This document shows, one piece after another, positions 1 to 64,000 of a stretch of DNA of 64,000 nt. Within the stretch, counting starts at the first letter, position 1; the number at the start of each line of letters is the position of its first letter. The notes beneath the pieces are model-generated. The model was not told the origin of the DNA. It made no database searches and saw only the letters and a program-made list of their open reading frames with translations. Source of the stretch: Escherichia virus TH42; sequence record MT446413.1, one strand, 5' to 3'. The position numbers were made by a program, and so were the translations under genes.

Positions 1-672
1 ATCTCTGTTATCGTCAATACCAAATACATTCTGAACCCATACGTTTTCAGAAAATTCATCAGTTGAACAGACCAGTGGCAAGAATGCGATTGCACTCATA
101 TCGCCAGTAAAATAGGTCGCTGCTGATTCATCATCAGTGTCTACATCATTTGAATAAGACCAACGACCAAAGAAGTTACGACTCAAACCGGCTAAACGTA
201 AAGCTAAGCTGATTCGTTGTCGCTTGAGTAACTCTTCCTTGTCTTGAACGCCTTCCTGAAGGAACTCCATTCCCATAAAATCTCCATCCAGATAACTCCG
301 GAGGGTCATTAATCCAGTAAACACCTTGTCTGCTGGGTGGTCTCGAAGGTTCACGGCAACTGAGTTCACCGAAGTGACAGAGAACATGTTTTTATAGCAA
401 GACATTGAGTTAAAAATGTCTGTTGCTTCAACTAAAGCTCTTTCGATATCTTTAGCTGGTACGCCATAAAAATTGTGAGGCCAGAAGTTAATAACTCCAA
501 TTTCTGAAGTTCTATCACGAAGGCTTGAGAGATTGATACTGTCGCCATTAATGTCTGTAACAGAATACATATGCTGACAGTTGAAAGTACCAAAACAAGC
601 TCGCCCTCTGAACACTGACTCACCAAAGTCCCCTGATGGTGTTACCGGAGCAGTCGATGCGGAGATTGACAT
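1..672 (-). CDS. hypothetical protein, 3' end truncated by window edge
   Basis: Hand translation of minus strand: ATG at 672-670 (MSISASTAPV...), frame open for 224 codons to position 1; absent from track because no stop lies inside the window. Confidence 0.5.
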   Translation of the reverse strand, partial: MSISASTAPVTPSGDFGESVFRGRACFGTFNCQHMYSVTDINGDSINLSSLRDRTSEIGVINFWPHNFYGVPAKDIERALVEATDIFNSMSCYKNMFSVTSVNSVAVNLRDHPADKVFTGLMTLRSYLDGDFMGMEFLQEGVQDKEELLKRQRISLALRLAGLSRNFFGRWSYSNDVDTDDESAATYFTGDMSAIAFLPLVCSTDEFSENVWVQNVFGIDDNRD

Positions 673-680
673 ATTCGCCT

Positions 681-1898
681 CTATTTATTGAAGAATAATT
701 TTTCCAAAATGTTTTCCCACTCTTCTGAGGGACGTACTGTATAATTACTACCTGTCAGTCCATTGGACATACTACTGATAATGTTATACATGTTGTAGCT
801 TCGAGCTGAAGCTGTTTCATTGTTCCAGTTATAACCGAACACAATTTTAGCAAAAGATGTTTCAGATTCAGCCACCTCTCGGATAAATTCAACCAAGAGT
901 GACTTTTCTGTGATGATTGGTCGGGTATCTTCCGACAGATGGCAATATTGAGGCAAAAGGATTGGCAAGAACATCGAATTGTTCACTCGACAATCACGAA
1001 CACCTTCACTGCGATAGATCAGACTGGAGAAGTCTTCATCACGCAGGTGGCCTTCACCTTCAGTGTATTCACACTGTCGCCATTTGGTCTGGCGAGGCTC
1101 AACCATTGTACTACCAACACCCACTGTATACAGAGATGCTTGGAAGATACAGGAATCGTAATCATTCCCTGTTAAAGCAACACGTTCGTTACCGAACACA
1201 TCCACTGAAGAGTTGATCAGTCGGCTGAATGCAAGAGAGGCTAAAGGAGACCAGCCCTTCTTATACATCTTGTTCAACATTTCATACACAGCAGATTTTT
1301 CATCATCTGTATAGAATGTGCGATTCAACATCAGATAGAACAGAGCACGATCAGCGGGACAGCCATCAGTACAAACACCCATGAACCCTACTTCATGCCA
1401 TACCAGACATGAGTCAAGGTCTTTATCCATGAATGCTGCAAAGGTTTCCATAACAACACGATCAGTGATATCAGGACGGTTGTTTTCTTCTGCCCATGTT
1501 TCCACATGAGAAGGAGGACGAGGGTCTTCATTTTCTAACCCTTCACGGAAATACTGAGTAGCGATATATTCAGTATCACCATAACATCTTACACCGTGAG
1601 CTGGAAGATGTGTTCCGGAGTTCCAGATATACTTGATTTCAGACATAGGCAACATATTCTCAAGAACGTTCTCTTCAGCAGTGCCTTGACGAACCATCAT
1701 ATTTCCACTCCACACCTTGATGCGGATATTCCAGCCGAAATTACTATCGTATGTATTATAGTAATCAGGATCACCATCTTCATCTTCGTCATAATCACCA
1801 CCCTGATAGTAACCTGCTTTCAGGAAACCATAACAAGGGGGCCAGACGGTTACAACGTCTTCTGATTCTTTCCAGCTTTGAAGTGTTACAGGGAACAT
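681..1898 (-). CDS. hypothetical protein (405 aa)
   Basis: Long track ORF on the dominant strand of this block, tightly packed with neighbours; no motif recognised. Confidence 0.6.
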   Translation of the reverse strand: MFPVTLQSWKESEDVVTVWPPCYGFLKAGYYQGGDYDEDEDGDPDYYNTYDSNFGWNIRIKVWSGNMMVRQGTAEENVLENMLPMSEIKYIWNSGTHLPAHGVRCYGDTEYIATQYFREGLENEDPRPPSHVETWAEENNRPDITDRVVMETFAAFMDKDLDSCLVWHEVGFMGVCTDGCPADRALFYLMLNRTFYTDDEKSAVYEMLNKMYKKGWSPLASLAFSRLINSSVDVFGNERVALTGNDYDSCIFQASLYTVGVGSTMVEPRQTKWRQCEYTEGEGHLRDEDFSSLIYRSEGVRDCRVNNSMFLPILLPQYCHLSEDTRPIITEKSLLVEFIREVAESETSFAKIVFGYNWNNETASARSYNMYNIISSMSNGLTGSNYTVRPSEEWENILEKLFFNK

Positions 1899-1909
1899 CT
1901 TTTACCTCT

Positions 1910-2272
1910 TTACTCTGCTACCAAAAGGCTCAGAGATTTACGAATGTAGGCAATGCTACGGAAGTTTCGATAGTTCTCTTGGAAGCGCATCTTTTCAAAT
2001 TCTGCTTCCTGAAGTTCTACCTCTGCTGCATTGTATCCTGCCACAGCCAAACTCACCACATCCTGAGGTAAGGTATTACGACGACGAATAAGATATTTAT
2101 TCGCCTTTAGTTTGCTTTGTGCACGAGCCATTTTGGCCTTTGCCGCCTTAATGCCATGAGCAATCCAGAGCAGTTGCTGCTCCAAATCATTCTCGTCCAT
2201 GCCACCCAAATCATTTGCTACTTTATGCAGCGTAGACAGGTTCACATGGCCTTTGATGGGGCGTAGGTTCAT
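1910..2272 (-). CDS. hypothetical protein (120 aa)
   Basis: Track ORF; its ATG overlaps the stop of the upstream small ORF (ATGA-type coupling). Confidence 0.5.
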   Translation of the reverse strand: MNLRPIKGHVNLSTLHKVANDLGGMDENDLEQQLLWIAHGIKAAKAKMARAQSKLKANKYLIRRRNTLPQDVVSLAVAGYNAAEVELQEAEFEKMRFQENYRNFRSIAYIRKSLSLLVAE

Positions 2273-2436
2273 AACTTCTCCTGTTTATCACATTGATTGG
2301 TCAGCCAGTTGTAAGCCCCTCTGTTGTTCTTGCTTAACTCACAAGATGCAAAAGAATAGGTTCTGACAAACCCCACGGTGGCTAAGCAAATAAAGATTGC
2401 TGCCAATAAGAACTTAACTTTCAACTTATTATCCAT
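2269..2436 (-). CDS. small putative membrane protein (55 aa)
   Basis: Hand-translated ORF below track size cut-off: MDNKLKVKFLLAAIFICLATVGFVRTYSF...; hydrophobic N-terminal segment; stop overlaps next start. Confidence 0.4.
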   Translation of the reverse strand: MDNKLKVKFLLAAIFICLATVGFVRTYSFASCELSKNNRGAYNWLTNQCDKQEKL

Positions 2437-2639
2437 ACAACCTCTTCTTTGAACTTAAAAAAGGACTCTCCTAAGAGAGCCAAGCTTTAAGGCCAATTAA
2501 ATAGATATCACCCAATATCTGTGGATAACCTGCTCTTAAAATATTCTATCCGACGGATGTTCGAGGACTATTCCTCTCCCTAGCATCGGCCCCATACGGG
2601 TAAGATTAAATTAAGTTTAGGTTAGTTGAGCCAGAATAG

Positions 2640-2673
2640 CTCACATAGCCCTCTGATACTCACAAGGGCTATA
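2640..2673. repeat. conserved hairpin element, copy 1 (second copy at 8363-8396)
   Basis: CTCACATAGCCCTCTGATACTCACAAGGGCTATA; 8-bp inverted repeat ATAGCCCT/AGGGCTAT; lies directly 3' of the stop of gene 2678..2926. Confidence 0.6.
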
Positions 2674-2677
2674 GATG

Positions 2678-2926
2678 TTACTCTGTGGCTCCGTCAAAGC
2701 GAAGGATTGCTGTTGGAACAGGGATTACAACCATATCAAAATCTAAGCGGAAGAGGTGTCCTGTGCTCAGTTGAACTGCTGTTACAGGCTTAGCAATTCC
2801 TGAGACTTCTGCGGAAGGGATTCTGATAAAGAATTCTCCCGGATACTCAGGTGAATGAAACACTTCTCCCGCTGTCATATTTACCAACTTAATGTCGGGT
2901 ACGGGTTGTTTATTTTCAATTTGCAT
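2678..2926 (-). CDS. hypothetical protein, member of a small paralogous family (82 aa)
   Basis: Track ORF; N-terminal pattern (L..(L/M)..GEVF) shared with 4317..4571, 8404..8628 and 8629..8859. Confidence 0.5.
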   Translation of the reverse strand: MQIENKQPVPDIKLVNMTAGEVFHSPEYPGEFFIRIPSAEVSGIAKPVTAVQLSTGHLFRLDFDMVVIPVPTAILRFDGATE

Positions 2927-3159
2927 TACAGACCCTTCTTGGCACGATCTTTGGCAGTTTTGCCAGTGCGGATACGATGGGAAACATTAACCAGCTCACC
3001 ACCTTCGACGATAGTTACGCTTTTGTTTTTCGCAATATCAAACACAGACTTCTCTGTTCCGCCTAGACGAATCTGACGCGGTTCACTTTGGGTCTGAGTT
3101 GACTTGGACTGGAACTGGAACGGCTGACGGATGGCATCAATTGCGCTAACTTTAGACAT
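2926..3159 (-). CDS. hypothetical protein (77 aa)
   Basis: Track ORF on block strand; start/stop abut neighbours. Confidence 0.45.
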   Translation of the reverse strand: MSKVSAIDAIRQPFQFQSKSTQTQSEPRQIRLGGTEKSVFDIAKNKSVTIVEGGELVNVSHRIRTGKTAKDRAKKGL

Positions 3160-3187
3160 GTTTTTATTACCTTAAATTAAAGAGAGA

Positions 3188-3601
3188 TTAAACAACGAAT
3201 TGGAACGCTTCGTATCCAAACTTATAAGAGAAGTCATGCTTGAATTTCACTACACGACCACGGTCACGGAAAGATTTCAGACGAGTGATGAACCCAGCCA
3301 TCGGCTCAAGGTCAATAGGGCTACGAATCTTCATAGCTACAGAGTGCAGCTTGAAGCGCTTACCAGTGCTACAGGCCATCATCACATACTCCATACGAGT
3401 AGTCCAGATGTTGAGCACCATGCTTGTTTTCTCCGCTGACCAACCAGTCTTACGGGCGATTTCCTTATGGATGTTAAGCTCCAAAGGAAGAGGGAATTGC
3501 TTGTTGAATGAAGCCGGATAAAGTTTGACCAGAAGATCAATGTTTTCTTTATACGTGAGGTAGGCCAATTTTTTGCTTACGTTGGGGAATTTCCCAGCCA
3601 T
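3188..3601 (-). CDS. hypothetical protein (137 aa)
   Basis: Track ORF on block strand. Confidence 0.55.
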   Translation of the reverse strand: MAGKFPNVSKKLAYLTYKENIDLLVKLYPASFNKQFPLPLELNIHKEIARKTGWSAEKTSMVLNIWTTRMEYVMMACSTGKRFKLHSVAMKIRSPIDLEPMAGFITRLKSFRDRGRVVKFKHDFSYKFGYEAFQFVV

Positions 3602-3799
3602 TTTTGAAGCTCCAAAACAGCGCCGAAAAGAGAGGCGTCATAGTAGCTAAAGGGAGGAGAGAAGAGGGCTTATTTACTTGCCTTTTTCTGTCCGTTAATG
3701 TACCAGATAACTGAGCCATCAGGCTGTCGCTGACCAAAGCCTTTCAGGTTAACCATTTCTTCTTCAGAGTAGGCACGTTTTCTCACTGATTTTCTCCTG

Positions 3800-4057
3800 T
3801 CAATAGAAGGTGTGTGTAGAGTCGTCGTTCATAGATAACCAAACGAAGAAGACAATCACACAGAAAGCAATAATACCGAGAATTGCAAGGATTATAGTGT
3901 TAGCTAATGTGATATCTAACACGCTTTGCAGATACATAAAGAACTGTACGACACCACATATCATTAGCACGACACCAACAACAATGAGGAGCCAATATGT
4001 GCAGAGAAGGGCTGCATCCAATAGTGACACATATTTTGGATGATCTTTACGTTTCAC
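3800..4057 (-). CDS. putative membrane protein (85 aa)
   Basis: Track ORF with two long hydrophobic segments (LLCTYWLLIVVGVVLMICGVV; ILAILGIIAFCVIVFFVWL). Confidence 0.5.
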   Translation of the reverse strand: MKRKDHPKYVSLLDAALLCTYWLLIVVGVVLMICGVVQFFMYLQSVLDITLANTIILAILGIIAFCVIVFFVWLSMNDDSTHTFY

Positions 4058-4313
4058 TAACCTTCTCCACTAAATCCAGAGTTGCTGATTCAAATACAAC
4101 ACCAACTGGCATATTAGGTGCCATATTACGAACGTACCCACTCTGCATAGACACGGCTCGAGAGTATTCAGAACCGTTAGAGCTTTTGTTTACTTTCATG
4201 TAAAGGGTTTGTTCTTTATCTTCTTTAAGGGTAAAGAAAGAACCGGGAAGAAGTCCCTGAACGGTTACAGGGATATCTGCAACACGAGTCTTATTGATAG
4301 TAAGGACTGTCAT
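4047..4313 (-). CDS. hypothetical protein (88 aa)
   Basis: Track ORF on block strand, short overlap with neighbours. Confidence 0.5.
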   Translation of the reverse strand: MTVLTINKTRVADIPVTVQGLLPGSFFTLKEDKEQTLYMKVNKSSNGSEYSRAVSMQSGYVRNMAPNMPVGVVFESATLDLVEKVSET

Positions 4314-4316
4314 TAT

Positions 4317-4571
4317 TTATTCCTTAATAATTGCTTCAGCTTTAATAGGAATAACAGCAACATCTTTACGAGGCGCTGTCGCTCGGCCTGTGTTAAGACA
4401 GGCTACAAGTCTATGCTCGTCCGCACCCTTAATGCACAAGCGAGTGGAGAACTCTGTAGAGAGTAAGATGTATAAATCACCATCTTCACTGTTAGGGTAC
4501 ATGAAGCAATCCCCAAGTCGCAAAGCACTGAGGGGTATTGAATTTTTACCTGCTGGCATGTTAACTTTCAT
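4317..4571 (-). CDS. hypothetical protein, small paralogous family (84 aa)
   Basis: Track ORF; LSALRLGDCF motif resembles the 8404/8629 paralogs. Confidence 0.5.
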   Translation of the reverse strand: MKVNMPAGKNSIPLSALRLGDCFMYPNSEDGDLYILLSTEFSTRLCIKGADEHRLVACLNTGRATAPRKDVAVIPIKAEAIIKE

Positions 4572-4848
4572 TTAACCACCTTTAGTTATGGACCAATTTA
4601 TGAGAGAACTCTCGGAAGAATGCTTTCATAAATAGGGGGGAGGGGACGAATCCTCCCATATCCTATTAATTAATGTTGCATGTAAGACCTAACAATCCGA
4701 TGCTGTAGTGGATAGCGTAAAACGCTTACCGGCATTAAACCCAGCCCATGAGGGGCTTATGTGATTAAAATGCTCAACATTGAGCGGTTAGTTGATAGGA
4801 GATCTGAAGTCCTATCTCAAAGGACTCTCGTAAGAATCCTTCACGATA

Positions 4849-5115
4849 TTACTTAGTAATAAAGACTGTCACCTTATCCATTACCCAGCCTATCAACATA
4901 AGTAAAGGTAAGAAGAGGATAAAGATCAGCATAAAAGGCCAGAAGAATATCACCGTCCAAATAGAGTATTCATCAGGCTTACCACTCCATGAGGAATGGA
5001 AGAAGTTGTAGAGTGTATTGGTTTTAAAGCACCATTTAACTACAATGGCTGCCAACCACCAACCAATAACATAAATCAGGAGGACATACGCTGCTGTAAC
5101 CATTGACCGTTCCAT
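4849..5115 (-). CDS. putative membrane protein (88 aa)
   Basis: Track ORF with three hydrophobic segments. Confidence 0.5.
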   Translation of the reverse strand: MERSMVTAAYVLLIYVIGWWLAAIVVKWCFKTNTLYNFFHSSWSGKPDEYSIWTVIFFWPFMLIFILFLPLLMLIGWVMDKVTVFITK

Positions 5116-5330
5116 TGATAGTTGCGAGTTACCACGTTTCCGTGGATAAGGAAGTGCTGGCGGCGAAGGATATCTTTAACGTTGTAGTAGGCAGCGTTAC
5201 CGAGATGGCCTTCTTTGATAAGCCAGCGCAGATTACGAATATCAACCAACAACATGCTTACTTGTTGCTTGCATGAAGTCTGAGCCGCTGTTTCAATCAG
5301 AGATTTCGTATCAGAATAATGACCAGACAT
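5076..5330 (-). CDS. hypothetical protein (84 aa)
   Basis: Track ORF on block strand; 40-nt overlap with downstream gene. Confidence 0.4.
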   Translation of the reverse strand: MSGHYSDTKSLIETAAQTSCKQQVSMLLVDIRNLRWLIKEGHLGNAAYYNVKDILRRQHFLIHGNVVTRNYQWNGQWLQQRMSS

Positions 5331-5331
5331 A

Positions 5332-5631
5332 TCACCACTCCTTACCTGTTGTTGTCACAGAACCACCACACCACAATGCCGTATCAATCACAACCTTGTC
5401 TGGTGTAGACTTCTCTTCGTTGATAGACGGGTTGGCATTAGAACAGGTTGCCCCGTTGTAGCGCATATCAATCTCACCACTAGGAACCTTGTTCCCTGAA
5501 TGCCAGCGAGATACGCACACACCTTCTACCGATAATGCACACCATCCATCAGGACGATGCTGTACACAGCCTGTAAGAGCTACACAGGCGATAAAGATAC
5601 AGGTTAAGGTAATTACACCACCCCAGCTCAT
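5332..5631 (-). CDS. putative lipoprotein, Cys-rich (99 aa)
   Basis: N-terminal signal-like sequence with lipobox-like LTGC, followed by a Cys-rich domain. Confidence 0.45.
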
Positions 5632-5786
5632 GATCCCTCCTGAAGCGCCTTACGGCGGCTATCTCGCCAAGCCATCCATAGGTAGGTTTTAAGTTCTTCT
5701 CTTTCTTCTTCGCTGAACAAAGGAGAAGTAAAGATATCATCGAACCACTCATTAAACTCAGGGGTCATAAACCCTCCTATTTGATT

Positions 5787-5813
5787 TGGTGGACTATCTG
5801 GAATCGAACCAGA
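5787..5813 (-). tRNA. tRNA-like 3' fragment (T-arm, acceptor-like strand, CCA)
   Basis: Minus-sense TCTGG-TTCGATT-CCAGA then TAGTCC-A-CCA; no 5' acceptor partner found by hand within 120 nt. Confidence 0.3.
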
Positions 5814-5911
5814 AGCTCACTAAGAAAGCAATTCCCACTGTTATAAAAGCACTTGCCTCAACAGGGATACACTAACTCTGGTGCCGTACCCATACTAGCC
5901 CTTGTTTAAAA

Positions 5912-5940
5912 TTGGTCGGGACGGAAGGATTCGAACCCTC
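5912..5940 (-). tRNA. tRNA-like 3' fragment (T-arm, 7-nt acceptor strand, A, CCA)
   Basis: Minus-sense GAGGG-TTCGAAT-CCTTC then CGTCCCG-A-CCA; only about 25 nt separate it from the preceding element, so it cannot be a full tRNA. Confidence 0.3.
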
Positions 5941-5964
5941 TTACGTTGATTTAAAAGCTCTTAG

Positions 5965-6043
<79 letters not shown>

Positions 6044-6066
6044 ATTAAGAGCTTTCAATATTTTGT

Positions 6067-6318
6067 TTAACTGAAAATACGCAAGGCCACATCATGACCG
6101 ATATGACCGGGAACTTTGTGCTGCTCTATTTTCAAACAGAGTTTACAAACACGAGACACACGAGACTCTTTCGCTTCGACTGGAGTGTCTTTAGCGTGAG
6201 TGATGTGTAGGTTTTCAGTGATCACCCACTCGTGTTTACATCCAGAATCTTCGGGCTTTTTCTTACGAAAGAACATAATACCCCTTAGATCAGATCTGTT
6301 TTCTTGTGCAGACCACAC
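6067..6318 (-). CDS. small zinc-ribbon-like protein, paralog 1 (83 aa)
   Basis: Track ORF; CKHEW...CKLC pattern shared with the 6285..6449 and 6459..6644 ORFs. Confidence 0.45.
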   Translation of the reverse strand: MWSAQENRSDLRGIMFFRKKKPEDSGCKHEWVITENLHITHAKDTPVEAKESRVSRVCKLCLKIEQHKVPGHIGHDVALRIFS

Positions 6319-6449
6319 ACTTTACAGCGAGAGTAGATACGCAACCCTTGTCGCTCTCTGTCAGTAAGTTTATTTGTGATCGTCAGTTCATAAGTATGAA
6401 GATCTTCCCACTCATGGAAATGAAAGAAACGTTTGAACCATTTAATCAT
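6285..6449 (-). CDS. small zinc-ribbon-like protein, paralog 2 (54 aa)
   Basis: Hand-translated: MIKWFKRFFHFHEWEDLHTYELTITNKLTDRERQGLRIYSRCKVCGLHKKTDLI; below track cut-off. Confidence 0.4.
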   Translation of the reverse strand: MIKWFKRFFHFHEWEDLHTYELTITNKLTDRERQGLRIYSRCKVCGLHKKTDLI

Positions 6450-6458
6450 AATGATTCC

Positions 6459-6644
6459 TTAGATTACATCACGATGACTAACATCACCACACACCTTACA
6501 CTGAATAACGTAACGTGTGCCCTTGTCATTGTTCCCATCTGAATCTGTATAGACCAGAGGACGGGTGTTAATAATCTTCCAATCATGACAATGGAAGACA
6601 CGCTTTAGCCATTTAATCATACTAAGCACACGCCGGTAATTCAA
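6459..6644 (-). CDS. small zinc-ribbon-like protein, paralog 3 (61 aa)
   Basis: Track ORF; MIKWLKRVFHCHDW...CKVCG matches paralog 2. Confidence 0.45.
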   Translation of the reverse strand: MNYRRVLSMIKWLKRVFHCHDWKIINTRPLVYTDSDGNNDKGTRYVIQCKVCGDVSHRDVI

Positions 6645-6912
6645 TTAACTGAGGAGTACGACAAGGGCCATCCTCATACACACCTACTAGTGTTGGCATG
6701 TAAGGCCCAGCGCACTGGTATTCATCGAACAGTTCGTTATAGGTAGGCTTCCACTTCCAAGCCCACACATAGCCCATTCGATCAATGGCAATGTAACGAG
6801 TGTTCAGAGGAACCTGCATCATCACATCACCAACTGCTATTACTTTCGTAATAACTGCTGCTCGGAAGTTTGTCTTCATAGTCTCACCGCTTAACCATAA
6901 ATTGATACTCAC
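6622..6912 (-). CDS. hypothetical protein (96 aa)
   Basis: Track ORF on block strand. Confidence 0.5.
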   Translation of the reverse strand: MSINLWLSGETMKTNFRAAVITKVIAVGDVMMQVPLNTRYIAIDRMGYVWAWKWKPTYNELFDEYQCAGPYMPTLVGVYEDGPCRTPQLIELPACA

Positions 6913-7075
6913 GGATCGAGTCTACGTACTCCAACACCGCAGACTCTAACGTTTCCCACACCGAAGCCGCCCCCTCGCCTACGAGAACCTCCCATAACTC
7001 CGGTGATATCTGCGTTAGTTTTATCGTCGGTTTACCCGCAGCCTTACTCACCCCTAAAATAATTTCTTCCTGCAT
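6884..7075 (-). CDS. hypothetical protein (63 aa)
   Basis: Track ORF on block strand. Confidence 0.4.
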   Translation of the reverse strand: MQEEIILGVSKAAGKPTIKLTQISPELWEVLVGEGAASVWETLESAVLEYVDSIREYQFMVKR

Positions 7076-7101
7076 AGTCTCACCTCTATTATATTCACCA
7101 G

Positions 7102-7410
7102 TTAATCCGACAATGCCGCCATCATTTTATTCATTTTAGCCACACCTTTACGGATAAGTGGCATGAACTCATCGGCCAGTTCAGTGGATAAAAGTTTAAG
7201 ACCACCTGATTTAATTCCATTCACTGCCTTCTCAACCTCATCCGACAGCAATGTCATTGTTAACAATGGGGATTTTATTACCACAGTAAAGCCCGGTTCG
7301 TACCGTGAGTGACTGTAGGTGAACTCTAAGTGAGTGACACCGGGCATCTTAGACATTTGAGCACGGATATCTACATTAGGGTTACAGTGGGTTGAAGATG
7401 AAATTGTCAT
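7102..7410 (-). CDS. hypothetical protein (102 aa)
   Basis: Track ORF on block strand. Confidence 0.5.
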   Translation of the reverse strand: MTISSSTHCNPNVDIRAQMSKMPGVTHLEFTYSHSRYEPGFTVVIKSPLLTMTLLSDEVEKAVNGIKSGGLKLLSTELADEFMPLIRKGVAKMNKMMAALSD

Positions 7411-7658
7411 GGCTTTTTAATCTCAATCTGGACGTTGACAACAAATACAGTATGGTTTGCACTGTACACCGAAGTGCCTATGATTGGTTTGTCATCACTG
7501 AGGATTTCAACAGCGTGCTCAAGGTTAATCTTCAGATGAAGTCGACCTGATTCCATGAAGAAGTCACCAGCACGAATCTCACCAAACTTGGATGGCACAC
7601 CGATAGAGGGTATCAGTATGTCAGTACGACCTTTACGGTCAAATAAACGATTGAACAT
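7407..7658 (-). CDS. hypothetical protein (83 aa)
   Basis: Track ORF; 4-nt overlap with downstream gene. Confidence 0.5.
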   Translation of the reverse strand: MFNRLFDRKGRTDILIPSIGVPSKFGEIRAGDFFMESGRLHLKINLEHAVEILSDDKPIIGTSVYSANHTVFVVNVQIEIKKP

Positions 7659-7667
7659 ATCAACCCC

Positions 7668-7877
7668 TTATGTGATATCAACCTCAAACCAACAGGTAAG
7701 AGCTTTTTCATTGTTGCGCTTTGGTTCAAAGGATTTAGTAACTGATAACACCCGTCGCTGTTGTCCATCAAACCAGATAGTTTCATTTCTTTCAGGAAGT
7801 AGGTTGTGTGCAGCACAAACGATTTCACCTAGCACAACCTGTCTGCCATCTTGTTTACGAACTAAATGAATGTTCAT
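7668..7877 (-). CDS. hypothetical protein (69 aa)
   Basis: Track ORF on block strand. Confidence 0.45.
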   Translation of the reverse strand: MNIHLVRKQDGRQVVLGEIVCAAHNLLPERNETIWFDGQQRRVLSVTKSFEPKRNNEKALTCWFEVDIT

Positions 7878-7920
7878 ATCAACCTCTCTTATTAGTTTAA
7901 GTAAGAGTTATCCCTTAATT

Positions 7921-7952
7921 AAAACAACAAAGGCCACCCCGAAGGGCAGCCT
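7921..7952 (-). terminator. rho-independent terminator-like hairpin
   Basis: Minus-sense GGCUGCCC-UUCG-GGGUGGCC (two G-U pairs) followed by U-rich tract; near-identical hairpin on plus strand at 26184-26213. Confidence 0.45.
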
Positions 7953-7963
7953 CTTATTAATTA

Positions 7964-8101
7964 TCCACCGTAAAACCAATCACCTTGACGTTTACGGATG
8001 TTAGTTGTCAGACGAAGCATGGCAGACTCAATCTTCAGAGCACCATTTGCTACTGCATCCATACGTTCAGGACGGTTCATACGCTTGGTTGACTTCTTCA
8101 T
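7964..8101 (-). CDS. small basic hypothetical protein (46 aa)
   Basis: Hand-translated MKKSTKRMNRPERMDAVANGALKIESAMLRLTTNIRKRQGDWFYGG; followed by terminator hairpin. Confidence 0.3.
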
Positions 8102-8362
8102 AACGTTCTCTCTTTGTTAGTGGAGGCAGGATTGCCAGTTAATATAAAGGGAAGCCCTACACGTTAAGGCTTCCGCTTGTACAAACTGTCGAGAACTCTC
8201 TACCCCTAGATTGTTCTCTATCCCAAACCGATACATACCCCTACATATCGGAATGCCATTCGAAAATTAACAGGTTTTAGTCTATCACCGGATGTTTGAG
8301 ACAAGTCTCGCCCTAGCGGTGAGCCATATGGCACTGAGATTATGGTTAATTGAGGAACACCC

Positions 8363-8396
8363 TCACATAGCCCTCTGATAATCACAAGAGCTATAA
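8363..8396. repeat. conserved hairpin element, copy 2 (first copy at 2640-2673)
   Basis: CTCACATAGCCCTCTGATAATCACAAGAGCTATA, 31/34 identical to copy 1; directly 3' of stop of gene 8404..8628. Confidence 0.6.
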
Positions 8397-8403
8397 GTCG
8401 ATG

Positions 8404-8628
8404 TTACTTGTTGGTCAGTCTAACATTAGGTACACGATATACCTCTGTTGGTTTACGATCAGAGGAACGTTTACCAGTGTAGAGGTTAACAAAATAGGTT
8501 TTGTGTTCCCCATAACACGAAGTACACATGTAGTATTGGGTTTCAGCAGTATTAAACTGGAAGACTTCACCCGGCTCTAAATCACCGAGAGTTACAACCG
8601 CTGGTGTATTGTCGATATCAATCTTCAT
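8404..8628 (-). CDS. hypothetical protein, small paralogous family (74 aa)
   Basis: MKIDIDN...LGDLEPGEVFQF; tandem with paralog 8629..8859. Confidence 0.55.
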   Translation of the reverse strand: MKIDIDNTPAVVTLGDLEPGEVFQFNTAETQYYMCTSCYGEHKTYFVNLYTGKRSSDRKPTEVYRVPNVRLTNK

Positions 8629-8859
8629 TTAACCACCAATATTCGTTACTTGTACATTAGGTACAGAGATAACTTCATGATCTTCAGGTATCTGGAACAA
8701 AGTCCCCTGACCAAGACCAACGACACGGTGCATACCCTGCACATAGGTGTCTGTCTTTAGGTAGAGGTGTTCAGTGTTATTTTGTAATCGGAATACGTCA
8801 CCCGGACGTAACTCACTAAGCTTTTTAGTAACAACTTCAGAGGAGAGATTGATTTTCAT
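8629..8859 (-). CDS. hypothetical protein, small paralogous family (76 aa)
   Basis: MKINLSS...LSELRPGDVFRL; tandem duplicate of 8404..8628. Confidence 0.55.
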   Translation of the reverse strand: MKINLSSEVVTKKLSELRPGDVFRLQNNTEHLYLKTDTYVQGMHRVVGLGQGTLFQIPEDHEVISVPNVQVTNIGG

Positions 8860-9035
8860 TTGATTAACACCAAATCAGTACGACGTTCGAAGGAAGGAGA
8901 GGATTCACCATTCCACTGAACAAGATAACAGAGAACACCATCAATCGTTGTTCTCCGACGAATAACACCTGTTTGAGTACCGCCAACAAGGCGAACAGTG
9001 TGACCAGTGGTAAACTTAACCTTTGAGCGCATCCT
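8856..9035 (-). CDS. hypothetical protein (about 60 aa; start moved to internal Met)
   Basis: Track ORF 8856..9218 overlaps 9016..9321 in another frame; only the C-terminal part from MRSKVKF looks protein-like. Confidence 0.35.
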   Translation of the reverse strand, partial: RMRSKVKFTTGHTVRLVGGTQTGVIRRRTTIDGVLCYLVQWNGESSPSFERRTDLVLIK

Positions 9036-9321
9036 CTGTTTCCTCATTCTGGCGTTTAATTTCTTCAGTGAGTTGCTTATTGAGATCTTGAATACGCTTA
9101 ATCTCCCAACCCAAAGAAGCCAAACGATCATTACGTGCTTCAATTTGCTCCTGCATCTTAACCAATTTGGAACGAACATCAGCATTAAAGACTTCCTCTT
9201 GCTTAAGAAGGAACTCATAACGACGCTTCCAGCTTGCTGACTTATTACTTAAAGCAATAAATCCCAGAGTAGAAATCGTTACAGTGAGTACGAGAAGGAA
9301 CTTATAAACCTCTAAAGACAT
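9016..9321 (-). CDS. membrane-anchored coiled-coil protein (101 aa)
   Basis: N-terminal hydrophobic segment FLLVLTVTISTLGFIAL followed by charged helical sequence. Confidence 0.5.
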   Translation of the reverse strand: MSLEVYKFLLVLTVTISTLGFIALSNKSASWKRRYEFLLKQEEVFNADVRSKLVKMQEQIEARNDRLASLGWEIKRIQDLNKQLTEEIKRQNEETEDALKG

Positions 9322-9384
9322 ATCTTTATCCTCTTAAAGTAAGATATTATAAGAAATATTATTTAGAATTTATTATTTCTAAAC

Positions 9385-9909
9385 TTAATTTCTATCAATA
9401 ATTTTCAGAGGTCTATATACAGTCATTACCTCTGGTTCCGAATCACTACCACTTTTTGCAGAGAAAATCATAAGTAGGTGATTTATAAGGGAATTTAGTT
9501 TGTCAATCTTGGCACCTATGAACCAGTCACGGGCACTATTATTGAACACTAAATCACCACAATACATTGGATTGGTATACCACTTTGGCACCCCTTCGCT
9601 CTTACTCTGAAAGTATGTACCGCTATACAAAGGCACATAGCTTTTCTTCAGTGCACGTCTTGCAAGCTGCTCGCTCTCCCTGATTGACTTCTTTGTCAGA
9701 GGATTATCATCACGAATTAGCTTTACATAACGTTTAAAAGGCTTCTCCTTCTTTAATAAGACGGGTATCCACTCGAACTGGTTTCGTTGTTTTATAACCT
9801 GCTCGGCAGTCAGTTTTCGTTGTGACATTCTGTTTATTACGGTATCCGCTACTAATGCTTTGCAAGCGGTTGGCTGATTCCCTGCCTCATAATAAATAGT
9901 CAATGTCAA
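9385..9909 (-). CDS. cell wall hydrolase, SleB/Hydrolase_2-like
   Basis: N-terminal IYYEAGNQPTACKALVADTVINRM...QFEW resembles the SleB-family signature (..YAEAGNE....K.AVA.VI.NR....QF); recalled consensus, not searched. Confidence 0.5.
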   Translation of the reverse strand: MTLTIYYEAGNQPTACKALVADTVINRMSQRKLTAEQVIKQRNQFEWIPVLLKKEKPFKRYVKLIRDDNPLTKKSIRESEQLARRALKKSYVPLYSGTYFQSKSEGVPKWYTNPMYCGDLVFNNSARDWFIGAKIDKLNSLINHLLMIFSAKSGSDSEPEVMTVYRPLKIIDRN

Positions 9910-9961
9910 AAGTAGCTGGGCTGTCGTTATCAGAACTTACTACCCCCTTGTTTTACGGGCA

Positions 9962-9988
9962 TAAAAAAGCCCCATCCGAAGACGGGGC
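9962..9988 (-). terminator. terminator-like hairpin (1 of 3 in tandem)
   Basis: GCCCC...GGGGC stem preceded on plus strand by A6 (U-tract after hairpin in minus sense). Confidence 0.4.
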
Positions 9989-10041
9989 GACCTGAAAAGT
10001 GAACATGACCTCACTCGTTTAAGAACCCTCTCAAAGACTCT

Positions 10042-10066
10042 TAAAAAAGCGGCCTCATTAGAGGCC
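10042..10066 (-). terminator. terminator-like hairpin (2 of 3)
   Basis: GGCCTC-ATTA-GAGGCC with A6 on plus strand. Confidence 0.4.
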
Positions 10067-10146
10067 CGGTCAAATGACCATCCAATAGGGATTGAACCAT
10101 GCCAATGATTCACAAAGGGCTTTCCCTTTAGGCATCACTAGCTACG

Positions 10147-10168
10147 CAAAAAGCCGCACAAAGGCGGC
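10147..10168 (-). terminator. terminator-like hairpin (3 of 3)
   Basis: GCCGC-ACAAAG-GCGGC with A5 on plus strand. Confidence 0.35.
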
Positions 10169-10228
10169 AGGCACAAAGACGCCCTAGAAGAGCGTCATAG
10201 TAGTTGACTACAGGTGTAGAGAAGAGGC

Positions 10229-10672
10229 TTACTTTACTCTCGCTTCCTTGATAGGGTCTATGTATTTTTCGACTCCCCATTTATGCTGACTATCAGCGTA
10301 GAAAACATCCGGTGCACATTGGCTGGTAGTAGGGAAAGCTTTCGGTGGCTTAGTGCTACCTTTATTCTTCTGCTTACCCTTAGTGCGGCCGTTACAATAG
10401 ATTTCTAAACGTTTCTCTTCTTCTGTTTTCGCTGCACCGTTGGTTAACAAGGAACGTTTATGATCAGCAAGAAGAAGTGCATCAGCACGGTGAACACGAC
10501 GCCCTAACACCTTTGCTACGGTAGACGGTTTATGTTCTTGAGCGGCTTGTTTGATAGCTCTACGTTTAAGGCTACGTTTGCTAACGTGGTTAGTAGCGAC
10601 TGGCTTATCTTTTTCCAGTTCACTCATCGAGAACACACGCCCGCCTTTCATGCTGATTTTAGATTTAGCCAT
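10229..10672 (-). CDS. hypothetical basic protein (147 aa)
   Basis: Track ORF, Lys/Arg-rich. Confidence 0.5.
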   Translation of the reverse strand: MAKSKISMKGGRVFSMSELEKDKPVATNHVSKRSLKRRAIKQAAQEHKPSTVAKVLGRRVHRADALLLADHKRSLLTNGAAKTEEEKRLEIYCNGRTKGKQKNKGSTKPPKAFPTTSQCAPDVFYADSQHKWGVEKYIDPIKEARVK

Positions 10673-10742
10673 TGCTTTATTCCTTTCGCTGATAAATTAT
10701 ATCGTGCAAGCCTTACCACATAGCAAGGCTTAACCAAATAAC

Positions 10743-10952
10743 TTAATCAATCAAACTAAACGACTTCCAGCTACGCGTAATTGCTACCCGTTCGCCATCA
10801 AAGAGAACACTTACAGAGATTAGCTTACCGCGACAACTGGATACCGTGGTAATACGTCCGGTTAGTGCCTTACCTTTATTCAGATAGTGATAGCGGACAC
10901 GACGCCCTAGTAGTCGAGTAGCTTTCTTCTCTAATGTGCTTAAGCTGGTCAT
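10743..10952 (-). CDS. hypothetical protein (69 aa)
   Basis: Track ORF on block strand. Confidence 0.45.
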   Translation of the reverse strand: MTSLSTLEKKATRLLGRRVRYHYLNKGKALTGRITTVSSCRGKLISVSVLFDGERVAITRSWKSFSLID

Positions 10953-11173
10953 TAAACAACCTCTTTATATTGGAGTGATCTTACACGACGATACATTACA
11001 GAAGATGCATTAATCGCCGCTTGTTTTCTTTCGTGCTCATGCTGGTTTTTGTGTATCTTATCCATCTCGGCATCATTACGACGACGCTGTAAGATTCTGC
11101 TACACTTGCGATGGTTATTGTTAGCACGTGCTTTCTTACAGATAGGGCACAAGTGAGATTGAGTTAAGATCAT
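10952..11173 (-). CDS. small zinc-finger-like protein (73 aa)
   Basis: CPIC...H..C pattern near N-terminus; basic. Confidence 0.45.
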   Translation of the reverse strand: MILTQSHLCPICKKARANNNHRKCSRILQRRRNDAEMDKIHKNQHEHERKQAAINASSVMYRRVRSLQYKEVV

Positions 11174-11394
11174 TTTCGCAGTCCTAACTTACGAAGGAAT
11201 CGGCCTAGCTTAGTTTCCTGCGTGATAGTGTAAGTAACAGAGTTTTCAATTAATGCTTGTTCTTGAATCGGTGACGGATACCATTCACCGGTAAGGATGC
11301 ATTTACACTCGATTCCATACTTATCGGTTTTACGATAGGTCATGTTGTTTAAGATATTACGATACATCTTAACTTCTGTTTTCAATTTTGGCAT
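11170..11394 (-). CDS. hypothetical protein (74 aa)
   Basis: Track ORF; 4-nt overlap with downstream gene. Confidence 0.45.
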   Translation of the reverse strand: MPKLKTEVKMYRNILNNMTYRKTDKYGIECKCILTGEWYPSPIQEQALIENSVTYTITQETKLGRFLRKLGLRK

Positions 11395-11449
11395 GGTGTT
11401 TATCTCTTTTTAGTTTCTTTGATTAGTACACTGAATCAATGCACTAGTA

Positions 11450-11482
11450 AAAGAAAAGGCGCTACCCTTTCGAATAGCGCCT
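11450..11482 (-). terminator. rho-independent terminator
   Basis: Perfect 8-bp stem AGGCGCTA/TAGCGCCT with A-tract on plus strand; directly downstream of gene 11503..12405. Confidence 0.6.
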
Positions 11483-11502
11483 TATATGTTCTTTATTGTA
11501 GG

Positions 11503-12405
11503 TTATGCAGCTTGTTGGCGTGCTGCCATGATCTCGGCAGCTTTACGCAATACTTCTTCCTCGTCTGCCGCCGCTTTCTCGTTCGCTTTGACAGTAGAAG
11601 CTGTAGAGATACGACCGCGAAGGTTAGACAATTTTTCAGTCATTTCGTTGATCGCTTTTTCCATTTCATCAGCGTATGAGTCCAGCGATTCAAGCTCTTT
11701 AACTGAGGCATTGATCAGATAGTCATCGCTGATAGATACAGTTGATGCGGTTACTTTCTTAAGGAGTGAATCAAAAGTTTTCTTAACTTTGCCTACTTCT
11801 TCACTCAATGCGATAGTGTTATCAGAAGATGCACCGTTGCGCTCGTCTGCCAACAAGGCCGCTTCAATACGGATGGCAGCTAAACGATCAGTTAGAGCGT
11901 AAATATCCTGATTAAAGTTTTCGTTAACCTTCTGGTTAATCTGATTTGCTACCGGAACGTTGTCGTTGCAGCCTTTATAGAAAGCTGGATTATCGACCTG
12001 TACATCTTCACCTTTAGCAAAGCGTTCGAAGGAGTTAGACCAGCGGGCACGGTTTTGCTCCATTTTGGTTTTAACCTGTTCCGGTTTAGCATCTTCTTTC
12101 GCTTTCGCTTCACCTTCCAGATTAATCCATTTCTTTTTACCGTTCGCCCCGTCGCTGTTGTACTTGATAGGAGTGAGGAAAGAGATTGCAACCGCAATCA
12201 CATCTAAATCACGGTAACGCTCAGTCAGTAAGAAATCTACCGCCCCCTGCAATACATCCAGCTTCTTACCGTTAGCACGGAAGTGCTGCAAATGACCTAA
12301 CAGGAAGTTAGAAACATCTTGCTTAATCGCTGCGTTGTTGCTACGGATATTGTTAGCCAGTGCGTTAAAGCCAGATTCGTTAACCAGATTGAAAGATTTA
12401 GCCAT
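11503..12405 (-). CDS. hypothetical protein (300 aa)
   Basis: Long track ORF with own terminator; first gene downstream of the ORF-poor region. Confidence 0.6.
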   Translation of the reverse strand: MAKSFNLVNESGFNALANNIRSNNAAIKQDVSNFLLGHLQHFRANGKKLDVLQGAVDFLLTERYRDLDVIAVAISFLTPIKYNSDGANGKKKWINLEGEAKAKEDAKPEQVKTKMEQNRARWSNSFERFAKGEDVQVDNPAFYKGCNDNVPVANQINQKVNENFNQDIYALTDRLAAIRIEAALLADERNGASSDNTIALSEEVGKVKKTFDSLLKKVTASTVSISDDYLINASVKELESLDSYADEMEKAINEMTEKLSNLRGRISTASTVKANEKAAADEEEVLRKAAEIMAARQQAA

Positions 12406-13224
12406 GATAATTTACCTTTTAATTAAAACGCTCTATGCGCCGCTCTCTATGAGCTATTCAAGTCACAATGACTTAACACTAATCACTAACTATTAGTAAC
12501 CAGTGGTAAATCAGGCGGACTTATCAGGAGTTAACCTTGCCGCCTAACTTTCCATGATGTTTCATCCGGTGGATTCTATTAATCGCTATAAACGAAGCCG
12601 ATTTGCCAGCGATGATTAATCATCATAATAAGGCAGTGTGCCCATCTCTAATTAGCTAACGTTCTAGCCGATGGTAATGCTGTTTACTTTACGTTCGCTC
12701 CGCGATACCCTTTTATATTAACTCTCTAAGCCGACTTATCACCTACTACGGGAAAGTATATGGCAAAGAGTCACTAACCGCCTGATAGATTGGCGTTTGA
12801 TTATCTCTCTCGCGATTTACTACAGTGCATTGTTATGTACTCACATCTTATTGACGTGTTTCAAACAACTTGCTTAGTAAACACTCACACTTAAACCTTA
12901 TTATTAAATAGCAATTTGCTACTCTTTAACCTTCACACCGTCGCTCGCTATTGAGCGTTAATTCGTCGGGATTGACTACCCTGATTAACGTCTATTACCG
13001 TAGCACTTTACTAGCACCGCCGCCGCTACCCTTTAACCGTAGGTGATTAGCTTAAGCCTTGCATGTACTCGATAACTTCGTTTATCAGTGGCATCGTTTC
13101 CAGTAAGGGAATGTAAAGCGGTTTTCTCTGATATTTTAGAGCGCCTTACATCGTTTTATCTGGCATAACTTGCAATGGTTATTATTGCTCGTTATGTTCA
13201 ACCGATATAGGAAGAAGTTTAAAT

Positions 13225-14393
13225 TGTTAAAGAGCGGTAAATCTATCGAAGTGCTTTCTCACTTCCCGCCACCGTTCGCCGTGGTTTCGCGTTTCACTAG
13301 TTGCCTAGTGAGTGCTCATTATGAATCATCCCGTTTAGCGTGTCAACCACTTTTTTTAAATCTTTTTCTCGTCTATTCTTTCGAATGACCAGTTAATCAC
13401 ACATTGGATTAACAAGATTGTAAGCGGTTGCGCTTAACTTTCTGATTCATATTTTTAAAGAGCGGTGCGGTTTTCATGACTCCGCAAACATTTTCATTTT
13501 GAAGTCTACTTATGCACTAACGGGGCGACTACACCCGACCTACACGCTGCACTATGTGCCACCTTTCCCGCGCTACGTCACTTAGGGGAACTGTTTAGCA
13601 AGTTGCCTTGCTTAGTGAACATTCTAACAGAGTGTTTCACCTTGTCAACTCTTTTTATCATCTTCTTTTATTCTATTCCCTTATCTCGCGTGAATCTTTG
13701 CGAAAGGGCAAGATGATAATTTGTTAAAGAGCGTTAAATCTGTCGCCGTCTTCCTCGGCTTCGTGCCTTGAGTGTTCCCACTCCTTCCAGTTTAAGCCTT
13801 TTTACATGATGCTAATCATCTATCTGGAAGTGTTCTGTACTGCTGAGATCACATCTTATCATAGTGATTCGACGTGTCAACAACTATTTTTCGATTAATG
13901 CATCTTGATAAACTAGCGACCATTGAGGCCGCTAACCTACCTTAGTTCATACGTTTAAAGGTTAAATCTTTATCCGTACTTACCAGCGATAACACCGCGA
14001 TAGATTTGCCATTGTCGGCATCAGCTATCATTTCTTTCGCTTGCTGTAACGTGCTACCGACTATTCTCATAATCATGTTAGTAACGTTAATGCTAGTGCA
14101 AGTGATTTGCGTGTCTTTGCTTGAGAAGGTGTAAATGTTCATGGATAAATCCTCATTATGGCATGGTTGGGAGTTTATCAAGATACACTAATCGAATTTT
14201 TAAAGAGCTAGTAAACAAAGTTTGCCTTGAGAGAATCTAGTACACTGTTAAACGCTGATTTCTTTGAAGTATCGACCTTATAGGCCGCCAAATCCACGCA
14301 TGAAAGAGGAATCGACTAGGATAATCAACTAAGTGCCTTATAGTAATGACGCTTGTTAGCACCACTCCTAAGCAAACCTTGTTTTTAAAGAGC
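13225..14393 (+). repeat. array of six same-orientation TTTAAAGAGC-type motifs in an ORF-poor region
   Basis: Copies at 13225-13248, 13454-13465, 13721-13745, 13954-13976, 14197-14208, 14384-14393; two are near-identical 24-25-mers (TTGTTAAAGAGCGGTAAATCTATCG vs TTGTTAAAGAGCGTTAAATCTGTCG). Confidence 0.6.
13942..14181 (-). CDS. hypothetical protein (79 aa), uncertain
   Basis: Only minus-strand track ORF inside the ORF-poor region. Confidence 0.3.
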   Translation of the reverse strand: MINSQPCHNEDLSMNIYTFSSKDTQITCTSINVTNMIMRIVGSTLQQAKEMIADADNGKSIAVLSLVSTDKDLTFKRMN

Positions 14394-14642
14394 AAGGCTA
14401 AAAGTCTAGCCTATCAGGCTTGTTACCGACTGCATAACTAAACCTGAGATTCAAATATAAATCTATCAAGCAAAGAAAGCAATACCTTTTTCTAAAATAA
14501 TTTCACTTTCTTTTAGGTATAGATGAGCACGCGCACGAATAACATCAGGGGAGGAAGAAAACAAGCCTTATAATCGAAAATAAGGCATACAGGAGGCGTT
14601 CTAACGAGCTAAACAGGGGCAAGATGTGCAATCACCTTAGAA

Positions 14643-14670
14643 ATGAAAAAAGCGCCTCAAAAGGGCGCTT
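14643..14670 (-). terminator. rho-independent terminator
   Basis: AGCGCC-loop-GGCGCT with A-tract on plus strand, just downstream of gene 14690..15031. Confidence 0.55.
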
Positions 14671-14689
14671 AGGAAGTCTTACGGGTTGG

Positions 14690-15031
14690 TTACGGATTGG
14701 TGCAAGTGCCGTTACCGGATGATATTTCGTTCATCGACTCATCGAACAACGTCATACTAGACCGCATCATGTGATCAATAGTAATTTGTTTGCCTGTAGC
14801 TTCGTTAACAAGCATCGCATATTTGCTATCAACAACCTTGTTGTCGTAGTCATTCAGGTCAATCAATACTACCTTGCTGGACTTCTTGCCAGTGTCGTAA
14901 TTTTCCATAAGGTAGGTACATTGCAGGCCATCGAGATTAGCCTCATTGAATACGGCAGCATAAGACACGGAAGAAACAGCGAACAAGGCAGCACATACAG
15001 CTAATTTAATTTTCATAATCCAATCCTCCAA
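14690..15031 (-). CDS. putative secreted protein (113 aa)
   Basis: N-terminal signal-peptide-like MKIKLAVCAALFAVSSVSYAA. Confidence 0.5.
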   Translation of the reverse strand: MEDWIMKIKLAVCAALFAVSSVSYAAVFNEANLDGLQCTYLMENYDTGKKSSKVVLIDLNDYDNKVVDSKYAMLVNEATGKQITIDHMMRSSMTLFDESMNEISSGNGTCTNP

Positions 15032-15143
15032 TACGATTGGGGCAATCCTTAAAAAGAACGTGCAACATAAGAAATCATGTCATAGGTAAATAACATGATA
15101 CAGAAAGCAATCAGGCAATGCAAAAAGTATTTATGAATCACCA

Positions 15144-15392
15144 TTAACGATCCTCGACGGTTAACAGTTCTTCCAGTGATAGACCGGATTTAACCAGCAA
15201 ATCACGATATTCGTTAGCATCCATCGGATCAAGGCCGGACAACCGGGCAATAGTCATGCGTGCATGTGCTGAAGACAAGGAAGCCAAAGCACGGATAGGA
15301 ATCAGTACAAGCCCATATTTACCGCTGATAACCAAATCACCATGCTGGATGCACATATGGGAGTTTATTACGGTTGCAAATGATTCGTTCAC
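15144..15392 (-). CDS. hypothetical protein (82 aa)
   Basis: Track ORF on block strand. Confidence 0.45.
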   Translation of the reverse strand: MNESFATVINSHMCIQHGDLVISGKYGLVLIPIRALASLSSAHARMTIARLSGLDPMDANEYRDLLVKSGLSLEELLTVEDR

Positions 15393-16285
15393 TGGATAGC
15401 CTCACAATTAGCAAAGTTAATAAAGGTTGTATAAACTGCTACACCGTCATTGTAAGCAGTGGTAGCGAGTACAGTTTCACTAACATCACCATAGCTAACG
15501 AGATTAGTCACGAACTGTAATTTCTCTTTCTCAACCTTCTGATATAGAGAGTATGTAACCATGTCATGATCACTATCAGCACGCTTTAAATTAATAACCG
15601 ACTGAATGCCTGATTTCTCACTTAACGGGGTAAGAGTGACACGCACATCTTTTACGGTTACAGAGTTAAAATGCACCTTCCAGAATGAATCATTACCATC
15701 ACTGCCAACGTCACGGCAAGCCATATCAGGAGCATTCTTAAACGTGCTAACAAAGGATTGAAGACCTGTAGAAAGAGAGTCTTTTGCCTGCACATTGGTA
15801 GCGATAGCACTAACACTGATAGCTGCAACCAGCGCATAACTTGCAAGGTTGACAGACTTCATAATCTTACTTGCAATAGAAGGCTTACTATCTTTCTTCT
15901 TCTTGTTCTGAACAGCTTCAACCATAGCAGACAAGCGGGATAATACTGCGTTAACATCGCGGCAAGATTCAGGCCAATCATTCTGAGTCCAACTATCTAA
16001 ATTAGCCTGAATGTAACAGTTGATAGCATCTTGCATATCTGTAAAACCATTCTCTTTCATTGACTGCTCATCTTCACACTGTAAGGCGTTCGCAGCGGAA
16101 TCTATGATAAGACAAGCCAGAATGACAGAGTTTTTAAAGCTGGTGCGAGCTTGCTGGTTATCCATCCATTGAGAAGGCACACCAACGGAAAGACCTAACA
16201 GAGAAAGTACATCATTTGCCTGATTCAAGTATTTAATTGCTAACTTTGACATTTCATTAATCCTTTCGGTTGATGTGAACTGCAA
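15389..16285 (-). CDS. hypothetical protein (298 aa)
   Basis: Track ORF; first gene of the minus block next to the divergent region. Confidence 0.55.
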   Translation of the reverse strand: MQFTSTERINEMSKLAIKYLNQANDVLSLLGLSVGVPSQWMDNQQARTSFKNSVILACLIIDSAANALQCEDEQSMKENGFTDMQDAINCYIQANLDSWTQNDWPESCRDVNAVLSRLSAMVEAVQNKKKKDSKPSIASKIMKSVNLASYALVAAISVSAIATNVQAKDSLSTGLQSFVSTFKNAPDMACRDVGSDGNDSFWKVHFNSVTVKDVRVTLTPLSEKSGIQSVINLKRADSDHDMVTYSLYQKVEKEKLQFVTNLVSYGDVSETVLATTAYNDGVAVYTTFINFANCEAIQ

Positions 16286-16443
16286 ACTACAGTCGCAACT
16301 ATATATTAAAGGAAAAACATGTCAACCACTTATTTTCAAACTATTTCATAACTCATTGAATCTAAAAGGAATTTAATTTACTAAACTTTCTTACTCAGAG
16401 GTACAGCTTACTAACAGAATGTTACTTTATAACGCTTATAGAA

Positions 16444-17038
16444 CGGGTAGCAGATCAACGGTAACGACAGATGGGTAGAACGTGCCGCATAGGTTAGCCA
16501 ATGGGTAAGAAGCCTAACGAGGAAGGGGAAACGGGTAGGATATAATGTAAGTTAGTTACAGGTAACAGGTCAGACCATGCGGGAGTTAATTACCAGTCAA
16601 ATAATTTACTCAAACAACAAAAGAAAAAGACCAACAGCACGCTGAAAAAGAAAAAGATTAAAAGAAAGGATTAACATAATCACTTAAGTAAACAATAACC
16701 AGTCTAAACATACATACATCAATAATCCACTCATAAATAATCACATAAGTTATTACATTCAAACTATGGGGAGTGTGTGGGTTGATATAATTGCATGGTG
16801 TTACCATGTGGGTATCATTAATGTTCTTACTATTAATACCGGTTAGTTATAGTCTTCTATTAGTATGCCTGTACAGTACATCAGAGTCTAGCCTTTCATC
16901 CCTTCTCAACATGAGTAAGAGAAATACGGGTAGGAAATCACTGGTTAGATATACATGGGTAGATTCGCATTACTAGATAATGCTCATGGGTAAATAATGC
17001 ATGTCTAATATCAATGGGTAGGGTATTTATGGGTAGGT
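16444..17038 (+). repeat. iteron-like array of (A/C)(T/C)GGGTA(G/A) motifs in the divergent intergenic region
   Basis: Copies at about 16444, 16471, 16501, 16531, 16926, 16956, 16985, 17013, 17029; more ATGGGT(G/T) copies at 17408-17520; no ORF of 60 aa or more across 16290-17230 on the block strands. Confidence 0.55.
16542..16549 (+). promoter_or_regulatory. ATAATGTA motif (candidate phage promoter element)
   Basis: One of seven (T/A)(G/A)TAATGTA occurrences lying in intergenic or gene-end DNA and oriented with downstream genes. Confidence 0.2.
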
Positions 17039-17233
17039 GTGCCACTGAACGCAGATAGGGCAAGGCTTAGAGCTTAAAGGCTGATTGATTTCCTAAAGGC
17101 GATTGCATTCCCTATAACCCTTTTTTAAATGAGGACTCCCCCTTTTACCAAAACACGCTCGGAGGGGCTAGGTCCACTCGGTCAAATCAGAATTTTAAAC
17201 CCTTATATATAACTATATGCCCCAACGTTAGTT

Positions 17234-17425
17234 GTGGATTTAAGAGTGAGGAACAACTTTATGTGGAAATTGAAGATGATTATCAGGCAGATTAAATGTA
17301 ATCACGAGTACTACCCAATCCGGATATCGAGAGGTGATGAACGGTTACATGCTTATTACAAGAGTACATGGAGGTGTGCAGATTGTGGTAAGGTTAAGAA
17401 TAGTAAATGGGTGGATAGGCCTTAA
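17234..17425 (+). CDS. small zinc-ribbon-like protein (63 aa)
   Basis: C..H....C..C pattern; first plus-strand ORF after the divergent region. Confidence 0.4.
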   Translation: MDLRVRNNFMWKLKMIIRQIKCNHEYYPIRISRGDERLHAYYKSTWRCADCGKVKNSKWVDRP

Positions 17426-17547
17426 CATGACATGGCCTTTATGAAGTCCCCTTTACATCAGCGTACATGGGTTCATACATGGGTGGGCCTTTAGATGAGT
17501 AAGCCTTTATGGGTTGATCACTCTCGTTTATCAGAGGAGATATAAAA

Positions 17548-17796
17548 ATGATTCTAGACTTTTTATCAGAGCTGCTTCCTTACTTCCGCACTGAAAGATG
17601 TGCATTTGTATTTGATGAAGGGGAGGAGGTATTGAGTTGTTTGGGTAGATTAGTAGACCTAGATGACGATGAAGATTTTGATGCTACGATGGATATTAGT
17701 TCATTGGGCTGGTTGTACATGAGATGCTTTGTAACCTACAAGGCTGAGACGTTTAAAGACTATCGTTATAACACGGAAGGAGAGAATGATGAATAA
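17548..17796 (+). CDS. hypothetical acidic protein (82 aa)
   Basis: Track ORF with GGAG-type RBS upstream. Confidence 0.45.
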   Translation: MILDFLSELLPYFRTERCAFVFDEGEEVLSCLGRLVDLDDDEDFDATMDISSLGWLYMRCFVTYKAETFKDYRYNTEGENDE

Positions 17797-18442
17797 TATG
17801 ACAGGAACTAATACACTGAATGCAATCTACGAGAACATGGGATGTAAAGGCGAGGTTGTTTACAATGGTAATCTCCGTCCCTTATCAGAGGACACTCTCT
17901 ATCTGAATCGTGTTCATGAAACCACTGGAGGTAAATCCCGAGTTGAGATGGTAAAACAATTGGCTCATGGTTCTGTGTATGGTCATGCTCCTTCAACCCG
18001 TGAACTATGGGAAAGTTTGATTCCTCGTACAGAAGCTAAAGATGTGAAAGATTATTTTACTGTAGCAAAAGAAGTTAAACGCAAGTGTCCATCCAATTTA
18101 GAAGTTGTTCCGTATGTATCTGACAAACATGCACACCTACCGGATTATGCCCGTGAGATGATTGAGATGATAGAAGAAGCTGAGTATGAAGCTCTGAATA
18201 ATTATTTAAATTCGAAAGATCAGTGGTCACGTAATGTAGTAATTGATGAAGAAGGTAATGAAGTAGTTACGTGGGTACATGCTAGTGAACAAGCTCTGGA
18301 CCCCGAGCTTGAAGAATACAAAAAATTTTTGGCGTCCTCTTCTTTTGATGTAGAGAATGACAAATCTGTTCCAGTGACTTGGGAAGGTGAAACTGTAGCT
18401 CTCCAGACTTTGTTCAACCTACACGTAGGTAATGTAGATTAA
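17786..18442 (+). CDS. hypothetical protein (218 aa)
   Basis: Track ORF on block strand. Confidence 0.55.
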   Translation: MMNNMTGTNTLNAIYENMGCKGEVVYNGNLRPLSEDTLYLNRVHETTGGKSRVEMVKQLAHGSVYGHAPSTRELWESLIPRTEAKDVKDYFTVAKEVKRKCPSNLEVVPYVSDKHAHLPDYAREMIEMIEEAEYEALNNYLNSKDQWSRNVVIDEEGNEVVTWVHASEQALDPELEEYKKFLASSSFDVENDKSVPVTWEGETVALQTLFNLHVGNVD

Positions 18443-18507
18443 TAAAAGGTGTTGCCTCCTCTAGTGGGAGGCTTTTTGTTATAACGATAATGTAGAAGGA
18501 GTATAAG

Positions 18508-18975
18508 ATGTTTGGAGAAAAAGGAGAACTCACGCCTGCACAGGTAGCTGAGGTTACAGGAAGATTACCCGGTGTAACTGATGAATTGGAAAACCGTGGT
18601 ATGGAGCCAAGCACAGGGAAGTTCCAAAAGGGAAATAAGTTCGGACGACCCAAAGGTAGTAGAGGTAAGTTGACACAGCTCATGTTGGACCGAGTTGCTT
18701 CAAGTCATCTGTCCCCTGATGAAGTGTTGATTCAAATTTATGAAGATCCAAATATTCCACCTGATCTTAGATTCAAGGCTGCAAGTAAAGTTGCAGATCT
18801 GGTATATCCGAAGGCAGCTTCTGTTGAGATTAAGATTGAGGAAGAGAATGTAATTAATGAAGATTCATTGAACGCACAAATCAAGGACTTCTTGGCTGGA
18901 GCATTAGGTGCAGATGTGCTACCTCCAGAGGACTCTGAGGACGCTGAAAAGGAGGAGGAAGCGGACGAGAGTTAA
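18508..18975 (+). CDS. putative terminase small subunit (155 aa)
   Basis: Position directly upstream of large terminase, size, acidic C-terminus; call rests on synteny only. Confidence 0.4.
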   Translation: MFGEKGELTPAQVAEVTGRLPGVTDELENRGMEPSTGKFQKGNKFGRPKGSRGKLTQLMLDRVASSHLSPDEVLIQIYEDPNIPPDLRFKAASKVADLVYPKAASVEIKIEEENVINEDSLNAQIKDFLAGALGADVLPPEDSEDAEKEEEADES

Positions 18976-19041
18976 TAGGAATAAAGGGGAGGGTTCTTTT
19001 CGCGAGGGATCTCTCCCTTTTCTATTTTAATTGGAGGAAAC

Positions 19042-20583
19042 ATGTCATTAGATAAAGAAATATATGAAGCACTAACTGGAGACAAACTATCGGTAGAGGA
19101 GAAGAAGGCTCTGCTTGAAATGCTGAAGGATAGAGATCAATGGAGAAAGTATAATAGGATTCTTTCTTTTAAAGCATACCAGTTTCAGAAAGACTTTTAT
19201 GCAGCGGGACTGAAGCATCGCTTTAGATTCCTGTGTGCAGCTAACCGTGTTGGTAAATCTTACAGCGAGGCATACGAGTTTGCTTGTCATGTCACAGGTC
19301 GCTACCCAACTTGGTGGACAGGATATAGATTTAATCGACCCATATTGGCTTGGGCAGTAGGGATTACAGGGGACTCTACAAGAAAGGTATTGCAAAAGGA
19401 ATTGTTTGGAACACCTATCGGAAAGGATACAAACTTATTAGGGACGGGTGTTATTCCTCGTGATGCTATCGTCATTGACACGATAGAACGAGATGGAAAC
19501 AAATTACAGATCGTACAAATCAAGCACCAAAATGCTAGAGGCGAATTTGATGGGCTGAGTACGTTAGAGTTTCGTTCTACCCAACAAGGTGAACACACAT
19601 TAATGGGTGCTACAGTGGATTACATTTGGCTGGATGAAGAAGATCCTTATGAAAGTATGGCAATCTTCTCTCAGTGCGTAACACGTACACTTACTACTAA
19701 AGGTTTAGTTACGATTACAGCTACACCAGAGAACGGATTAACAGAGCTGGTGGACAAGTTTATGAAAGGTGAAGGGGACGAGAACACAGGTTCTCTATAT
19801 TTCCAAAATGCTTCTTGGTGGGATGCTCATGTGGACCTAGGTGGTCACATCTCTGACCAAGATATAAAGGATATGACAGAAGGTATTCCGGCATGGCAGC
19901 TAGAGATGCGCTCTAAAGGTATGCCTCTGTTGGGTTCAGGTTTGATTTATGATGTATCTGATGATTCAATTAAGTGTGACCCGTTTGAAATTCCTGATAC
20001 GTGGAAACGTGTTTGTGCCATTGATATTGGTATTGATCACCCGACGGCAGCTGTATGGTCAGCTTATGATGCTAACACCGATACAATCTACATTTATGAC
20101 TGCTATAAAGAAAGTGGCTTTACTCCAGTGTATCATGCACCAGCTATTAATGGTCGTGGTCAGTGGATTCCAGTCATTCTTCCTCACGATGCTGATAACA
20201 TTGAGAAGGGAAGTGGTGCTTCTGTAGCACAATTCTATAAAAATGCAGGAGTAAACGTACAAAATGATACCTTCCATAACAAGATCGGAATGGATGGTAA
20301 GAAGAACTTCTTTGTGGAGCCAGGAATTACTGATATTCGTGAGCGTATGATGTCAGGTCGATTCAAAGTCTTTAATACTACCGCATGTGCTAAGCTCTTT
20401 GAAGAGAAAGCACGTTACCATCGAAAAGTTGGTAAGATTATTAAAGAACATGATGACCTTATGGACGCAATGCGATATTCAGCTTGTTCTGTTACACACA
20501 GAGGTCGGTCTAAGCATGACGCTAGCTATGGTAGCTCGTCGCTTTATCAAGAAAATATTAACAGATGGAATCAAAGCTACTAA
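19042..20583 (+). CDS. terL: terminase large subunit
   Basis: 513 aa; Walker-A-like CAANRVGKS near N-terminus, acidic nuclease-domain residues in C-terminal half; followed by portal-sized gene. Confidence 0.85.
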   Translation: MSLDKEIYEALTGDKLSVEEKKALLEMLKDRDQWRKYNRILSFKAYQFQKDFYAAGLKHRFRFLCAANRVGKSYSEAYEFACHVTGRYPTWWTGYRFNRPILAWAVGITGDSTRKVLQKELFGTPIGKDTNLLGTGVIPRDAIVIDTIERDGNKLQIVQIKHQNARGEFDGLSTLEFRSTQQGEHTLMGATVDYIWLDEEDPYESMAIFSQCVTRTLTTKGLVTITATPENGLTELVDKFMKGEGDENTGSLYFQNASWWDAHVDLGGHISDQDIKDMTEGIPAWQLEMRSKGMPLLGSGLIYDVSDDSIKCDPFEIPDTWKRVCAIDIGIDHPTAAVWSAYDANTDTIYIYDCYKESGFTPVYHAPAINGRGQWIPVILPHDADNIEKGSGASVAQFYKNAGVNVQNDTFHNKIGMDGKKNFFVEPGITDIRERMMSGRFKVFNTTACAKLFEEKARYHRKVGKIIKEHDDLMDAMRYSACSVTHRGRSKHDASYGSSSLYQENINRWNQSY

Positions 20584-20650
20584 ATATAGTGGGGAGGCTA
20601 GTCCTCCCTTTAGTAGTTTACTCCAAGCTATCAACCGAGGGAGAGATTAG

Positions 20651-22894
20651 ATGGCTAAGAAGAAATTTAGTGAAGATATTTTGGATGAATTACGCGTTGA
20701 CCTTCAACGTCGATTCAATTATGCACAAGGTTATGTAGACCTCGCTGTAAAAGGTTATTCTCGTGAAGCATGGGAATACTTCTACGGAAACTTACCAGCT
20801 CCAGTAACTGCTGGAAGCTCTAGTTGGGTAGATCGTACAGTATGGGAGTCTGTTAACGGAACTCTCCAAGATATCATTAACGTATTCTGTTCAGGCGATG
20901 AAGCGGTGACGTTTGTTGCGGACAACCAAGCAGATTCGGATGCAGCTGATGTAGCAACTAAGCTGGTAAACCAAATCTTGCTTCGTGATAATCCGGGATA
21001 TAACATCATTTCCTCAGCGGCTCAGGAATGTCTGGTTACACGTAACTCTTTTATCAAATACTATTGGGATGAACAAACCTCCACTCAAACAGAAGAGGCT
21101 GAGGGCGTACCTCCAGAAGCTTTGGCTGCATACGTACAAGGTATGGAAGCAGGCGGACTTCAAGATTTAGAAATCTTTACCACTGAAAACGATGATGGAA
21201 CAGTGGATGTTAAAGTAACTTACAAACAAACAGTAAAACGTGTTAAAGTAGAATATGTTCCTTCAGAGCAAATCTTTGTTGATGAACATGCTACCTCTTT
21301 TGCAGATGCTCAGTATTTCTGTCATCGCACACGTAAATCTAAAGATGATTTATTAGCAATGGGCTTCCCTAAAGACGAGATCGAAGCGTTTAACGACTGG
21401 ACTGATACAATGGACACCACTCAGTCTACAGTTGCTTGGTCACGTACTGACTGGAGACAGGACATTGATGCAGACATTGGTGTGGACACTGAAGATGTGG
21501 CTTGCATGGTTTGGGTTTATGAGCATTACATCCGTACAGGTGTATTGGATAATAACAAAGAATCTAAACTCTATCAAGTAATCCAAGCAGGTGAGCATAT
21601 TCTCTCTTGTGAAGAAGTAACTAGCATTCCGTTTGTTACTTTCTGTCCTTACCCTATTCCGGGTTCCTTCTATGGTCAATCCGTGTATGACATTACTAAA
21701 GATATTCAAGACCTACGTACAGCACTTGTCCGTGGTTACATTGATAACGTTAACAACGCAAACTATGGTCGATATAAAGCCATTGTAGGAGCCTATGACC
21801 GTCGTTCTTTACTAGACAACCGTCCGGGTGGTGTAGTTGAAATGGAGCGTCAGGATGCGATTGATCTCTTCCCTTACCACAACCTACCTCAAGGTATTGA
21901 TGGTCTGTTAGGAATGTCTGAAGAGTTGAAAGAAACTCGTACAGGTGTTACTAAACTTGGTATGGGTATTAACCCTGATGTATTTAAGAATGATAACGCA
22001 TATGCAACCGTAGGTTTAATGATGAATGCTGCACAGAACCGTCTCCGTATGGTCTGTCGTAACATTGCTCATAATGGTATGGTTGAATTAATGCGTGGTA
22101 TTTACAACCTTGTCAGAGAAAATGGTGAAGTTCCTTTACAGGTTCAAACCCCTCGTGGCATGGTTGAAGTAAATCCTAAACAATTACCAGCTCGTCATAA
22201 TTTACAAGTTGTTGTAGCTATCTCTCCTACTGAGAAATCAGAACGTGCACAGAAACTGATTAGCCTGAAGCAATTGATTGCTGCTGATGCTCAGCTTGCA
22301 CCTCTCTTTACTCTGGAGCAAGATCGTTATATGACTGCACAGATCTTTGAGTTGATGGGTATTAAAGACACTCATAAATATCTTATGCCTCTTGAACAGT
22401 ATCAACCTCCTCAGCCTTCTCCGATGGAAATCCTCCAGCTCGAGATGACTAAAGCTCAGGTTGAGAACGTACAGGCTTCTTCTCAGAAGATGATTGCTGA
22501 TGCATTCGACCAGCGTGAACGTACTACGTTTGAACAGCAGAAAGCTGCGGACGAGTTCAGCTTACGTCAAGAAGAATTGCAATTCAAGCAAGAGAATGCT
22601 GCTGATCAGATGACTCTTGAAAATCGTAAGGAAGATAACTCAGCTACTCTTGAACAAGCTAAGCATAAGCTTTCTCTCCTTCAGCAACAGGTTCGTCAAT
22701 ATGAATCTATACTGAAAGAACTTCAGATGACTATGAATCATCAGGTTGATCTTGAGAAGGTAGACCAGCAAGCTAAAATTCAAGATAAGACTTTGGAACT
22801 CCAAAAGAAAGAAGCAAATGAAACTAAGAAAGAACAACAAAGTTCTCTCAAAGATTCTAGGATTCCTAATAGAAAGCTTGGTAGTAGAAAATAA
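20651..22894 (+). CDS. portal protein (putative)
   Basis: 747 aa between terminase and scaffold/capsid genes; C-terminal coiled-coil. Confidence 0.65.
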   Translation: MAKKKFSEDILDELRVDLQRRFNYAQGYVDLAVKGYSREAWEYFYGNLPAPVTAGSSSWVDRTVWESVNGTLQDIINVFCSGDEAVTFVADNQADSDAADVATKLVNQILLRDNPGYNIISSAAQECLVTRNSFIKYYWDEQTSTQTEEAEGVPPEALAAYVQGMEAGGLQDLEIFTTENDDGTVDVKVTYKQTVKRVKVEYVPSEQIFVDEHATSFADAQYFCHRTRKSKDDLLAMGFPKDEIEAFNDWTDTMDTTQSTVAWSRTDWRQDIDADIGVDTEDVACMVWVYEHYIRTGVLDNNKESKLYQVIQAGEHILSCEEVTSIPFVTFCPYPIPGSFYGQSVYDITKDIQDLRTALVRGYIDNVNNANYGRYKAIVGAYDRRSLLDNRPGGVVEMERQDAIDLFPYHNLPQGIDGLLGMSEELKETRTGVTKLGMGINPDVFKNDNAYATVGLMMNAAQNRLRMVCRNIAHNGMVELMRGIYNLVRENGEVPLQVQTPRGMVEVNPKQLPARHNLQVVVAISPTEKSERAQKLISLKQLIAADAQLAPLFTLEQDRYMTAQIFELMGIKDTHKYLMPLEQYQPPQPSPMEILQLEMTKAQVENVQASSQKMIADAFDQRERTTFEQQKAADEFSLRQEELQFKQENAADQMTLENRKEDNSATLEQAKHKLSLLQQQVRQYESILKELQMTMNHQVDLEKVDQQAKIQDKTLELQKKEANETKKEQQSSLKDSRIPNRKLGSRK

Positions 22895-22903
22895 GGACAC
22901 TAA

Positions 22904-23140
22904 ATGAATACTAGACAACAATTCAATAAAGAGCATGCCGCCGCTTTGGCGGCTCTCAATCATAACGGCATTCTTGACGCAGCATTAGAGGCATTAAAAG
23001 AAACCCTCATGAAAGACATAGTTTTAACTGATGTGCATGAGTCAAAGAAACGCGAAGAGTGTTATCAAAAGTATAAAATGGTTGGTAGCTTAAAAGAGGT
23101 CATAAAAGCTGCTATCAATAGTGCAGGAGATAATTCCTAA
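22904..23140 (+). CDS. hypothetical protein (78 aa)
   Basis: Track ORF between portal and scaffold genes. Confidence 0.4.
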   Translation: MNTRQQFNKEHAAALAALNHNGILDAALEALKETLMKDIVLTDVHESKKREECYQKYKMVGSLKEVIKAAINSAGDNS

Positions 23141-24219
23141 TGGCAAATGAATTTTTAGACCCAAACGATTTTAAATCATTCCTCCAACTTGATGACTTGA
23201 AAGGATCTTTTAAAGAAGACCTAAGTCGATTAGAATCTGAACAAGAACCAGAAGTGGACATTGACAGTGAGTTTCCAGAAGATACTGGAGATAACTTTGA
23301 CTTTGATTCCGACCTTCTCGGTAAGGGTGATGAACTCACGTTCGAAGATGAAGAAGGATGGGATGATTCAGAAGAGGAAGGAGAAGACGATGAAGGTGAT
23401 TCAGACGACGACTCTGATGAAGTTGTTGAAGATGAAGAACCAAGTGATGTAGATCACGATGATTCTACTGACAGTGAATACGAAGAAGGTGACGCTTTCG
23501 ACGTAGATTATGAAACTGTTATCACCCTTCCTGATGGTCGTGAGATGACTATTGAAGAGTTATCAAATGGCTATGTTACTGGCTCCGATATGACTGAACG
23601 GGAAGCTGTTCTTCAGCGTCATGTTGAAGCTTTTGAAGAGCGTGTAGGTGGTTTAGCGGATGTATTAGAATTAGCGTCCTTAGAAGCAGACCGAGTAATT
23701 GAAGATTATAACGGTTTTGATTGGGACAAGCTAGCAGTTGAAGATCCACAAGCCTATGTTGAAAACAAACGCTTTTTAGAGAAGTACACTGCTCGTCGTC
23801 AGCAGCTTGAACAAGCGCAAGTTAAGATCAAGCAAGATGCAGCAGCAAAAGAACAGCAAGCCTTCCAAGCTAAATGTACCGAATGTGTTAATGTATTGAA
23901 ACGTGAAATTCCTAATTGGGATGACAGTGTTTATCAGAATCTGATGCAATATGCAATTGATCTCGGTGCTACAGAAGAAGAAGTCTTGAAAGAGAATCGT
24001 CCGTCTATTTTCCTAGCTTTGCACAAAGCATACCAATTCGATAAAGGTAAGCAACAAGTAATGGCTAAGATTAAACGTCCGGGTTCTCCACGTAAGGTTG
24101 TGAAGTCCGACTCTTCTAAGTCTCGTACTTCCAATACGCCAGACAACGCTAAGGTTGCCAAGGCATTTTCAGAGGGTCGAATTCGTCACGAAGATGCATT
24201 TAAGTATCTCGTAGATTAA
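23140..24219 (+). CDS. scaffolding protein (putative)
   Basis: 359 aa, long D/E-rich acidic tract plus helical C-terminus, directly upstream of capsid gene. Confidence 0.6.
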   Translation: MANEFLDPNDFKSFLQLDDLKGSFKEDLSRLESEQEPEVDIDSEFPEDTGDNFDFDSDLLGKGDELTFEDEEGWDDSEEEGEDDEGDSDDDSDEVVEDEEPSDVDHDDSTDSEYEEGDAFDVDYETVITLPDGREMTIEELSNGYVTGSDMTEREAVLQRHVEAFEERVGGLADVLELASLEADRVIEDYNGFDWDKLAVEDPQAYVENKRFLEKYTARRQQLEQAQVKIKQDAAAKEQQAFQAKCTECVNVLKREIPNWDDSVYQNLMQYAIDLGATEEEVLKENRPSIFLALHKAYQFDKGKQQVMAKIKRPGSPRKVVKSDSSKSRTSNTPDNAKVAKAFSEGRIRHEDAFKYLVD

Positions 24220-24259
24220 TCGACAAATTATTTTTAAATAGTATAGGAGCTAACATAAC

Positions 24260-25318
24260 ATGGCAAATCCAACTTTATTTGTATCTTACGACCAGAACGG
24301 TAAAAAACTTTCTTTTGCTAACTGGATTTCTGTCCTCTCTCCGCAAGATACTCCGTTTGTGTCTATGACTGGTAAAGAGTCTATCAACCAGACTATTTTC
24401 AGCTGGCAGACCGATGCACTGGCAAGTGTTGATGCTAACAACGCACACGTTGAAGGCTCTCGCGCTGATGACGGTGAAATGCAACCGACTGTTATCAAAT
24501 CTAACGTAACTCAGATCCTGCGTAAAGTAGTTCGTGTTTCTGATACTGCTAACACCACCGCTAACTACGGTCGTGGTCGTGAACTGATGTATCAGCTGGA
24601 GAAGAAAGGTAAAGAGATTAAACGTGACCTCGAGAAAATCTTGCTGTCCGGTCAGGCTCGTACCGACGTTCTGGCTGACCAGTATCTGACTAACTCAGCA
24701 GCTGATCCTGCTCTGGCTGGTCTGAATGACACTCATGCAGCTCGTAAGACTGGTGCTTTCCAGTTCCTGTGTGCCCATGGTGGTCTGTCTGGTAGCGTTG
24801 TTGATAAGACTAAGAACGGTCCTGCTGACCCGGATACCGGTGCAGTAACTGTTAAAGTTGCACAGAACGCATCTAACCCTACCACTAACGTAGGTTTTGA
24901 TGAAGCAGATATCTTTGATATGACCCTTCAGCTGTATACCGCAGGTTCTGAAGCTGATATCATCATGATTAACCCTGCTCACGCTAGCGTTTTCGCTAAG
25001 CTGCAGGAAAACTCTGTTGGTTCTCGTCAGCGTATCTTTGAGAACACTAAACAATTCATCTACGAAGTTAATAGCATCACCGACCCGCTGGGTCAGAGTT
25101 ATAAAATCATCGTTAACCGTTGGATGCCTACTGATGCAGTTTACTTCTTCCGTAGCTCTGATTGGACGCAGATGGTTCTTCGTGCACCGAAGCGTACTGA
25201 ACTGGCTAAAGACGGTTCTTACGAGAAGTGGATGATCGAGATGGAAGTTGGTCTGCGTCACCGCAACCCGTATGCTTCCGGTGTTCTGTTCACTGCTGCG
25301 GGAAAGGTAGCGGCGTAA
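24260..25318 (+). CDS. major capsid protein
   Basis: 352 aa, strong RBS, head-module position, frameshift signal at 3' end. Confidence 0.75.
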   Translation: MANPTLFVSYDQNGKKLSFANWISVLSPQDTPFVSMTGKESINQTIFSWQTDALASVDANNAHVEGSRADDGEMQPTVIKSNVTQILRKVVRVSDTANTTANYGRGRELMYQLEKKGKEIKRDLEKILLSGQARTDVLADQYLTNSAADPALAGLNDTHAARKTGAFQFLCAHGGLSGSVVDKTKNGPADPDTGAVTVKVAQNASNPTTNVGFDEADIFDMTLQLYTAGSEADIIMINPAHASVFAKLQENSVGSRQRIFENTKQFIYEVNSITDPLGQSYKIIVNRWMPTDAVYFFRSSDWTQMVLRAPKRTELAKDGSYEKWMIEMEVGLRHRNPYASGVLFTAAGKVAA

Positions 25319-25339
25319 CAGTTGACAGCGTAACTGTTA
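25300..25339 (+). promoter_or_regulatory. programmed -1 ribosomal frameshift signal
   Basis: Slippery heptamer G_GGA_AAG (X_XXY_YYZ in capsid frame) at 25300-25306, 10 nt before capsid stop; 7-bp hairpin AACAGTT/AACTGTT at 25318-25339. Confidence 0.55.
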
Positions 25340-26121
25340 GCCCTGCGTCAGTGGCAAGTCTACTGACCGGGGCTACCCAACAGTTTACAGCTCAAGCAGA
25401 ACTAAGCGACGGCTCCACATCAACTACTGGCTTTGATTGGTCAGTATCCGGTGGTGGGGCTATTTCTGCTTCTGGACTGTTCACTGCTCCGGGTTCGCCT
25501 CAAACCGCTGATATCACAGTGACTGCTACGCTTAAAGGTGTATCAAGTACTGCCGTTATTTCGGAAATTAAAGCTCCAATCCCTGACCCAGCTTCCATTG
25601 CTGTAACTGGGGGTGGTCTAACTGGTGATACTCTCACCATAACTGTTCCAGATGCTACCAGCCTGACTGCTTCTGTATCTCCTGCTGGTGCACCTCAAGG
25701 TGTTACTTGGGAAATTGCAGATCCGACTAAGGCTACGGTAACAACTGCTGGTCGTGTAACTGCTGTTGCAGCAGGTAGCACTACCCTTACAGTTAAATCT
25801 TCTACTAAACCTTCTGTCACTAAAGTGATTAATGTTGTTGTCAACCCCCAGCCTCCAACTATCGCGGCTAAAGCTGCTATTACTGGAAAATCTGGTGGAG
25901 ACAGTGTCGCTTTTACAGACATGTTTACTGTTCAACGCTCAGCTGCTAGTGACTATAATTTTGTAGTAACTCCATCTGCTGCTGGTACAGTGAATGCTGC
26001 TGGTCAGCTCACTTTAGCTGGTACGGCTAGCGGTAACGTAACTGTTAAAGCTACTCATAAAACTCAGACCTCAGTAACTGCAACTTCTACTATCACTGTT
26101 GTGGAATCAGGGTTACCCTGA
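25300..26121 (+). CDS. Ig-like domain C-terminal extension of capsid protein (-1 frameshift product)
   Basis: -1 frame is open from the slippery site to 26121; Thr/Ser/Val/Ala-rich beta-strand-like sequence typical of Ig-like decoration domains; the Met at 25228 lies inside the capsid gene and is unlikely to be an independent start. Confidence 0.55.
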   Translation, partial: GKGSGVTVDSVTVSPASVASLLTGATQQFTAQAELSDGSTSTTGFDWSVSGGGAISASGLFTAPGSPQTADITVTATLKGVSSTAVISEIKAPIPDPASIAVTGGGLTGDTLTITVPDATSLTASVSPAGAPQGVTWEIADPTKATVTTAGRVTAVAAGSTTLTVKSSTKPSVTKVINVVVNPQPPTIAAKAAITGKSGGDSVAFTDMFTVQRSAASDYNFVVTPSAAGTVNAAGQLTLAGTASGNVTVKATHKTQTSVTATSTITVVESGLP

Positions 26122-26183
26122 GAACTGACCTAGGTTCTACAGTGTTCAAAACTTACACCATTAAATCTGGTGCTTAAAACTAA

Positions 26184-26213
26184 GGCTGCCTTCGGGTGGC
26201 CTTTTCTCATTTT
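26184..26213 (+). terminator. rho-independent terminator after capsid/Ig gene
   Basis: GGCUGCC-UUCG-GGUGGCC followed by UUUUCUCAUUUU. Confidence 0.6.
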
Positions 26214-26234
26214 AAGACCCTTATAAGGAGATAT

Positions 26235-26242
26235 GTAATGTA
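26235..26242 (+). promoter_or_regulatory. GTAATGTA motif (candidate promoter element)
   Basis: 43 nt upstream of ATG of 26278..27024, between terminator and RBS. Confidence 0.25.
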
Positions 26243-26277
26243 TTCTCTTTGTCTATACATAACTAGGAGGACACACT

Positions 26278-27024
26278 ATGGCAATGCCTGAAGTTCAGTA
26301 TCCTATCAATACCTATGGCTGGCTTAAAAAGGCTGTGTCACTCTGGGCCGATAGGGATGATGGTGAATTTGTAGATCAAATTCCAAACTTTATTAACTTT
26401 GCAGAGAAAGAAATCTATCGTAACTTACGAATCCCTCCTCTGGAAAAAGAAGTATATTTAGATATCAAGGATGGTATTGCTTTTATCCCTCCTGACTTTT
26501 TAGAAGCACAGTGGATTATGAGAGCTTCAAATGGAATGATGTTCAGAGTAACCTCTCCTGAAGAACTTGACTGGTTGAAGAGAAATAACTCAGTCAACCC
26601 ATCCAATTGGAATCAAGGGGAAGTTGTTTTTGCTCGTTTAGGTAGTCGGTTTATGTTCTACCCTCTAATTGATGCAGATACTCCTGTTTATCCTGATGAT
26701 GGAGCACCTGAAATCCCTGCTGAGAATGCTGTAGTTTTAAGTTATTATGCAGACCCACCGGAGTTCCACTCTGATGAAGATACCAGTGCTATTCTAACTA
26801 TTGCTCCTGAGCTGCTTCTATATTTTACTCTGCGTCATGCTTCTTTATTCGTTCAAGATGATAATGGAGTTCAAAAGTGGTCAGCACTTGGTAAAGCAAT
26901 CCTTGACGAGATTGTGGAGCAGAGTAAGAAAGCAGAATACTCAGGTTCCCCTCTAGTAATCCCTAATACTATTAGCCGTCTTAATAGCTCACGAGAAGTG
27001 TACGGCATTCGTAGATACAGATAA
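26278..27024 (+). CDS. virion structural protein (248 aa)
   Basis: Position between capsid and tail-fibre genes; strong RBS. Confidence 0.5.
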   Translation: MAMPEVQYPINTYGWLKKAVSLWADRDDGEFVDQIPNFINFAEKEIYRNLRIPPLEKEVYLDIKDGIAFIPPDFLEAQWIMRASNGMMFRVTSPEELDWLKRNNSVNPSNWNQGEVVFARLGSRFMFYPLIDADTPVYPDDGAPEIPAENAVVLSYYADPPEFHSDEDTSAILTIAPELLLYFTLRHASLFVQDDNGVQKWSALGKAILDEIVEQSKKAEYSGSPLVIPNTISRLNSSREVYGIRRYR

Positions 27025-27033
27025 GGAGAACAT

Positions 27034-29667
27034 ATGATCGTTTATAACAACCAAGAACCTACTACAGTAAATAATGTAGGCCAATTTGGTGCAACAGAAG
27101 GCTCTATCGGAGCCTATAAACAAGCAGCTGAGTATGCTGCTGATTCTAAATATTGGGCACTTTTAGCTGAGTCTAAGTTTGGTACAGTTGATGATCTTAT
27201 TGCTGAAGTAGAGAAACTTTATAAGCAAGGTATTCTATTACAGCAAGATATTGAAGATCTGAAACAGGACTTTAAAGATCAAGATGCTCGACTGATGCAA
27301 CTGATTGCACAGACTAACGCAGCTGTTGCTAATGCTAACAACTCTATTGCTTTGATTAACCAAAAACTGATTGAAGTCGATCAGCAACTTGATATCCTGT
27401 TGGCTATGAAAGTTACAGTGACCACTCTTCCTCCGGGTTCTGAAGCTACTGGTTCTTTCAATAACCAAACTGGTGAAATCAAGCTAGGTATTCCTGAAGG
27501 TGAGCCGGGTCGTGATGGTTCTGTAACCGACTTAAACACTGCCCCAACGGGGGTTCCAGAAGCAGGGGATATTGGTTTTTATGTTGACCCTGATGACAAC
27601 AAAGTGTATAAAACCAGCCTCAGTAATATCGCTAACTTAATCCCTTCTGTTCGTTCTATCAAAGTTAATGATGGTCCAGAACAAACTGGAGATGTAGCCC
27701 TTACTCTTGATAAGAACGTTGTTGGCCTAGGTAACGTTCTGAACGTTGCTCAATATAGTCGTCAAGAGATTAATGACAAATTCGATAAACCTATTAAAAT
27801 ATATCAAACTAAAGCTGATGCTGATGCAAATGCTCAATATCGTCAAACAGGCGAATCTGTTATGGTTTGGGAAAACACTCAATATGTTTTCTACACCGTT
27901 TCAGCTAATAAAACACTAATTCCAGCTAAAACCGAAGGTCGTATTATTACAGTTAACTCACGATCTCCTGACTCATCTGGCAACATTGATATTACTATTC
28001 CTACAGGGAACCCTTCTTTGTATCTCGGTGAGATGGTTATGTTCCCATATGACCCAGCTAAGAATATCTCTTACCCCGGTGTACTACCTGCTGATGGTCG
28101 CTTGGTTTCTAAGGAAAGTGCTTTAGATTTAGGTCCATCTTTGGTCAGTGGCCAATTACCAGTAGTTAGTGAAACTGAATGGCAGTCCGGTGCTAAGCAG
28201 TATTTCTCTTGGGGTAAACTGGCTGATGGTTTTACTGATGCAGACTCTAGCAACTTCATCAGCATCCGACTTCCAGATTGGACTGGTGGGGAAGCTATTC
28301 GTGCTCCAGACGCTGACAAAGATTCTCAATATGACGGGTCTGTTCAATCTCAGAAACCTTATGTGGTTACTGTTAACAATCAAGCTCCTGATGAAGCTAC
28401 AGGTAATGTTACTATTTCTAGAACTACTCTAGGAGCTGCTTCTTCTGGTGCAAACTCAGACATAACCTCTATTACAGGACTTACGACTGCTCTCTCTGTT
28501 TCTCAGGGTGGTACAGGTGGTAAGACAGCAACCGAAGCCCGTGGAAATTTAGGGTTGGATAAGATTGATCAACAGGAATCTGAAACTAAGATTTTATCCC
28601 CTGACAAAAGTACTTACATGTTTGTAGATAATGCCGGCTGGGGTTGTTATAATAACACAACAGGAACAGTTGCACTTACTGTAGAACGTGGAGGCACTGG
28701 AGCTACTGATGCTGCTATCGCTAGAACAAATTTAGGCCTTGGCTCAATTTCTACCTTAAGCAACGTCCCTGTTGCTAGTGGTGGTACAGGTGCAACTAAT
28801 GCAGCTGGAGCAAGAACTAATCTTGGATTAGGGAACATCTCTACACTAAATAACGTCCCTGTTGCTAGTGGTGGTACAGGTGCAACTAATGCAGCTGGAG
28901 CAAGAACTAATCTTGGATTAGGCAACTCAGCCACAATGAACACTGGAACAAATAGTGATAACGTTCTTAAGGTAGGTGATTTTGGTATTGGGAGACCTGA
29001 TGGTGCTTTAGTTTTTGATACAACGTCCCAAGACGCCCTTCTTGCATCACTTGGCAACTACGGTCTTAGTGTCTTTAGAAATAACCAACAAATTCCAGCT
29101 CCTTGGGACATATGGAATTATTCCTCAAACCTTTTCTTTAAGGCAGGTGATACGTACAGTATGATAAGTATCCCATTTGAGAGTGCTGGCAAGATAAAAG
29201 TTTTTGGTGGTGCTGAGGGGCAGGGATGGAAAACTTCGAGGACGGTATACGATACCGTAAATACAACTGTTGACGTCAATGGTTTTATTAAAGCAGCGTC
29301 ACCAATAGTAAAAGTGTTTCATGATGGAAGTTTTGAAACAAATGAACAATCAGATGGAGTTAGTGTTAAAAGAATTTCAGCTGGAGTGTATTTAGTTTCA
29401 GGATGCCTAGGTCTCAATTCAGATGCAGGGTGGGGTGGGGTTAATGGTGGTTTTGAGATACCGTGTGATATTAACAAACAAGCGAAAGTATGGCTTGATT
29501 ACGAAGTGAAAGAAGATGGTTCTATTCTGGTAAAAACTTACCACAGAACACATCCTACTTCTCCCGTCTTTGCTCGTAATGAGATTGAAGGATATTCTGA
29601 TGGGGACCCTATTGACATACCGAAAGATACTTTCATCTCTGTTCGTATTGAAATGCCATCTAAGTAA
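27034..29667 (+). CDS. tail fibre/tail protein with internal tandem repeat (877 aa)
   Basis: Repeated peptide VPVASGGTGATNAAGARTNLGLG encoded by a 90-bp tandem duplication; own terminator. Confidence 0.6.
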   Translation: MIVYNNQEPTTVNNVGQFGATEGSIGAYKQAAEYAADSKYWALLAESKFGTVDDLIAEVEKLYKQGILLQQDIEDLKQDFKDQDARLMQLIAQTNAAVANANNSIALINQKLIEVDQQLDILLAMKVTVTTLPPGSEATGSFNNQTGEIKLGIPEGEPGRDGSVTDLNTAPTGVPEAGDIGFYVDPDDNKVYKTSLSNIANLIPSVRSIKVNDGPEQTGDVALTLDKNVVGLGNVLNVAQYSRQEINDKFDKPIKIYQTKADADANAQYRQTGESVMVWENTQYVFYTVSANKTLIPAKTEGRIITVNSRSPDSSGNIDITIPTGNPSLYLGEMVMFPYDPAKNISYPGVLPADGRLVSKESALDLGPSLVSGQLPVVSETEWQSGAKQYFSWGKLADGFTDADSSNFISIRLPDWTGGEAIRAPDADKDSQYDGSVQSQKPYVVTVNNQAPDEATGNVTISRTTLGAASSGANSDITSITGLTTALSVSQGGTGGKTATEARGNLGLDKIDQQESETKILSPDKSTYMFVDNAGWGCYNNTTGTVALTVERGGTGATDAAIARTNLGLGSISTLSNVPVASGGTGATNAAGARTNLGLGNISTLNNVPVASGGTGATNAAGARTNLGLGNSATMNTGTNSDNVLKVGDFGIGRPDGALVFDTTSQDALLASLGNYGLSVFRNNQQIPAPWDIWNYSSNLFFKAGDTYSMISIPFESAGKIKVFGGAEGQGWKTSRTVYDTVNTTVDVNGFIKAASPIVKVFHDGSFETNEQSDGVSVKRISAGVYLVSGCLGLNSDAGWGGVNGGFEIPCDINKQAKVWLDYEVKEDGSILVKTYHRTHPTSPVFARNEIEGYSDGDPIDIPKDTFISVRIEMPSK
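28741..28920 (+). repeat. 2 x 90-bp tandem direct repeat inside tail-fibre gene
   Basis: 69-nt core AACGTCCCTGTTGCTAGTGGTGGTACAGGTGCAACTAATGCAGCTGGAGCAAGAACTAATCTTGGATTA identical at 28762-28830 and 28852-28920. Confidence 0.85.
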
Positions 29668-29677
29668 AACTAAGAAT

Positions 29678-29700
29678 GCCCTCTCTTCAGAGGGCTTTAT
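29678..29700 (+). terminator. rho-independent terminator
   Basis: GCCCTCT-CTTC-AGAGGGC followed by TTTAT. Confidence 0.6.
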
Positions 29701-29712
29701 GGAGGATTATAA

Positions 29713-31890
29713 ATGTCTAGAGAGTTAATGCCCAAGTCTGGGATAATGATGCCTCATGTTGTAGTATCACGAGATGCTGCTGTTGTCGGTGTATCTACTG
29801 TTGATGGTGCCGCTGGCGCTATCGACCTAACTAATAAATATTTACAGAAGACTGCAGCTGAAAACACCTATATGACAAAAACTGAAGGTGCTACTAAGGT
29901 TTATGTTTCAGACTCTATTGCCCCTATTATGGAAGGTGCTCTGTTTAAATCTGATCCTTTTGTAGCTAATGATGTACCATTCCGTGCTGCTGGGGCTAAT
30001 GGTGTAGAGTCTGTCGATATGATTAAAGTTACACCAGAGAACACTATCAAAATCGGTAGCTACGCTTCTTCTGTTCAGGGTGTAGAAGTTCACACTGCTG
30101 GTCGTCTTCAGGTTGTGGATTTGAATGACGGTGGTGTAGAAACTAAATATCCTGTCTACTCAAAACGGTATCGTCCTGAGATTGATGAACTTCCTTTTGC
30201 AGCGATCGGTTCATATGTCAAGGATTCTAAAGGACGCACTATTGGTGTAACTCGTACTGGTATCAACTCTGATATAACTCAGATGACTCAGAAAGTAACC
30301 TTCACACAACCAGTAACTGTTGCAGATGCTGTAGGAGATTATGATGCAGTTACCTACCGTCAACTTAAGAATCAGGGTGGTGGTTCTGGTGGTCCTACCA
30401 TGAGTGGTATCTCCAACTTTGGTATTGGTGATTTCCATCTTCGTGATAGTCGTGCTTTCATTCCTGCATTCGAAGTTGTATCCGATGGTCAGCTACTGAA
30501 TCGTGCTGATTACCCTGATCTTTGGGCTTATGCCCAGCTGTTAACTCCTATCACAGATGCTGCTTGGTTGGCTGATGCACAGCAACGAGGTAAATATTCA
30601 ACTGGTGATGGTTCTACTACCTTCCGTGTTCCTGATAGGAATGGTGTTCAGAGTGGCTCTCTGAAAGAACTCTTTGCTCGTGGTGATGGTGGTAATAGTA
30701 GTAATAATGGAATGGCTTATGATGCGGCACTTCCTAACATCGTAGGTTACACTGCCCACACTCTTTTAACTGCTGCGAGTAATCAAGGACAGGTTGCTAC
30801 CGATGGAGCTTTTACCTCTACAACCTCAACCTCAGGTGTTTGGCCTTTGTCTGGCGGCGGCGGTCTTTATACCAACATTCAGCTTAACGCTAACAACAGT
30901 GATGCTACTTATGGTCGCTACGGAATCACAGCGAATGCTATCCCTCGTAACTTCATTGGTGTTTGGACTATCCGTGCTCATGGTGGGTTTGTAGCAGCTA
31001 ATACTTCTTGGGCTGTTATTAACAGTGATACCTCTCGACCTTCAGCTGGTTCAAAAGCGACTGGTGGTTCTATCTTATCTCAGTATAAAATAGGCTCTGA
31101 TGTAGAAGCTGAGACTTACTTGAAAACTGATGCTTATATCAACGGAACTTACTACGGAGTTATTGGTGTTATTAACAAAACCAAAGGAGTGACTTCTGAG
31201 CTAACCTTTGGTGATGATGGCATCCTAAACTCTAACAAATACAGAGCAAGGCAAGTCTCGGGTTTGAGTTGGAATAATACAGGAGTTGAGAAGGGTACTT
31301 ATGCAATTGAAGATGTTAACATAGGAACTAACTATAACTTCAACAGTATAATCAGTGCTGCACAATCTTCTAATTCTGGTTACAGAACTTCTACTCATAT
31401 CGGTCAAATTCATAATGACGGTGGCTCTTTTGCTCAATCCTGCTGGCATGTATCAGGAGATGAAACTAACCAATATGGTGTTCGTCTTGCCATCCAACCT
31501 AACTATGAAGATATTTATTACTACTTCTGGGCACCAGATGTTTCTCGAACCTACACTCTTCAGAAGAATGCTGTCTCTGATGAACGTCTTAAGCGTGACA
31601 TTTACGATCTTGATGCGTCTAGGCCTATTGAAATTTTGAAAGGTTTGACTTTCCGTTCCTTTGTCTATAAGGATGATGAAAAGCAGAGAACTCGTCGTGG
31701 TGTTATTGCACAGGAGGCAGAGAAGGTAGAACCTCTGTATGTTAAGACGATTAACTTCTATGACCCTGATGGTAGCAAGAAAGATCAGAAACAGCTGGAT
31801 ACAACTCCTATGCTTCTTGATACAATGGCGGTAGTTCAAGACCTCCTAAAACGTGTTGAAGAGTTAGAAGCTAAACTGGCTGCTAAGTAA
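29713..31890 (+). CDS. tail fibre/tailspike with C-terminal intramolecular chaperone domain
   Basis: 725 aa; C-terminal SDERLKRDIYDL...GLTFRSF...RRGVIAQE resembles the self-cleaving chaperone domain of endosialidase-type fibres (recalled, not searched). Confidence 0.6.
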   Translation: MSRELMPKSGIMMPHVVVSRDAAVVGVSTVDGAAGAIDLTNKYLQKTAAENTYMTKTEGATKVYVSDSIAPIMEGALFKSDPFVANDVPFRAAGANGVESVDMIKVTPENTIKIGSYASSVQGVEVHTAGRLQVVDLNDGGVETKYPVYSKRYRPEIDELPFAAIGSYVKDSKGRTIGVTRTGINSDITQMTQKVTFTQPVTVADAVGDYDAVTYRQLKNQGGGSGGPTMSGISNFGIGDFHLRDSRAFIPAFEVVSDGQLLNRADYPDLWAYAQLLTPITDAAWLADAQQRGKYSTGDGSTTFRVPDRNGVQSGSLKELFARGDGGNSSNNGMAYDAALPNIVGYTAHTLLTAASNQGQVATDGAFTSTTSTSGVWPLSGGGGLYTNIQLNANNSDATYGRYGITANAIPRNFIGVWTIRAHGGFVAANTSWAVINSDTSRPSAGSKATGGSILSQYKIGSDVEAETYLKTDAYINGTYYGVIGVINKTKGVTSELTFGDDGILNSNKYRARQVSGLSWNNTGVEKGTYAIEDVNIGTNYNFNSIISAAQSSNSGYRTSTHIGQIHNDGGSFAQSCWHVSGDETNQYGVRLAIQPNYEDIYYYFWAPDVSRTYTLQKNAVSDERLKRDIYDLDASRPIEILKGLTFRSFVYKDDEKQRTRRGVIAQEAEKVEPLYVKTINFYDPDGSKKDQKQLDTTPMLLDTMAVVQDLLKRVEELEAKLAAK

Positions 31891-31896
31891 AGGACT

Positions 31897-31914
31897 GCCC
31901 CTTCGGGGGCTTTT
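31897..31914 (+). terminator. rho-independent terminator
   Basis: GCCCC-TTCG-GGGGC followed by TTTT. Confidence 0.7.
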
Positions 31915-31983
31915 AGAAGTTAAATTAGTGAATAGGTAATGAAACTAATATATCTAAAAGGATAAACACATAGGAGAAAGAAG

Positions 31984-32202
31984 ATGAAATTAATGAAACA
32001 AATCACATATGGACTGGCTTGCTTAGGTACCGGTTTTGTAGTATCTACAGCAATCCCTGTTAGTGCTGTCAGCTCCCATTCAGTTATTGAAGCTCCAGTA
32101 GAAAAACTTAGCGCTGAATGTAAGCAAAGAACTATCCAGAATAATCTCGTAGTTATTTGTCCAGATGCCCAATCTTCAGCGTTGAGAAAAGTTCTACCTT
32201 GA
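31984..32202 (+). CDS. small membrane protein, holin candidate (72 aa)
   Basis: Strong RBS, one hydrophobic segment, immediately upstream of lysozyme gene. Confidence 0.35.
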   Translation: MKLMKQITYGLACLGTGFVVSTAIPVSAVSSHSVIEAPVEKLSAECKQRTIQNNLVVICPDAQSSALRKVLP

Positions 32203-32230
32203 TACAATAATAAAAATAGAGGAGGTCAAG

Positions 32231-32722
32231 ATGGACGCTATCGCATTGCCACCTGTACAGCATAATTTAAGTCCTGAGGGTTTGGAGTTCATTATGAAGC
32301 ATGAAGGTATGAGAACCCGTGCTTATCAAGACTCCGCTGGCATATGGACTATATGTGTCGGAGCAACGCGCGATATGAATGGGTATCCAGTCAGAAAAGG
32401 ATTAACGTATTCTATAGAGGATTGTTTGATATTACTAGATCGTGACACTCAAGACTCTGTTCGTGCTACTCAGAAAAATATAAGGGTTCCTTTGTTTACT
32501 AATGAGTTTGATGCTTTAACCTCTTTCAACTTTAATGTTGGTGGTACAGCTCTCGCTACTTCTAAACTAAGGAAAGTGATCAACGGAGATGTTAGAGGTG
32601 ATGTTTACTCTGAGTTTTTGCGTTGGGATAAAATAACAGTCAGAGGTGTAAAACAACAGAGTCCGGGACTTCACAACCGAAGGGTTGCAGAAGCAGACCT
32701 ATACACCACAGGTAAATACTAA
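32231..32722 (+). CDS. lysozyme (GH24, T4-lysozyme-like)
   Basis: HEGMRTRAYQDSAGIWTICVGAT matches the E...D...T catalytic-region pattern of lambda R / T4 e-type lysozymes. Confidence 0.8.
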   Translation: MDAIALPPVQHNLSPEGLEFIMKHEGMRTRAYQDSAGIWTICVGATRDMNGYPVRKGLTYSIEDCLILLDRDTQDSVRATQKNIRVPLFTNEFDALTSFNFNVGGTALATSKLRKVINGDVRGDVYSEFLRWDKITVRGVKQQSPGLHNRRVAEADLYTTGKY

Positions 32723-32734
32723 TGGAGGTGCCTT

Positions 32735-33538
32735 TTGGCTATTGAAACTACAGCGGTAGTAACTACCGATTTAAACCCCCTGTACCCTCGTGACAGGGAT
32801 TATATTTATGAAGGGGCGGCTCAACTCCGCCTTATCAAACAAGTCTTGATTAACACATTCCCTAACATCACTGAACCAGTGAACCTTTCTTCTGAATCCT
32901 TTAAGGCTTTGTCAGAGAAAATCACTTTTACTGGTGATGCTATGGATGTTGGTAATCTGATGATTAAAAACCTGACTCCGGGCACTGGTGATAAAGATGC
33001 TGTAACCAAAGGTCAGATGGAAGCTTTCATGTTGAATTGGATGCAGAATAAACTATATCGTATTGGTGCTTACTACATCACTGAAGAAGATATTAACCCC
33101 GGTGATTCTAGCTCTCTCGGCTTTGGCTCTTGGGCTAAAGTTACTGGTGTTGTTATGGGTACTGGTGTTGTCAACCCCGATGGGTCTGTTCCTAACGCCC
33201 AACGTGTTGAGTTCCAAGCAGGCGGTACAGGTGGTCGTGTGTTTAATACAGTTCGTACTGAGAATATGCCTCTAACTACAATCAATGGTTCTAGTTTCCA
33301 AGTTAGCTCCTACTCTCACGCACACAACATTACGATGGGCCGAGGGGATGCTAGTGGTCATAACAGCAGCCCTAACTGGTATAGTCCGGGTGGTGGTTAT
33401 ACTCAAGTAACTGACACAAACACTCACTCACACTCAATCTCAGGTTCTGTTAGTTTTGGTTATGATGACATTTCTCGTCAACCTATCAACACATTACCGC
33501 CATTCCGAGCAGCACATATTTGGAGACGTATTAGCTAA
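32735..33538 (+). CDS. putative tail protein (267 aa)
   Basis: TTG start 6 nt after GGAGG; located in tail module. Confidence 0.45.
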   Translation: MAIETTAVVTTDLNPLYPRDRDYIYEGAAQLRLIKQVLINTFPNITEPVNLSSESFKALSEKITFTGDAMDVGNLMIKNLTPGTGDKDAVTKGQMEAFMLNWMQNKLYRIGAYYITEEDINPGDSSSLGFGSWAKVTGVVMGTGVVNPDGSVPNAQRVEFQAGGTGGRVFNTVRTENMPLTTINGSSFQVSSYSHAHNITMGRGDASGHNSSPNWYSPGGGYTQVTDTNTHSHSISGSVSFGYDDISRQPINTLPPFRAAHIWRRIS

Positions 33539-33547
33539 GGAGGTAGC

Positions 33548-36500
33548 ATGGCTCTCTATCCAATTAAATCACTAGGCGCAGTTGGGGTTATCGCTGACCA
33601 AGCACCTACTGACTTAGCACCAAATGCTTTCACTAACGCTATTAATGCTCGGTTTGTTGAGCAGAGGGTCTTTAAGACGGGGGGCAATGCCCCTCTTTCT
33701 TATGTAGACGAAGATAAAGATCTGACTCCTCTCTCATTCCTTTCAATGCCTTTCGACTATTATAGCGCAGGTAATAGCTTTCTTGTGGTAGGTACAGATA
33801 AGAAACTGTATAAACTTACCGACGAGAGTTTAACTGATATCAGCCGTAAGGTTGCTACAGCGACAAAGAAAGCATCAGCGACAATTAAGATTTATCCAGT
33901 AGTCTCAAATATTGTTCCTAAAGAGACTTCTGTATCTATGAATTTTAACCAGACCAAGATTCTCGAAGTTGAAGTCACCCCTACAGATGCTCAAAATGCT
34001 AATCTAGTTTGGGAAGTAAGCAACTCTTCTTACGGCAGTATTGAAGTTGACCCTACTGACTCCAAGAAGGCTACCCTAACTTCTAAGTCTGTTGAAGGTA
34101 ATTTAGTTGTGACAGTGAGCACATCTGATGAATCTATCTCAGCTCAGATTGCAGTTAATATCATTGATGGTGATTCAGGTATCTATTTGAGCCAAGACAC
34201 TTTGACTATGCGTAAAGGTGGTACATCAACCCTTACAGCAATTACAGGCAAACCGTCTGTAACTTGGTCTTCCTCTAACCCATCGTTAGTTTCTGTTTCT
34301 CCTAATGCTAATACAAAGACAGTTGTTCTTACAGCTCTTGGAGAAGGACAGGTAACTATAACTGCTGATAATGAGACAAAGACTGCATCTTGTATAGTAA
34401 CAGCAATACCTCAAATTGATAGCATCACATTAAGTCAGACAGATATTCAAATGAGCCGTGGTACTCAGTACATCCTAACTGCAACAGTTAGTCCAGCTAA
34501 CGCACCCAACCAAACAATCACTTGGACTTCTTCTAATACCAACATTGCTACAGTAAGTGGTACAGGTACAGAAGCTACAATAACTGGATTGCTTGCAGGG
34601 TATACAGAGATTACAGCAGTTACAGCGGAAGGAGGTCGTTCAGCAGTTTGTACTGTACGTGTTGATTTATCTTCTCGTCTGGCAAGTAGGGCTATGTCAG
34701 CAATGACTATCACTACAGAAGCTCCTGTAGAAGAACCAATGGTTGGCTCAGAAGAGGTAACATACTTCGACACTGATAACATTGGTATTGATACGACAGG
34801 AATGGCAGAAGGGAATAACTTCTACGACTACTCTAACGTCATGGACTTGGAAGGTTTTGGTAGAGCAGCAATGCTTGCTAATGATCCACCTTTGACTGGA
34901 GTTACTCTTGATGTTATTGATGCCTCTCTTGATGTAGGTGAAGAGATTGTTATCACAGCTACAGCATCTCCTACTGGAAGCTATACTTACAAGTGGACAG
35001 TTGATAAGAGTGGTTATGTTTCTACTACTTCTACAACTGACTCAACTTTGAAACTTACTGCTATTCGTAAGGGTGAGGTTAAAGTGACTTGTACTGTAAG
35101 CCAGATGGTTCAGAAAGACTATGATGCGTTTGAAGATTATCCTTGGTATCATGCGATCATCTCTAACTGTGCAGTAGCAACTACTCACTACGAAACTCCT
35201 CAGGTTAAGGAATTCGATTCTGAATACTTCACTGATCTTCCGGGATGGGGTGAGCAGACGGTTGTTGATGCAGATGGTAATCCTTCTGTTAAGAAGTATA
35301 ACTGGAAATGTGAACGAGTGAGAGCTTTTAACAATAGACTGTTTGCTCTGAATATGAGAGAGTCTAATGCCTCTGGTGTTACTACTCACTACCCTCTTCG
35401 TTTGCGTTGGTCTAACTTTGCAGAGGAAAACAAAGCCCCTCAGCTTTGGGATGATTATGCATATGACCGAGCAGTGAGTTCTGACCTAGCAGCTAACATC
35501 GTAGGACAGACAGAAGCTCTTGAGAATGGTTATGCAGGATATATTGATTTGGCTGACTCTAATGGTAGTTTGTTAGATGTTCTTCCTCTGAAAGATTATC
35601 TGTTCGTTTACACTGAGTTTGAAACTTATATCGGCTCTCCTACCAACAACACCTATCAGCCTTTGATGTTTAAAAAGCTGTTTAACGATTCAGGAATACT
35701 TGCTCCTGAGTGTGTGGTGGAAGTTGAAGGTGGTCACTTTGTGGTAACTCAGAACGACGTCATTCTACACAATGGTGCTTCTAAGAAATCTATTGCTTCT
35801 AACCGAGTGAAGAACATGCTCATTAATGAGATTTGTCTGGTGAACCCAATTGCTACACGAGTTCATCTTCATCAGGATAAGAAAGAAGTATGGGTTCTTT
35901 ATGTAGGTCCGGGTGAGCCTAAGGAAAGTTTTGCCTGTACTAAAGCAGCAGTATGGAATTATGAGTTCGACACTTGGTCTTTCCGTACGATTCCTTATTC
36001 TTATTGTATCGGTCTTGTTGATCCTCCGGTTCTGGAACGCGGTCCTATCTGGGCTGATTTCCAAGAGATCACTTGGGATGACCCTTCGATTGACAAACTG
36101 GTGTGGAGAAAAGATGCAACTAACTTCCGTCAGCGAGTTACAATCATAGGTTCTTTCTTGAAAGGATTCTACCAAGTTGATATAGGAGCTTTGGATTATA
36201 TCTATGACAGAACAAACGATGTGGTTATAGAGAAGCCTCTGGAAATGAGACTAGAGAGAACGGGGATTGATTTTGATAACGTCACTAATGAATGGAATCA
36301 GAAACACATTAACCGATTTAGACCTCAAGTAACAGGAACGGGGACTTATACTTTTGAAGCAGGTGGTAGTCAATTCTCTAATGAGTATGGACACAACCAC
36401 TCTACTAAAGAGTTTAGGGTTGGTGTGGATCGTCACGTAGCAGTCAGACTGAACCATCCATACCTATTCTATAATGTTATAGATAATGATGTTAACAGTA

Positions 36501-36553
36501 ATGCGTCTATGAATGGTTTAACCATAGAGTTTGCTGTTGGCGGTCGAAGATAA
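33548..36553 (+). CDS. large tail/structural protein with Ig-like repeats (1001 aa)
   Basis: Several Thr/Ser/Val-rich beta-strand repeats in N-terminal third; own terminator. Confidence 0.6.
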   Translation: MALYPIKSLGAVGVIADQAPTDLAPNAFTNAINARFVEQRVFKTGGNAPLSYVDEDKDLTPLSFLSMPFDYYSAGNSFLVVGTDKKLYKLTDESLTDISRKVATATKKASATIKIYPVVSNIVPKETSVSMNFNQTKILEVEVTPTDAQNANLVWEVSNSSYGSIEVDPTDSKKATLTSKSVEGNLVVTVSTSDESISAQIAVNIIDGDSGIYLSQDTLTMRKGGTSTLTAITGKPSVTWSSSNPSLVSVSPNANTKTVVLTALGEGQVTITADNETKTASCIVTAIPQIDSITLSQTDIQMSRGTQYILTATVSPANAPNQTITWTSSNTNIATVSGTGTEATITGLLAGYTEITAVTAEGGRSAVCTVRVDLSSRLASRAMSAMTITTEAPVEEPMVGSEEVTYFDTDNIGIDTTGMAEGNNFYDYSNVMDLEGFGRAAMLANDPPLTGVTLDVIDASLDVGEEIVITATASPTGSYTYKWTVDKSGYVSTTSTTDSTLKLTAIRKGEVKVTCTVSQMVQKDYDAFEDYPWYHAIISNCAVATTHYETPQVKEFDSEYFTDLPGWGEQTVVDADGNPSVKKYNWKCERVRAFNNRLFALNMRESNASGVTTHYPLRLRWSNFAEENKAPQLWDDYAYDRAVSSDLAANIVGQTEALENGYAGYIDLADSNGSLLDVLPLKDYLFVYTEFETYIGSPTNNTYQPLMFKKLFNDSGILAPECVVEVEGGHFVVTQNDVILHNGASKKSIASNRVKNMLINEICLVNPIATRVHLHQDKKEVWVLYVGPGEPKESFACTKAAVWNYEFDTWSFRTIPYSYCIGLVDPPVLERGPIWADFQEITWDDPSIDKLVWRKDATNFRQRVTIIGSFLKGFYQVDIGALDYIYDRTNDVVIEKPLEMRLERTGIDFDNVTNEWNQKHINRFRPQVTGTGTYTFEAGGSQFSNEYGHNHSTKEFRVGVDRHVAVRLNHPYLFYNVIDNDVNSNASMNGLTIEFAVGGRR

Positions 36554-36559
36554 CAACTA

Positions 36560-36580
36560 GGGAGCTTCGGCTCCCTTTTA
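36560..36580 (+). terminator. rho-independent terminator
   Basis: GGGAGC-TTCG-GCTCCC followed by TTTTATTGTTT. Confidence 0.7.
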
Positions 36581-36590
36581 TTGTTTATAA

Positions 36591-37613
36591 TTGGAGGTAC
36601 TTATGGGTGCTGGAGGTTTTCGTAAGAATACTGGAAGAAACAACACCACACTTCCCTACAACGTTGGGTTTTTAAACAATGTAGAGGATACGGATAAATA
36701 TAACGTTGCAGTTTATGATGAATTGCAGAAAGTCAGTACAGCAACTAACCAGATGTTCCAAGCAATCGACGAGATTCATGAAGAAATAGATGTTCGTATT
36801 AAAGCTCTTAATGCAATGAACCTACAGTTTGATGAACTTGAGAACCGAATTACTACAGAGATTGAAACAGCTATTGCTGATATTCAAACACAGATGGGTA
36901 ATCTTTCTACTGAAGACATTTGGGATAGAAGCACTAACCCTCCGACTAAACTGGATGGTACAGTTGCAGGTTTCAAAACTTCTATTGAAGGTAATGATTT
37001 AAAGATTCAGACAGTACAAGGTATTGTGAATGAACAAGGACAAGAGATTGCTTTAGTTCAGACAGAACTTACTGCTCAAGGTACTCAGATTGCTGAAGTG
37101 GATGGTAAGGTTACTACTGTACAGAATTCTCTTTCTCAATACATGAGACTAGATAGTTACGAAGCTACATGGGGTGTCAACTCTTCTATTAATGGTCAGT
37201 ACGCTGGTGTTAAACTAACTAACAACGGCACGAACAGCCAATTCCAAGTAACGGCTAATAAATTTATTGTTGGTGATGGCAACTCTGGTAATACTCCTTT
37301 TGTTTTTGAAGGTGGTAGAGCTAGAATGGAATTCGCTGATATCAAGAATGTCAACATTACAACTGCTCAGATTGCTAATGCTCGAATCCAATTTGCTCAG
37401 ATTGATAACGTATGGATTCAAGATGGACAGATTGCTAACCTTACTGCTAACAAGATTACTGCTGGCTCTATGAGTGGTTCAAACTGGAGACTTACTGTTG
37501 GCGGGGATTTTGTGATGGGTGGTACAGGCGGTTCTCAGTTGTGGATGAACGGTAATAGAATAGATTTTTATGATGGGAGTGGAACTCTTCGTATAAGAAT
37601 AGGGAGTTGGTAA
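36591..37613 (+). CDS. putative tail fibre-like protein (340 aa)
   Basis: Short repeats (QIANARIQFAQIDNVWIQDGQIANL) typical of fibre shafts. Confidence 0.5.
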   Translation: MEVLMGAGGFRKNTGRNNTTLPYNVGFLNNVEDTDKYNVAVYDELQKVSTATNQMFQAIDEIHEEIDVRIKALNAMNLQFDELENRITTEIETAIADIQTQMGNLSTEDIWDRSTNPPTKLDGTVAGFKTSIEGNDLKIQTVQGIVNEQGQEIALVQTELTAQGTQIAEVDGKVTTVQNSLSQYMRLDSYEATWGVNSSINGQYAGVKLTNNGTNSQFQVTANKFIVGDGNSGNTPFVFEGGRARMEFADIKNVNITTAQIANARIQFAQIDNVWIQDGQIANLTANKITAGSMSGSNWRLTVGGDFVMGGTGGSQLWMNGNRIDFYDGSGTLRIRIGSW

Positions 37614-37614
37614 T

Positions 37615-38649
37615 ATGGCATATGGAATATGGACAAGCCCTGTTGGTCCGGGTCCGGCGGCACCTGCTGATATTTACATCGATAGTGGTAGCACGTTTCC
37701 TCAACTCAAGAATAGAGTTAGCGGTAACTTTGCATTTAGTGGAAACATTTGTGACCTCCCTATAAACGGGTGGGATGGAAGTGGTCAAATAGTTATTGTC
37801 CCAACAGGCTCTGTGGTATGGGAAAGATACATACCGCCTAATGTGACCTCGGACGTATACTGGATAGACAACATCTCAGTTATTAATAACTCTACTTTTC
37901 GAGTTACTATGGATTATAATGTTAATGGGTGGGTATTTGATATGGCTTTTAATGTGTATCAGATATGGCCTAGAGCTAATAGAAACTACGGAATTACTTT
38001 TTCTAACACAGCTGATTACTTCTCTATTTCTGACTCTGGCACTGTTGGTCAGTGTATCTGGGCTTGGGAAGGTGACATAAACGGCTCTCTTCAGATACCA
38101 GATATTGGAGGTTTTGATATGAGCCGGGCAACTGTTTATGCAAACTGGAGTCACGGAGGGGCGGGGTTGTTGTATAACCCATCTAACAGGGTTGTTTATG
38201 TGTACCAAAACAGGTCTCACGATAACAGTAACACAAACCAAACAGGATCTATTGGTGGTGTTAGGATTGCTGTTTTCTGCGATGGTTCTGGGGTACCAAC
38301 CCACAACGGTGGCCTAAACATCTTTTCCCCAAATGGGTCTCAGTGCGTATTCTCTACCTATAGAACCCCTTTTAGTGTTGAAGGGTTTATGCCTATGAGT
38401 GGAGGTAATACATCTCTGGCCTATCCAATGATACCACTGTCTTATGGGGCTGGGGCTATACGAGGAAGTGCTAGTGGTTGGTACTTTCAACACACAAGAT
38501 CTCATATGATGAATGGATCTTCTTTTGGGACAGGGTATGGAAGAATGATATACTCTTGGTCAAATCAGTATGATCTCGGTGGTGGGGGTGCTCTAGGATT
38601 AAGTATTCCGGTATTAGACGCCAAGAAGATTTTTAGAAGCATACAATAA
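37615..38649 (+). CDS. virion structural protein (344 aa)
   Basis: Start overlaps preceding stop; module position. Confidence 0.5.
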   Translation: MAYGIWTSPVGPGPAAPADIYIDSGSTFPQLKNRVSGNFAFSGNICDLPINGWDGSGQIVIVPTGSVVWERYIPPNVTSDVYWIDNISVINNSTFRVTMDYNVNGWVFDMAFNVYQIWPRANRNYGITFSNTADYFSISDSGTVGQCIWAWEGDINGSLQIPDIGGFDMSRATVYANWSHGGAGLLYNPSNRVVYVYQNRSHDNSNTNQTGSIGGVRIAVFCDGSGVPTHNGGLNIFSPNGSQCVFSTYRTPFSVEGFMPMSGGNTSLAYPMIPLSYGAGAIRGSASGWYFQHTRSHMMNGSSFGTGYGRMIYSWSNQYDLGGGGALGLSIPVLDAKKIFRSIQ

Positions 38650-38658
38650 GGAGAGGAT

Positions 38659-39453
38659 ATGGATAGGATTTTAGGAGTTTCAGAACTAGATCCACTGGTT
38701 CAACAAGCTGCTAAGAAGTATGGTATTCCTGCTGCTCTTGTTCATGCGGTCATTCAGAGGGAGTCTAGTGGTAAGCCCTCTGCCGCTTCAGGAACAGGGC
38801 CAGTAGGATTGATGCAGATTAGTAAAGGTTTGGCTAAAGATTATGGTTACAAATTAGAAGATCGTCTAGACCCAGCTAAGAATATCGACATGGGTGCTAG
38901 ATATATCAGGGACAACCTAAAAGCGTTTAATGGTGATGTAAGAAAGGCAATGGTAGGTTATTCAGAAGGGACTGGTGGAGCAAAACAAATGTTCGCTGGT
39001 AAGAGAGGGTTTACACCTCAAGCTCTCGATTCTATGAATAATAAAAACTTCCTCCCTTTCTATACAGCCAATGATGCTGCTGGTCAGGTAGCTAATCCGG
39101 TTGGGGCTTTACAGTCAGCACAGCCAGTGAACCAGTTCTCTCCTGAATTGGTTACTAAAGAAGGTGCTGCTAATTCCCCTACTCAAGCTGAGATTGCTGC
39201 TGCTAAGACAGGTGCTCTAGGTGGTTCTCCTGCTGAGTTCTATTCCGATGCTGTAGCAGAGACTGGGGAAGATCAGAAACCACAACAGAACTTCGGTAAT
39301 GCTGCACTAGCTGCTGCTGCGATGTTAGCAGGGAAGGCTCCTAAGTCTCAAACAGTTCAGAGAGCACATGCACCAACTCAAGCAGGTTCTCAATACAGCC
39401 CACAGACACAAGCCGTTCTTAGACGTTTGGCAAGTGTTGGTGTTATTAAATAA
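38659..39453 (+). CDS. lytic transglycosylase domain protein (putative internal virion protein)
   Basis: QRESSGKPSAASGTGPVGLMQI matches the SLT catalytic motif (E-S....A.S..GA.GLMQ). Confidence 0.7.
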   Translation: MDRILGVSELDPLVQQAAKKYGIPAALVHAVIQRESSGKPSAASGTGPVGLMQISKGLAKDYGYKLEDRLDPAKNIDMGARYIRDNLKAFNGDVRKAMVGYSEGTGGAKQMFAGKRGFTPQALDSMNNKNFLPFYTANDAAGQVANPVGALQSAQPVNQFSPELVTKEGAANSPTQAEIAAAKTGALGGSPAEFYSDAVAETGEDQKPQQNFGNAALAAAAMLAGKAPKSQTVQRAHAPTQAGSQYSPQTQAVLRRLASVGVIK

Positions 39454-39465
39454 TAAGGAGGACGT

Positions 39466-40515
39466 ATGTCTTTATTCGGGTCTGCTTCTAAGACTAAAAC
39501 TACAGTGGCTCCATCCTCTCAGGTTGATGCTCTGTTAAAACAGATTGTGGCTAATGCTCAGAATATGAACAGCAATGATGCTGGATTTATTTCTCAGCAA
39601 CTAGCTGGCCTTAACCCTAACCAACAAGCTGCTCTATCTAACTTAGCTAACTCTTCCACCTTGAATCAACTGAGTAATATGTACACTCCTCGGACACAAC
39701 AAGGTCTGGATCAGATGAACACTTTGGCTCAGAGATATCAAGACTTGGCTAATAGTTCAATCAGTGCTAGTGATGTTAACAAGTTCAGTTCTGGTCTAAA
39801 CAATTCTGCACTGGCTCAGGCAACAGGAAAGGCTGCATCTAACGTATCTCTTGGTAATGGTTCTGATTCAGGATCTCTTCGTAGGGCTGCTGCTCAGGGT
39901 GCTGCTTTGAATTCTGCTAATACCAACCTGTCTCGTACTATCTCTGGTAAGAACTTAGGTGTTGACGCTTTAAGATCTAACAGTTCCTTCCAGCAAGGCC
40001 TTCTGAACGCACAAACAGGGTTGGCTGGACAAAACCTTAACCTCGGCTCTCAAGGCACTCAGGCAGCTCAACAGGCTATCCAGAATCAACTTACTGCTGG
40101 TAACTTACAACAGCAGCAAGATCAGACTCAAGCTGACCTTAATTGGCAGAATGCTATTGGTAGTCAACAGTACGGATGGAATCAACTCAACAACCAATTA
40201 AATGTATTAAACTCAGTAAGCCCTATGGCTGGTTATACAATTACTAATAAAGGAGCCTCTCCTAACACATCCCAGCAAATTCTTGGTGCTGGAGTGACTG
40301 GTCTAGGTATTGCTGGTAGATTGGGTGCTTTCACTCCTAGTCAACAAACTCAGAATGCTTGGAACTCTTATAATGCTTCGGGTGGTCAATCTGGTATGGC
40401 TGGTCCTATGATCGGTGGGTCTAACCTATCCAATCAGAGTAATCAGAATAACTGGTTGTCTACAGCTGGGAGTAATATTTTGGGTGGTGTTCTAGGTGCC
40501 TTCGGGGCAAACTAA
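39466..40515 (+). CDS. Q/N/S/G-rich low-complexity virion protein (349 aa)
   Basis: Strong RBS; extreme low complexity; module position. Confidence 0.5.
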   Translation: MSLFGSASKTKTTVAPSSQVDALLKQIVANAQNMNSNDAGFISQQLAGLNPNQQAALSNLANSSTLNQLSNMYTPRTQQGLDQMNTLAQRYQDLANSSISASDVNKFSSGLNNSALAQATGKAASNVSLGNGSDSGSLRRAAAQGAALNSANTNLSRTISGKNLGVDALRSNSSFQQGLLNAQTGLAGQNLNLGSQGTQAAQQAIQNQLTAGNLQQQQDQTQADLNWQNAIGSQQYGWNQLNNQLNVLNSVSPMAGYTITNKGASPNTSQQILGAGVTGLGIAGRLGAFTPSQQTQNAWNSYNASGGQSGMAGPMIGGSNLSNQSNQNNWLSTAGSNILGGVLGAFGAN

Positions 40516-40526
40516 GGAGGTAAATA

Positions 40527-41498
40527 ATGGCAGGTTTATTCGGTGGAGGGGGTAGCTCTTCTACTTCCAAAATGACAAGACCTGAATATATTCAATCCTA
40601 TATTGACCAACTGGTTAATCAGGTGAATAACACAAGTTCAGGCGATTATGTTTATAGAGATAATGTAGGTTTCAATCAGAACCAAACTGAGGCTCTGAAT
40701 AACCTTTCTCAATCAGGAGCACTTGGTGCTCTGTCTTCTCAATATATGGATGCTGCTCAATCTGGTCTGGGATATCTCGACCAAGCCAATTCAGGCTATA
40801 ACAACCTATCTAACTCTGGTCAAATTACTGGTGAACAGATTGGTGCCTTGGCTGGTCAGCTCTATGACGATGAAGCTGTTCAGGCTGCTATTACAGCTAA
40901 CAATGAACAGACACAACAGGATTTGGCTCGTAATGCTCTACCTCAGTTGGCTCAGCAATATGCTGGACAGCAAGGTTCAGGTGCTAGAATGGCTAAATCT
41001 TTTGCTCAAGGTGATGCTCTTAATCAGATGCAGAACACAGCAACCAATATTACCAACAGTGCTTATGATTCAGCTCTTAATCAAGCTCAAAGCATTCTGT
41101 CAGGTAATAGACAATCTCAAGCTTCTGCTCTAAGTGGACTCTCTGGAATTGGTAGTTCTTTATCTAATTTAGGAACCCAAGCAGGTCAACTATCCCAGCA
41201 GCAGATGCAGAATCAGTGGGCAGCAGGTTTGCAGCAACAGCAACAGCAACAAGCTGGTCTGGATAATGCTTATACAAACGCTCAGAATGCAGCCAATTGG
41301 GGCTGGCAAGACATTAACAACCAACTCGGTGCAGCTGGTGTTCTCAACGGTGCTTTAGGTACTACAACTACTAATAAGGTTTCAGGTGGTGGGAGTGGTT
41401 TCTTAGGTGGTGCTATGAGTGGCGCAGCAGCAGGCTCTTCCTTCGGACCTTGGGGTGCATTAGCAGGTGGGGTTATCGGTGGGTTGGCTAGTTCTTAA
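40527..41498 (+). CDS. Q/N/S/G-rich low-complexity virion protein (323 aa)
   Basis: Strong RBS; compositionally similar to preceding gene; Gly-rich C-terminus. Confidence 0.5.
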   Translation: MAGLFGGGGSSSTSKMTRPEYIQSYIDQLVNQVNNTSSGDYVYRDNVGFNQNQTEALNNLSQSGALGALSSQYMDAAQSGLGYLDQANSGYNNLSNSGQITGEQIGALAGQLYDDEAVQAAITANNEQTQQDLARNALPQLAQQYAGQQGSGARMAKSFAQGDALNQMQNTATNITNSAYDSALNQAQSILSGNRQSQASALSGLSGIGSSLSNLGTQAGQLSQQQMQNQWAAGLQQQQQQQAGLDNAYTNAQNAANWGWQDINNQLGAAGVLNGALGTTTTNKVSGGGSGFLGGAMSGAAAGSSFGPWGALAGGVIGGLASS

Positions 41499-41512
41499 TT
41501 AGGAGATTAATT

Positions 41513-43144
41513 ATGCAACAAACATCTTACGCGTATCTTCGTAGTCAAGACCCGCGAAATCAGATTTATGGTGATCGTCAGAGAGGGGTTACGGCCTCTC
41601 CTTACATGTCCAGACCTGCTGGTCCAGCAGCTGACTTATCTATGTATCAGCGTCCAGCTCTTCCTGCTGTCTTAGGAGCTACAGTTGAACAAGCACAGGC
41701 TGACCAAGAAGCTATGATGAATCCGGGATTCAAGCAACGTCTTTATGAACAGCAGGGTATTTCCACTCCTACTAGTTTGGCTGGTATTGATGCTGGCATT
41801 AATCCGGGTGATGAAGGCTCTATGATGCCTGCTGATGTAGCTCCTGCTTCTAGCCCTCTTCCGGTTACAGCTCCTGCTAAACCAATTGAAGAGTCGGATA
41901 AAGAGTTTGCCCCTGAACAAGTACAACAGGCACAAGGTGTCATGAATACTATCGCTTCTGGTGTTCCTCAGGGTGAAGGTATGAGTGGTGCTACTCGTGC
42001 TGCTGACCAAGAACGTGTGAATCAGGATATTCTTAAAGTTGCACAATCTAAGAACCCGGCAGATGCGTGGAAGACTATGCAGAAACAGCCTTTCTATCAA
42101 AACTCTAGTTTCTATACAGGATTGATGGGTGTGGGTCTTTCTATTATGTCTGGTAAATCTCCGATTGAAGCATTCCAGATTGGCTCTGGTATGGCATCTC
42201 AGGATGAAGCTAAACAACAATTAGAACTGAACCGTGATAACCTGATCGAACAAGGTTACTCTCAGGATTCTGTAGCTGCTGCTGTAGCTGCTGGTGACCC
42301 TTCTCTTCTGAAGATGCGTCAGATTAGTCCTCAAGAGAAGATGGCTCTAGCCGCTCAAGATGAAGCTCGTGCTAATCAAGAGTGGGATAGACGTCAACAG
42401 ATTCAAGAGAATTCGATGCGGGAACGTGCTGCTGAAACCCGTCGTGCTGCTGAACAACGTGCTGATGCTCAGTTTGAGAAGCAGAAAGAGTTGATTGGTT
42501 ATCGTGATCAAGTTAAGGCAGACCGTGCAGAACAAGCTGCTCAAAGTTTTAACTTTAACCCGAAAGAAGTTCGTCTTGCTCAGAACACTGCTGAAGGTAC
42601 GGTTGCTAAGCAATGGGCAGAGAAGGCAGGACTGTTTAACCAGTCTCATAAAGACTTGGATTTGGCAGACAAAGCAGTTAAGGATGGTGATTATCAGACT
42701 GCTCGTTCTGCGTACATGCAGGCTATCATGAACTCCGCGAGAGCTGAGATTGGTGCTAACCGTTCTCTGCAAGCTGATGACTTGTCACACTTCGCAGAAG
42801 ACCCATCCATTCTTGTTAAGGTAGGTAACACTTGGTCTCTTAAAGCTGGTTATCGTCCATCCGATGCCGCTCTTTCCTATGCCCGTAAGCAAGCAACTGT
42901 TGGTGCTTCTTCTGCTGAGAAAGGTGTTAAGGATTCTAAGAAAGCAACTATTGAAGCTTATGTTGGTTCTGGTATGGACAAGAAACGTGCAACTGCTCTT
43001 GTTAACCGAGCTATTCCTTCTGCTGGTTTCTATGACCCTCTCGGTGTATTCGAAGCAGAGTCTGAAGCAGCTGTTGGTGGTTCAGCAACCAATCCTAAAC
43101 TTAATGGTGCTTTGTCTTCTAACACTGATTGGATGACTCAGTAA
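41513..43144 (+). CDS. virion protein (543 aa)
   Basis: Track ORF with RBS, module position. Confidence 0.5.
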   Translation: MQQTSYAYLRSQDPRNQIYGDRQRGVTASPYMSRPAGPAADLSMYQRPALPAVLGATVEQAQADQEAMMNPGFKQRLYEQQGISTPTSLAGIDAGINPGDEGSMMPADVAPASSPLPVTAPAKPIEESDKEFAPEQVQQAQGVMNTIASGVPQGEGMSGATRAADQERVNQDILKVAQSKNPADAWKTMQKQPFYQNSSFYTGLMGVGLSIMSGKSPIEAFQIGSGMASQDEAKQQLELNRDNLIEQGYSQDSVAAAVAAGDPSLLKMRQISPQEKMALAAQDEARANQEWDRRQQIQENSMRERAAETRRAAEQRADAQFEKQKELIGYRDQVKADRAEQAAQSFNFNPKEVRLAQNTAEGTVAKQWAEKAGLFNQSHKDLDLADKAVKDGDYQTARSAYMQAIMNSARAEIGANRSLQADDLSHFAEDPSILVKVGNTWSLKAGYRPSDAALSYARKQATVGASSAEKGVKDSKKATIEAYVGSGMDKKRATALVNRAIPSAGFYDPLGVFEAESEAAVGGSATNPKLNGALSSNTDWMTQ

Positions 43145-43164
43145 GACCTAAGTCCTATCTCTTA

Positions 43165-43172
43165 TAATGTAT
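43165..43172 (+). promoter_or_regulatory. ATAATGTA motif (candidate promoter element)
   Basis: 45 nt upstream of ATG of the 1472-aa gene. Confidence 0.25.
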
Positions 43173-43209
43173 ATAGGAGGTAGGACATTTTTATTTATAA
43201 GGAGAAATT

Positions 43210-46200
43210 ATGGCTAACTTAAAACCGTGGGAAGAAGCTTCTAAAAGCCCTGCGTATTTGAATGCCTCCCCTGAGCAACAGTCTCAGATGCGAGAACAGT
43301 ATAAAGCAGCGGGTGGAACGATTCCTGAGGCTGCTCCAGCTCCTAAACAAGAAGAGCAACCGGGGTTGGTTGGTGATTTTGCCCAAGGTGTGTCCAACGC
43401 TATTCAATCAGGTGGTGCAAACATTGCAGCTAGTGCTGCTAGAGGTATTGGTGGATTAGTTGAGATTGGAGAAAATCTAGCTGGTACACAGACAAGTTAT
43501 GGTAAGCGTATTCAAGACAACTCTAAAAACTTACTAGAAGAACGTCTTTCTCAAATCGAAGATGGTGTAGGTAAATCTGTAGGTCAGTATGCTGGCGTTG
43601 CCGCTGATATCGGTCTTACGGTCGCTAACCCAGCTGTAGCTGCTGCTGTTATTGCAGCTCGTGAAACAGGTAGGGCTTATGCGGACCAAACTCCAGAAGA
43701 GGGTGAAGAGAAGTCTGTTCTTGATGCTGGTCTAGTTGGTGGTGCTAACTTTGCAGCTCAGAAGATTCTTCCGGGGATGACAGGAACTGCTTCTACTACT
43801 CTAGGTCGTGTTGGTCAGAGTGTAGCATCTAACGCAGTGGCTGGTGCTAAAGGTGGTGCTCTTGTAGGTGCTGCTGAAGCACAGAACAAATATGGTGATG
43901 ACACTACTCTTGCTAACATTATTGAAGGTGCTGTAGAAGAAGGTGCGATGGGTGCTGCTTACGGTGGGGCTATCGGTGGGGTTCATGGATTGATAAGTCG
44001 TCCTAGTCCTCAAGTCTTTGACCGTACTCCAGAACACGTTAAGACTGACATTGCCGCTGAAGATGAAGCTATTCGCTCAGCTAAAAATGCAGACGAACTA
44101 AGAGAGGCTTACTCTAAAGCTGATAACGCTAACACAGCTTCCGCTCTTAACCTCCTCGATGAGAACGGTTTCCGTGTTACTGATGCTGTGGCTATGGACT
44201 CCCCTGCTGCTCAGCGTATCCTTAATACTGATCAAAGTCGTGCTGAGAAGGCTGCTACTATTCTGGAAGATCGTTCTAATGTTCCGGGTTTAAATCCTCT
44301 TGCTGCTCCTAATAAAAAGCAAGGTAAAGCTAACGCAGACAACGAACATAACCAGAAACAAGCTGTGGCAATGAAAGATGCAATGGCTGATTATACAAAA
44401 GACAACACTAAATCTCTGTCTGATGTTCTGGATAATCTTGATCGTGAATTAACAGCTGCTCGTGCCAGTGGTGATTTTACTGGTAGTGCTATGGACATTA
44501 AGAATCGTACCCAAGCAGATCGTGATTTCATTGATGCTTATAAAACTTTCTATAACGAAGCTAATCGATTCAAAGCTCGTGATGGTGAAGACTTTAATAA
44601 CTTCATAGAGAAAGCTACAGAGCTTCAGAAACTGGCTGATAATGTATCTCCAGAAATGAAAACTGCTATTGGTGGTTTGAAGAAACTTAAAGGAATGCCT
44701 GAAGGTTTCAACCCAATCCAAGATGCTTTCACTCTGAATAATACAGCTAAGTTAATGAGTAATCAAGACCGTGGTTGGACTTCTCTGACTGCTGATGGTT
44801 TTAAAGAAGCTGCTCCTCCAGTTCTGATTAAGAATCCTCTTGGTGCTGCTAAGCATGTTCTTAACCGTTTCCGTTCTGACCGTGCTCGCTCTCAACGCGA
44901 AAGCCAGCAGGCTGCTAACAGTGAAGCTATTCGTTCTCTTGCTCGTAGTGATATGGAAGTAACTCGTGCTCGTGCTCAGGCTGATGAAGCCCGTGCTGCG
45001 ATGGAGAAAGAACCTGAAGTTGATGACATTAAATTTAAGACTCAAAATGACACGGAAATCGAACCGGTTCGGGAGCCTTCTGCTACTACTGTGACGGAAG
45101 AAATTTCCTCTCCAGAAACCTCTCCTTTAACTGCTCGTGATTTGGTCGCACAGAGACGTGCTTTGAAGGAAGCTGAAGCTAGACGTCAAGAAGCCGAAGC
45201 TAATAAGGTTCAGGAAGAACCAACTCCAGAGCCAGTTCCACAAGAACCAGTTACTACCGCAAGGGATTTAGTTGCCCAGCGTCGTGCTGTTGCAGAAGCT
45301 CGTAAACGTCAAGAAGCAGAAGAGGCTAGCAAGGCTGCTGAGAGCGTTCCTGAGGAGCCTACCGTTCAAGCCGAGCCATTACCTACCCGTGCTCCTAAAG
45401 CTCCTGAGATTGAGCCTGAGCCTGTTAAACCAGCTACTGGAATAGAACGTCTAGCTGCTATGTCAAGTGCTGCCCGTCAAGCTACTAAAGATCGTGCAGA
45501 TCGCTTTGCTCGTTCCCTGTATACGGCAGGTGCTAAGGCTAAAGCCACAGCGGAGAATTTCCTTTCTTATAAAGGTGACCCGAAAGAGTTGATGCGTCGT
45601 ATCCGTCAGGAAGACCAAGCTAACAACGCTGAACGTCATGCTGAGATGGCTCGTAACCAGCTTGCTTCTCAACAGGGTATTGCTGCTGCTAAGTCACAAC
45701 GTGTTCGTTCTTCGTTTGCTGATTGGGTTAAGGAACGTGGTCTACCTTCTGATATTGCTACCAAGGCATTACGTGCTGAGGAGAAAGGTATTGGTGGGAA
45801 CGTGACTAGTCTGGATTCACTGAAGCGTAGGTCTGAACGTCTGTATCAGAAACAGCGCGATGATGAATTTAACAAGATGTATGAAGAAGCTCTTGCAGAG
45901 AATAAGAAGCTTGATAAAGCTGATGCTCCTAAACTGGTTGACCAGAAGAAAGAGTTACACAGCGAAATCAATTTACTTCTTGATGCAGAGCCATTACGTC
46001 CAGCTCAAAAAGATGCTATGCGTAAGTTGATGGAAGACTTTGTAGATGGGAAGTTTAAAGCTTCAGAGAAGGCTGGAAGGGAAGATGCTTTGGAAGTGGG
46101 ACAGATGAAGGATATATGGGATGGATTCATTAACACATATAACCGTGAAGTTAACATGTTCAACAAAGCTAATAAGAACTCTCAGTACGAAGCAGCAGCT

Positions 46201-47628
46201 AAACATTTGCAAGCACGTCAAGAACGTCTTGAGACGCTCCGTAACAGAGCTAAAGCTCGTAGTGATGCCAAGGCAGCAATAGAGACAGAAAGACAGTCTC
46301 TCGAGGCTATAGCGGCTCAGAAATCGGAGATGGAGAACCTGTTGAAAGATTTACCAGAGTCGGTACGTGAGTCTCAGGAAGGTCGTACACTGAAACAGTT
46401 AGCAGCTCACCACGATAAGAACTCTCCTGTACCACCGGAGCGTTTCCGTAGTATTATCGAACGTATCCACAACGCAGAAAGTGATTACATTGACCGTAAG
46501 CGTCGTCTCACTGAAGCGGAAGAAGATGCTCGAGAAGCTAAGTGGAATAAGATGTATGAACAGGCGGAAGAGATGAACCGTAAATACGACATTGATTCCC
46601 GTGTACAACGTGACAAGAAGCTCAAAGAAGCTCAGGAAGCAGAGAACGATCGCATGGCAATACAACGCCAACGTGATGACATTCATAAGCGCCTGATGCG
46701 TTCTATGGAGGATAAAGGGATTCCTAAAGAAGATGCAGAAATCTTTGCAGGTTCTTATATGGATAACCGTTACTCTCTTCTGGAGAAACCTATGACTCCT
46801 ACTGAGCACCAGAATGCTCGTTCTCGTATTGAATCGGATATTTCAAAGTTTGCTAAGGATTTTGAGAAGATGACACCAATCGAGAAAGATATTGCTAAGG
46901 CAACTGGTGATATGGATGGGAAGGTAGAGGTGGATGCAGACACTTCGAAAGCTATCGAAGATGCGAAGAAGGTAGATTCTGAGTTGAAGAAACTTCAGGA
47001 TGAGGAGTTGGAAATGGAGAAAGTTCGTTCGGCATTGCCAGAAGATGAAAGATCTCAAGCCTCCTCTGATATACTGGAAAGCATTAAGAAGCAGGAAGAT
47101 GACTTTGCTAACAAAGCAGAGAAAGCTTTTATCGAAGGTAAAGACTTGCAGGAACTGGCTAGTGTAGCAGAGGTTCTAGATAGAGTTCATGGTGCTGACA
47201 AGGCTGGTAACAACCGTCGCTTTGTACGTGCATTACAAACTGCTGCGGAGAACAAGAAACAGTATGGGGATAATCCAGTGGCTTGGTTTAGTGCTGATGA
47301 CTATTCTGCTATTGCTAAACTTGGGGCTGCTTCAGCGGGTGGTAACAAATCTAGAGCACTGGAGAAAATCTTTGGTTCTACTGCTGAACAAGCTAAAGGG
47401 AAACTTTTAGGGCGGGATGATGTAGCGAAGATTAGACGTGTGATTGAAGAGAATCCTGATGTTAAGATCCCTTCTTACAAGACAACTACTCGACAAGAGT
47501 ATTTACAGTTCTTGGAGAAGTATAATGACGAGGGAGAGTTGAAAGTCAAACGTGGTTCTCTGTCTGACAAGTTGGAGAGAAGTAAGCGTCAAGCTAAACT
47601 CCGTGTTAGAGTTCGAGCTAAGGAGTAA
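43210..47628 (+). CDS. very large helical virion protein (1472 aa)
   Basis: Longest ORF in window; Gly/Ala-rich N-terminus then E/K/R/A-rich helical sequence; internal peptide repeat TARDLVAQRRA(L/V) twice. Confidence 0.6.
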   Translation: MANLKPWEEASKSPAYLNASPEQQSQMREQYKAAGGTIPEAAPAPKQEEQPGLVGDFAQGVSNAIQSGGANIAASAARGIGGLVEIGENLAGTQTSYGKRIQDNSKNLLEERLSQIEDGVGKSVGQYAGVAADIGLTVANPAVAAAVIAARETGRAYADQTPEEGEEKSVLDAGLVGGANFAAQKILPGMTGTASTTLGRVGQSVASNAVAGAKGGALVGAAEAQNKYGDDTTLANIIEGAVEEGAMGAAYGGAIGGVHGLISRPSPQVFDRTPEHVKTDIAAEDEAIRSAKNADELREAYSKADNANTASALNLLDENGFRVTDAVAMDSPAAQRILNTDQSRAEKAATILEDRSNVPGLNPLAAPNKKQGKANADNEHNQKQAVAMKDAMADYTKDNTKSLSDVLDNLDRELTAARASGDFTGSAMDIKNRTQADRDFIDAYKTFYNEANRFKARDGEDFNNFIEKATELQKLADNVSPEMKTAIGGLKKLKGMPEGFNPIQDAFTLNNTAKLMSNQDRGWTSLTADGFKEAAPPVLIKNPLGAAKHVLNRFRSDRARSQRESQQAANSEAIRSLARSDMEVTRARAQADEARAAMEKEPEVDDIKFKTQNDTEIEPVREPSATTVTEEISSPETSPLTARDLVAQRRALKEAEARRQEAEANKVQEEPTPEPVPQEPVTTARDLVAQRRAVAEARKRQEAEEASKAAESVPEEPTVQAEPLPTRAPKAPEIEPEPVKPATGIERLAAMSSAARQATKDRADRFARSLYTAGAKAKATAENFLSYKGDPKELMRRIRQEDQANNAERHAEMARNQLASQQGIAAAKSQRVRSSFADWVKERGLPSDIATKALRAEEKGIGGNVTSLDSLKRRSERLYQKQRDDEFNKMYEEALAENKKLDKADAPKLVDQKKELHSEINLLLDAEPLRPAQKDAMRKLMEDFVDGKFKASEKAGREDALEVGQMKDIWDGFINTYNREVNMFNKANKNSQYEAAAKHLQARQERLETLRNRAKARSDAKAAIETERQSLEAIAAQKSEMENLLKDLPESVRESQEGRTLKQLAAHHDKNSPVPPERFRSIIERIHNAESDYIDRKRRLTEAEEDAREAKWNKMYEQAEEMNRKYDIDSRVQRDKKLKEAQEAENDRMAIQRQRDDIHKRLMRSMEDKGIPKEDAEIFAGSYMDNRYSLLEKPMTPTEHQNARSRIESDISKFAKDFEKMTPIEKDIAKATGDMDGKVEVDADTSKAIEDAKKVDSELKKLQDEELEMEKVRSALPEDERSQASSDILESIKKQEDDFANKAEKAFIEGKDLQELASVAEVLDRVHGADKAGNNRRFVRALQTAAENKKQYGDNPVAWFSADDYSAIAKLGAASAGGNKSRALEKIFGSTAEQAKGKLLGRDDVAKIRRVIEENPDVKIPSYKTTTRQEYLQFLEKYNDEGELKVKRGSLSDKLERSKRQAKLRVRVRAKE

Positions 47629-47633
47629 ATGAG

Positions 47634-47672
47634 AAAAGCCCCCAACCTGAAAAGGAAGGGGGCTTCTTTATT
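47634..47672. terminator. bidirectional terminator between convergent blocks
   Basis: AGCCCCC...GGGGGCT stem flanked by A-tract upstream and T-tract downstream. Confidence 0.6.
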
Positions 47673-47786
47673 TCTAGATGTTAGAATCCATCGAATTCAT
47701 CATACATCCCAATTTTCTTCTTGATGAAGGAGGTCTGGACGTTCATCAAACACTCCCCCAATCTTCTTCTTCGATCATAAGACCTC

Positions 47787-48146
47787 CTAGATTAAATCAT
47801 AATACTTAATAATATCAGAGAGCTTAAACTCTCGAATGTCATTCTTGTCATTGTCCCAAGCGGTCATTATCCAACAAGGTTTGCCCCCATTATGATAACG
47901 GGAAGAAGCAACTGAGGTTCGTATAGGAACAACGGAGCGGTCTGCAATTTCACCTCTCCAATTACGATAGCTAAAGCGAAGAACTTGTTTCGTAGATACT
48001 TGATCATAGGTGTTTTCCTTGTTCATAGATTCAAAGACTTCTCTTTCTTCAGGAGTCTCTAGATTTTTTAAATTCTCGTCTTGCATCATTCTCTTCCTTA
48101 GTTTTAATCTTATGACAAGGCTCTTTACACAAGACTTGAAAGCCAT
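47787..48146 (-). CDS. hypothetical protein (start uncertain)
   Basis: Track ORF overlaps the 3' end of the HNH gene; likely starts at an internal Met (MMQDENL, about 48089). Confidence 0.4.
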   Translation of the reverse strand: MAFKSCVKSLVIRLKLRKRMMQDENLKNLETPEEREVFESMNKENTYDQVSTKQVLRFSYRNWRGEIADRSVVPIRTSVASSRYHNGGKPCWIMTAWDNDKNDIREFKLSDIIKYYDLI

Positions 48147-48453
48147 CTACTTCAACCAAAGCTCTCTCGATGATTTCATCCCAAGAAGCTTCATGGTCCA
48201 CTGGAACAATAGGGTTGATATGGTCAACAGCTACCTCTTTGAGAGGAGAGTCATTACCGCACATGGCACACTCATAGTGCATTGCCAGTTTACCAGTTTT
48301 GGGGTTGATCTTACGCTCTGTCTGAGCCTCTTTAAGAGAGTCAAACATAGGCTTCCACTTTCTAGTGAGAGAACGAATCCCTGACTTGATGAAGGAATTA
48401 TATCGTGCTTCAGTCCACTGACCAGAGCATCTAGTTTTCTCAGCTTTCGCCAT
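48049..48453 (-). CDS. HNH endonuclease
   Basis: YECAMCGNDSPLKEVAVDHINPIVP...LCKEPCHKIK = zinc-ribbon plus HNH motif; start moved to internal MAKAEK because the N-terminal 56 residues of the track ORF look non-coding. Confidence 0.6.
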   Translation of the reverse strand: MAKAEKTRCSGQWTEARYNSFIKSGIRSLTRKWKPMFDSLKEAQTERKINPKTGKLAMHYECAMCGNDSPLKEVAVDHINPIVPVDHEASWDEIIERALVEVDGFQVLCKEPCHKIKTKEENDARREFKKSRDS

Positions 48454-48631
48454 AACCCACATCCATGTCAGCATCTTCCCAAATACGTTTGTTAATACGA
48501 TGTGATTCTTTTTCAGCACGAGGGATACGTCCTGTACGACGATCAAATGCTTGGTGTTTAATCTTCTGGTCTTTACGAGACTCACGATTAGAGGAATTTT
48601 CATCATACGAACGATAGTCAAATTTACCCAT
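48440..48631 (-). CDS. hypothetical basic protein (63 aa), uncertain
   Basis: Track ORF between exonuclease and HNH genes. Confidence 0.3.
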   Translation of the reverse strand: MGKFDYRSYDENSSNRESRKDQKIKHQAFDRRTGRIPRAEKESHRINKRIWEDADMDVGYGES

Positions 48632-48641
48632 TATAATATCC

Positions 48642-49487
48642 TTATTCCCAAGATTTATCTAACCACGACCAATCAAAGAGGTCGCCTTCAGCTTGTCCAA
48701 CGAAGAGCAATCGAGCATTTTCTAACATCTTAGCTTCTGCTTCTTCCTCGAACCTCTTATAGTATTCCATTCGTATAATATGATAAAGAGTCCACTTATC
48801 GAATACCTTCTCAATAAGTTTGATAGCAGCTTTGCTACCAATACCCTTACGACGCATAACTAAGTTACCGCCCCACATCATTTCAACTTTCTCACCACAT
48901 CCGGGGATGTTATCTGTACTGTCTCCAATCAACATCTGATAGAAGAAGTTCTGCCATGCTACTTCCTCTGATACGTAATGAGGGGGTACTTCTTTCTGTC
49001 GTTCACCGCAAGCCCAGCGGTAATGCCATCCGGGAGTGATTAACAAATCCTTATCACGAGTACAGATGATTGTGTTCTTTTCTATACGCTGTCGTTCAGC
49101 GAGTGCATCATCTGCTTCTCTACCAAACACCTCAACGTACTGATAATGTTCTTTGATGTAATCACTAACGTTCTGCCAGTGATGTGGTCTTTCTCCCGGA
49201 GGTCGGTTAGCTTTGTAACCTTGTTGCTGAGCAATATCAAATCGGAAGTTACCACCTTCACTAAAATAGAAGACAGTTCTTTCACAACCAGCTCTTGAGA
49301 TGATTACATCAATCTTATGTTGGAGACGTTCAATCAAGAATCCATAATCAACTGGAACACGACCTGTGTCTAGGAAAGGATGCTCTTGTGTAAGAGCACC
49401 AACTTCATACCTAAGAACATCTGCATCCACAATTGCTACTTCAGGATAGATTACATCAGGCATAGAGATCTCTCCGTGTCTGTGCAA
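48642..49487 (-). CDS. 5'-3' exonuclease / flap endonuclease
   Basis: GREADDALAERQ, TRDKDL and GDSTDNIPG motifs typical of the Pol I 5'-exonuclease/FEN family. Confidence 0.75.
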   Translation of the reverse strand: MHRHGEISMPDVIYPEVAIVDADVLRYEVGALTQEHPFLDTGRVPVDYGFLIERLQHKIDVIISRAGCERTVFYFSEGGNFRFDIAQQQGYKANRPPGERPHHWQNVSDYIKEHYQYVEVFGREADDALAERQRIEKNTIICTRDKDLLITPGWHYRWACGERQKEVPPHYVSEEVAWQNFFYQMLIGDSTDNIPGCGEKVEMMWGGNLVMRRKGIGSKAAIKLIEKVFDKWTLYHIIRMEYYKRFEEEAEAKMLENARLLFVGQAEGDLFDWSWLDKSWE

Positions 49488-50052
49488 TACTGTATTCTAA
49501 ATACTCCACCGCCTCTTCTACAGAACAATCATTAAAGAGAAGGTAGGTTGAAAGGTTCGCGCCTTCAATATAGGAACGAGAGTCTCCTTCAAAAGTACAG
49601 CCATCACGATGAATCTGAATTACTCGAACATGGAAATGTTTTTCCAGTTCTTCAACTTCTGCTTTAAATCCACCATCAGAGAATACAATAACATCATTCT
49701 GTGTTGGGATGCGTTGTTGAATACTGCTAACAGCAAGCTTACCCATGCAGGTGTCACCAAACATTGGTTTCAGGTAGTTCTCACTAGTCGCAATCATTAA
49801 ATCTCGAACTGTCTTACCGCCCCATTCAGGACGGCTATATTCTTTCCACTCACGGTCGTTGTATAGCTCCATGAACTCATAAAGAGGAAGTCCTAATGCA
49901 GCAGCAGCCACTCGATACATAGGCTCCTTAAAAGCCTTTACATGCGGTCTAAACTCAGTGTTACCGACGGTCTTCTCTAACCAAGCATTAGCGATTGTAT
50001 CTTTACCACAACCCGGTGGTCCATTCAGAATTACTACTAACGGTTTACTCAT
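49456..50052 (-). CDS. P-loop kinase, putative (deoxy)nucleotide kinase
   Basis: Walker A GPPGCGKDT at residues 11-19; about 200 aa. Confidence 0.5.
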   Translation of the reverse strand: MSKPLVVILNGPPGCGKDTIANAWLEKTVGNTEFRPHVKAFKEPMYRVAAAALGLPLYEFMELYNDREWKEYSRPEWGGKTVRDLMIATSENYLKPMFGDTCMGKLAVSSIQQRIPTQNDVIVFSDGGFKAEVEELEKHFHVRVIQIHRDGCTFEGDSRSYIEGANLSTYLLFNDCSVEEAVEYLEYSIAQTRRDLYA

Positions 50053-50702
50053 TATTGAATCATCCCTTGAAGATCTTCTTTATCAAAGTGCTTCTCTACT
50101 ACAGCTTCATACAGATCACGATTCTCTGCATAACGGCGATAGAAGGTTCCGTGTGAAATTCCTAACTGCTGCTGAATATGATCATGAGGAATTCCAAGGA
50201 AGAGCATAGAGAACATGCTTGCCATTTTCTTGGTATCCATAATATCACTTAAGTCTTGGAAGAAGAAAAAGATTCTAGATTCCAAGAAGGGGTCTCCAGT
50301 AGAGTCATGCTTATCCATCGCAATCTCTAAAGGACTTTCCCATGAGTTCATCTCAGGAGGTCTAAACATATCAGCCTCTGGAATAGAGTAGATACGTCGA
50401 TCTCCAACTGTCTGACGGTTAGAACGAATAGACCAGATGATATTCTTAACACGATAAGTCATGTGTTCAATATCTTTTTCATCAGTGAGCAGAAGTTCTT
50501 CTTGCTTTGCAAACACAAAACGCCAAGCGTTCAGTAACACTTCCTGAGCAACATCCTCTGCTTCGTGATAATCTTTAATGTCATACATGAAATAGCGATG
50601 CACAACTTTCCAGTTCTCTCGATAGAATTCATCGAAGGTTGGATAATATTTAATAGGAATGCCATGAATACGATAGCGTGTGGGTGTTGTCTTCTTCTTC
50701 AT
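50052..50702 (-). CDS. ECF-like RNA polymerase sigma factor (putative)
   Basis: [13 protein letters not shown] resembles sigma region 2; C-terminal [23 protein letters not shown] resembles region 4 HTH. Confidence 0.5.
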
Positions 50703-50726
50703 AAGTCGTCCTTAACTTACTTTGTA

Positions 50727-50951
50727 TTAAACTACACAGAACAAATACATTGCTGTGTCAGGACAAGGGATGGCTGTCTGAATACCACTTACCTTAATCC
50801 ACATATCTTCTTCAGGGTCGTAATAGGCCCAATAGGATTGATCTCCATCTACAAAGAATTTAAAAGTTCGTCCCCAAACCTGATTATTATATTCCCATAC
50901 TGCATGAAGTTGAGTAACACCTTCTGGTATTGTAAGTTCCGCTCTGATCAT
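50727..50951 (-). CDS. hypothetical protein (74 aa)
   Basis: Track ORF; 4-nt overlap with upstream gene. Confidence 0.4.
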   Translation of the reverse strand: MIRAELTIPEGVTQLHAVWEYNNQVWGRTFKFFVDGDQSYWAYYDPEEDMWIKVSGIQTAIPCPDTAMYLFCVV

Positions 50952-51208
50952 TGTATTCCTCTCTCCTTGAGAGCTTTCAGTAAACCATTATGGTTAGCAG
51001 CACAGGTTGTGTAGTTGTCCTGATACCACTCTAATGTTGTTGCAAATGCCGCTCCCTGTGCACTCTGAAGCAAAGGGAGATCAACATCACACTCAGCTTT
51101 TAGGTTTGTTGGTAAGGGCATTAGCTGCCTGCTGTTGTCGCTCGTTGAACAAGCTGACATACTCATCGCTAGCGCACACATTGTAAAAAACTGGCTTAGT
51201 CTTCTCAT
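50948..51208 (-). CDS. outer-membrane spanin (Rz1-like lipoprotein), putative
   Basis: ATG at 51208; signal peptide with Cys at position 20 (MSAC), Pro-rich mature part; start lies inside the i-spanin gene in another frame. Confidence 0.45.
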   Translation of the reverse strand: MRRLSQFFTMCALAMSMSACSTSDNSRQLMPLPTNLKAECDVDLPLLQSAQGAAFATTLEWYQDNYTTCAANHNGLLKALKERGIQ

Positions 51209-51440
51209 AATGCATCTCTTTGTAAACAGTTTCCGTGTTCTTCTTCCAGTTAGTTAAACTGGTTAGAACTTTCTTAGCTACTTCATCAGCAGCCTTAGCT
51301 CTCTCAATCTCAATCTCTTGTTGTTTCTTCTCTTGGTCAAGAGTGTTACTATCATTTCGATATTGTTCAAACTTCATTCCGCCAAAGAATACAAGAGCTG
51401 TAAAGACTAAGAAGCCGATATTGTTTTGAAGCTTTTCCAT
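51093..51440 (-). CDS. inner-membrane spanin (Rz-like), putative
   Basis: Track ORF starts at a GTG (51464) inside the upstream terminator; the ATG at 51440 with GGAG RBS is the likely start; N-terminal TM segment then coiled-coil. Confidence 0.5.
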   Translation of the reverse strand: MEKLQNNIGFLVFTALVFFGGMKFEQYRNDSNTLDQEKKQQEIEIERAKAADEVAKKVLTSLTNWKKNTETVYKEMHYEKTKPVFYNVCASDEYVSLFNERQQQAANALTNKPKS

Positions 51441-51452
51441 TTTAACTCCAAC

Positions 51453-51476
51453 GAAAAAAGCCACCCGAAGGTGGCT
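51453..51476 (-). terminator. rho-independent terminator
   Basis: Perfect AGCCACC-CGAA-GGTGGCT hairpin with A6 on plus strand; between SSB-like gene and i-spanin. Confidence 0.7.
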
Positions 51477-51499
51477 AAGCTATTACAAGGAGAGATTCA

Positions 51500-52240
51500 T
51501 TAGAAAGGGCTGTCATCTTCTTCAAAGGTAGATTGAGGCTCTTCATTAATAGTAGGGATACTTGGAGTCGCGTCTTTCTGTTCAGTGTCAGAAGCGCGAG
51601 TAACTTCACGACCAGCCAGAGGGATGTTTTTAGCATCATTAGCTTGGGTCAGAAGGTTACGTTGGAATGGAAACATAGCTTGATAAGCAGCCAAGTTAGC
51701 GTCAGTTTCAGCATACGGTTCGAAGAAGATCAACTCACTACGAGGAGCACCTACAGCATCACGATACTTAGTTGGGATTGGAGTGATGCTCTTGATAGAG
51801 TTTTTCTTCTCACCAGCTTTGTTGGTGTAAGAGTTAACCAGAATGTTGACAGGCTGACCAAGCAGCATATCTTTGAACCAACCCAAATCACCTTTCAGTG
51901 CTTGAACACTTGGGTCGATCATTTTAATTAGGTTCAGAATACCAGAGTTCTTAGCTCGTGGGTTTACATCGAAGGATTTAAACTGACAAGCAGGACGTGG
52001 GTCCAATGCCTTACCATCATTATCTGTACCAGTTGCGTCAACACCAATCAGTTCAAATGCCAAGTCCATACGGAAAGCTGGGTTCTTAGGAGTAACTGCT
52101 TTGGTCTTAGGGTCAATCCAAGGGTCACGATTGTGAACACCTAAACCTACTACACGAACAATGCGTGCTTCGTACTCGCCATCAGGGATTACATCGTAGT
52201 TGGATTTACGGGATACAGACAGTTCAGGGATCATAGACAT
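51500..52240 (-). CDS. single-stranded DNA-binding protein (putative)
   Basis: 246 aa ending in acidic tail EEDDSPF, like the SSB C-terminal motif DDDIPF; call rests mainly on this tail. Confidence 0.45.
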   Translation of the reverse strand: MSMIPELSVSRKSNYDVIPDGEYEARIVRVVGLGVHNRDPWIDPKTKAVTPKNPAFRMDLAFELIGVDATGTDNDGKALDPRPACQFKSFDVNPRAKNSGILNLIKMIDPSVQALKGDLGWFKDMLLGQPVNILVNSYTNKAGEKKNSIKSITPIPTKYRDAVGAPRSELIFFEPYAETDANLAAYQAMFPFQRNLLTQANDAKNIPLAGREVTRASDTEQKDATPSIPTINEEPQSTFEEDDSPF

Positions 52241-52301
52241 ATTAATATTTCCTTATATAAATTTAAGATTGTTGCTCTCTTTGAGCGGTTGGTATACTAT
52301 A

Positions 52302-52309
52302 TACATTAC
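52302..52309 (-). promoter_or_regulatory. GTAATGTA motif (candidate promoter element)
   Basis: Minus-sense motif 62 nt upstream of the SSB-like gene ATG; same 10-mer ATACATTACA at 10991-11000. Confidence 0.25.
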
Positions 52310-52561
52310 ACCTATACAGATAAGGTTCTATTATACTATAACCTTTTTGGTAGTAGATAACAGTAAGTAGTAATGTATATATTGTATAGCTAGTAAAGCT
52401 ATTGCAGGCTTGTATATTGGGCAATCATCGTAACCCTTGCAAGTACCGAAGGGCAGGAGACACCTGCGAGATAAAAATAGAGAATTAAGGAAACCCTTGA
52501 TTTAGGTTGAGGACTCCTAGGACTTTGATTCTCTATTAAAATCAAAAGAAAACTAATTAAC

Positions 52562-53140
52562 TTACCATTCAATAAACTGATTTAGATTAGTATACTTAAC
52601 TTCTCTCTGAAATTGAAGATTAGATTCTCTCTGTTTAGCAAGAAGGTTAAGTTCTTCTTCCTTTCTTTTCTCAAACTCTTTTCTAATCTCTTGCAGAGAT
52701 ACAGCTCTATAATCAATTTGTTCCATAGAAGTACAAAAATATCTCCAATCTCTGATAGTAGAATTATGAGTATGAGCATAGATATTATATCTTCCTCTCA
52801 TTTCATCAGAGTGAATAGGAATATGAGTTACCCAAAACTCTTTGTATTTATAATCACCACTGATGTGTCTAAAGATTTTCATCATATCAGGGAGAAGTTC
52901 TAATCTGTCATGGTTTCCTAGGACAAGATGTTTCTCTCCTTTTACTTCAGCGATAATATCAAGTGCGTATTTCTCAAACACCCAATCACCTGTAAAGAAA
53001 GTTTTATCGCGTTTAGTAACATGGTCAAAAGCTGCTAGGATAGCTTTGTCGTGTTCTTCAATACTGCTAAACTTCTTTCTAAAATTACAGATGTTACGAT
53101 GGCCTAGGTGACCATCACCTGCAAAATAAACTTCAGCCAT
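52562..53140 (-). CDS. calcineurin-like metallophosphoesterase
   Basis: GDGHLGH, GDWV, LGNHD and AHTHN motifs in canonical order. Confidence 0.7.
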   Translation of the reverse strand: MAEVYFAGDGHLGHRNICNFRKKFSSIEEHDKAILAAFDHVTKRDKTFFTGDWVFEKYALDIIAEVKGEKHLVLGNHDRLELLPDMMKIFRHISGDYKYKEFWVTHIPIHSDEMRGRYNIYAHTHNSTIRDWRYFCTSMEQIDYRAVSLQEIRKEFEKRKEEELNLLAKQRESNLQFQREVKYTNLNQFIEW

Positions 53141-53300
53141 TCTCGTACGTGTCCTCGTAATATGAGTAGTTGAAGGATTCAGCTTTCGTTTCAGCCTCCT
53201 CCCTATCGTCTGTTTCCAGAATCACTCTCCAGCCAGAACCTTCAGGATATTCAGCCCCTTCGTCTAGCCAGACTTTAAACCTTTTAGATAGTACAACCAT
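53133..53300 (-). CDS. hypothetical acidic protein
   Basis: Track ORF 53133..53369 trimmed to internal Met to reduce overlap with 53284..53484. Confidence 0.35.
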   Translation of the reverse strand: MVVLSKRFKVWLDEGAEYPEGSGWRVILETDDREEAETKAESFNYSYYEDTYENG

Positions 53301-53484
53301 CGCAGATATAATCTTCGCTGAGAGACTCTTGTAAGAGTCGGGATTGTTCATCTGACACCAGCTTATCAACCTCTTCTTTCAGAGCCATAAGGTCAACAAA
53401 AGTTAGTAGCTCATTCCGGTCAGCAATCACTTGGTATTTGTAATCACTTTGGGATGCATTCTTTATGATATAGTTATTAGTCAT
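53284..53484 (-). CDS. hypothetical protein (66 aa)
   Basis: Track ORF on block strand. Confidence 0.4.
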   Translation of the reverse strand: MTNNYIIKNASQSDYKYQVIADRNELLTFVDLMALKEEVDKLVSDEQSRLLQESLSEDYICDGCTI

Positions 53485-53744
53485 TACAACAATTCTCTCT
53501 GTTTATTATTGATGACAGTCATCGCTGTGACTGGATTATTTGTTCCGAGATACTCTAGAACAGGTGGGCTACTAGCTGGTTTACCAGCCTCTACATAATT
53601 TTTAACCTTGCCACCTAGAACCGCTAAAGAAGCCTGAGCTTCGGCTTCATCAGTATGAACTCGGTCAACTGTCTTCTTTCCAATCGTGTAAGTGTGAACG
53701 TAAATCATTTTAATCCTTAATAACGAGTGTTGGTACGACTCCAA
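53484..53744 (-). CDS. hypothetical protein (86 aa)
   Basis: Track ORF on block strand. Confidence 0.45.
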   Translation of the reverse strand: MESYQHSLLRIKMIYVHTYTIGKKTVDRVHTDEAEAQASLAVLGGKVKNYVEAGKPASSPPVLEYLGTNNPVTAMTVINNKQRELL

Positions 53745-53902
53745 CCCTCAACGTAACAGCGACCACCTACAAACTTAGTAGGTGCATTAAACTCTTTTGA
53801 GATTCGAGTCTCGCAATCTTCTTTACTATAATCTCCAAGAGCATCCATCACCCAAAGAAATAGAGCAATGACAATAGACCAGATTAGGAACTTTTTCATC
53901 AT
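53717..53902 (-). CDS. small signal-anchored protein (61 aa)
   Basis: N-terminal hydrophobic segment FLIWSIVIALFLWVMDAL. Confidence 0.4.
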   Translation of the reverse strand: MMKKFLIWSIVIALFLWVMDALGDYSKEDCETRISKEFNAPTKFVGGRCYVEGWSRTNTRY

Positions 53903-54132
53903 TTACTTCCTAAAGGAGTTTTAGTGTCTATACCTAAAAATATTTCATATAAACCTGAACTCCTGCCTTTTTTAGAATATGCTTCTTTTTTGAGAGCTTT
54001 GTACCATTTGATTTCATCATCGTGGTGATATCTTCTCCTTTCAATAAGAGCTAGGGATAGAGGAAAGCCTTTTACTTCTTTTCTAACTCTCTCTATGTTT
54101 TTTATATAATTCTGCTTAACTTTTTTCTTCAT
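53899..54132 (-). CDS. hypothetical basic protein (77 aa)
   Basis: Track ORF; 4-nt overlaps on both sides. Confidence 0.45.
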   Translation of the reverse strand: MKKKVKQNYIKNIERVRKEVKGFPLSLALIERRRYHHDDEIKWYKALKKEAYSKKGRSSGLYEIFLGIDTKTPLGSK

Positions 54133-54521
54133 CGTATCACCAGAGGCTCTTCAGAGTACACAGGAGAAGCTATTTCTACTGGAGGTGCTGCTCTAAGATC
54201 GTTAAGTCTTACGCCCTTCAGCATCCCTTCTAGGTGGTCCATTTTAGGAATACCAACAGGGAAGTCATCAATCCAAACATCCACAAAGAAACCTAAGCTC
54301 TGAGTAACAGAATCCTTCTGAACACCATTGCAAAAGATAACCGGGATATCTAGACTAGCAGCATCTGCCAGTAGTTCTTCATTTGTATACCCATTAGGTT
54401 CAGCGAATCGGTAAGTCACGATACGAACATCATGACCACGGGACTTCATAAGTCCTACGATGTGTGTCCACATCTCTTTGTCCGCTGTAAAAGTGTCGTC
54501 ATAATCTAAGCCAATCTTCAT
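54129..54521 (-). CDS. HAD-like phosphatase (putative nucleotidase)
   Basis: N-terminal GLDYDDT matches the HAD DxDxT catalytic motif. Confidence 0.45.
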   Translation of the reverse strand: MKIGLDYDDTFTADKEMWTHIVGLMKSRGHDVRIVTYRFAEPNGYTNEELLADAASLDIPVIFCNGVQKDSVTQSLGFFVDVWIDDFPVGIPKMDHLEGMLKGVRLNDLRAAPPVEIASPVYSEEPLVIR

Positions 54522-54534
54522 ACCAGCTCCTTAG

Positions 54535-54560
54535 ACAAGAAAAGCCACCCGAAGGTAGCT
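54535..54560 (-). terminator. terminator-like hairpin
   Basis: AGCCACC-CGAA-GGTAGCT (one mismatch) with A-rich tract on plus strand. Confidence 0.45.
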
Positions 54561-54802
54561 TATTTATTTTGTGTTTCCAGCTCGATAATACGAACCTTCA
54601 ATCCATTGATTTCTGCATTAGCAGCTTCTAACTTAATCAAACTTTCTTCAGCGTTAGCTTCAATCTGGATAACAGCAGTAGTCAGTTCATACAAAGCTTG
54701 ACGTAAGGTATCCTTACCCATAGAGTGAATCTGTGCAAGGAGATGTTGTTTACCTTCGGTTGTTTCCAGAGTTTCTTTTAATTCTTTAGAGGTTAGAGTC
54801 AC
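54560..54802 (-). CDS. coiled-coil protein (80 aa)
   Basis: Track ORF, heptad-like charged sequence. Confidence 0.45.
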   Translation of the reverse strand: MTLTSKELKETLETTEGKQHLLAQIHSMGKDTLRQALYELTTAVIQIEANAEESLIKLEAANAEINGLKVRIIELETQNK

Positions 54803-54804
54803 TA

Positions 54805-54969
54805 TTAATTCCTTTCGTAGATTTTGAGAACTGTACCACCATCTGCTTCAATCTGAGCAACGACTTCATCGCGCTCTTCATCAGTATAAACCAGTTGGTT
54901 ATGAAATTTACCAGTGGAATCTTGGTAATAGATGTTCCACTTTGGGGCGGGTTTACGAATCAGGTCCAT
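54805..54969 (-). CDS. small hypothetical protein (54 aa)
   Basis: Hand-translated MDLIRKPAPKWNIYYQDSTGKFHNQLVYTDEERDEVVAQIEADGGTVLKIYERN; fills gap between track ORFs. Confidence 0.3.
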   Translation of the reverse strand: MDLIRKPAPKWNIYYQDSTGKFHNQLVYTDEERDEVVAQIEADGGTVLKIYERN

Positions 54970-55153
54970 CATTTAGCTTTCTCCTCTCGTTCTACCCATG
55001 TTTGAAATAATTCACCATAAGCTTTAGCGTCTTCAAAACGACCTTCATCCTGTGCGAGCTTTTGTTGCTTCAAGCACCATTCAGAACTTTTTACTTCTTC
55101 CACTTCCTTGTCTCCTTAAAAAGAACTAATCAATAAGACTAGTTCATTTTCAA

Positions 55154-57001
55154 TTAGTGCGTATGCTGCCAATTCAGTCCAATCTTACAATCTGATGCAA
55201 GAGGGCATTCCATCTTGAGGTATTCACCCGCTTTACGAACACATTCCTCAGTGAGAGTGCGAAGTTTGTTAACATCATCACGATGTACAGTGAACTGACC
55301 TTCATCATGCATGTCGATAACCTTCGCACAACGAACACCATCACGCTCAATCCATTTATTGAGGAATAGCATTGCATACTTCATAACAATCGCCCCAGCG
55401 CTCTGTAAGAGCGTATTTAAGGCTTTGTGTGTCATGACCTTTCCTGTACCGTCACGTCTCATTGTAATACGACGACCGTCAACACCGTAGATGTATCCAC
55501 TTTGTGCTTTCTCTGTCATACGTTCAATAAGGATTGCAATACAAGGGTTCTCTGCTAAGAATCTAGCTCTCATTATAGAACCTTCATCAGCCCCACCACC
55601 AACAATACTACCTAGCTTAGCATCACCAGCTCCGTAGTTGAATGCGTAGATAAACGTCTTAGCATTATCACGGGTAGGCAAGCCAGCAAGTTTCTGGTTA
55701 TGGGAGTGAATATCACCCTGTAAGAGAATATCTCTGTACAATACGGCAGATGCTAAACCGCGTTCAGCTTCTCGTTTCTTAGCTGGGTTATTCTCTTGTT
55801 CTGCCTCTGCCAACATCTCACGACACTCTTTAATAAGGTAGTGAGCCAGCATACGCAGTTCTAACCCTGAACCATCATAACCAAGAAATACTTCATGACC
55901 AGAAGGTATGTAATATTTCAGAGCACCTATCGGTTTGTCTTTCTTGCCCGGTTTTCCCACTTCGTAGATAGTGTTTGTACCTTTTCGTACGTAACACCCA
56001 TCAGGGATATGGTTGGTAATGATGATAGGATTGTGATTACTATCACTTGAGGTACAGTCAGACTGAAATAGACTGCGGCACTCGTGACCAAACAAACCGC
56101 GAGAAGGAATATTAACAACAATACGGTGTTTAAAACGAAATGTCGGAGTAGCGCAGCTATTAGCTTCGGCGGACAACTTACCATCTTCTCGTTCCTTGTC
56201 TATAAGACCATTAATCAAGCCAAGCCTGTGAGCCGCTACAACACGTCTCTTAAGCAAACCTCCCACACCCCCTAGCTCACCCCCAAGACCTTCTTCAAGC
56301 GTCTCCTCGAGGTTTGTAGGAGCTGTAGGCCACTTGTTTGACATGGCTAAAGCTTTCTTAATTTCATCAAAGGTTACAGGCTTCTTCCTGTTCGGATTCA
56401 AGCCTAAACCACTAACGTACGCTTTCATGTAATTGACAGTGTGATAACGGAAGTGTTTATCCAAGAACCGACGAATGTCAGCGTCAATCATCTCAGCTGT
56501 CTGTTTTTCTTTAGCGTTTCCCCGCATCCAAGCAGAATACCAAGCAGCATATGTGCCATACTTCTTCATCGCTTTACGGATTTCGTAAGTATTCCAAGGT
56601 TTCTTGGATGTGTTCCACTCTGGAGGAATAAAGCCTTCGTCCATCAAGGCTTCTTTGATACGTGCATCTTTCGATGGGTCGAAGTCTACATACTCAACGC
56701 AAGTAAACGCCCCACCGATATCTTCCCTTTTAAGACCAACTCTGTCACAATAGAGCTGAGGCCACTTCTGTAAAGAACCTGACTTCTTAAAAGGTTTCGA
56801 ATAAGTTGAACCATCCACCCGCATTTTGGGGAGGAGAGGAATCAGTTCTTTATCAATATTGACAATAATCTCTTTGAGAAGGTGAACAAACCACCGAGCG
56901 TTTCTTCTGTGGAAGTTGACGCCATGCTTCGCCTGCTTTGAGATTATATCAGCGACTGTCATCTCCGTTATGAAAGGTAACTTATCAGGGTTATCCATCA
57001 C
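55154..57001 (-). CDS. DNA polymerase, family A (polymerase domain)
   Basis: Motif A DGSGLELR, motif B RDNAKTFIYAFNYGAG, motif C HDEGQF; no 3'-5' exonuclease motifs seen in the N-terminal 330 aa. Confidence 0.85.
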   Translation of the reverse strand: MMDNPDKLPFITEMTVADIISKQAKHGVNFHRRNARWFVHLLKEIIVNIDKELIPLLPKMRVDGSTYSKPFKKSGSLQKWPQLYCDRVGLKREDIGGAFTCVEYVDFDPSKDARIKEALMDEGFIPPEWNTSKKPWNTYEIRKAMKKYGTYAAWYSAWMRGNAKEKQTAEMIDADIRRFLDKHFRYHTVNYMKAYVSGLGLNPNRKKPVTFDEIKKALAMSNKWPTAPTNLEETLEEGLGGELGGVGGLLKRRVVAAHRLGLINGLIDKEREDGKLSAEANSCATPTFRFKHRIVVNIPSRGLFGHECRSLFQSDCTSSDSNHNPIIITNHIPDGCYVRKGTNTIYEVGKPGKKDKPIGALKYYIPSGHEVFLGYDGSGLELRMLAHYLIKECREMLAEAEQENNPAKKREAERGLASAVLYRDILLQGDIHSHNQKLAGLPTRDNAKTFIYAFNYGAGDAKLGSIVGGGADEGSIMRARFLAENPCIAILIERMTEKAQSGYIYGVDGRRITMRRDGTGKVMTHKALNTLLQSAGAIVMKYAMLFLNKWIERDGVRCAKVIDMHDEGQFTVHRDDVNKLRTLTEECVRKAGEYLKMECPLASDCKIGLNWQHTH

Positions 57002-57014
57002 CCACTCCTTATAA

Positions 57015-57368
57015 TTATTGGTATATTAAATCAGTGAACGCTTGGTTATCCTCGACAATATCTAACTGTTCATAGGATTCCGTTAATTCATCCACATAAA
57101 AGACTGCTGGAATATCTTCTGCTCGCTGTCTACGAGTTTCTCTTCGTTCATTGCTGTTTCTCTGAACCTGTGCAAGTTTCATACCCCACACCTGCTCATA
57201 CAACTCAGGATACTTATCACTAACCACTACAAAGTTTCGAGCTGGTTGGTTTCGGTTAATCTTCGCTGTTAATTCAATAAACTGACGAAACTCTTGAATG
57301 GAGAGGTTGTCATGAATATTGTCCCATTTGAGAACGCAGTGACGTTCTAGGCGTTGAGGTACTGGCAT
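57015..57368 (-). CDS. hypothetical protein (117 aa)
   Basis: Track ORF just upstream of polymerase gene. Confidence 0.5.
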   Translation of the reverse strand: MPVPQRLERHCVLKWDNIHDNLSIQEFRQFIELTAKINRNQPARNFVVVSDKYPELYEQVWGMKLAQVQRNSNERRETRRQRAEDIPAVFYVDELTESYEQLDIVEDNQAFTDLIYQ

Positions 57369-57371
57369 AAC

Positions 57372-57641
57372 TTACTCCACTGTCGGGAAAGGTTTCAGAT
57401 TGTTCATAGCTGTACGAACATCAGCACAGATTTCAAGATCACGATAAGAAAGGAATTTACCATCCTTACCACGAATCATTACATTCGTCCGTGCTGTTTT
57501 ATTAGGTAATAGAGAAATCCCTCCAATAAGATGATTGGTAGGGTGTTGTCCTTGATTAACCTTGTAATCATGAGTCTGAGCGTCACCGTTAAAGAGATGA
57601 TCACGAATTTGGATTAAGCTAATCTTCATATTATGCACCAA
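57372..57641 (-). CDS. hypothetical protein, tandem paralog a (89 aa)
   Basis: NVMIRGKDGKFLSYRD...NNLKPFPTVE parallels the adjacent ORF. Confidence 0.5.
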   Translation of the reverse strand: MVHNMKISLIQIRDHLFNGDAQTHDYKVNQGQHPTNHLIGGISLLPNKTARTNVMIRGKDGKFLSYRDLEICADVRTAMNNLKPFPTVE

Positions 57642-57882
57642 AGTTAGGGAAAGGTTTCAGATTTTCAATAGACTTAGCAATACGCTTAGGAACAGCCTTA
57701 TCGCGGAAGGAGATGAACTTGCCATCAGGACCACGAAGAGCCACGTTAGTACGAGCTGTTGTTGGGTTAAATTGAATCATCTCAACAGAGCTTGTAACAT
57801 TGCTCACGGGGAAGGTGTAGCTTTCAGTTACATCCAGAAAAGGAAAGAAATCAGTTACAGTGATATAAGTTACTTTAGACAT
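57631..57882 (-). CDS. hypothetical protein, tandem paralog b (83 aa)
   Basis: NVALRGPDGKFISFRD...ENLKPFPNFGA. Confidence 0.5.
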   Translation of the reverse strand: MSKVTYITVTDFFPFLDVTESYTFPVSNVTSSVEMIQFNPTTARTNVALRGPDGKFISFRDKAVPKRIAKSIENLKPFPNFGA

Positions 57883-57904
57883 ATTTATTACCTTAGATTA
57901 TATA

Positions 57905-57940
57905 AAAGAAAAGGCCACCCGAAATGGGTAGCCTTATATT
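57905..57940 (-). terminator. terminator-like hairpin
   Basis: AAGGCCACCC-GAAAT-GGGTAGCCTT (one mismatch) with A-tract on plus strand. Confidence 0.4.
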
Positions 57941-58433
57941 AACTTGAGCTTAAAGCATGTCGGATAGCTGTGTGACTTACGCCAAACATCTTACCTAGTG
58001 CTCTTGTTCCATGAGTGGTAGAGCCTTTAACATATAAACTCTTGATCTTCTCCACATCCAATGTGTTGATTTTAGTCATTCCATTAGCATCCCTCTCTTT
58101 ACCAACATTAAGACCTGTTGAAAAAGCATGTTGCATATTTTCATGACCAGTGACCCACTCTAGGTTCTCTAACCTATTATCACTTTTGTTACCATTGATG
58201 TGGTTAATTTGTGGTTTATTTTCAGGGTTAGGTATGAGCACAGAAGCTATAAGTCTGTGAGCTTTCCATCTCCTCCCTTCAAAGTAAACTCTGATATACC
58301 CTTTTTCATCAACAGCCCCTGCCACTTTTCCCGGATGTGATTTATTCCATTTCTTACCTTTAGAGCTAGATTCGGTAAAAATCAATAAACCAGTATCCAG
58401 GTCGTATGACAAGTAGTCGGAAATCGGAATCAT
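57939..58433 (-). CDS. HNH endonuclease (putative homing endonuclease)
   Basis: NHINGNKSDNRLENLEWVTGHENMQHA is a canonical HNH motif. Confidence 0.6.
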   Translation of the reverse strand: MIPISDYLSYDLDTGLLIFTESSSKGKKWNKSHPGKVAGAVDEKGYIRVYFEGRRWKAHRLIASVLIPNPENKPQINHINGNKSDNRLENLEWVTGHENMQHAFSTGLNVGKERDANGMTKINTLDVEKIKSLYVKGSTTHGTRALGKMFGVSHTAIRHALSSS

Positions 58434-58753
58434 TGACTTAGAGCGCCTTTTCTCGATTTGACTCCTCCTGCTGATTTTCCAGCACGATCTCCACTTTTGC
58501 CGCCGTTCGAGCGATTTCCAGAGACTGATTCAACACGTAAGTTACTTGACGCATTAGAACCTCCCGACTTGATTGATCGTTTATGTCCAACATCTTTACC
58601 TCGGACAGCAGCTTTTCCATCGCGCTTTTCAACGATGCGACGTGCACGGTGGCGCTGAGCATCTCCGCTCTTGCTACCAACGCCGGTTTCACCCCTTGCG
58701 ATTGCAGTTCTTCGTTCTTGTGCATAATCACGTTTTGCCTTATCAGTCATCAT
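58430..58753 (-). CDS. hypothetical basic Gly/Arg/Lys-rich protein (frame ambiguous)
   Basis: Start-stop coupled to HNH gene, but 58438..58731 in another frame gives a more ordinary composition; which frame is coding cannot be decided by eye. Confidence 0.3.
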   Translation of the reverse strand: MMTDKAKRDYAQERRTAIARGETGVGSKSGDAQRHRARRIVEKRDGKAAVRGKDVGHKRSIKSGGSNASSNLRVESVSGNRSNGGKSGDRAGKSAGGVKSRKGALSQ

Positions 58754-58797
58754 AACTCCTTAATATATCAGTGTACACTAAGGAGTATACATTATGT

Positions 58798-59535
58798 TTA
58801 GGATTTTTCAGATTCCATTGCTTTAACAATAGCTTTACAGAAACCTGAACGAACAATATCATCTGACTCACCATCAACCAAAGCAGCAAACTCAAACAGG
58901 TTGTGCTTGTCAATGAAGTCAGTAGCCCATTCCAAACCACTCTCACCACGCATGTCATGCTGGTTAGTGTCACCCATACAGAACATCTGAGAGGTTTCAC
59001 CAAGACGAGTCATAATAGAATATGCTTCATCAGGAGTGGTGTTCTGAAACTCGTCAACAATCACAATAGCATCATTGAACGAACGACCACGGAGGTATTC
59101 CAGAGGTACGAACTCAATGTTACCATTACCAATTTGACACTCGTAGAAACCTTTACCGTAACGCTGAGTAATAACATCAACGATTGGCATCAGGTAAGGT
59201 TCGAACTTCTCACGCAATCCGCCGGGAAGTAATCCAAGCGAGTTGCCCATACCAACAGCAGGCCGGCTTAGGATAATCTTTTGAATCTTCCCACTTTTCA
59301 GAGCATCAATAACTGTTGTTGTGATAGCATAGGTCTTACCGCAACCAGCAGGAGCATCCGTAAAGACTACTTGTTTAGTCTTGATAGCATTGAGCAGTTC
59401 GGATTGAAACTGATTCTGAGGGACTACAGGCTTAGCAAGAACAACTTCTTGATACTCACGTTTACCTTTATTAGTCACCTGTTCACCACGACGAGCTGCT
59501 TTCCGTGCTTCTCTACGAGTTTCTCTGCGATTCAT
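58798..59535 (-). CDS. phoH: PhoH-like ATPase
   Basis: Walker A DAPAGCGKTYAITT and downstream DE/ND motifs in PhoH-like order. Confidence 0.8.
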   Translation of the reverse strand: MNRRETRREARKAARRGEQVTNKGKREYQEVVLAKPVVPQNQFQSELLNAIKTKQVVFTDAPAGCGKTYAITTTVIDALKSGKIQKIILSRPAVGMGNSLGLLPGGLREKFEPYLMPIVDVITQRYGKGFYECQIGNGNIEFVPLEYLRGRSFNDAIVIVDEFQNTTPDEAYSIMTRLGETSQMFCMGDTNQHDMRGESGLEWATDFIDKHNLFEFAALVDGESDDIVRSGFCKAIVKAMESEKS

Positions 59536-59713
59536 TTTCTACCTCCAAGTTCTTCATACGTGTAGCTACAGGATTTACACTCTGAACAATGAGTACCTAT
59601 AACCTTAACTTCGACAAATTTCTTATTCTTCCCTTTCGTCGGAGAGCCTTTAGCAAGCTCTCGTATTACTTTCGAGTCCAGATGGAGAAGAGTGGATTCA
59701 CATTTAAAACATT

Positions 59714-60034
59714 TCAGATAGATTTGTCCTTATGTAAACGATATACTTCAGTAGCCATACAAGCAATACGCTCGTCATGAGGGAGATGCATACCAGTAGA
59801 GCCATTCCACCCATTGAACTCTGAATCAAAGAATCCAATAGGCTCAGGATACATCTCTTGCAAAGTGGTTAAGTCATCAGCCACTTGTTGCCATTTATTA
59901 TCAGACCAGATTGGGTCATCCAACCAATAATACAAATAGGAGTGGATAAGCATCTGCGTTCTGTGTCGTTTAATCACTTCAGCAGGACTAATCTCGTTTC
60001 CGTTACCAGTCCTAAATGTATTATCATTAATCAT
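59714..60034 (-). CDS. hypothetical protein (106 aa)
   Basis: Track ORF on block strand. Confidence 0.5.
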   Translation of the reverse strand: MINDNTFRTGNGNEISPAEVIKRHRTQMLIHSYLYYWLDDPIWSDNKWQQVADDLTTLQEMYPEPIGFFDSEFNGWNGSTGMHLPHDERIACMATEVYRLHKDKSI

Positions 60035-60035
60035 T

Positions 60036-60248
60036 TTAAACCTTTTCGATTTTAATTAAATCAACATCAGCCCAAATACCAACAGGTATCAGCTTCTTCT
60101 TGGATTTAAGGGCAACATCATAGATGCTTTGCCAAGGCCAGATAAACACTTCAGAGATAATCTCATAAGGTTCAATCTTGGTGGGGTATGGATTCCTGTC
60201 TGAGATACGGAAAGTAAATCGATGTTTTCCTAATACTAAACCTTTCAT
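60036..60248 (-). CDS. hypothetical protein (70 aa)
   Basis: Track ORF, 1-nt spacing to neighbours. Confidence 0.45.
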   Translation of the reverse strand: MKGLVLGKHRFTFRISDRNPYPTKIEPYEIISEVFIWPWQSIYDVALKSKKKLIPVGIWADVDLIKIEKV

Positions 60249-60458
60249 TTACTTAACCTCAATAATCCCAAGTTTCCAAACATATCCGGGAGAAGAGTCC
60301 TGAACAGCTCCGTATTGAAGAACAACATCACAAGCATCACTACCCATACCATCTAGCATCAGCTGACCACGAGTAGGACGGTCTTTGTAATAAGTTGCTT
60401 TTACTTCTGTGTCGTGAGTCCATTCACTAAAGCATAGACTTAATTTGTAGATTCTCAT
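60249..60458 (-). CDS. hypothetical protein (69 aa)
   Basis: Track ORF; overlaps upstream gene by 4 nt. Confidence 0.45.
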   Translation of the reverse strand: MRIYKLSLCFSEWTHDTEVKATYYKDRPTRGQLMLDGMGSDACDVVLQYGAVQDSSPGYVWKLGIIEVK

Positions 60459-60934
60459 TCCAAAACCCTTTCTTCTAAATCATAAAAGATTTGATTTGTC
60501 CCATTATTCTCAACAAGCACTGTACCATTATCTAACAGAGTAGCAACTTGTGAATAAGGAATGTTCTTTAACATCAGAGCGTTGATGGTTGGCTTATTTT
60601 TGAAGTAAGCGACCGGTTCAACATAGAAGGAAATCCCACGACTCCCTTTGATTGGGGTACTCGAAGACAATACCCAAATTGTTTCTGGCTTGCCCACTTC
60701 TTTTTCAACACCAACCTCAACAAGTGAGTCAGCAGCAAAACCTACAGGTCGCTTAGAAGAGCCAAGCAACCGAACAAACCCCGGCAGTTTTGACATATTA
60801 GACCAACTACCAGTCTTTTCATTAAATACAGGTTTTACATCACCATATACCCAAACTTGATTATCCCAGTCACGGGCTATGTATTTGGCCCAATCAGGAA
60901 CATCATATTCTCTTCCTTCAAAAACAGCTTTCAT
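60455..60934 (-). CDS. hypothetical protein (159 aa)
   Basis: Track ORF on block strand. Confidence 0.5.
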   Translation of the reverse strand: MKAVFEGREYDVPDWAKYIARDWDNQVWVYGDVKPVFNEKTGSWSNMSKLPGFVRLLGSSKRPVGFAADSLVEVGVEKEVGKPETIWVLSSSTPIKGSRGISFYVEPVAYFKNKPTINALMLKNIPYSQVATLLDNGTVLVENNGTNQIFYDLEERVLE

Positions 60935-61129
60935 TTAGATAACCTTGTGCTTATAGATGCTAGGGTTGAAGTAGTGCAACCAGTTTATATACTGTTTCTG
61001 TTCGAGGTAGTGTCTGCAATCATGACAAAAAGCATGACCCAAACCCGTTTCCTCGTTCAGTTTGAAATTGATAAGAAGCTTATGCTTTTTGCATAAGCTA
61101 CATGCTTTAGTGATTTTCACGTAATGCAT
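60935..61129 (-). CDS. small zinc-ribbon-like protein (start moved to internal Met)
   Basis: Track ORF 60935..61243 overlaps thyX by 137 nt; MHYVKITKACSLCKK...CHDCRHY from Met at 61129 reduces overlap to 23 nt. Confidence 0.35.
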   Translation of the reverse strand: MHYVKITKACSLCKKHKLLINFKLNEETGLGHAFCHDCRHYLEQKQYINWLHYFNPSIYKHKVI

Positions 61130-61757
61130 CCCATGAGATTGGGAAAAGTTTACGAAGCTCTTCATCAATAGTTGATGCGAACAAACGCACCTCATACTGA
61201 GCATGGTCTGACAGACGTTGACGACACAACTCTGACCAACCAAATAAAGAACCTGTCCACACCCACTCAGTGATCATGCCCTGAGGCAATACGAACCGAG
61301 CTTGCTCTGGAGCGATAAACTTAATCAATTCATCATACGACTCAAGAGCTGTTTCATATGCTCGATTAATCAGAACTAGTGCAGAGTTTTGTGCTCCTGT
61401 GGTGAGGAGATTCCCCGCACCTGCATGGAGGTCCGAAGGTCTTTCAAAAATCTCTTTAGGGATGAAGAGTTCAACTGCTCCATCTTTATACCGCCGGGAC
61501 ATTTCGTTCCACGAGAATCCAACTTGATGCTTGCCCAACTGTCTCGCAATTGCGATTGGCGCTTTGCATCGGAAGCTAATTGTTGGATGACGGAATGGTG
61601 TGACATGCTTTTCTCTGGCAAGGAACTTGATAAGGCGTTCATCTCGTTCATTTAACTCTCCTTCACGAGTGACCCCAAAGGAAACTCGAGCTGCATTAAC
61701 AACAGATTTATCAGAACCCATTGCTTCGATTAGTGTTGCTTGTAATTGTTCATTCAT
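61107..61757 (-). CDS. thyX: FAD-dependent thymidylate synthase ThyX
   Basis: VVNAARVSF, HVTPFRH and RQLGKHQVGFSWNEMSRRY match the ThyX signature region, with KHQ where RHR is usual (recalled consensus). Confidence 0.65.
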   Translation of the reverse strand: MNEQLQATLIEAMGSDKSVVNAARVSFGVTREGELNERDERLIKFLAREKHVTPFRHPTISFRCKAPIAIARQLGKHQVGFSWNEMSRRYKDGAVELFIPKEIFERPSDLHAGAGNLLTTGAQNSALVLINRAYETALESYDELIKFIAPEQARFVLPQGMITEWVWTGSLFGWSELCRQRLSDHAQYEVRLFASTIDEELRKLFPISWDALRENH

Positions 61758-61771
61758 CCTTGAACTCTTCC

Positions 61772-61984
61772 TTAATAGTAAACTTTTGGTACTACCACAA
61801 AGAAACCAGTGGCTGTCATATATGCACGGTGGATTGAAATCTTCGAATCACGACCTATCTTCTTGAGAGCACGTTTGGTGCATCGTGCAGTTTTACGAGT
61901 AGCGCAAGTAAGAACCCTTGGGTACTCCATCTCTGGATATTTGGAAACAACAGCCCAGAAATACACATCTTTTCCTTGAGTCAT
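61772..61984 (-). CDS. hypothetical protein, tandem paralog (70 aa)
   Basis: FWAVV...RKTARCTKRALKKIG parallels 62000..62215. Confidence 0.45.
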   Translation of the reverse strand: MTQGKDVYFWAVVSKYPEMEYPRVLTCATRKTARCTKRALKKIGRDSKISIHRAYMTATGFFVVVPKVYY

Positions 61985-61999
61985 AACAGCACCCGTTCC

Positions 62000-62215
62000 T
62001 TAATAATGAATCTTTTTATAAATCATGTTGCTTCCACTTTCTGTTTCAATCCCTTTCTGAATTGTAATCTTAGAAGCGCCAGTGTTAGCAATTTTCAAAG
62101 CTCGCTTAAAGCGGCGAGCCTCTCTCCGTGTTGTGTATGAGGAGAAGCTAGGGATTGTGCTATCAAAATTAAACCACTTAACTACCCAAAAAGTAGTCCA
62201 AGGTTTCTTTTCCAT
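62000..62215 (-). CDS. hypothetical protein, tandem paralog (71 aa)
   Basis: FWVVK...RREARRFKRALKIAN parallels 61772..61984. Confidence 0.45.
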   Translation of the reverse strand: MEKKPWTTFWVVKWFNFDSTIPSFSSYTTRREARRFKRALKIANTGASKITIQKGIETESGSNMIYKKIHY

Positions 62216-62216
62216 A

Positions 62217-62492
62217 TTAAATACCTTTCAGAGCCGTGTCTAAAAATGCACGGAGATTAGATTCAGTTTGCATACCTGATAAACTATAATGAGCACCACT
62301 ATTCTTATCAGGGACGACAAAGGCTGGGATACTGCGAACACCATATTCAACGGCTCGCTCTCGACCATCACCTTCAGAGATATTTACTTCTTCAACTTCT
62401 ACACTGTAGTCAGCCACAACCTTCTTAAGCACAGGAGCCATAGCTGCACACGGAGCACATGAATTACTATAAAACTTAATTACTTTACTCAT
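62217..62492 (-). CDS. thioredoxin/glutaredoxin-like redoxin
   Basis: CAPC active-site dyad after first beta-strand (KVIKFYSNSCAPC); start set at ATG 62492 preceded by AAGGA RBS; track ORF extends further from a non-ATG start. Confidence 0.6.
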   Translation of the reverse strand: MSKVIKFYSNSCAPCAAMAPVLKKVVADYSVEVEEVNISEGDGRERAVEYGVRSIPAFVVPDKNSGAHYSLSGMQTESNLRAFLDTALKGI

Positions 62493-62493
62493 T

Positions 62494-62682
62494 CTATTCC
62501 TTGTTAATAAACAGGTTGATATGACGCTGGGTAGCAGGAACAACAATAAAAGATTTATACTGACCTTTTGCTAAGTCATGAGCAATCTTCTTTGTCTGAC
62601 CAAGACCCATCACACAGCCACTAACGATAATGGCATGTGCTTGTAATTCTTCAGGGAGGTTTAATTTCATTATGCAGTCCAC
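62494..62682 (-). CDS. hypothetical protein (62 aa)
   Basis: Track ORF abutting the redoxin gene. Confidence 0.4.
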   Translation of the reverse strand: MDCIMKLNLPEELQAHAIIVSGCVMGLGQTKKIAHDLAKGQYKSFIVVPATQRHINLFINKE

Positions 62683-62891
62683 AGGTGGAGAAGGAAAGGA
62701 ATAACAACAGAGAAAACTACCAGAGCAATGCTACCATGTTTAATAGGTTTGGCATCATTTGGATTTTCTTTAAGCATTTGCTTTTGAGCCAGATAAACAA
62801 TACCACCAACAAGAATTGCCCACACAGACCATACGATTGCTGAAAACATATTCACATCCTTATAAAGAAGTTCGCCCCACCTCTTAAACAA
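62670..62891 (-). CDS. small membrane protein, two TM segments (73 aa)
   Basis: Hydrophobic segments FSAIVWSVWAILVGGIVYL and IALVVFSVVIPFLLHLW. Confidence 0.45.
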   Translation of the reverse strand: MFKRWGELLYKDVNMFSAIVWSVWAILVGGIVYLAQKQMLKENPNDAKPIKHGSIALVVFSVVIPFLLHLWTA

Positions 62892-62912
62892 AGAGACAGG
62901 GCGGAGGTTTGA

Positions 62913-63479
62913 TTAGTAAGACACATCGCCACTAGAGTGGGACATGTTGCTCTTGACGAAGTAACAGAACTTGCCAAGACCTTCATTAATTTCTTGAAGC
63001 ATACTCTGGTCTACTGGATAAGTGCACAAGTCTGAATCAAACTCGTCCATCTTTTCAATGATACACATCAGAGTCATGCACATGTCGGAAAGCATACCGT
63101 CCATGTCGAGATCAGCACTACCTTCTCTGAACCAAGCACAACTAAGATAGCTACTAGCTGTTGCATCCACTTTGATACAGTGATAACGCATTCGCTCAGC
63201 TACTCGGTCTCCTGTTTCACGAGCATAGTCTTCTAATTCATCGAACATACCATGAACACCTTGGAAACCAGCTCCAGAGACGTTCCAGTGGTAATTCTTT
63301 GCTTTGATGTGTAGAAGCTCAAGGTTAGCCTGCACACCGCATAGGATGTGCTCTAGACTGTTACCGCTGATCAGTTTATTCATTCCCTCAAGACGAGAGA
63401 TAGAGGAGTCAGTTGTAGAGAATGGGTTACTAGAACCCACTCGTGTTAGTTCAGGTAAGTCGAAGACATTATTATGCAT
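62913..63479 (-). CDS. Dps/ferritin-like protein (putative)
   Basis: KNYHWNVSGAGFQGVHGMFDELEDYA resembles the Dps N-terminal helix signature (HWNV.G..F..LH...E..Y); recalled consensus. Confidence 0.45.
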   Translation of the reverse strand: MHNNVFDLPELTRVGSSNPFSTTDSSISRLEGMNKLISGNSLEHILCGVQANLELLHIKAKNYHWNVSGAGFQGVHGMFDELEDYARETGDRVAERMRYHCIKVDATASSYLSCAWFREGSADLDMDGMLSDMCMTLMCIIEKMDEFDSDLCTYPVDQSMLQEINEGLGKFCYFVKSNMSHSSGDVSY

Positions 63480-63819
63480 TAGGAGTCTCTCCTTCTAAAT
63501 TGGTTGAATTGGCTACGTTACGAGCAATGTTGTCCATGACCTGCTGGGTAATAACAATGCAATTCTGTGGGTCTACAGACTTAGAACGCCCCATTTCAGG
63601 GTCATAGACTTTGACTCGCTTGGCTGTTGAGCCAGTAACTTGCAACACTTTGAGAAGATAACCTTGATTTCCAATAGACCATGCAACAACATCACGATTC
63701 TTGATATAACGACCAAGCATATCACGATGATAGAACTGCTGCATAACTTTAGCTTTGCTAATCTCTTCAGATGGCGGGGCCACTTTACTCAAATCTAACA
63801 TAACTCTCTCCTGTTTCAT
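63472..63819 (-). CDS. hypothetical protein (115 aa)
   Basis: Track ORF; 8-nt overlap with downstream gene. Confidence 0.5.
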   Translation of the reverse strand: MKQERVMLDLSKVAPPSEEISKAKVMQQFYHRDMLGRYIKNRDVVAWSIGNQGYLLKVLQVTGSTAKRVKVYDPEMGRSKSVDPQNCIVITQQVMDNIARNVANSTNLEGETPNA

Positions 63820-63871
63820 ACAATATTCTTATACTGTATATACATTTGAGAGTTATCATATCTACTACCAA

Positions 63872-64000
63872 CTAGTAATAAACCTTGCTGGATATGAATC
63901 CAGCACTGTTCTGGATATTTTCAATCCAACGATGAATCTCCACCTTTTCAGCGATTCCTAAAGCTTTTGTAGCTTTTATAGTTTTCTTAGCAAGACGAGC
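63872..64000 (-). CDS. hypothetical protein, 5' end outside window
   Basis: Minus-strand frame open from window edge (ARLAKKTIKATKALGIAEKVEIHRWIENIQNSAGFISSKVYY) to stop at 63872-63874. Confidence 0.3.
   Translation of the reverse strand, partial: ARLAKKTIKATKALGIAEKVEIHRWIENIQNSAGFISSKVYY

Follow-up and report, generated by a model that had tools for sequence, protein, structure and literature searches.

A predicted -1 frameshift extending the major capsid protein of Escherichia virus TH42 with Ig-like domains

The 3' end of the capsid gene of Escherichia virus TH42 is overlapped, in the -1 frame, by an open reading frame for Ig-like domains, which raises the question of whether this frame is a gene of its own or an extension of the capsid protein, reached by ribosomes slipping just before the capsid stop codon. 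The stretch analyzed here, referred to as the window, comprises 64,000 nucleotides of sequence record MT446413.1. Its source is a phiEco32-like E. coli podophage (Gordonclarkvirinae: Kuravirus/Suseptimavirus-like), and the order along the window (portal, small ORF, scaffold, capsid, extension) is the same as in phiEco32, SU10 and Bas88, which share 87-97% nucleotide identity with it; no tRNA genes were found in the 64-kb window. With a probability of roughly 92%, we consider that a -1 slip before the stop of the capsid gene yields a minor capsid isoform of 620 aa carrying three Ig-like domains. The features on which this reading is built are the following:

24260-25318, + strand: major capsid protein gene in the zero frame, 352 aa, stop codon TAA at 25316-25318 (ORF list and translation)
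25300-25306, + strand: slippery heptamer G_GGA_AAG in the zero-frame register, at Gly348-Lys349 (direct reading)
25306-26121, + strand: -1 frame extension, 271 sense codons and TGA at 26119-26121
26182-26213, + strand: intrinsic terminator-like hairpin with T-run, closing the capsid/extension transcription unit; the SU10 record has a terminator annotated at the equivalent place

The capsid gene and its slippery heptamer

The capsid protein matches the Pfam profile PF17236 (SU10_MCP) with E = 1e-78 and 265 bits (cut-off 24.1) and the SU10 major head protein (PDB 7z45) with E = 7.5e-227, and shares 95-99% amino-acid identity with the capsid proteins of Kuravirus. Direct reading and the ORF list both place its end at 25318, as given in the preliminary description. 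The zero-frame codons at the slip site are GCG GGA AAG GTA GCG GCG TAA, with the heptamer starting at the last G of GCG; since GGA and AAG are zero-frame codons at 25300-25306, the register of the heptamer is X_XXY_YYZ. Its position and register had thus been described correctly, but its distance to the stop codon is 9 nt and not 10.

GGGAAAG is unvaried in all 20 related loci carrying the heptamer (sequences of Kuravirus, Suseptimavirus and Privateervirus), among which the flanking codons and the distance from heptamer to stop (0, 9, 12 or 15 nt) differ. Glycine is encoded 23 times in the capsid gene, by GGT in 21 cases and by GGC and GGA once each, and the sole GGA is that of the heptamer. 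Related loci conserve the shift site more strictly than its amino acids demand. GGGAAAG shows no enrichment over the whole window (10 copies, with 6.85 expected). The long ORFs of the window contain 32 in-register X_XXY_YYZ heptamers, of which only the one at 25300-25306 precedes a long -1 ORF, with 271 codons compared to 59 for the next best. The sequence G_GGA_AAG has a documented strong tendency to shift in E. coli (PMC5009743). Direct reading of the 20 nt before the heptamer revealed no dnaX-type Shine-Dalgarno-like element. Transcriptional slippage was considered as well and rejected because the longest homopolymer run is only A3/G3, which is too short.

In regard to the mechanism, most ribosomes would stop at the TAA at 25316-25318 and release the 352-aa capsid protein, while a minority would slip by -1 on the heptamer, with the tRNA-Gly in the P site re-pairing from GGA to GGG and the tRNA-Lys in the A site from AAG to AAA. 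A stem-loop at 25316-25339 probably aids the slip, and an adjoining hairpin at 25347-25367 perhaps does so too. Shifted ribosomes would pass the stop and append a Gly/Ser linker and three Big_2-type Ig-like domains, giving the 620-aa minor isoform. This form would co-assemble into the prolate head with its Ig-like domains on the surface, where they would presumably adhere weakly to carbohydrate or other surfaces. Judging from the identical heptamer of lambda, the efficiency of the TH42 site could be about 4%.

The -1 frame extension and its possible independent start

The -1 frame (that of position 25306) is open from 25210 to the TGA at 26119-26121. The 273 open codons of the preliminary description are reproduced if the re-paired GGG and AAA are counted with the 271 sense codons past the slip, and its estimate of about 620 aa for the fusion corresponds to 349 + 271 = 620 aa; a predicted peptide spanning the junction is TAAGKGSGVTVDSVTVSPASVASL. 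The extension consists of a Gly/Ser linker (GSG) followed by three tandem Ig-like domains. A comparison of the extension with Big_2 profiles, suggested beforehand as a check, gave a Pfam match with E = 4.8e-15 and 55.7 bits for the whole extension. The individual domains, read against the curated Pfam gathering threshold of 22.8 bits for Big_2 (PF02368), are:

25321-25530, + strand: Ig-like domain 1 (Big_2), PF02368 at 23.6 bits, E = 5.2e-5, above the threshold (residues 6-75 of segment 25306-25590)
25606-25824, + strand: Ig-like domain 2 (Big_2), PF02368 at 39.1 bits, E = 7.5e-10, above the threshold (residues 6-78 of segment 25591-25848)
25879-26082, + strand: Ig-like domain 3, Big_2-like, PF02368 at 18.7 bits, E = 0.0018, below the threshold of 22.8 bits

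Domain 3 shares homology with the domain repeated in Bas87, Bas88 and the metagenome contig L031. This domain occurs in 1-3 tandem copies in relatives; the TH42 window retains a single copy, and Tandem Repeats Finder detected no DNA-level tandem repeat in its extension. Modeling the 271-aa extension with AlphaFold2 from the single sequence gave an all-beta structure of low confidence (mean pLDDT 43). In the alignment of relatives, 81% of the third positions of the -1 frame vary, compared to 44% at positions 1 and 2, and this third-position variation begins immediately past the capsid stop. The -1 frame is protein-coding from the slip site onward.

Such a coding frame could still be translated as a separate gene, either from its own start (GTG at 25351 or 25228) or by termination-reinitiation past the capsid stop; its product would then be a free protein with a decorating or accessory role. 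Public annotations present it as a stand-alone CDS (phiEco32 gp12, SU10 gp10, Bas88_0006, ES17 gp012 and others), and the structural paper on SU10 regards gp10 as possibly a separate minor capsid protein lost in purification (PMC9509320). However, the annotated starts disagree among records and none of them is a conserved codon: GTG 25351 of the window is replaced by TTA, GTT, GTA or ATG in relatives, and the annotated GTG start of phiEco32 is GTA in the window. No ATG is available in the window as a start candidate for the extension ORF, and no Shine-Dalgarno sequence precedes any of its candidate starts, where the predicted duplexes with the anti-SD reach -3.4, +1.3 and +0.6 kcal/mol, compared to -5.9 to -10.2 kcal/mol at real gene starts. 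The start at 25228 lies inside the capsid gene, as had been pointed out, yet its codon is GTG and not the ATG of the Met assumed there. The coding signature and the conserved beginning G-x-G-VTVDSVTVSP start at the slip site, upstream of all annotated starts, and in Privateervirus the stop abuts the heptamer while the first annotated start is located about 60 codons inside the conserved -1 ORF. Finally, a larger capsid form was found in relatives by mass spectrometry or SDS-PAGE (PMC4281155, PMC7881722). We therefore regard a separate gene as highly improbable, in agreement with the earlier view that independent initiation is unlikely, the candidate starts having neither a Shine-Dalgarno sequence nor conservation. 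The programmed -1 frameshift proposed in the preliminary description is supported, since register, conservation, coding and starts, i.e. every testable prediction at the sequence level, came out in its favor.

RNA structure downstream of the heptamer

Two adjoining structures can be drawn in the RNA past the slip site:

25307-25346, + strand: stem-loop 1, putative stimulator of the frameshift, its upper hairpin lying 9 nt from the heptamer (folding)
25347-25367, + strand: hairpin 2, GUCAGUGG / CUACUGAC, 8 bp with a 5-nt loop, abutting stem-loop 1

A hairpin 3' of the heptamer had been anticipated and is present, but it occupies 25316-25339, 9 nt away and with 9 bp, instead of starting at 25318, 11 nt away and with 7 bp. 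This upper hairpin pairs UAACAGUUG with UAACUGUUA (9 bp including one G-U, 6-nt loop) and contains a 7-bp core (25316-25322 / 25333-25339), while the lower stem of stem-loop 1 is formed by 25307-25314 and 25340-25346. The fold of 25307-25346, over 39 nt, reaches -14.9 kcal/mol (z = -2.7), a value matched by 2 of 200 shuffles. The structures were compared in 17 Kuravirus-like sequences, of the roughly 100 Kuravirus-like genomes, and stem-loop 1 was found in all 17, at -9 to -26 kcal/mol. According to the RNAalifold consensus and pair counts, the core of hairpin 1 is without variation, and hairpin 1 consequently gives no covariation support; changes in the lower stem are confined to one-sided G-U/G-C exchanges. 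None of the four synonymous sites of the core (25317, 25320, 25335 and 25338) varies, compared to the 81% of third positions that vary overall.

Hairpin 2 has 92% of cells paired across the alignment. Its pair 25350-25364 occurs as U-A (6), A-U (5) and G-C (2), which is compensatory, and the pair 25351-25363 as G-C (7) and U-G (4). This covariation links a synonymous third position of Ser with a non-synonymous second position (L/E/Q/P), and represents just 2-3 independent events in closely related genomes. The hairpin begins 40 nt past the heptamer, a long distance for a stimulator of the classical kind. A stimulatory role of both hairpins is putative.

The SU10 paper proposed a stem-loop around the heptamer instead, CTGCTGC-GGGAAAG-GxxGCGG (PMC4281155). 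An enclosing stem of this kind, 7 bp long in the window, is found in most relatives as well; several have a weaker version, and Bas93 has lost it. We rejected it as a stimulator because of this loss and because its 5' arm would sit inside the ribosome during slippage.

It is conceivable, at somewhat less than even odds, that Kuravirus-like phages combine a conserved two-hairpin frameshift signal with an extension that behaves as a rapidly reshuffled cassette. The signal (25307-25346 and 25347-25367) may sit within the linker and the first Ig strand, and may be upheld by synonymous-site constraint and compensatory changes, replacing the enclosing stem of SU10. Reshuffling of the cassette may involve 1-3 copies of the repeat domain, presence or absence of the terminal domain, and swaps between the Big_2 and I-set families, and gene duplication, as in 7-11-like phages, may be an alternative evolutionary solution to the recoded cassette. 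We found neither the two-hairpin signal nor the cassette reshuffling described in the accessible literature.

Variation of the extension and related systems

The frameshift between capsid and Ig-like domains at GGGAAAG is already published for this group, and TH42 is one more member. The same heptamer was reported for phiEco32 (2008, here through later citing papers), SU10 (2014), Privateer (2021) and YF01 (2023). For SU10, slippage on GGGAAAG fusing the capsid protein to an Ig-like domain was proposed "as in phiEco32", and mass spectrometry identified capsid forms of 38.5 and 55.4 kDa (PMC4281155). Two capsid forms are also attributed to phiEco32 (Savalia 2008, as cited in PMC4281155 and PMC7881722), both forms were detected in Privateer virions (PMC7881722), and the isoform extended in the -1 frame is held to be general for the group (PMC9965538). 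Two protein forms are therefore known from the literature on close relatives, and by analogy would be expected in TH42 virions. The cryo-EM reconstruction of SU10 contains no density for the extension (PMC9509320). In this phage the -1 frame has a stop 11 codons in, in agreement with PMC9965538, and SU10 consequently amounts to a natural knock-out and does not contradict the frameshift.

The loci of phiEco32 (gp11-gp12), SU10 (gp9-gp10) and YF01 (gp8) resemble that of TH42 in the homologous PF17236 capsid (94-99% aa), the GGGAAAG heptamer and the -1 direction. Kuravirus-like relatives share the heptamer, which lies 9-15 nt ahead of the natural stop, as well as the same hairpin core, the homologous linker GxGVTVDSVTVSP and the first Big_2 domain; the sole difference is the length of the payload, including the deletion of the terminal domain in TH42 and its remnant:

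26112-26177, + strand: remnant, now out of frame, of the extension's ancestral C-terminus (VTLRTDLGSTVFKTYTIKSGA, followed by a stop), left by a net 238-nt deletion

This remnant matches the end of the TH43 ORF at 97% identity, in a different frame, and the net loss of 238 nt removed the terminal domain of the TH42 extension. The same junction and remnant were found in L031, the one match in metagenome_contigs, while viral_contigs gave no match to the junction. L031 is roughly 91-94% identical to the window and differs in repeat number; the truncated allele has thus persisted and diversified. The number of extra -1 codons is 271 in TH42, 11 in SU10, 178-180 in phiEco32 and NJ01 and 217 in TH34, and the longer extensions have 370 (TH43, EK010), 455 (Bas87) and 541 (Bas88); about 540 extra codons are reported for YF01 and Paul (PMC9965538). 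Given the SU10 knock-out, the TH42 truncation and the short extension of TH34, the extension is dispensable and often eroded.

Such erosion could mean that slip site and extension are an evolutionary relic in TH42, with low-level shifting and a truncated, unselected three-domain product in decay. The terminal domain is gone from the window through an out-of-frame deletion, the -1 frame stops after 11 codons in SU10 and after 217 in TH34, and SU10, whose capsid is uniform, is fully viable (PMC9509320, PMC9965538). On the other hand, the three remaining Ig-like domains are intact, and the concentration of substitutions at third positions is a sign of purifying selection on the extension. The deletion junction leaves domain 3 whole, and its presence in L031 speaks for an allele that has lasted; the heptamer is invariant, and so are the synonymous sites of the hairpin. 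A decaying relic is accordingly very unlikely, and a functional frameshift remains the preferred reading.

Comparable arrangements are found beyond the closest relatives. Proteus phage Privateer and other Privateervirus sequences have a homologous capsid (about 57% aa), GGGAAAG and a -1 shift into Ig-like domains (PMC7881722), but their stop directly follows the heptamer (GCG GGA AAG TAA), and their extension, an I-set/Ig_3 and a Big_2 domain, is unrelated in sequence to that of TH42. In more distant C3 podophages (43-66% capsid identity) an Ig-like ORF likewise lies in the -1 frame over the capsid stop, with shift sites C_CCA_AAA or GUA_AAG and Ig families Big_2 and I-set/Ig_3, and a further locus (L015) has A_AAA_AAG followed by merely a short Pro-rich -1 tail. 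The T3/T7 10A/10B system, as outlined in PMC5009743 and PMC9965538, also has a -1 frameshift in the 3'-terminal part of a podophage major capsid gene and a minor C-terminally extended capsid protein in the head, Ig-like in T3, but its capsid family is not closely related and the T7 site is of the G_GU type. T7, moreover, requires a distant 3' element and has a short extension that is not Ig-like (PMC5009743). Lambda G/GT has the identical G_GGA_AAG with a stop just downstream, decoded by E. coli tRNA-Gly and tRNA-Lys(UUU) with a shift frequency of about 4%, although its product is a tail assembly chaperone, an assembly factor and not a protein displayed on the virion surface (PMC3296357). In lambda G/GT the heptamer is reported to act as the sole element of the signal. 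The 7-11-like C3 podophages (GAP52, SeKF_80, BUCT695) also possess a plain and an Ig-tailed capsid protein, both homologous to that of TH42 (about 55% aa). There, however, no recoding is involved; the capsid gene has undergone duplication, and its second copy carries the Ig-like domains in frame.

The TH42 case leaves the knowledge of recoding unchanged, and its main value is in annotation, where the evidence favors one capsid gene with a ribosomal-slippage join. In most GenBank records of the group, those of the nearest relatives included, the Ig-like ORF is still entered as a gene of its own, beginning at an arbitrary GTG or ATG. Ig-like domains displayed on the capsid, an arrangement that may hold here together with an adhesive function, are candidates for adherence to mucus or other surfaces. 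Kuraviruses such as ES17 are under study for gut phage therapy, and knowing for each isolate whether the extension is full, truncated or null could help to interpret differences in behavior.

Slip site and coding status of the -1 frame

The region 24260-26121 shares 87-97% nucleotide identity with phiEco32-like E. coli podophages, phage StefiGeyer_Bas88 being the top match (97.4%); these phages are members of the Gordonclarkvirinae (Kuravirus/Suseptimavirus), a group of prolate C3 morphotype. The gene order, which runs portal, small ORF, scaffold, capsid, Ig ORF, virion protein and tail fibre, is shared with phiEco32, SU10, ShigP1 and Bas88. The capsid product also matches the solved SU10 major head protein 7z45 (E = 7.5e-227).

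24260-25318, + strand: capsid protein, 352 aa (Pfam SU10_MCP, E = 1e-78)

At the slip site the zero-frame codons read GCG GGA AAG GTA GCG GCG TAA, the last G of GCG opening the heptamer, so GGGAAAG (25300-25306) is a correctly phased X_XXY_YYZ sequence. The register given in the preliminary description was thus right, while the stop lies 9 nt after the heptamer and not 10. Past a -1 slip, reading continues as GGT AGC GGC GTA ACA... for 271 sense codons up to TGA (26119-26121), and the fusion measures 349 + 271 = 620 aa, the size previously estimated. The extension consists of three tandem Ig-like domains, with Big_2 scores of 23.6, 39.1 and 18.7 bits for successive thirds, the last being under the Pfam cut-off of 22.8 bits.

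Counted as a word over the whole window, GGGAAAG shows no enrichment (10 copies vs 6.85 expected). Among 32 in-register X_XXY_YYZ sites within long ORFs, only the capsid site is followed by a long -1 ORF (271 codons; the runner-up has 59). Glycine is encoded by GGT in 21 of 23 cases in the capsid gene, and the sole GGA is that of the heptamer. GGGAAAG is unchanged in all 20 loci having it, from Kuravirus, Suseptimavirus and the 57%-identical Privateervirus, while the codons 3' of it differ and the stop is 0, 9, 12 or 15 nt away. G_GGA_AAG is documented as highly shift-prone in E. coli (PMC5009743), and the identical heptamer is the slip site of lambda G/GT, where about 4% shift (PMC3296357).

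In an alignment of 17 distinct Kuravirus-like sequences, zero-frame third positions 5' of the slip vary in 52% of cases vs 5% at positions 1 and 2. On the 3' side of the capsid stop, -1-frame third positions vary in 81% vs 44% at positions 1 and 2, and the remaining two phases give 50% and 39%. This third-position pattern and the conserved peptide G-x-G-VTVDSVTVSP start right after the heptamer, ahead of every possible start codon.

The alternative, that the Ig-like ORF is initiated independently, corresponds to its presentation in the GenBank records of relatives (L001-L004, L023-L029), where it appears as an independent CDS and a ribosomal-slippage join is absent from all records examined. 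The annotated starts are unconserved, however, lying 12, 33 or 127 nt past the capsid stop depending on the record, and the GTG start annotated in phiEco32 corresponds to GTA in the window. In the ShigP1 record, the capsid and extension pieces are both labelled 'major head protein'. There is no ATG in the -1 frame near the junction. Before the GTG codons at 25228, 25351 and 25519, pairing with the anti-Shine-Dalgarno sequence amounts to -3.4, +1.3 and +0.6 kcal/mol, compared with -5.9 to -10.2 kcal/mol for six genuine gene starts nearby. The position of GTG 25351 is occupied in relatives by TTA, GTT, GTA or ATG. Independent initiation is therefore unlikely, as had been supposed.

Register, the -1 coding signature, heptamer conservation and the lack of an independent start uphold the proposed programmed -1 frameshift fusing the capsid protein to Ig-like domains, to which we assign a probability of about 0.9. 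The biology itself is already known. For SU10, slippage at GGGAAAG joining the capsid protein to the Ig-like domain was proposed, as in phiEco32, and forms of 38.5 and 55.4 kDa were detected by mass spectrometry (PMC4281155). The YF01 paper presents short and -1 extended capsid isoforms as common to 'YF01 and other group phages', giving the heptamer, the extension sizes and a premature stop in SU10 (PMC9965538), which we reproduced (11-codon extension). Privateer carries the same signal, with both protein forms in virions (PMC7881722). From these publications and those on E. coli and lambda it follows that the frameshift reading is right but not new.

Two hairpins downstream of the slip site

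A 7-bp hairpin 11 nt downstream had been described; the hairpin exists, at 25316-25339, but is slightly larger and closer, with 9 bp, a 6-nt loop and a start 9 nt past the heptamer. It can be extended to 25307-25346 (-14.9 kcal/mol, z = -2.7), and a downstream hairpin is present in 17/17 Kuravirus-like sequences. Its 7-bp core (25316-25322/25333-25339) is constant across 13 distinct sequences and therefore gives no covariation; all four synonymous sites of the core (25317, 25320, 25335, 25338) are invariant, and 81% of synonymous sites in the surrounding region vary. The lower stem exhibits one-sided G-U/G-C changes only. The stem proposed in the SU10 paper to enclose the slip site is not universal among the 17 sequences.

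A second hairpin (25347-25367) directly adjoins the first and is mentioned neither in the literature examined nor in the preliminary description. It is paired in 92% of cells, with all slid controls far lower, and shows compensatory changes, one pair being seen as U-A, A-U or G-C and another as either G-C or U-G. The covarying pair couples a silent Ser third position to a non-synonymous L/E/Q/P second position, a link that the protein sequence does not readily account for. Since the sequences are close relatives with few independent events (2-3), we rate this covariation as suggestive.

A truncated extension in the window

Compared with TH43 and EK010, whose extensions have 370 codons, 256 nt are replaced in the window by 18 unrelated nt (26094-26111), a net loss of 238 nt. 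The terminal Ig-like domain is lost and the frame shifted, and therefore the extension ends in TATSTITVVESGLP before its stop. Two features follow:

26112-26177: remnant of the ancestral C-terminus, VTLRTDLGSTVFKTYTIKSGA and stop, out of frame, 97% identity to TH43
26182-26213: strong intrinsic terminator-like hairpin, AAGGCUGCC-UUCG-GGUGGCCUU and T-run, just past the ancestral extension stop; corresponds to a terminator annotated in SU10

The metagenome contig OERH01003596.1 (91-94% identical) has the same deletion junction and remnant, so the window allele is natural and no assembly error. Its 443-codon extension holds three copies of the repeat domain vs one in the window, hence repeat number varies independently. 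Extensions of 11, 178-180, 217, 271, 370, 443, 455 and 541 codons were found. TH34, whose record is flagged UNVERIFIED, shares 99.7% capsid identity with the window, but its extension departs after some 65 codons and is cut short at 217 codons, within the terminal domain; the cause is a further natural truncation or else an error in sequencing.

Other shift sites, other routes and possible function

Among capsid homologues at 43-66% identity, the -1 frame again carries an Ig-like ORF that spans the capsid stop; the shift sites are different ones, and the Ig families vary (Big_2 or I-set/Ig_3). C_CCA_AAA occurs in phage PJNS034; in the Aeromonas Lahexavirus group a non-canonical CTG AAG GTA AAG is conserved, with a GC-rich hairpin after it. 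A_AAA_AAG is found in one metagenomic contig, but the -1 frame there comprises just 42 Pro-rich codons. In five Lahexavirus-like sequences (L010-L013, L030), the capsid ends CTG AAG GTA AAG GCG TAA (about 4400-4460 in L010) and lacks a canonical X_XXY_YYZ heptamer; the -1 frame is open over only the last 20 capsid codons and then for 89-170 codons into Ig-like domains, confirmed by Pfam in L010 and L013. The hairpin GCGCCC-CUAC-GGGCGU lies 6 nt past AAG in L010-L012, and no equivalent is evident in L013. Judged from sequence, G_GUA_AAG or A_AAG may be a non-canonical shift site here. The LAh_8 annotation lists the -1 ORF on its own, as a 'tail protein'.

The 7-11-like C3 podophages GAP52, SeKF_80 and BUCT695 differ in having two tandem capsid paralogues, the second without a frameshift site and with in-frame C-terminal Ig-like domains; this duplication is an alternative path to the same product pair. 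Such variety of shift sites, Ig families and duplicated capsids agrees with the view, already published, that illegitimate recombination spreads Ig-like domains and that chance decides whether they are expressed in frame or through a frameshift (PMC5009743).

SU10 is a natural extension null and builds a normal prolate head (PMC9509320, PMC9965538), so the extension is dispensable for head shape and viability. By analogy with the general literature, the Ig-like domains would contribute to surface adhesion (PMC5009743; Fraser et al. 2006 as cited in PMC9965538). In the mucin-binding Kuravirus ES17, the heptamer is intact and the Ig-like capsid extension runs to 178 codons. A tail fibre 'not containing an Ig-like fold' was credited with its mucus tropism (PMC7885116), and we found no discussion of the capsid extension in that paper.

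What is new here is modest: a conserved pair of hairpins 3' of the slip site, a payload that varies like a cassette (the truncated allele of the window being one case), and an extension that is widely mis-annotated as a gene of its own.

Follow-up and report, generated by a model that had tools for sequence, protein, structure and literature searches.

A probable gene-conversion patch between neighbouring shaft units of a Kuravirus proximal long tail fibre gene

Results

We have found two exact 71-nt copies of one sequence, 90 bp apart, in the proximal long tail fibre gene of the window (the whole stretch of DNA that was analysed, 64 kb long). Comparison with related phages makes it likely that this identity is a gene-conversion patch in an ancestral array of repeat units, formed without net insertion of 90 bp, and that the array served later as a substrate for the gain and loss of units. 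The repeat is a case of ordinary tail-fibre repeat dynamics, which are of a known kind, and does not represent a new kind of system. The features discussed below are collected in Table 1.

Table 1. Positions in the window of the fibre gene, its neighbours, the shaft units and the repeated sequences
Feature	Position	Strand	Remarks
Tail adaptor gene, SU10 gp11-type	26278-27024	+	PF24175 SU10_adaptor, E 4e-29; directly upstream of the fibre gene
Proximal long tail fibre gene, 877 aa	27034-29667	+	SU10 gp12 / phiEco32 gp14 orthologue; holds the repeat
L unit, aa 492-552	28507-28689	+	GGTG head, then an inserted small beta domain of ~35 aa; from unit parsing
GGTGGTACAGGTG, 13-nt exact microhomology	28507-28519	+	Recurs at the starts of S2 (28780-28792) and S3 (28870-28882)
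S1 unit, aa 553-582, GGTGATDAAIARTNLGLGSISTLSNVPVAS	28690-28779	+	Last 18 nt within the putatively converted tract
Exact copy A, 71 nt	28762-28832	+	End of S1 tail plus S2 head; probable recipient of the conversion
S2 unit, aa 583-612	28780-28869	+	Chimera by sequence comparison: S3-type head, S2-type linker and tail
Exact copy B, 71 nt	28852-28922	+	End of S2 tail plus S3 head; probable donor
S3 head, aa 613-630, terminal unit	28870-28923	+	Joins directly to the conserved NSATMNTGTNSDNVLKVGDFG that opens the C-terminal part
Distal long tail fibre / receptor-binding protein gene, SU10 gp13-type	29713-31890	+	PF13884 Peptidase_S74, E 4.6e-12; weak Collar match

The fibre gene and its neighbours

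Judged from its sequence, the product of the ORF that holds the repeat is a Kuravirus proximal long tail fibre protein of the SU10 gp12 type, which bears out the original prediction that the repeat lies within a tail-fibre gene. A phmmer search against PDB entry 7Z47_D (the SU10 ‘putative tail fiber’, 786 aa) gave E=0 with residues 1-503 and 583-877 aligned. The C-terminus matches PF25670 (Phage_tail_C_2; residues 743-876, E 9.3e-61), and the protein falls in PHROG 10305, tail fiber. The order of genes, with the adaptor followed by the proximal fibre and then by the distal fibre, whose product carries a C-terminal intramolecular chaperone (S74), is that of the relatives' loci; the adaptor gene is also found just ahead of the fibre gene in L004-L006, L008 and L009. 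A search of IMG/VR for related loci returned only four kuraviruses already in GenBank, along with T5-like loci.

The N-terminal 490 residues are proposed to serve in virion attachment and in docking of the distal fibre. In the structure of SU10 gp12 only residues 1-90, the adaptor-binding N-terminal part, were built (PMC9509320), and T-shaped distal fibres are known to attach to the proximal fibre (PMC11990801).

Unit architecture of the shaft

Past residue 491 the shaft is a string of units, each opening with GGTG, that come in two sizes: short (S) units of 30 aa and long (L) units of 61-68 aa. The layout in the window protein is L-S1-S2-S3, and the heads of S1 and S2 match at only ~60-70%. 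In the AF2 model the L unit, which is missing from SU10 and TH34, has a helix (residues 499-506) and four strands with pLDDT of 70-88. The full-length AF2 monomer (mean pLDDT 53, pTM 0.26) gives each unit a short helix of 7 residues and an extended segment, the pLDDT of the S units being only ~45-55. Searches with the repeat region alone against Pfam, at E up to 10, and against NCBIfam yielded no family, and the S/L repeat unit is thus without a curated family.

By comparison across the relatives, the array would form a variable-length spacer between the conserved N-terminal 490 residues and an exchangeable C-terminal domain; the number of units would then set how long the fibre is or how far it reaches. 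The 120 representative homologues show at least 20 layouts of units. The smallest, in P0047 (730 aa), is a lone GGTG head and the largest has five units; insertions and deletions comprise whole units. The L-S-S-S layout is present at the same residue positions in seven relatives (P0002, P0006, P0038, P0041, P0043, SR02 and phiEco32), whereas P0004 has L-S-S.

Since these seven relatives have the three-S-unit array at the same residue positions, the window fibre is not longer than theirs: it has 877 aa, against 878-881 aa in P0002, P0006, SR02 and phiEco32, with which it has the C-terminal domain in common. The fibres of P0038, P0041 and P0043 (852-854 aa) have a different C-terminal domain. 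The suggestion that the repeat is a way to vary fibre length is borne out in part: the number of units varies widely across the family and appears to have changed in TH34, but the window fibre itself has not been lengthened relative to its relatives.

An exact repeat with abrupt borders

The identity originally reported (69 nt, 28762-28830 and 28852-28920) is confirmed, and the exact match runs 2 bases further, to 71 nt. The two copies, at an offset of 90, are codon-aligned in the fibre ORF and encode NVPVASGGTGATNAAGARTNLGL(G) twice. They make the sole exact direct repeat of ≥30 nt in the whole window. Exact-pattern scans for the repeat unit, with a 47-mer in IMG/VR and with a 35-mer in JGI metagenome contigs, gave no match and so added no close relatives. 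A coding role for the antisense ORF at 28647-29057 (136 aa) was rejected, this ORF being merely the reverse reading of the repeat.

Neighbouring units in eleven relatives have 38-51 of the 71 positions in common, which puts identity at all 71 far beyond chance; at 72% per-site identity, the probability of 71 consecutive matches is ~7e-11. Of the 90-base period only 71 bases are identical, and the borders of the tract are abrupt: there are 0/71 differences inside it, whereas in either 19-nt flank 9/19 positions differ at offset 90. By chance, all 18 differences would lie beyond the tract with a probability of 2e-10. Among the 120 homologues, two identical 24-aa cores are present only in the window protein (P0001) and in that of TH34 (P0035), the next case having 20/24. 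Synonymous sites are identical as well, which supports the predicted recent copying event; convergent selection on the protein as the cause of the identity is ruled out on the same ground.

The original prediction took the repeat for a recent 90-bp tandem duplication that added a new 30-residue unit and would have lengthened the fibre. Tandem Repeats Finder does report an in-frame array with a period of exactly 90 nt (28762-28926, 1.8 copies, 98% matches, score 323), which is the only sizeable one in the window (the other consists of 2 copies of 19 nt at 17075); P0004 has one S unit fewer, and an exact 90-nt copy of the S2 unit does occur in TH34. However, the identity extends over 71 nt rather than 90, and even the best chimera of the flank junction leaves 6/19 mismatches to the 19-nt spacer while the tract has none. 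Comparison with related phages, offered as a check on the duplication, goes against it too: the array is as long as in the seven relatives, the outgroups are not one unit shorter except for P0004, and the linker of S2 matches the orthologous linker in P0002 (see below). We consider the addition of a new unit very unlikely.

Diversity-generating retroelements (DGRs) often target tail fibres, and two similar repeats in a fibre gene might be taken for the template and variable repeats of such an element. Here, however, the copies are identical (0/71), with no adenine-specific differences, and they are adjacent, both of them in the coding frame of the shaft region and outside any C-terminal ligand-binding fold. 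To our knowledge, no reverse transcriptase has been described for Kuravirus. A DGR has practically no chance of being the right explanation.

The chimeric unit and its probable origin

The fibre gene of P0002 is 79% identical to that of the window over the gene, and by comparison with it the S2 unit is a chimera. The head of S2 matches the S3 head of P0002 at 49/54 positions, against 39/54 for the S2 head, while the remainder of the unit is like P0002 S2 (29/36 in the tail and 16/18 in the linker); the S1 linker likewise matches that of P0002 S1 at 15/18, although linkers of 18 nt provide few sites for orthology when the nearest outgroups with DNA other than TH34 are only ~79% identical in nucleotides. 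The S3 head matches its P0002 counterpart at 50/54 positions, with the same amino-acid sequence.

With an S3-type head set in the frame of an S2 unit, S2 probably arose by gene conversion in an array that already existed. The patch of identity, with its abrupt borders, lies inside diverged paralogous units; the putatively converted segment resembles orthologues at the donor position, and its flanks resemble those at the recipient position; the number of units is unchanged, L-S-S-S as in the seven relatives. The direction of the conversion would be from copy B to copy A, because in relatives the ATNAAGARTNLGLG head belongs to the terminal unit and the ...AS ending stands just before the terminal unit.

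We infer the following course of events, including the recombination mechanism itself. The 30-residue GGTG units, all in frame, make up an array older than the event, which can be placed in the common ancestor of the window phage and TH34. A short non-reciprocal recombination would have copied 71 nt, made up of the S2 end and the S3 head, onto the S1 end and the S2 head, leaving two neighbouring units identical over the patch and the unit count as it was. The two 71-nt copies, identical and 90 bp apart, and the 13-nt GGTGGTACAGGTG found at the starts of L, S2 and S3 may then have provided substrates for unequal recombination or replication slippage, by which whole units would be added or removed; the arrangement in TH34 would be the product of such events.

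Two successive unequal crossovers or slippages could also account for the window array, the first being a gain that gave L-S1-S2-(S3 head + S2 tail)-S3 and the second a loss of the original S2 that restored three units. Unequal crossing over between the heads of S2 and S3 would give just such a chimeric unit, and TH34 gives evidence of whole-unit gains and losses in the lineage; this route would leave nearly the same sequence as a single conversion, and the present data appear to fit both. It needs two events, however, where one suffices, and it leaves unexplained the identity of the last 18 nt of S1 with the S2 end unless the second crossover fell there. We regard the two-step route as unlikely, though it keeps some weight, and prefer a single gene conversion.

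Gain and loss of units in TH34

The flanks of the array in TH34 (MT446407) are 98.6-99.5% identical to those in the window. TH34 is without L and S1 (273 nt) upstream of the repeat: the alignment with the window breaks at 28519 and resumes at 28747, window positions 28520-28746 being missing, and the junction of the deletion sits in the 13-nt GGTGGTACAGGTG microhomology. It has the S2 and S3 sequences as in the window, plus a second exact 90-nt copy of S2. The TH34 record carries the flag UNVERIFIED; its two ends overlap, by 530 bp, precisely at the array, and they agree with each other. Comparison of the two sequences indicates that whole-unit gain and loss occurs at this locus.

Tandem repeats of 90 bp are hard for short-read assemblers, and the TH34 record breaks and overlaps exactly at the array, so that an assembly error in the deposited genome, with the repeat misjoined or collapsed, has to be weighed. 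Yet the 71-nt tract is present twice or more in TH34 too, which was sequenced independently, and the array keeps to the reading frame and to the 30-residue period found in all the relatives. An artefact, moreover, would not make a chimera with parts orthologous to different units of the relatives. We find an assembly error highly improbable.

Discussion

The locus offers a sequence-level example of fibre shaft evolution: at short conserved GGTG joints, whole 30-residue units appear to be homogenised, added or removed, and this independently of the receptor-binding tip. It also cautions that exact repeat identity is not to be taken for a new insertion before relatives are checked. In Kuravirus genomes the repeat is a likely site both of assembly errors and of real heterogeneity, and it is here that the record of TH34 breaks. 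For fibre-length engineering and C-terminal domain swaps, the boundaries between units suggest themselves as natural splice points.

It is conceivable, though in our opinion quite unlikely, that the GGTG heads (GGTGGTACAGGTG-like DNA and the ARxNLG helix) are built-in recombination joints, with which Kuravirus, T5-like and other phages exchange C-terminal domains and alter the length of the proximal fibre appreciably often within a population. If that were true, the reach of the fibre could be tuned rapidly, in a quasi-phase-variable manner, to match O-antigen or capsule thickness, and the homogenised pair would be an ‘armed’ state in which units are gained and lost at a higher rate, TH34 being one outcome.

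Comparison with known systems

The closest counterparts are SU10 gp12, phiEco32 gp14 and Bas87 Gp9 (Kuravirus, Gordonclarkvirinae), which are like the window fibre in full-length orthology, in their neighbours and in PF25670. The SU10 fibre has only two S units in 786 aa, whereas the window fibre has L and three S units in 877 aa, two of them apparently homogenised.

The papers found in searches for a case of gene conversion or tandem repeats in tail fibres were for the most part unrelated, the useful precedent being LtfA of the T5-like phage DT571/2. This protein is homologous to residues 239-508 of phiEco32 gp14, has a tandem-repeat block directly after that region and gained one repeat copy in a laboratory mutant (Golomidova et al. 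2016, PMC4728585). In LtfA of both DT57C and DT571/2 the repeat block takes the same position of a homologous fibre protein as in the window. The LtfA block has a 19-aa period (VDSALADKADIATTYTKME), whereas the window has 30-residue units of different sequence; the change of copy number in LtfA was selected experimentally, whereas the window event is a homogenisation deduced by comparison.

In the Rod and Shaft of the R1 and R2 pyocin fibres (PDB 6CL5, 6CL6, 6CT8), LPLARGGLGANTAAGARNNIGAG resembles the window unit core VPxASGGTGAxxAAGARxNLG. Matches of the core to 6CL5, 6CT8 and 6CL6 are weak (E 0.02-0.06), and there are also weak ones to the 9zd7 and 8vbx fibres. The helix-plus-turn repeats of pyocins have been argued to evolve by duplication, adjusting fibre length (Buth et al. 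2018, PMC6116203). Unlike the Kuravirus units, for which the shape is that predicted in a low-confidence AF2 monomer, the pyocin motif does not recur every 30 residues. In the pyocin Shaft 70 residues span ~93 Å (PMC6116203), and by analogy each S unit would be expected to have an axial rise of roughly 4 nm.

In T-even phages, Tetart et al. (1996 and 1998) reportedly found duplications and motif-mediated recombination in the distal fibre and adhesin genes. Glycine-rich motifs of gp38 in these phages are a subject of Trojet et al. (2011, PMC3157838). The T-even fibre genes are like that of the window in having short conserved motifs as sites of duplication or module exchange. They differ in where the change falls: the T-even events affect the receptor-binding tip and alter host range, whereas those proposed for the window affect the shaft spacer of the proximal fibre.

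A 71-nt exact repeat in a proximal tail fibre gene

Positions 28762–28832 and 28852–28922 of the window are identical throughout, so that the identity reported in the original prediction for 28762–28830 and 28852–28920 is confirmed and extends two bases beyond the 69-nt core first described. Tandem Repeats Finder assigns the repeat a period of 90, 1.8 copies and 98% matches, and no exact direct repeat of ≥30 nt other than this pair was found in the whole 64-kb window. Apart from this pair, only a small 19-nt tandem repeat at 17075–17114 (2.1 copies, 86% matches) was reported. The 71-nt repeat is codon-aligned in the fibre ORF and is translated twice to NVPVASGGTGATNAAGARTNLGL(G). An antisense ORF of 136 aa (28647–29057, minus strand) crosses it, with the duplication visible in its translation; in all likelihood it is a mere consequence of the repeat and no gene.

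The product of the fibre ORF is the proximal long tail fibre protein of a Kuravirus (phiEco32/SU10-like, Gordonclarkvirinae). It aligns with the SU10 'putative tail fiber' (PDB 7Z47 chain D, 786 aa; E=0) over residues 1–503 and 583–877, and its C-terminal end is Pfam PF25670. In the SU10 orthologue the first 90 residues alone could be built, the remainder being flexible (PMC9509320); a T-shaped distal receptor-binding protein docks on the proximal fibre protein (PMC11990801). At the locus of the homologue P0043 (L008 240–752, Logan SRR6713706 contig) an HNH_3 homing-endonuclease gene lies directly upstream of the adaptor gene and overlaps its start; the equivalent place in the window has no such gene, and 25228–26121 encodes a Big_2 protein.

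Features of the fibre locus in the window
Feature	Coordinates	Strand	Remarks
SU10-type adaptor gene	26278–27024		upstream of fibre gene; PF24175
Proximal long tail fibre gene	27034–29667	+	877 aa; SU10 match, C-terminal PF25670
L unit	28507–28689
S1 unit	28690–28779
S2 unit	28780–28869
S3 unit	28870–28923		head only; C-terminal part comes next
Fibre gene with Peptidase_S74 chaperone	29713–31890		725 aa; downstream of proximal fibre gene

Unit structure of the fibre shaft

A string of GGTG-headed units starts after a conserved ...GANSDITS.TGLTTALSVSQ in the fibre protein. The short (S) unit has 30 aa (GGTGAxxAxxARxNLGLG-xxSTLxx-VPxAx), while in the long (L) unit, of 61–68 aa, an S-type head leads into a small beta domain (∼35 aa). 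Since the shaft is such a string, the 90-bp period is an old feature, and the 'module' of the original prediction corresponds to a single S unit. At least 20 unit layouts occur in 120 representative homologues. At one extreme is a lone GGTG head without a following unit (P0047, 730 aa), at the other an array of five units, and between them lie S-S (SU10 type), L-S-S, L-S-S-S, S-L-S-S and L-L-L; the length differences among these representatives are whole units. In some relatives (P0038, P0041 and P0043) an S74-bearing C-terminus stands in place of PF25670 and follows immediately on the final GGTG unit, which puts the array at the gene's mosaic junction.

Probable gene conversion in an ancestral array

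The original prediction took the repeat for a recent 90-bp tandem duplication and called for comparison with related phages. For this comparison the DNA of seven relatives was fetched along with that of four more from IMG/VR. L-S-S-S is present at the window's residue positions in P0002, P0006, P0038, P0041, P0043, SR02 and phiEco32. The window fibre is no longer than theirs: it has 877 aa vs 878–881 aa where the C-terminal domain is the same (P0002, P0006, SR02 and phiEco32), with 852–854 aa where the C-terminal domain is the different, S74-bearing one. Neighbouring units in eleven relatives match at only 38–51 of these 71 positions. When the window is compared with itself at offset 90, the tract is identical at 71/71 positions vs 10/19 in each adjoining 19-nt block, and the chance of all 18 differences missing the tract is 2e-10. 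Had an X1-core-X3 ancestor simply been duplicated over 90 bp, the spacer between the copies would have to be an X3/X1 junction; the best such chimera leaves 6 mismatches in 19.

P0002 (79% identical over the gene) served as the reference for positional orthology. At like positions the window matches it in the S1 linker (15/18), S2 linker (16/18), S3 head (50/54) and S3 linker (30/36). The S2 head matches the S2 head of P0002 at only 39/54 positions vs 49/54 for the S3 head of P0002. Window S2 is thus a chimera, a terminal-unit head in the S2 frame. The ancestral three-unit array, the 71-nt patch with abrupt borders, the spacer misfit and the orthology of the S2 linker all argue against a freshly added 90-bp unit; the identity is better described as a conversion patch.

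The most economical reading of these alignments is a single gene conversion, in which 71 nt (the last 18 nt of S2 and the first 53 nt of S3) would have been copied onto the last 18 nt of S1 and the first 53 nt of S2. The end of S2 and head of S3 would be the donor, and the end of S1 and head of S2 the recipient, because in P0002 and P0006 it is the terminal unit that has the ATNAAGARTNLGLG head, and because in relatives the ...AS ending is normally found ahead of that unit. Two unequal crossovers in succession would yield nearly the same product as one conversion; we consider such a pair of events less likely.

Homogenised units are rare among homologues, with identical 24-aa cores in only 2 of the 120 representatives (the window and Escherichia virus TH34) and 20/24 as the next best. 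The original interpretation is supported in part. The event was rightly called recent: the tract copies are exactly identical, and the proposed conversion took place long after the P0002 lineage had split off. It would predate the split between the window and TH34, since TH34 carries the converted tract too.

Probable gain and loss of units in TH34

TH34 (MT446407, Kuravirus, flagged UNVERIFIED) is the closest GenBank record to the window, 98.6% identical upstream of the array (2360 nt) and 99.5% downstream (2281 nt), and differs inside it. The TH34 array reads ALSVSQ-S2-S2-S3, with units identical to window S2 and S3, and 28520–28746 of the window is absent. L (28507–28519) and S2 (28780–28792) start with the same 13 nt, GGTGGTACAGGTG, and the deletion has its junction there. 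The deletion is probably real, because an overlap of 13 nt is too short for any assembler to join on. A further exact 90-nt copy of S2, as the TH34 record has it, is to be expected if the two 71-nt repeats recombine unequally. The two ends of the linear record (MT446407.1; L001 and L003) overlap by 530 bp centred on the array and agree save for one 1-nt indel; the S2 copy number is provisional. Because this overlap falls within the tail-fibre gene, the record start is an arbitrary assembly break and not a direct terminal repeat; such repeats of ∼193 bp have been described for this phage group (PMC9965538). The locus is recombinationally active, as the original prediction implied, the TH34 record showing a probable deletion on the L and S1 side and an apparent added S2 copy.

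Possible role of the array

The unit core weakly matches R1/R2 pyocin fibres (6CL5, 6CT8 and 6CL6; LPLARGGLGANTAAGARNNIGAG; E 0.02–0.06), as well as repeats of two further solved fibres (9zd7 gp92 and 8vbx gp47). No Pfam or NCBIfam model was found over the unit; many PHROG tail-fibre families cover it. Pyocin fibre rods are built of helix-plus-turn repeats, which according to the authors arise by duplication and permit adjustment of fibre length (PMC6116203). In an AF2 monomer model (poor, mean pLDDT 53) each AAGARTN is a 7-residue helix, and the L unit has a helix with four strands (pLDDT 70–88). The array starts directly after the region homologous to phiEco32 gp14 residues 239–508, proposed by Golomidova et al. 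as the contact for a second fibre protein (PMC4728585). The homologous LtfA of T5-like DT571/2 has a tandem repeat at the same place, but a different one, of which a laboratory mutant gained one copy (PMC4728585). We infer for the array the role of a variable-length spacer, which would set the distance from the docking region to the C-terminal domain.

Relation to known systems

T5-like L-shaped tail fibre genes (L014–L024, on IMG/VR contigs of 108–120 kb) share residues ∼239–640 of the window fibre protein at 30–39% identity, GGTG units included; this sharing and the match of the protein to PDB 8hqz_d (E 1.8e-43) agree with the published homology of DT57C LtfA and phiEco32 gp14. The S-unit DNA (28775–28950; hits H70–H74) has 78–82% nucleotide identity over ∼85 nt to tail-fibre genes of the Klebsiella jumbo phages RaK2 and K64-1, and more weakly matches Shigella and Pseudomonas phage records. 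Judged from these matches, very different phages share the S unit, possibly through horizontal exchange.

Fibre genes are well known to undergo duplication and homogenisation of repeats and motif-mediated exchange of modules, as in T-even gp37/gp38, pyocin fibres and DT57C LtfA. Module exchange in T-even fibre genes is also among the matters treated in PMC3157838. Our literature search found no paper on the GGTG-unit array in Kuravirus; its description is a small addition to the known dynamics of fibre genes and not a new kind.

Follow-up and report, generated by a model that had tools for sequence, protein, structure and literature searches.

The 725-residue protein encoded at 29713..31890 on the plus strand of a 64,000-nt stretch of Escherichia virus TH42 DNA (record MT446413.1; this whole stretch is called the window here) is most probably the distal long tail fibre of an E. 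coli podophage belonging to the Gordonclarkvirinae (kuravirus-like), with residues 622-725 forming a Peptidase_S74 intramolecular chaperone (IMC) domain. I put the probability of this reading at about 0.9. Published work already covers the S74 domain family, how it acts, and its occurrence on Gordonclarkvirinae fibres, and nothing found here alters that picture.

There is little doubt about the gene. An earlier reading, made from the sequence alone, had pointed to a 725-aa fibre ORF, and the ORF is present where it was placed, 725 codons and a stop, delimited by the ORF list, a PHROG match, and orthology. A GGAGG Shine-Dalgarno sequence lies at 29701-29705, with the ATG 8 nt downstream. The family phrog_6921 ("tail fiber protein") covers the whole protein (E 4.7e-264), and orthology to SU10 gp13, phiEco32 gp15, and EP335 gp13 is directly supported, with identities of 60% to the SU10 protein (P0052), 62% to that of EP335 (P0046), and 59% to the "distal long tail fiber" of YF01 (P0056). 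An identical protein exists in NCBI and in a Logan assembly, where PF13884 has been precomputed for it. The 24 kb around the gene shares 94.9% identity with Escherichia phage StefiGeyer_Bas88 and 93.8% with TH43, both Gordonclarkvirinae (kuravirus-like) podophages.

The order of genes is that of Bas88: portal, scaffold, capsid, Ig-like protein, adaptor, proximal fibre, distal fibre, holin, endolysin, short fibre, and nozzle. Immediately upstream of the distal fibre gene is the plus-strand gene for the proximal long tail fibre (27034..29667), an 877-aa orthologue of SU10 gp12 that would carry the distal fibre; it matches phrog_10305 and Pfam Phage_tail_C_2 (E 9.3e-61) and holds the position of Bas88_0008. 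Downstream come a 72-aa ORF, called holin in the Bas88 annotation (31984..32202), an endolysin (32231..32722; Pfam Phage_lysozyme, E 1.8e-30), the short-fibre gene (32735..33538), and the gene for the nozzle protein (33548..36553). The order agrees with that of Bas88_0008 to Bas88_0013. The lysis genes (31984-32722) interrupt the tail module, with the long-fibre genes ahead of them and the short-fibre gene behind, an order kept in Bas88. According to the SU10 cryo-EM paper, the long fibre consists of gp12 and gp13, the latter being the distal protein on a proximal fibre of gp12.

Some features of the window near the gene are recorded here for their own sake. GC-rich hairpins stand before the distal fibre gene (GCCCTCT-CTTC-AGAGGGC-TTT, 29678-29698) and after it (GCCCC-TTCG-GGGGC-TTTT, 31897-31914). 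A scan for consensus terminators did not call these plus-strand hairpins, because their T-runs are short; leaky termination or a part in RNA stability may be their role. The proximal fibre gene contains a near-perfect 90-nt tandem duplication at 28762-28926 (1.8 copies, 98% match) encoding a 30-aa repeat, NVPVASGGTGATNAAGARTNLGLGNISTLN, and a third, more diverged copy is found just upstream in the protein. Further upstream, the major capsid gene (24260..25318) ends GCG GGA AAG GTA GCG GCG TAA, with a slippery heptamer, G GGA AAG, at 25300-25306, seven codons ahead of the stop. The -1 frame is open from 25228 to 26121, and a -1 slip would enter the Big_2/Ig-like ORF, giving an extended capsid isoform of about 620 aa versus 352 aa. 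A capsid -1 frameshift has already been published for the kuravirus group (YF01 paper, PMC9965538), and the YF01 record annotates a joined CDS, while Bas88 annotates the Ig protein as a separate gene with a GTG start. The capsid extension in TH42 is much shorter than its counterpart in Bas88 (a 527-aa Ig protein) or YF01 (an 892-aa isoform).

The chaperone domain occupies 31576..31887 on the plus strand and begins with the motif SDERLKRDIYDL at residue 622. A search of the kind the sequence-only reading had suggested finds PF13884 (Peptidase_S74, "Chaperone of endosialidase") on residues 622-675. The match takes in profile positions 1-55 of 58, and its score of 46.5 bits (E 4.6e-12) against a curated gathering cutoff of 22 puts it well past chance. 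NCBIfam gives no match to the protein. That reading had likened the C-terminus to the self-cleaving chaperone of endosialidase-type fibres, and on this the S74 match, the conserved dyad, and the predicted fold agree. Its boundaries need adjusting: the interval it gave, 31500-31890, contains the domain but starts about 26 residues early, residues 596-621 being part of the upstream receptor-binding domain, and what it called the last 120 residues is indeed C-terminal but comes down to the last 104 (of 725), in a protein that matches tail-fibre PHROGs from end to end.

Relatives of the domain are numerous. A word-indexed search for homologues of the C-terminal 129 aa gave no more than 4 proteins, and exhaustive searches of representatives and searches with the full-length protein were used instead. 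Exhaustive HMMER with residues 597-725 against 1.84 billion representatives gave 773 proteins at E<=0.001, and tblastn found the S74 module in 602 of 50,697 phage records, among them kuraviruses, T5-like phages, Wifcevirus, Dhillonvirus, Klebsiella phages, and others. When the family profile was run against PDB sequences, only fibre or chaperone chains came back: LtfA (8HQZ_d, 4e-152), 7DC3 (1.6e-8), and then 8JOV, 6F45, and 3GUD.

The residues on which self-cleavage would depend are in place. Ser622 (codon 31576..31578, plus strand) is the predicted nucleophile at the scissile site and Lys627 (31591..31593, plus strand) the predicted general base, five positions on; the spacing, S622-D-E-R-L-K627, is that of the family. 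They align with Ser621 and Lys626 of EP335 and correspond by motif to Ser1264 and Lys1269 of T5 pb1. Ser622, Lys627, Gly663, and Ala666 are invariant in 118 of 118 full-length fibre homologues. Among 145 divergent representatives, drawn from clusters at <=50% identity, every one has Lys at column 627, whereas at column 622 there are 136 with Ser, 8 with Cys, and a single one with Ala. The TH42 fibre has the consensus residue at 11 of the 11 columns conserved at 90% or more. The eight proteins with cysteine (P0149, P0157, P0168, P0222, P0226, P0242, P0254, P0261) keep the lysine in a C-D-x-x-x-K motif, and in them self-cleavage could run on a Cys/Lys pair instead; the sole protein with alanine is P0225.

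The predicted fold argues the same way and, with the sequence matches, supports family membership directly. An AlphaFold2 monomer model of residues 420-725 was built from a 62-sequence alignment (mean pLDDT 72.8; model residue number is protein residue minus 419). Confidence is high in the chaperone region (pLDDT 86-94), and the RBD2 part contains a low-confidence stretch at model residues 89-126. The modelled elements are a helix at 636-643, strands at 647-651 and 660-664, a helix at 666-672, a beta-hairpin at 677-695, and a C-terminal helix at 697-724, that is, the alpha/beta body, hairpin, and long terminal helix of an IMC fold. By analogy with T5 pb1, the hairpin (31741..31797, plus strand; model strands E258-264 and E270-276) is a candidate "tentacle". 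The terminal helix (31801..31884, plus strand; model helix H278-305, pLDDT >87) is probably a trimeric coiled coil, if T5 pb1 and K1F are a guide; in its best heptad register, 6 of the 8 a/d sites are occupied by L, V, or M. Foldseek matched the model to the MyRF ICA domain 7DC3 (probability 1.00, target TM 0.59-0.63) and to the K1F "Intramolecular Chaperone" 3GW6 (probability 0.98) in the PDB.

I propose that the fibre matures as follows, taking its cleavage, the chaperone role, trimerisation, and the receptor by analogy from characterised family members (T5 pb1, K1F). Three nascent chains would join by way of their chaperone domains, using both the C-terminal helix (697-724) and the alpha/beta body. 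The chaperone trimer would set the register and so serve as template while the putative T5-like RBD2 (441-621) folds into an intertwined trimer. Correct folding would bring Ser622 beside Lys627, which activates it, and the chain would be cut at Ser622. A fragment with a computed mass of about 12.0 kDa would be freed, leaving a mature fibre of about 66.3 kDa. Loss of the fragment would unmask the distal tip for binding to a glycan, probably O-antigen.

There is good precedent for such a scheme. In EP335 gp13, for which Witte et al. 2021 (PMC8217332) predicted a chaperone domain covering the final 114 residues, LC-ESI-MS revealed the loss of an 11.8-kDa C-terminal fragment, and cleavage was mapped between Ser621 and Asp622 (PMC8217332). 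T5 pb1 is reported to be cut between Thr1263 and Ser1264; the mutation S1264A abolishes cleavage, and the uncleaved form is no competitor in adsorption, which makes it probable that the binding tip is exposed by cleavage. Because the T5 report places the cut before the serine and the EP335 report places it after, the scissile bond in TH42 would be either that between V621 and S622 or that between S622 and D623.

An alternative view is that the S74 domain is present yet uncleaved, either a structural cap that stays on the virion or a degenerate relic. In T5 pb1, Arg1250, contributed by a neighbouring subunit and acting with Asp1239, serves as folding sensor and oxyanion hole. No conserved column for Arg and Asp residues of this T5/K1F type was found among the 118 homologues in the 20 residues upstream of Ser622, a stretch that varies freely; R612 and D609 are present in the TH42 fibre, and neither is conserved. 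It also speaks for this view that the chaperone domain is missing altogether from some kuravirus fibres and is truncated in at least one relative, Bas93 (bioRxiv 10.1101/2024.09.12.612763). Against it, the TH42 domain is full length, with Ser622, Lys627, and all 11 highly conserved family positions intact, and cleavage is experimentally established in EP335 gp13, T5 pb1, and K1F. An uncleaved domain is therefore unlikely.

Fibres that lack the domain include P0106, P0120, and P0121 (620-621 aa), which have the same anchor and RBD1 followed by another distal module that ends ...NATGVIQSTWRE/G. Their length invites the thought that they are natural truncations at the predicted cleavage site. That idea was rejected: the distal module, ending ...GVIQSTWRG, is a different one, and the agreement in length is therefore coincidence. 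Judging by these sequences, an intramolecular chaperone is not required by every fibre of the kuravirus-type distal family.

Upstream of the chaperone domain the protein divides into three parts. The N-terminal anchor and shaft (residues 1-200; 29713..30312, plus strand) would dock on the proximal fibre, to go by the literature on phiEco32 gp14/gp15 and LtfA/LtfB. Most of its columns are invariant in 60 homologues, and it is 82-100% identical to relatives. Next is a putative Gp12-like receptor-binding domain 1 (RBD1), about residues 201-440 with approximate boundaries (30313..31032, plus strand). It is 85-95% identical to EP335 gp13, in which HHpred assigned residues 236-422 to the T4 gp12 tip (PMC8217332), and the region aligns to DT57C LtfA in 8HQZ; Pfam Collar, at residues 294-311, falls below threshold (E 0.0016, 18.8 bits, cutoff 24). 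Last comes a putative T5-like receptor-binding domain 2 (RBD2), residues 441-621 (31033..31575, plus strand), a divergent allele.

Mosaicism within the gene is directly observed. DNA identity to TH34 is 99.5% over nucleotides 1-1318 of the gene and then passes beyond the range of megablast, and residues 1-440 are 97-100% identical to the TH34 protein (P0020). For RBD2, identity reaches no more than 61% among the best 120 homologues and no more than 59% with any phage record in 50,697 phage genomes. The chaperone domain is 65-71% identical even to those of fibres whose RBD2 is only about 20% identical, which fits a conserved folding module carried on exchangeable binding domains. This pattern agrees with the published modular exchange of RBDs and is the one mildly new point of the analysis. 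I suggest, tentatively and with the odds somewhat against it, that RBD2 is an unsampled allele recombined onto an anchor and RBD1 of the TH34 type, where it may give a new glycan specificity, and that the chaperone domain may be a universal folding module that doubles as the 3' homology arm for swaps. Unsampled here means at most 59-61% identity in the 50,697 phage genomes and the top matches of a 5.8-billion-protein search.

The sequence-only reading had offered a receptor-binding fibre or a depolymerase. The first is supported by orthology to SU10 gp13 and to EP335 gp13, whose GFP fusion bound O157 and O26 cells (PMC8217332). RBD1 resembles the EP335 protein closely (85-95%) and RBD2 hardly does (24% identity). 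Should specificity lie mainly with RBD1, which is what the BASEL authors propose, then recognition of the O157/O26 type might be common to EP335 and TH42.

On the second, the protein would be an enzyme, a depolymerase or tailspike like the endosialidases, and not a fibre that only binds. The thought is a natural one, since endosialidase tailspikes are where S74 chaperone domains were first described; kuraviruses are dependent on O-antigen (bioRxiv 10.1101/2024.09.12.612763), and the divergent RBD2 allele leaves room for an activity that would go unrecognised. It is nonetheless very improbable. Neither Pfam, NCBIfam, the PDB profile search, nor fold searches gave a glycosidase, lyase, or beta-helix domain, and in particular neither a sialidase beta-propeller nor a right-handed beta-helix, and the depolymerase reading is rejected for want of an enzymatic domain. 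The sole structural relative over the full length is itself a fibre, DT57C LtfA; EP335 gp13 was described as a binding protein (PMC8217332), and the BASEL authors class the distal fibres of Gordonclarkvirinae as lacking enzymatic properties (bioRxiv 10.1101/2024.09.12.612763). A chance or compositional match, for example to a generic coiled coil, such as the coiled-coil-like C-terminal helix could draw, is scarcely credible in the face of the Pfam score, the exhaustive HMMER search, the dyad in 145 divergent representatives, and the fold comparison.

A binding fibre that matures by losing its own chaperone would have practical consequences. In annotation, the virion fibre is expected to be about 12 kDa shorter than the gene product. 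In expression or engineering, the C-terminal domain would be needed for folding and lost afterwards. For engineering the host range of kuraviruses, natural swap points would be the mosaic junction at about residue 440 and the chaperone domain, which is conserved.

How does the TH42 fibre compare with those already known? EP335 gp13 is the product of the orthologous gene in the same position. Its anchor and Gp12-like RBD1 are 84-95% identical to those of TH42, and its C-terminal chaperone domain has the SDER(L/I)K motif in common, but its chaperone domain is only about 28-34% identical, a point against the proposed reading, and its RBD2, as noted, still less. The low identity of both means that the two phages carry distinct alleles of the distal module, and they may not recognise the same receptor.

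The BASEL-completion paper (bioRxiv 10.1101/2024.09.12.612763) describes the distal fibres of Gordonclarkvirinae as "T-shaped", with RBDs often exchanged horizontally. The "T-shaped" dual-RBD fibres of Gordonclarkvirinae, Wifcevirus, and Tequintavirus, including SU10 gp13 and Bas87 gp10, have a layout that the TH42 fibre probably shares: anchor, Gp12-like RBD1, T5-like RBD2, and C-terminal chaperone domain. TH42 differs in an RBD2 allele no more than about 60% identical to those of sequenced phages, and the TH42 model is of a monomer, residues 420-725.

The best relative of solved structure is DT57C LtfA (PDB 8HQZ chain d, "L-shaped tail fiber assembly"). The match spans residues 203-723, including the chaperone domain (E 4e-106 with the single sequence, 4e-152 with the profile), and the LtfA chaperone domain has S...K at 959/964. 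Golomidova et al. 2016 reported autocleavable pfam13884 domains on DT57C LtfA and LtfB, fibres homologous to phiEco32 gp14 and gp15. DT57C is a siphophage, however, and its LtfA combines in a single chain of 1076 aa what kuraviruses encode in proximal and distal fibre genes (the phrog_10305 pattern).

More distant are T5 pb1 (4UW7/4UW8), the K1F endosialidase (3GW6), and the GA-1 appendage (3GUD), with only 11-26% sequence identity to the TH42 domain. The upstream cargo differs: T5 has a bullet-shaped domain there, and K1F a triple beta-helix with sialidase. The T5 chaperone domain has 133 residues versus 104 in TH42. The MyRF ICA domain (7DC3) is part of a eukaryotic membrane-bound transcription factor, where cleavage frees a transcription factor rather than a fibre.

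Follow-up and report, generated by a model that had tools for sequence, protein, structure and literature searches.

We propose, with rather more confidence than doubt, that Escherichia virus TH42 lyses its host by means of a gene pair lodged among its tail fiber genes, in which a 72-aa hole-former opens the way for a GH24 endolysin, together with spanins encoded at a distance. The pair was located in a window of 64,000 nucleotides, the whole stretch of record MT446413.1 analyzed here. The arrangement itself is already known in this phage group, and its value as a discovery is small; the identity of the small membrane protein carries most of the argument below.

Organization of the lysis locus

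The small ORF (31984-32202, +; 72 aa) is a homolog of phiEco32 gp16 and SU10 gp14, for which the annotation is "holin." The lysozyme ORF (32231-32722, +; 163 aa; PF00959) is homologous to phiEco32 gp17 and SU10 gp15, and begins 28 nt past the end of the small ORF on the same strand. Each has a ribosome binding site, AGGAG at 31972-31976 for the small ORF and AGGAGG at 32220-32225 for the lysozyme. The upstream neighbor of the small ORF is the distal long tail fiber gene (29713-31890, +; phrog_6921, Peptidase_S74). Downstream of the lysozyme is the short tail fiber gene (32735-33538, +; Gp10_C, phrog_6465), whose TTG start lies 12 nt past the lysozyme stop codon, followed by the nozzle gene (33548-36553, +). 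The original prediction had placed a GH24 lysozyme and a small ORF with one transmembrane domain (TMD) at 31984-32722, between tail fiber genes on the plus strand, and this anatomy is borne out, the small ORF having one hydrophobic segment.

The phage is a coliphage of the Gordonclarkvirinae (phiEco32-like, C3 morphotype). With 2.1 kb around the locus as query, matches came from 96 phage records, all from Escherichia or Shigella phages of the phiEco32-like group, with TH34 as the best match (95% nucleotide identity). Kuravirus and Suseptimavirus account for all of the closest relatives, which share the five-gene order, and many of their records name the gene pair holin and endolysin. Read together, the YF01 annotation, which is structure-based, and the SU7, SU10, and phiEco32 records give the gene order as adaptor, proximal long tail fiber, distal long tail fiber, "holin," endolysin, short tail fiber, nozzle, needle, and ejection proteins, in which the distal long tail fiber through the nozzle correspond to phiEco32 genes 15-19. 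The same order is seen in phiEco32, SU10, SU7, YF01, EK010, and the most divergent metagenomic relatives found. The arrangement of the lysis genes is explicitly stated in three papers (PMC7881722, PMC9965538, PMC12733307), the last of which, on Kuravirus and dated 2025, includes in its list a far-off o-spanin on the complement strand along with holin and endolysin. The layout is therefore ordinary for the group, because the pair represents the already described lysis genes of phiEco32-like coliphages. The suggestion that it is unusual does not hold, as the same order is invariant and published throughout the phiEco32/Kuravirus group, and the lysis genes of T4 are also dispersed.

A horizontally acquired island was ruled out as there is no discontinuity in GC content or skew, with GC at ~0.40 throughout. 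Compared with the phiEco32 record, the window is circularly permuted, with minus-strand early genes at 1-16.3 kb and plus-strand late genes from 17.8 kb. The gene-poor gap between them (16300-17800) is probably where the genome ends lie, with the direct terminal repeat of ~190 bp known from the group. In the late region, a slippery heptamer, GGGAAAG, occurs at 25300-25306 (+), 12 nt before the major capsid stop codon, where the ORFs 24260-25318 and 25228-26121 overlap in different frames; the site matches a frameshift already published for phiEco32-like phages, by which an Ig-like extension is joined to the capsid protein. In the early region, two PHROG labels are doubtful: "DNA helicase" (phrog_12154) for a protein of 101 aa that combines a coiled coil with a TMD at its N-terminus (9016-9321, -), and "terminase" (phrog_13168) for a 113-aa protein with a signal-peptide-like N-terminus (14690-15031, -). 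Genes 116 and 125 of phiEco32 carry these labels as well in the RefSeq record.

The GH24 lysozyme

The 163-aa protein matches PF00959 (Phage_lysozyme) over residues 23-154 of 163 (E = 1.8e-30; 106.3 bits against a cut-off of 22.3) and phrog_7 "endolysin" (6e-45). Its catalytic Glu-8x-Asp/Cys-5x-Thr motif lies in HEGMRTRAYQDSAGIWTI (E25, D34, and T40) and aligns with that of the endolysins 8app and 7m5i in the PDB, where the best matches were deposited as endolysins or lysozymes. The N-terminus reads MDAIALPPVQHNLSPEG; no hydrophobic 19-mer exceeded the threshold anywhere in 32231-32722, and the protein features neither a signal peptide nor a SAR segment. With no export signal of its own, the enzyme would depend on a holin for export. 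By these features it is most likely a true soluble endolysin.

That the lysozyme might instead be a virion-associated tail lysin used at infection is suggested solely by its gene position, between the distal long and short tail fiber genes of a late operon, and we give this reading almost no weight. Studies of SU10, in which we verified that gp14 is the ortholog of the 72-aa protein and gp15 that of the lysozyme, bear directly on it. The proteome of a crude PEG precipitate (Table 2 of that study) includes gp11-13, gp16-18, and gp20-24, so that all neighboring products were detected, while gp14 and gp15 are absent; the particles had been prepared by PEG precipitation only and were crude enough to show DNA polymerase and sigma factor. 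Likewise, in a cryo-EM and mass spectrometry study the proteins named as virion components are gp6, 9, 11, 12, 13, 16, 17, 18, and 20-24; neither gp14 nor gp15 is mentioned anywhere, and the degradation of peptidoglycan at entry is attributed to the transglycosylase gp20. Coming from a relative, this is strong, though not absolute, negative evidence against the presence of the lysozyme in virions. The ortholog of gp20 and of phiEco32 gp22 in the window is an SLT-domain lytic transglycosylase encoded among the ejection protein genes (38659-39453, +), and by orthology it is the virion-borne wall-degrading enzyme; such an enzyme would leave no need for the GH24 protein in the particle. Furthermore, the lysozyme is a bare catalytic domain of 163 aa with no additional attachment domain, and its closest solved relatives point to the same conclusion. 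Of the two roles that the original prediction had left side by side, the endolysin is thus upheld by the E-D-T motif, the lack of a signal or SAR segment, and the absence of the ortholog from the SU10 virion inventories; the virion enzyme is not.

The original prediction also allowed for a conventional holin-endolysin cassette elsewhere in the genome. No second cassette is annotated in complete phiEco32 or in the 1-45 kb portion of EK010, and the ~13 kb of genome beyond the window correspond to replication and amidoligase genes in the phiEco32 and EK010 counterparts. The absence of another cassette from these relatives indicates that 31984-32722 is the phage's lysis pair and not an extra copy. 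In practice, the GH24 enzyme can be treated as an endolysin, rather than a virion protein, when these candidate therapy phages are annotated or engineered.

The 72-aa candidate membrane protein

Codon comparisons show the small ORF to be a genuine gene that evolves under purifying selection. Relative to phiEco32, it carries 38 third-position and 9 second-position differences, and codon changes in its C-terminal part are 15 synonymous to 5 non-synonymous. An antisense ORF of 95 aa (31920-32207) was rejected, being unconserved and interrupted by stop codons in relatives. The protein matches phrog_11161 ("holin") over its full length (E = 5e-39), but this PHROG consists of the 72-aa family itself and its label is inherited annotation. 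Indeed, the "holin" label derives solely from gene position and has been propagated through about a hundred genome records without family support. Among the 23 members of the family, none has a Pfam match beyond noise at E <= 10; the 72-aa protein has no NCBIfam holin match and no detectable homology to T4 T or RI. Our search of the literature found no lethality, lysis-timing, or membrane-hole experiment on the family.

A word-index search recovered 23 clusters of the family, each at least 65% identical, and only two further true relatives, 46% and 35% identical to the protein of the window, came from a profile search of 1.84 billion representatives. The other three profile hits were rejected, two as repeat-protein artifacts and one as a match to the N-terminus only. 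Both distant relatives retain the fiber-small gene-lysozyme order, and the 46% relative, which lies on a farther-reaching contig, also retains the short fiber and nozzle genes downstream. The family was found only within one phage group, and the small gene and the lysozyme gene are adjacent in all relatives, these two included.

The protein begins with a short, basic N-terminus (MKLMK), followed by one hydrophobic stretch at residues ~7-28 with a mean Kyte-Doolittle hydropathy of 1.8. The hydrophobic core is about 18-22 residues long and 50% Gly/Ala/Ser/Thr. Invariant residues in or beside the segment are Q6, Y9, G10, C13, G17, and A28, the first five of which persist down to 34% identity. All 11 of the diverse members compared share, without variation, the MKxxK n-region, hydrophobic core, and (P)-V/T-x-A28 motif; the motif, at the end of the segment, fits a signal peptidase I site (A28 invariant, V/T at -3). 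A Pro-rich linker at residues 29-40, after A28, is the most variable part of the protein. The C-terminal region, KLSxxCKQRTIQNNLVVICPD, is conserved and includes the invariant C46 and C59. Conservation is strongest across C46-KQRTIQNNLVVI-C59, i.e., in the predicted periplasmic, Cys-flanked part rather than the helix. An AlphaFold (AF2) model of low confidence (pLDDT 54) places a helix at residues 3-23 and a beta-hairpin flanked by C46 and C59.

The topology is most likely N-in/C-out, because K2 and K5 stand at the N-terminus and a net-acidic flank lies past the segment, in keeping with the positive-inside rule, and because the cysteines are paired. A lipoprotein or o-spanin reading was discarded: the lipobox [LVI][ASTVI][GAS]C is unconserved, with A, V, I, L, or S as the residue before C13, and the invariant C13 is preceded by just 12 residues. 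Similarly, a lambda-like dual-start (M1/M4) antiholin motif was rejected, as position 4 is variable (M/T/V/L/I/A).

Probable holin function and alternative explanations

We regard a small type-II holin as the fairly probable identity of the 72-aa protein. Because the lysis pair sits in the late tail operon, it would be expressed together with the virion genes, presumably by co-transcription. The 163-aa soluble, cytoplasmic muramidase would act as the endolysin, with the wall out of its reach unaided. The 72-aa protein would take up an N-in/C-out orientation in the inner membrane, and its single Gly/Ala/Ser/Thr-rich helix may oligomerize through the conserved Y-G-x-x-C-x-x-x-G face. At a set time, the oligomers would open the membrane and let the endolysin escape, in the manner of a miniature type-II holin like T4 T. 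The two-component spanin, with its genes 18 kb off in the middle-gene cluster, would then disrupt the outer membrane. We favor the holin because a soluble endolysin needs one and the 72-aa gene is the sole membrane protein gene strictly linked to the endolysin.

The main competing explanation, possible though doubtful in our judgment, is that the 72-aa protein does not form holes. Its hydrophobic segment would be a cleavable Sec signal or a SAR domain, and its product a periplasmic lysis factor, either a ~44-aa disulfide-stapled beta-hairpin peptide or a released full-length form, that acts as a T4 RI-like regulator or in another capacity; the true holin would be encoded elsewhere, with candidates such as 62670-62891 (-; two TMDs), 53717-53902 (-), 3800-4057 (-), and 4849-5115 (-). 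The N-terminus does have the n-h-c architecture of a signal peptide, from the MKxxK start to A28 with V/T at -3, and the contrast between the variable linker past A28 and the highly conserved, Cys-flanked modeled hairpin would suit an oxidizing periplasm. Hydrophobicity, too, falls within the range of signal peptides and SAR domains. On a crude Hessa-type insertion sum, the family scores ~+3.2 kcal/mol, near the +2 to +3.4 kcal/mol of cleavable signal peptides and SAR domains and unlike the stable anchors T4 T (-1.4) and lambda Rz (-2.5); however, lambda S105 also scores poorly (+4.3), which makes this a weak test. The lack of a curated holin family match and the presence of other conserved small membrane proteins in the genome further agree with a periplasmic factor. 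Nevertheless, the invariant Q6, Y9, G10, C13, and G17 are unexpected in the core of a disposable signal peptide and suggest, instead, a sequence-specific helix-helix interface. The need of the soluble endolysin for a holin also weighs against this explanation, as only the 72-aa membrane protein gene is linked to the endolysin in every relative, and the alternative holin candidates lie in early and middle gene clusters, do not have the charged C-terminal tail typical of holins, and are nowhere annotated as lysis proteins. A more specific version, that the Kuravirus "holin" is a SAR- or signal-type protein with a functional periplasmic beta-hairpin closed by a C46...C59 disulfide and that the real holin is among the other small membrane proteins, we consider quite unlikely. 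If it were so, Cys13 in the releasable segment could, by analogy with P1 Lyz, serve as a thiol switch; another possibility is that the protein is a periplasmic sensor of lysis timing similar to RI.

It is also conceivable, but in our view highly unlikely, that the 72-aa protein is unrelated to lysis and represents a moron between the fiber genes that functions in periplasmic superinfection exclusion or receptor masking. A hairpin and a conserved intergenic block precede the small gene in a moron-like layout, the protein has periplasmic-type features, and its family is restricted to one phage group. Yet the small gene is always found beside the lysozyme gene (28 nt), even in the most divergent relatives; one contig (P0025) has only 9 nt after the upstream gene, with neither hairpin nor block; and base composition, at a GC of ~0.40 throughout, shows no sign of recent acquisition.

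The window encodes several other small membrane or secreted proteins, all on the minus strand (62670-62891, 53717-53902, 3800-4057, 4849-5115, and 2269-2436). They include a two-TMD protein of 59-73 aa (phrog_9296); a 61-aa protein (phrog_14089) built like the 72-aa protein, with a hydrophobic segment at its N-terminus and two cysteines; and two early-region, two-TMD proteins without a PHROG match. These are candidates for holin, antiholin, or exclusion functions.

The distant spanin pair

The spanins were predicted to lie on the opposite strand about 18 kb from the lysozyme, and a pair is indeed found there on the minus strand at 50948-51440, 18.2 kb past the lysozyme stop codon. The i-spanin (51093-51440, -) matches phrog_1152 "Rz-like spanin" (4e-36), features an N-terminal TMD and a coiled-coil periplasmic domain, and likely starts at the ATG at 51440 (MEKLQ...). 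The 86-aa o-spanin (50948-51208, -) begins with a lipoprotein signal, MRRLSQFFTMCALAMSMSA, directly before the cysteine of the lipobox (MSA followed by C). With their genes overlapping by 116 nt, the two have the overlapped architecture of a two-component spanin. They adjoin the phage sigma factor gene in the middle-gene cluster, as in phiEco32 genes 36-39, where the spanins are genes 38-39.

In phiEco32, gene 38 (NC_010324, 35273-35446) is annotated only as a hypothetical protein of 57 aa, a form of the o-spanin that starts after the lipoprotein signal. Given the 86-aa ORF of the window, with its textbook signal and lipobox, the o-spanin start looks to be annotated too late in the relatives. 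In EK010 (region 42035-42707), the i-spanin gene is directly followed by one for an HNH endonuclease, which may have divided the spanin pair.

Transcriptional context

According to two papers (PMC4331800; PMC8948821), the phage sigma factor gp36 recognizes a single element, tAATGTAtA, and experiments had mapped promoters ahead of genes 6, 13, 26, 40, 58, and 68. Elements of the gp36 type occur in the window at 18488 (+), 26236 (+), 43165 (+), 52300 (-), and 58786 (-), where phiEco32 P6, P13, P26, P40, and P58 were mapped; the element at 43165, for example, corresponds to P26. The element at 26236-26244 (+), TAATGTATT, has one mismatch to tAATGTAtA and lies before the adaptor gene in the position of P13; it is probably the late promoter of the transcription unit that holds the lysis pair. 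An exact element, TAATGTATA, at 52300-52308 (-) lies upstream of the gene 40 homolog in the position of P40 and probably serves gene 40, the spanins, and the sigma factor gene as a gp36-dependent promoter. We infer that the lysis pair falls inside a P13-type late unit and the spanins downstream of a P40-type promoter, and that both would be gp36-dependent.

Directly before the small gene, no canonical gp36 promoter was found within one mismatch, the nearest plus-strand elements being those at 26236 and 43165, and a sigma-70 scan returned nothing above the shuffled expectation. Two other features occupy this interval. A 19-nt block, GTAATGAAACTAATATATC, at 31936-31954 (+) lies 30-48 nt upstream of the small ORF and is invariant across genera between variable flanks, being unchanged in phiEco32, SU10, YF01, SU7, and the window. 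The more divergent contig L005 has gAATGTAcA at this site, in agreement with all strongly conserved positions of tAATGTAtA, the gp36 element. The block may represent a variant or internal promoter, or a regulatory site, before the lysis pair. The second feature is a conserved hairpin, GCCCC-TTCG-GGGGC followed by TTTT, at 31897-31914 (+), directly after the stop codon of the distal tail fiber gene. It fell short of our terminator scan, which required five T in eight, and is a candidate for a weak terminator or attenuator, or for an RNA-stability element.

A comparable hairpin, GCCACC-TTCG-GGTGGC-TTTTTT, is found immediately before the i-spanin gene (51454-51475, -). The presence of UUCG-tetraloop hairpins with T runs before both lysis loci suggests a dependence on terminator read-through. 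Two more UUCG-loop hairpins with T-rich tails follow other late genes (26182-26203 and 36559-36576).

Comparison with known lysis systems

The closest counterpart of the window is the phiEco32 pair gp16/gp17 (gp14/gp15 in SU10 and gp12/gp13 in YF01), to which the window orthologs are 72% and 86% identical in amino acid sequence. Both pairs encode 72 and 163 aa, with the distal long tail fiber upstream and the short tail fiber and nozzle downstream. They differ in sequence divergence only, apart from the circular permutation of the window record.

Among more distant systems, the N-terminal segment of the 72-aa protein resembles those of the SAR endolysins P1 Lyz and R21 and of T4 RI in being rich in Gly/Ala/Ser/Thr and weakly hydrophobic. 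P1 Lyz has a cysteine inside its SAR segment, and the 72-aa protein likewise has one in its hydrophobic segment (C13), in addition to its predicted periplasmic Cys pair. In contrast to the SAR endolysins, the segment in the window resides on a 72-aa protein with no enzyme domain, and the lysozyme has no SAR segment.

T7 offers a precedent among podophages: its small holin gene 17.5, for a protein with one TMD, directly follows tail fiber gene 17 in the late region, with the amidase (3.5) and spanins (18.5/18.7) elsewhere. The sequences are unrelated, and the T7 endolysin, an amidase, is encoded far from the holin.

Finally, the soluble GH24 lysozyme of T4 is partnered by a holin with one TMD, N-in/C-out topology, and a periplasmic domain. 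By topology, the 72-aa protein would resemble either a miniature T4 T or the SAR-domain antiholin RI; its predicted periplasmic part is ~44 aa relative to ~160 aa in T. As in the window, the T4 lysis genes (t, e, the spanin genes pseT.3/pseT.2, and the antiholin gene rI) are dispersed rather than gathered in a single cassette, and the spanin genes are not near holin t and endolysin e (PMC6139136). In the window, the endolysin gene adjoins that of the holin candidate, whereas the T4 counterparts are unlinked.
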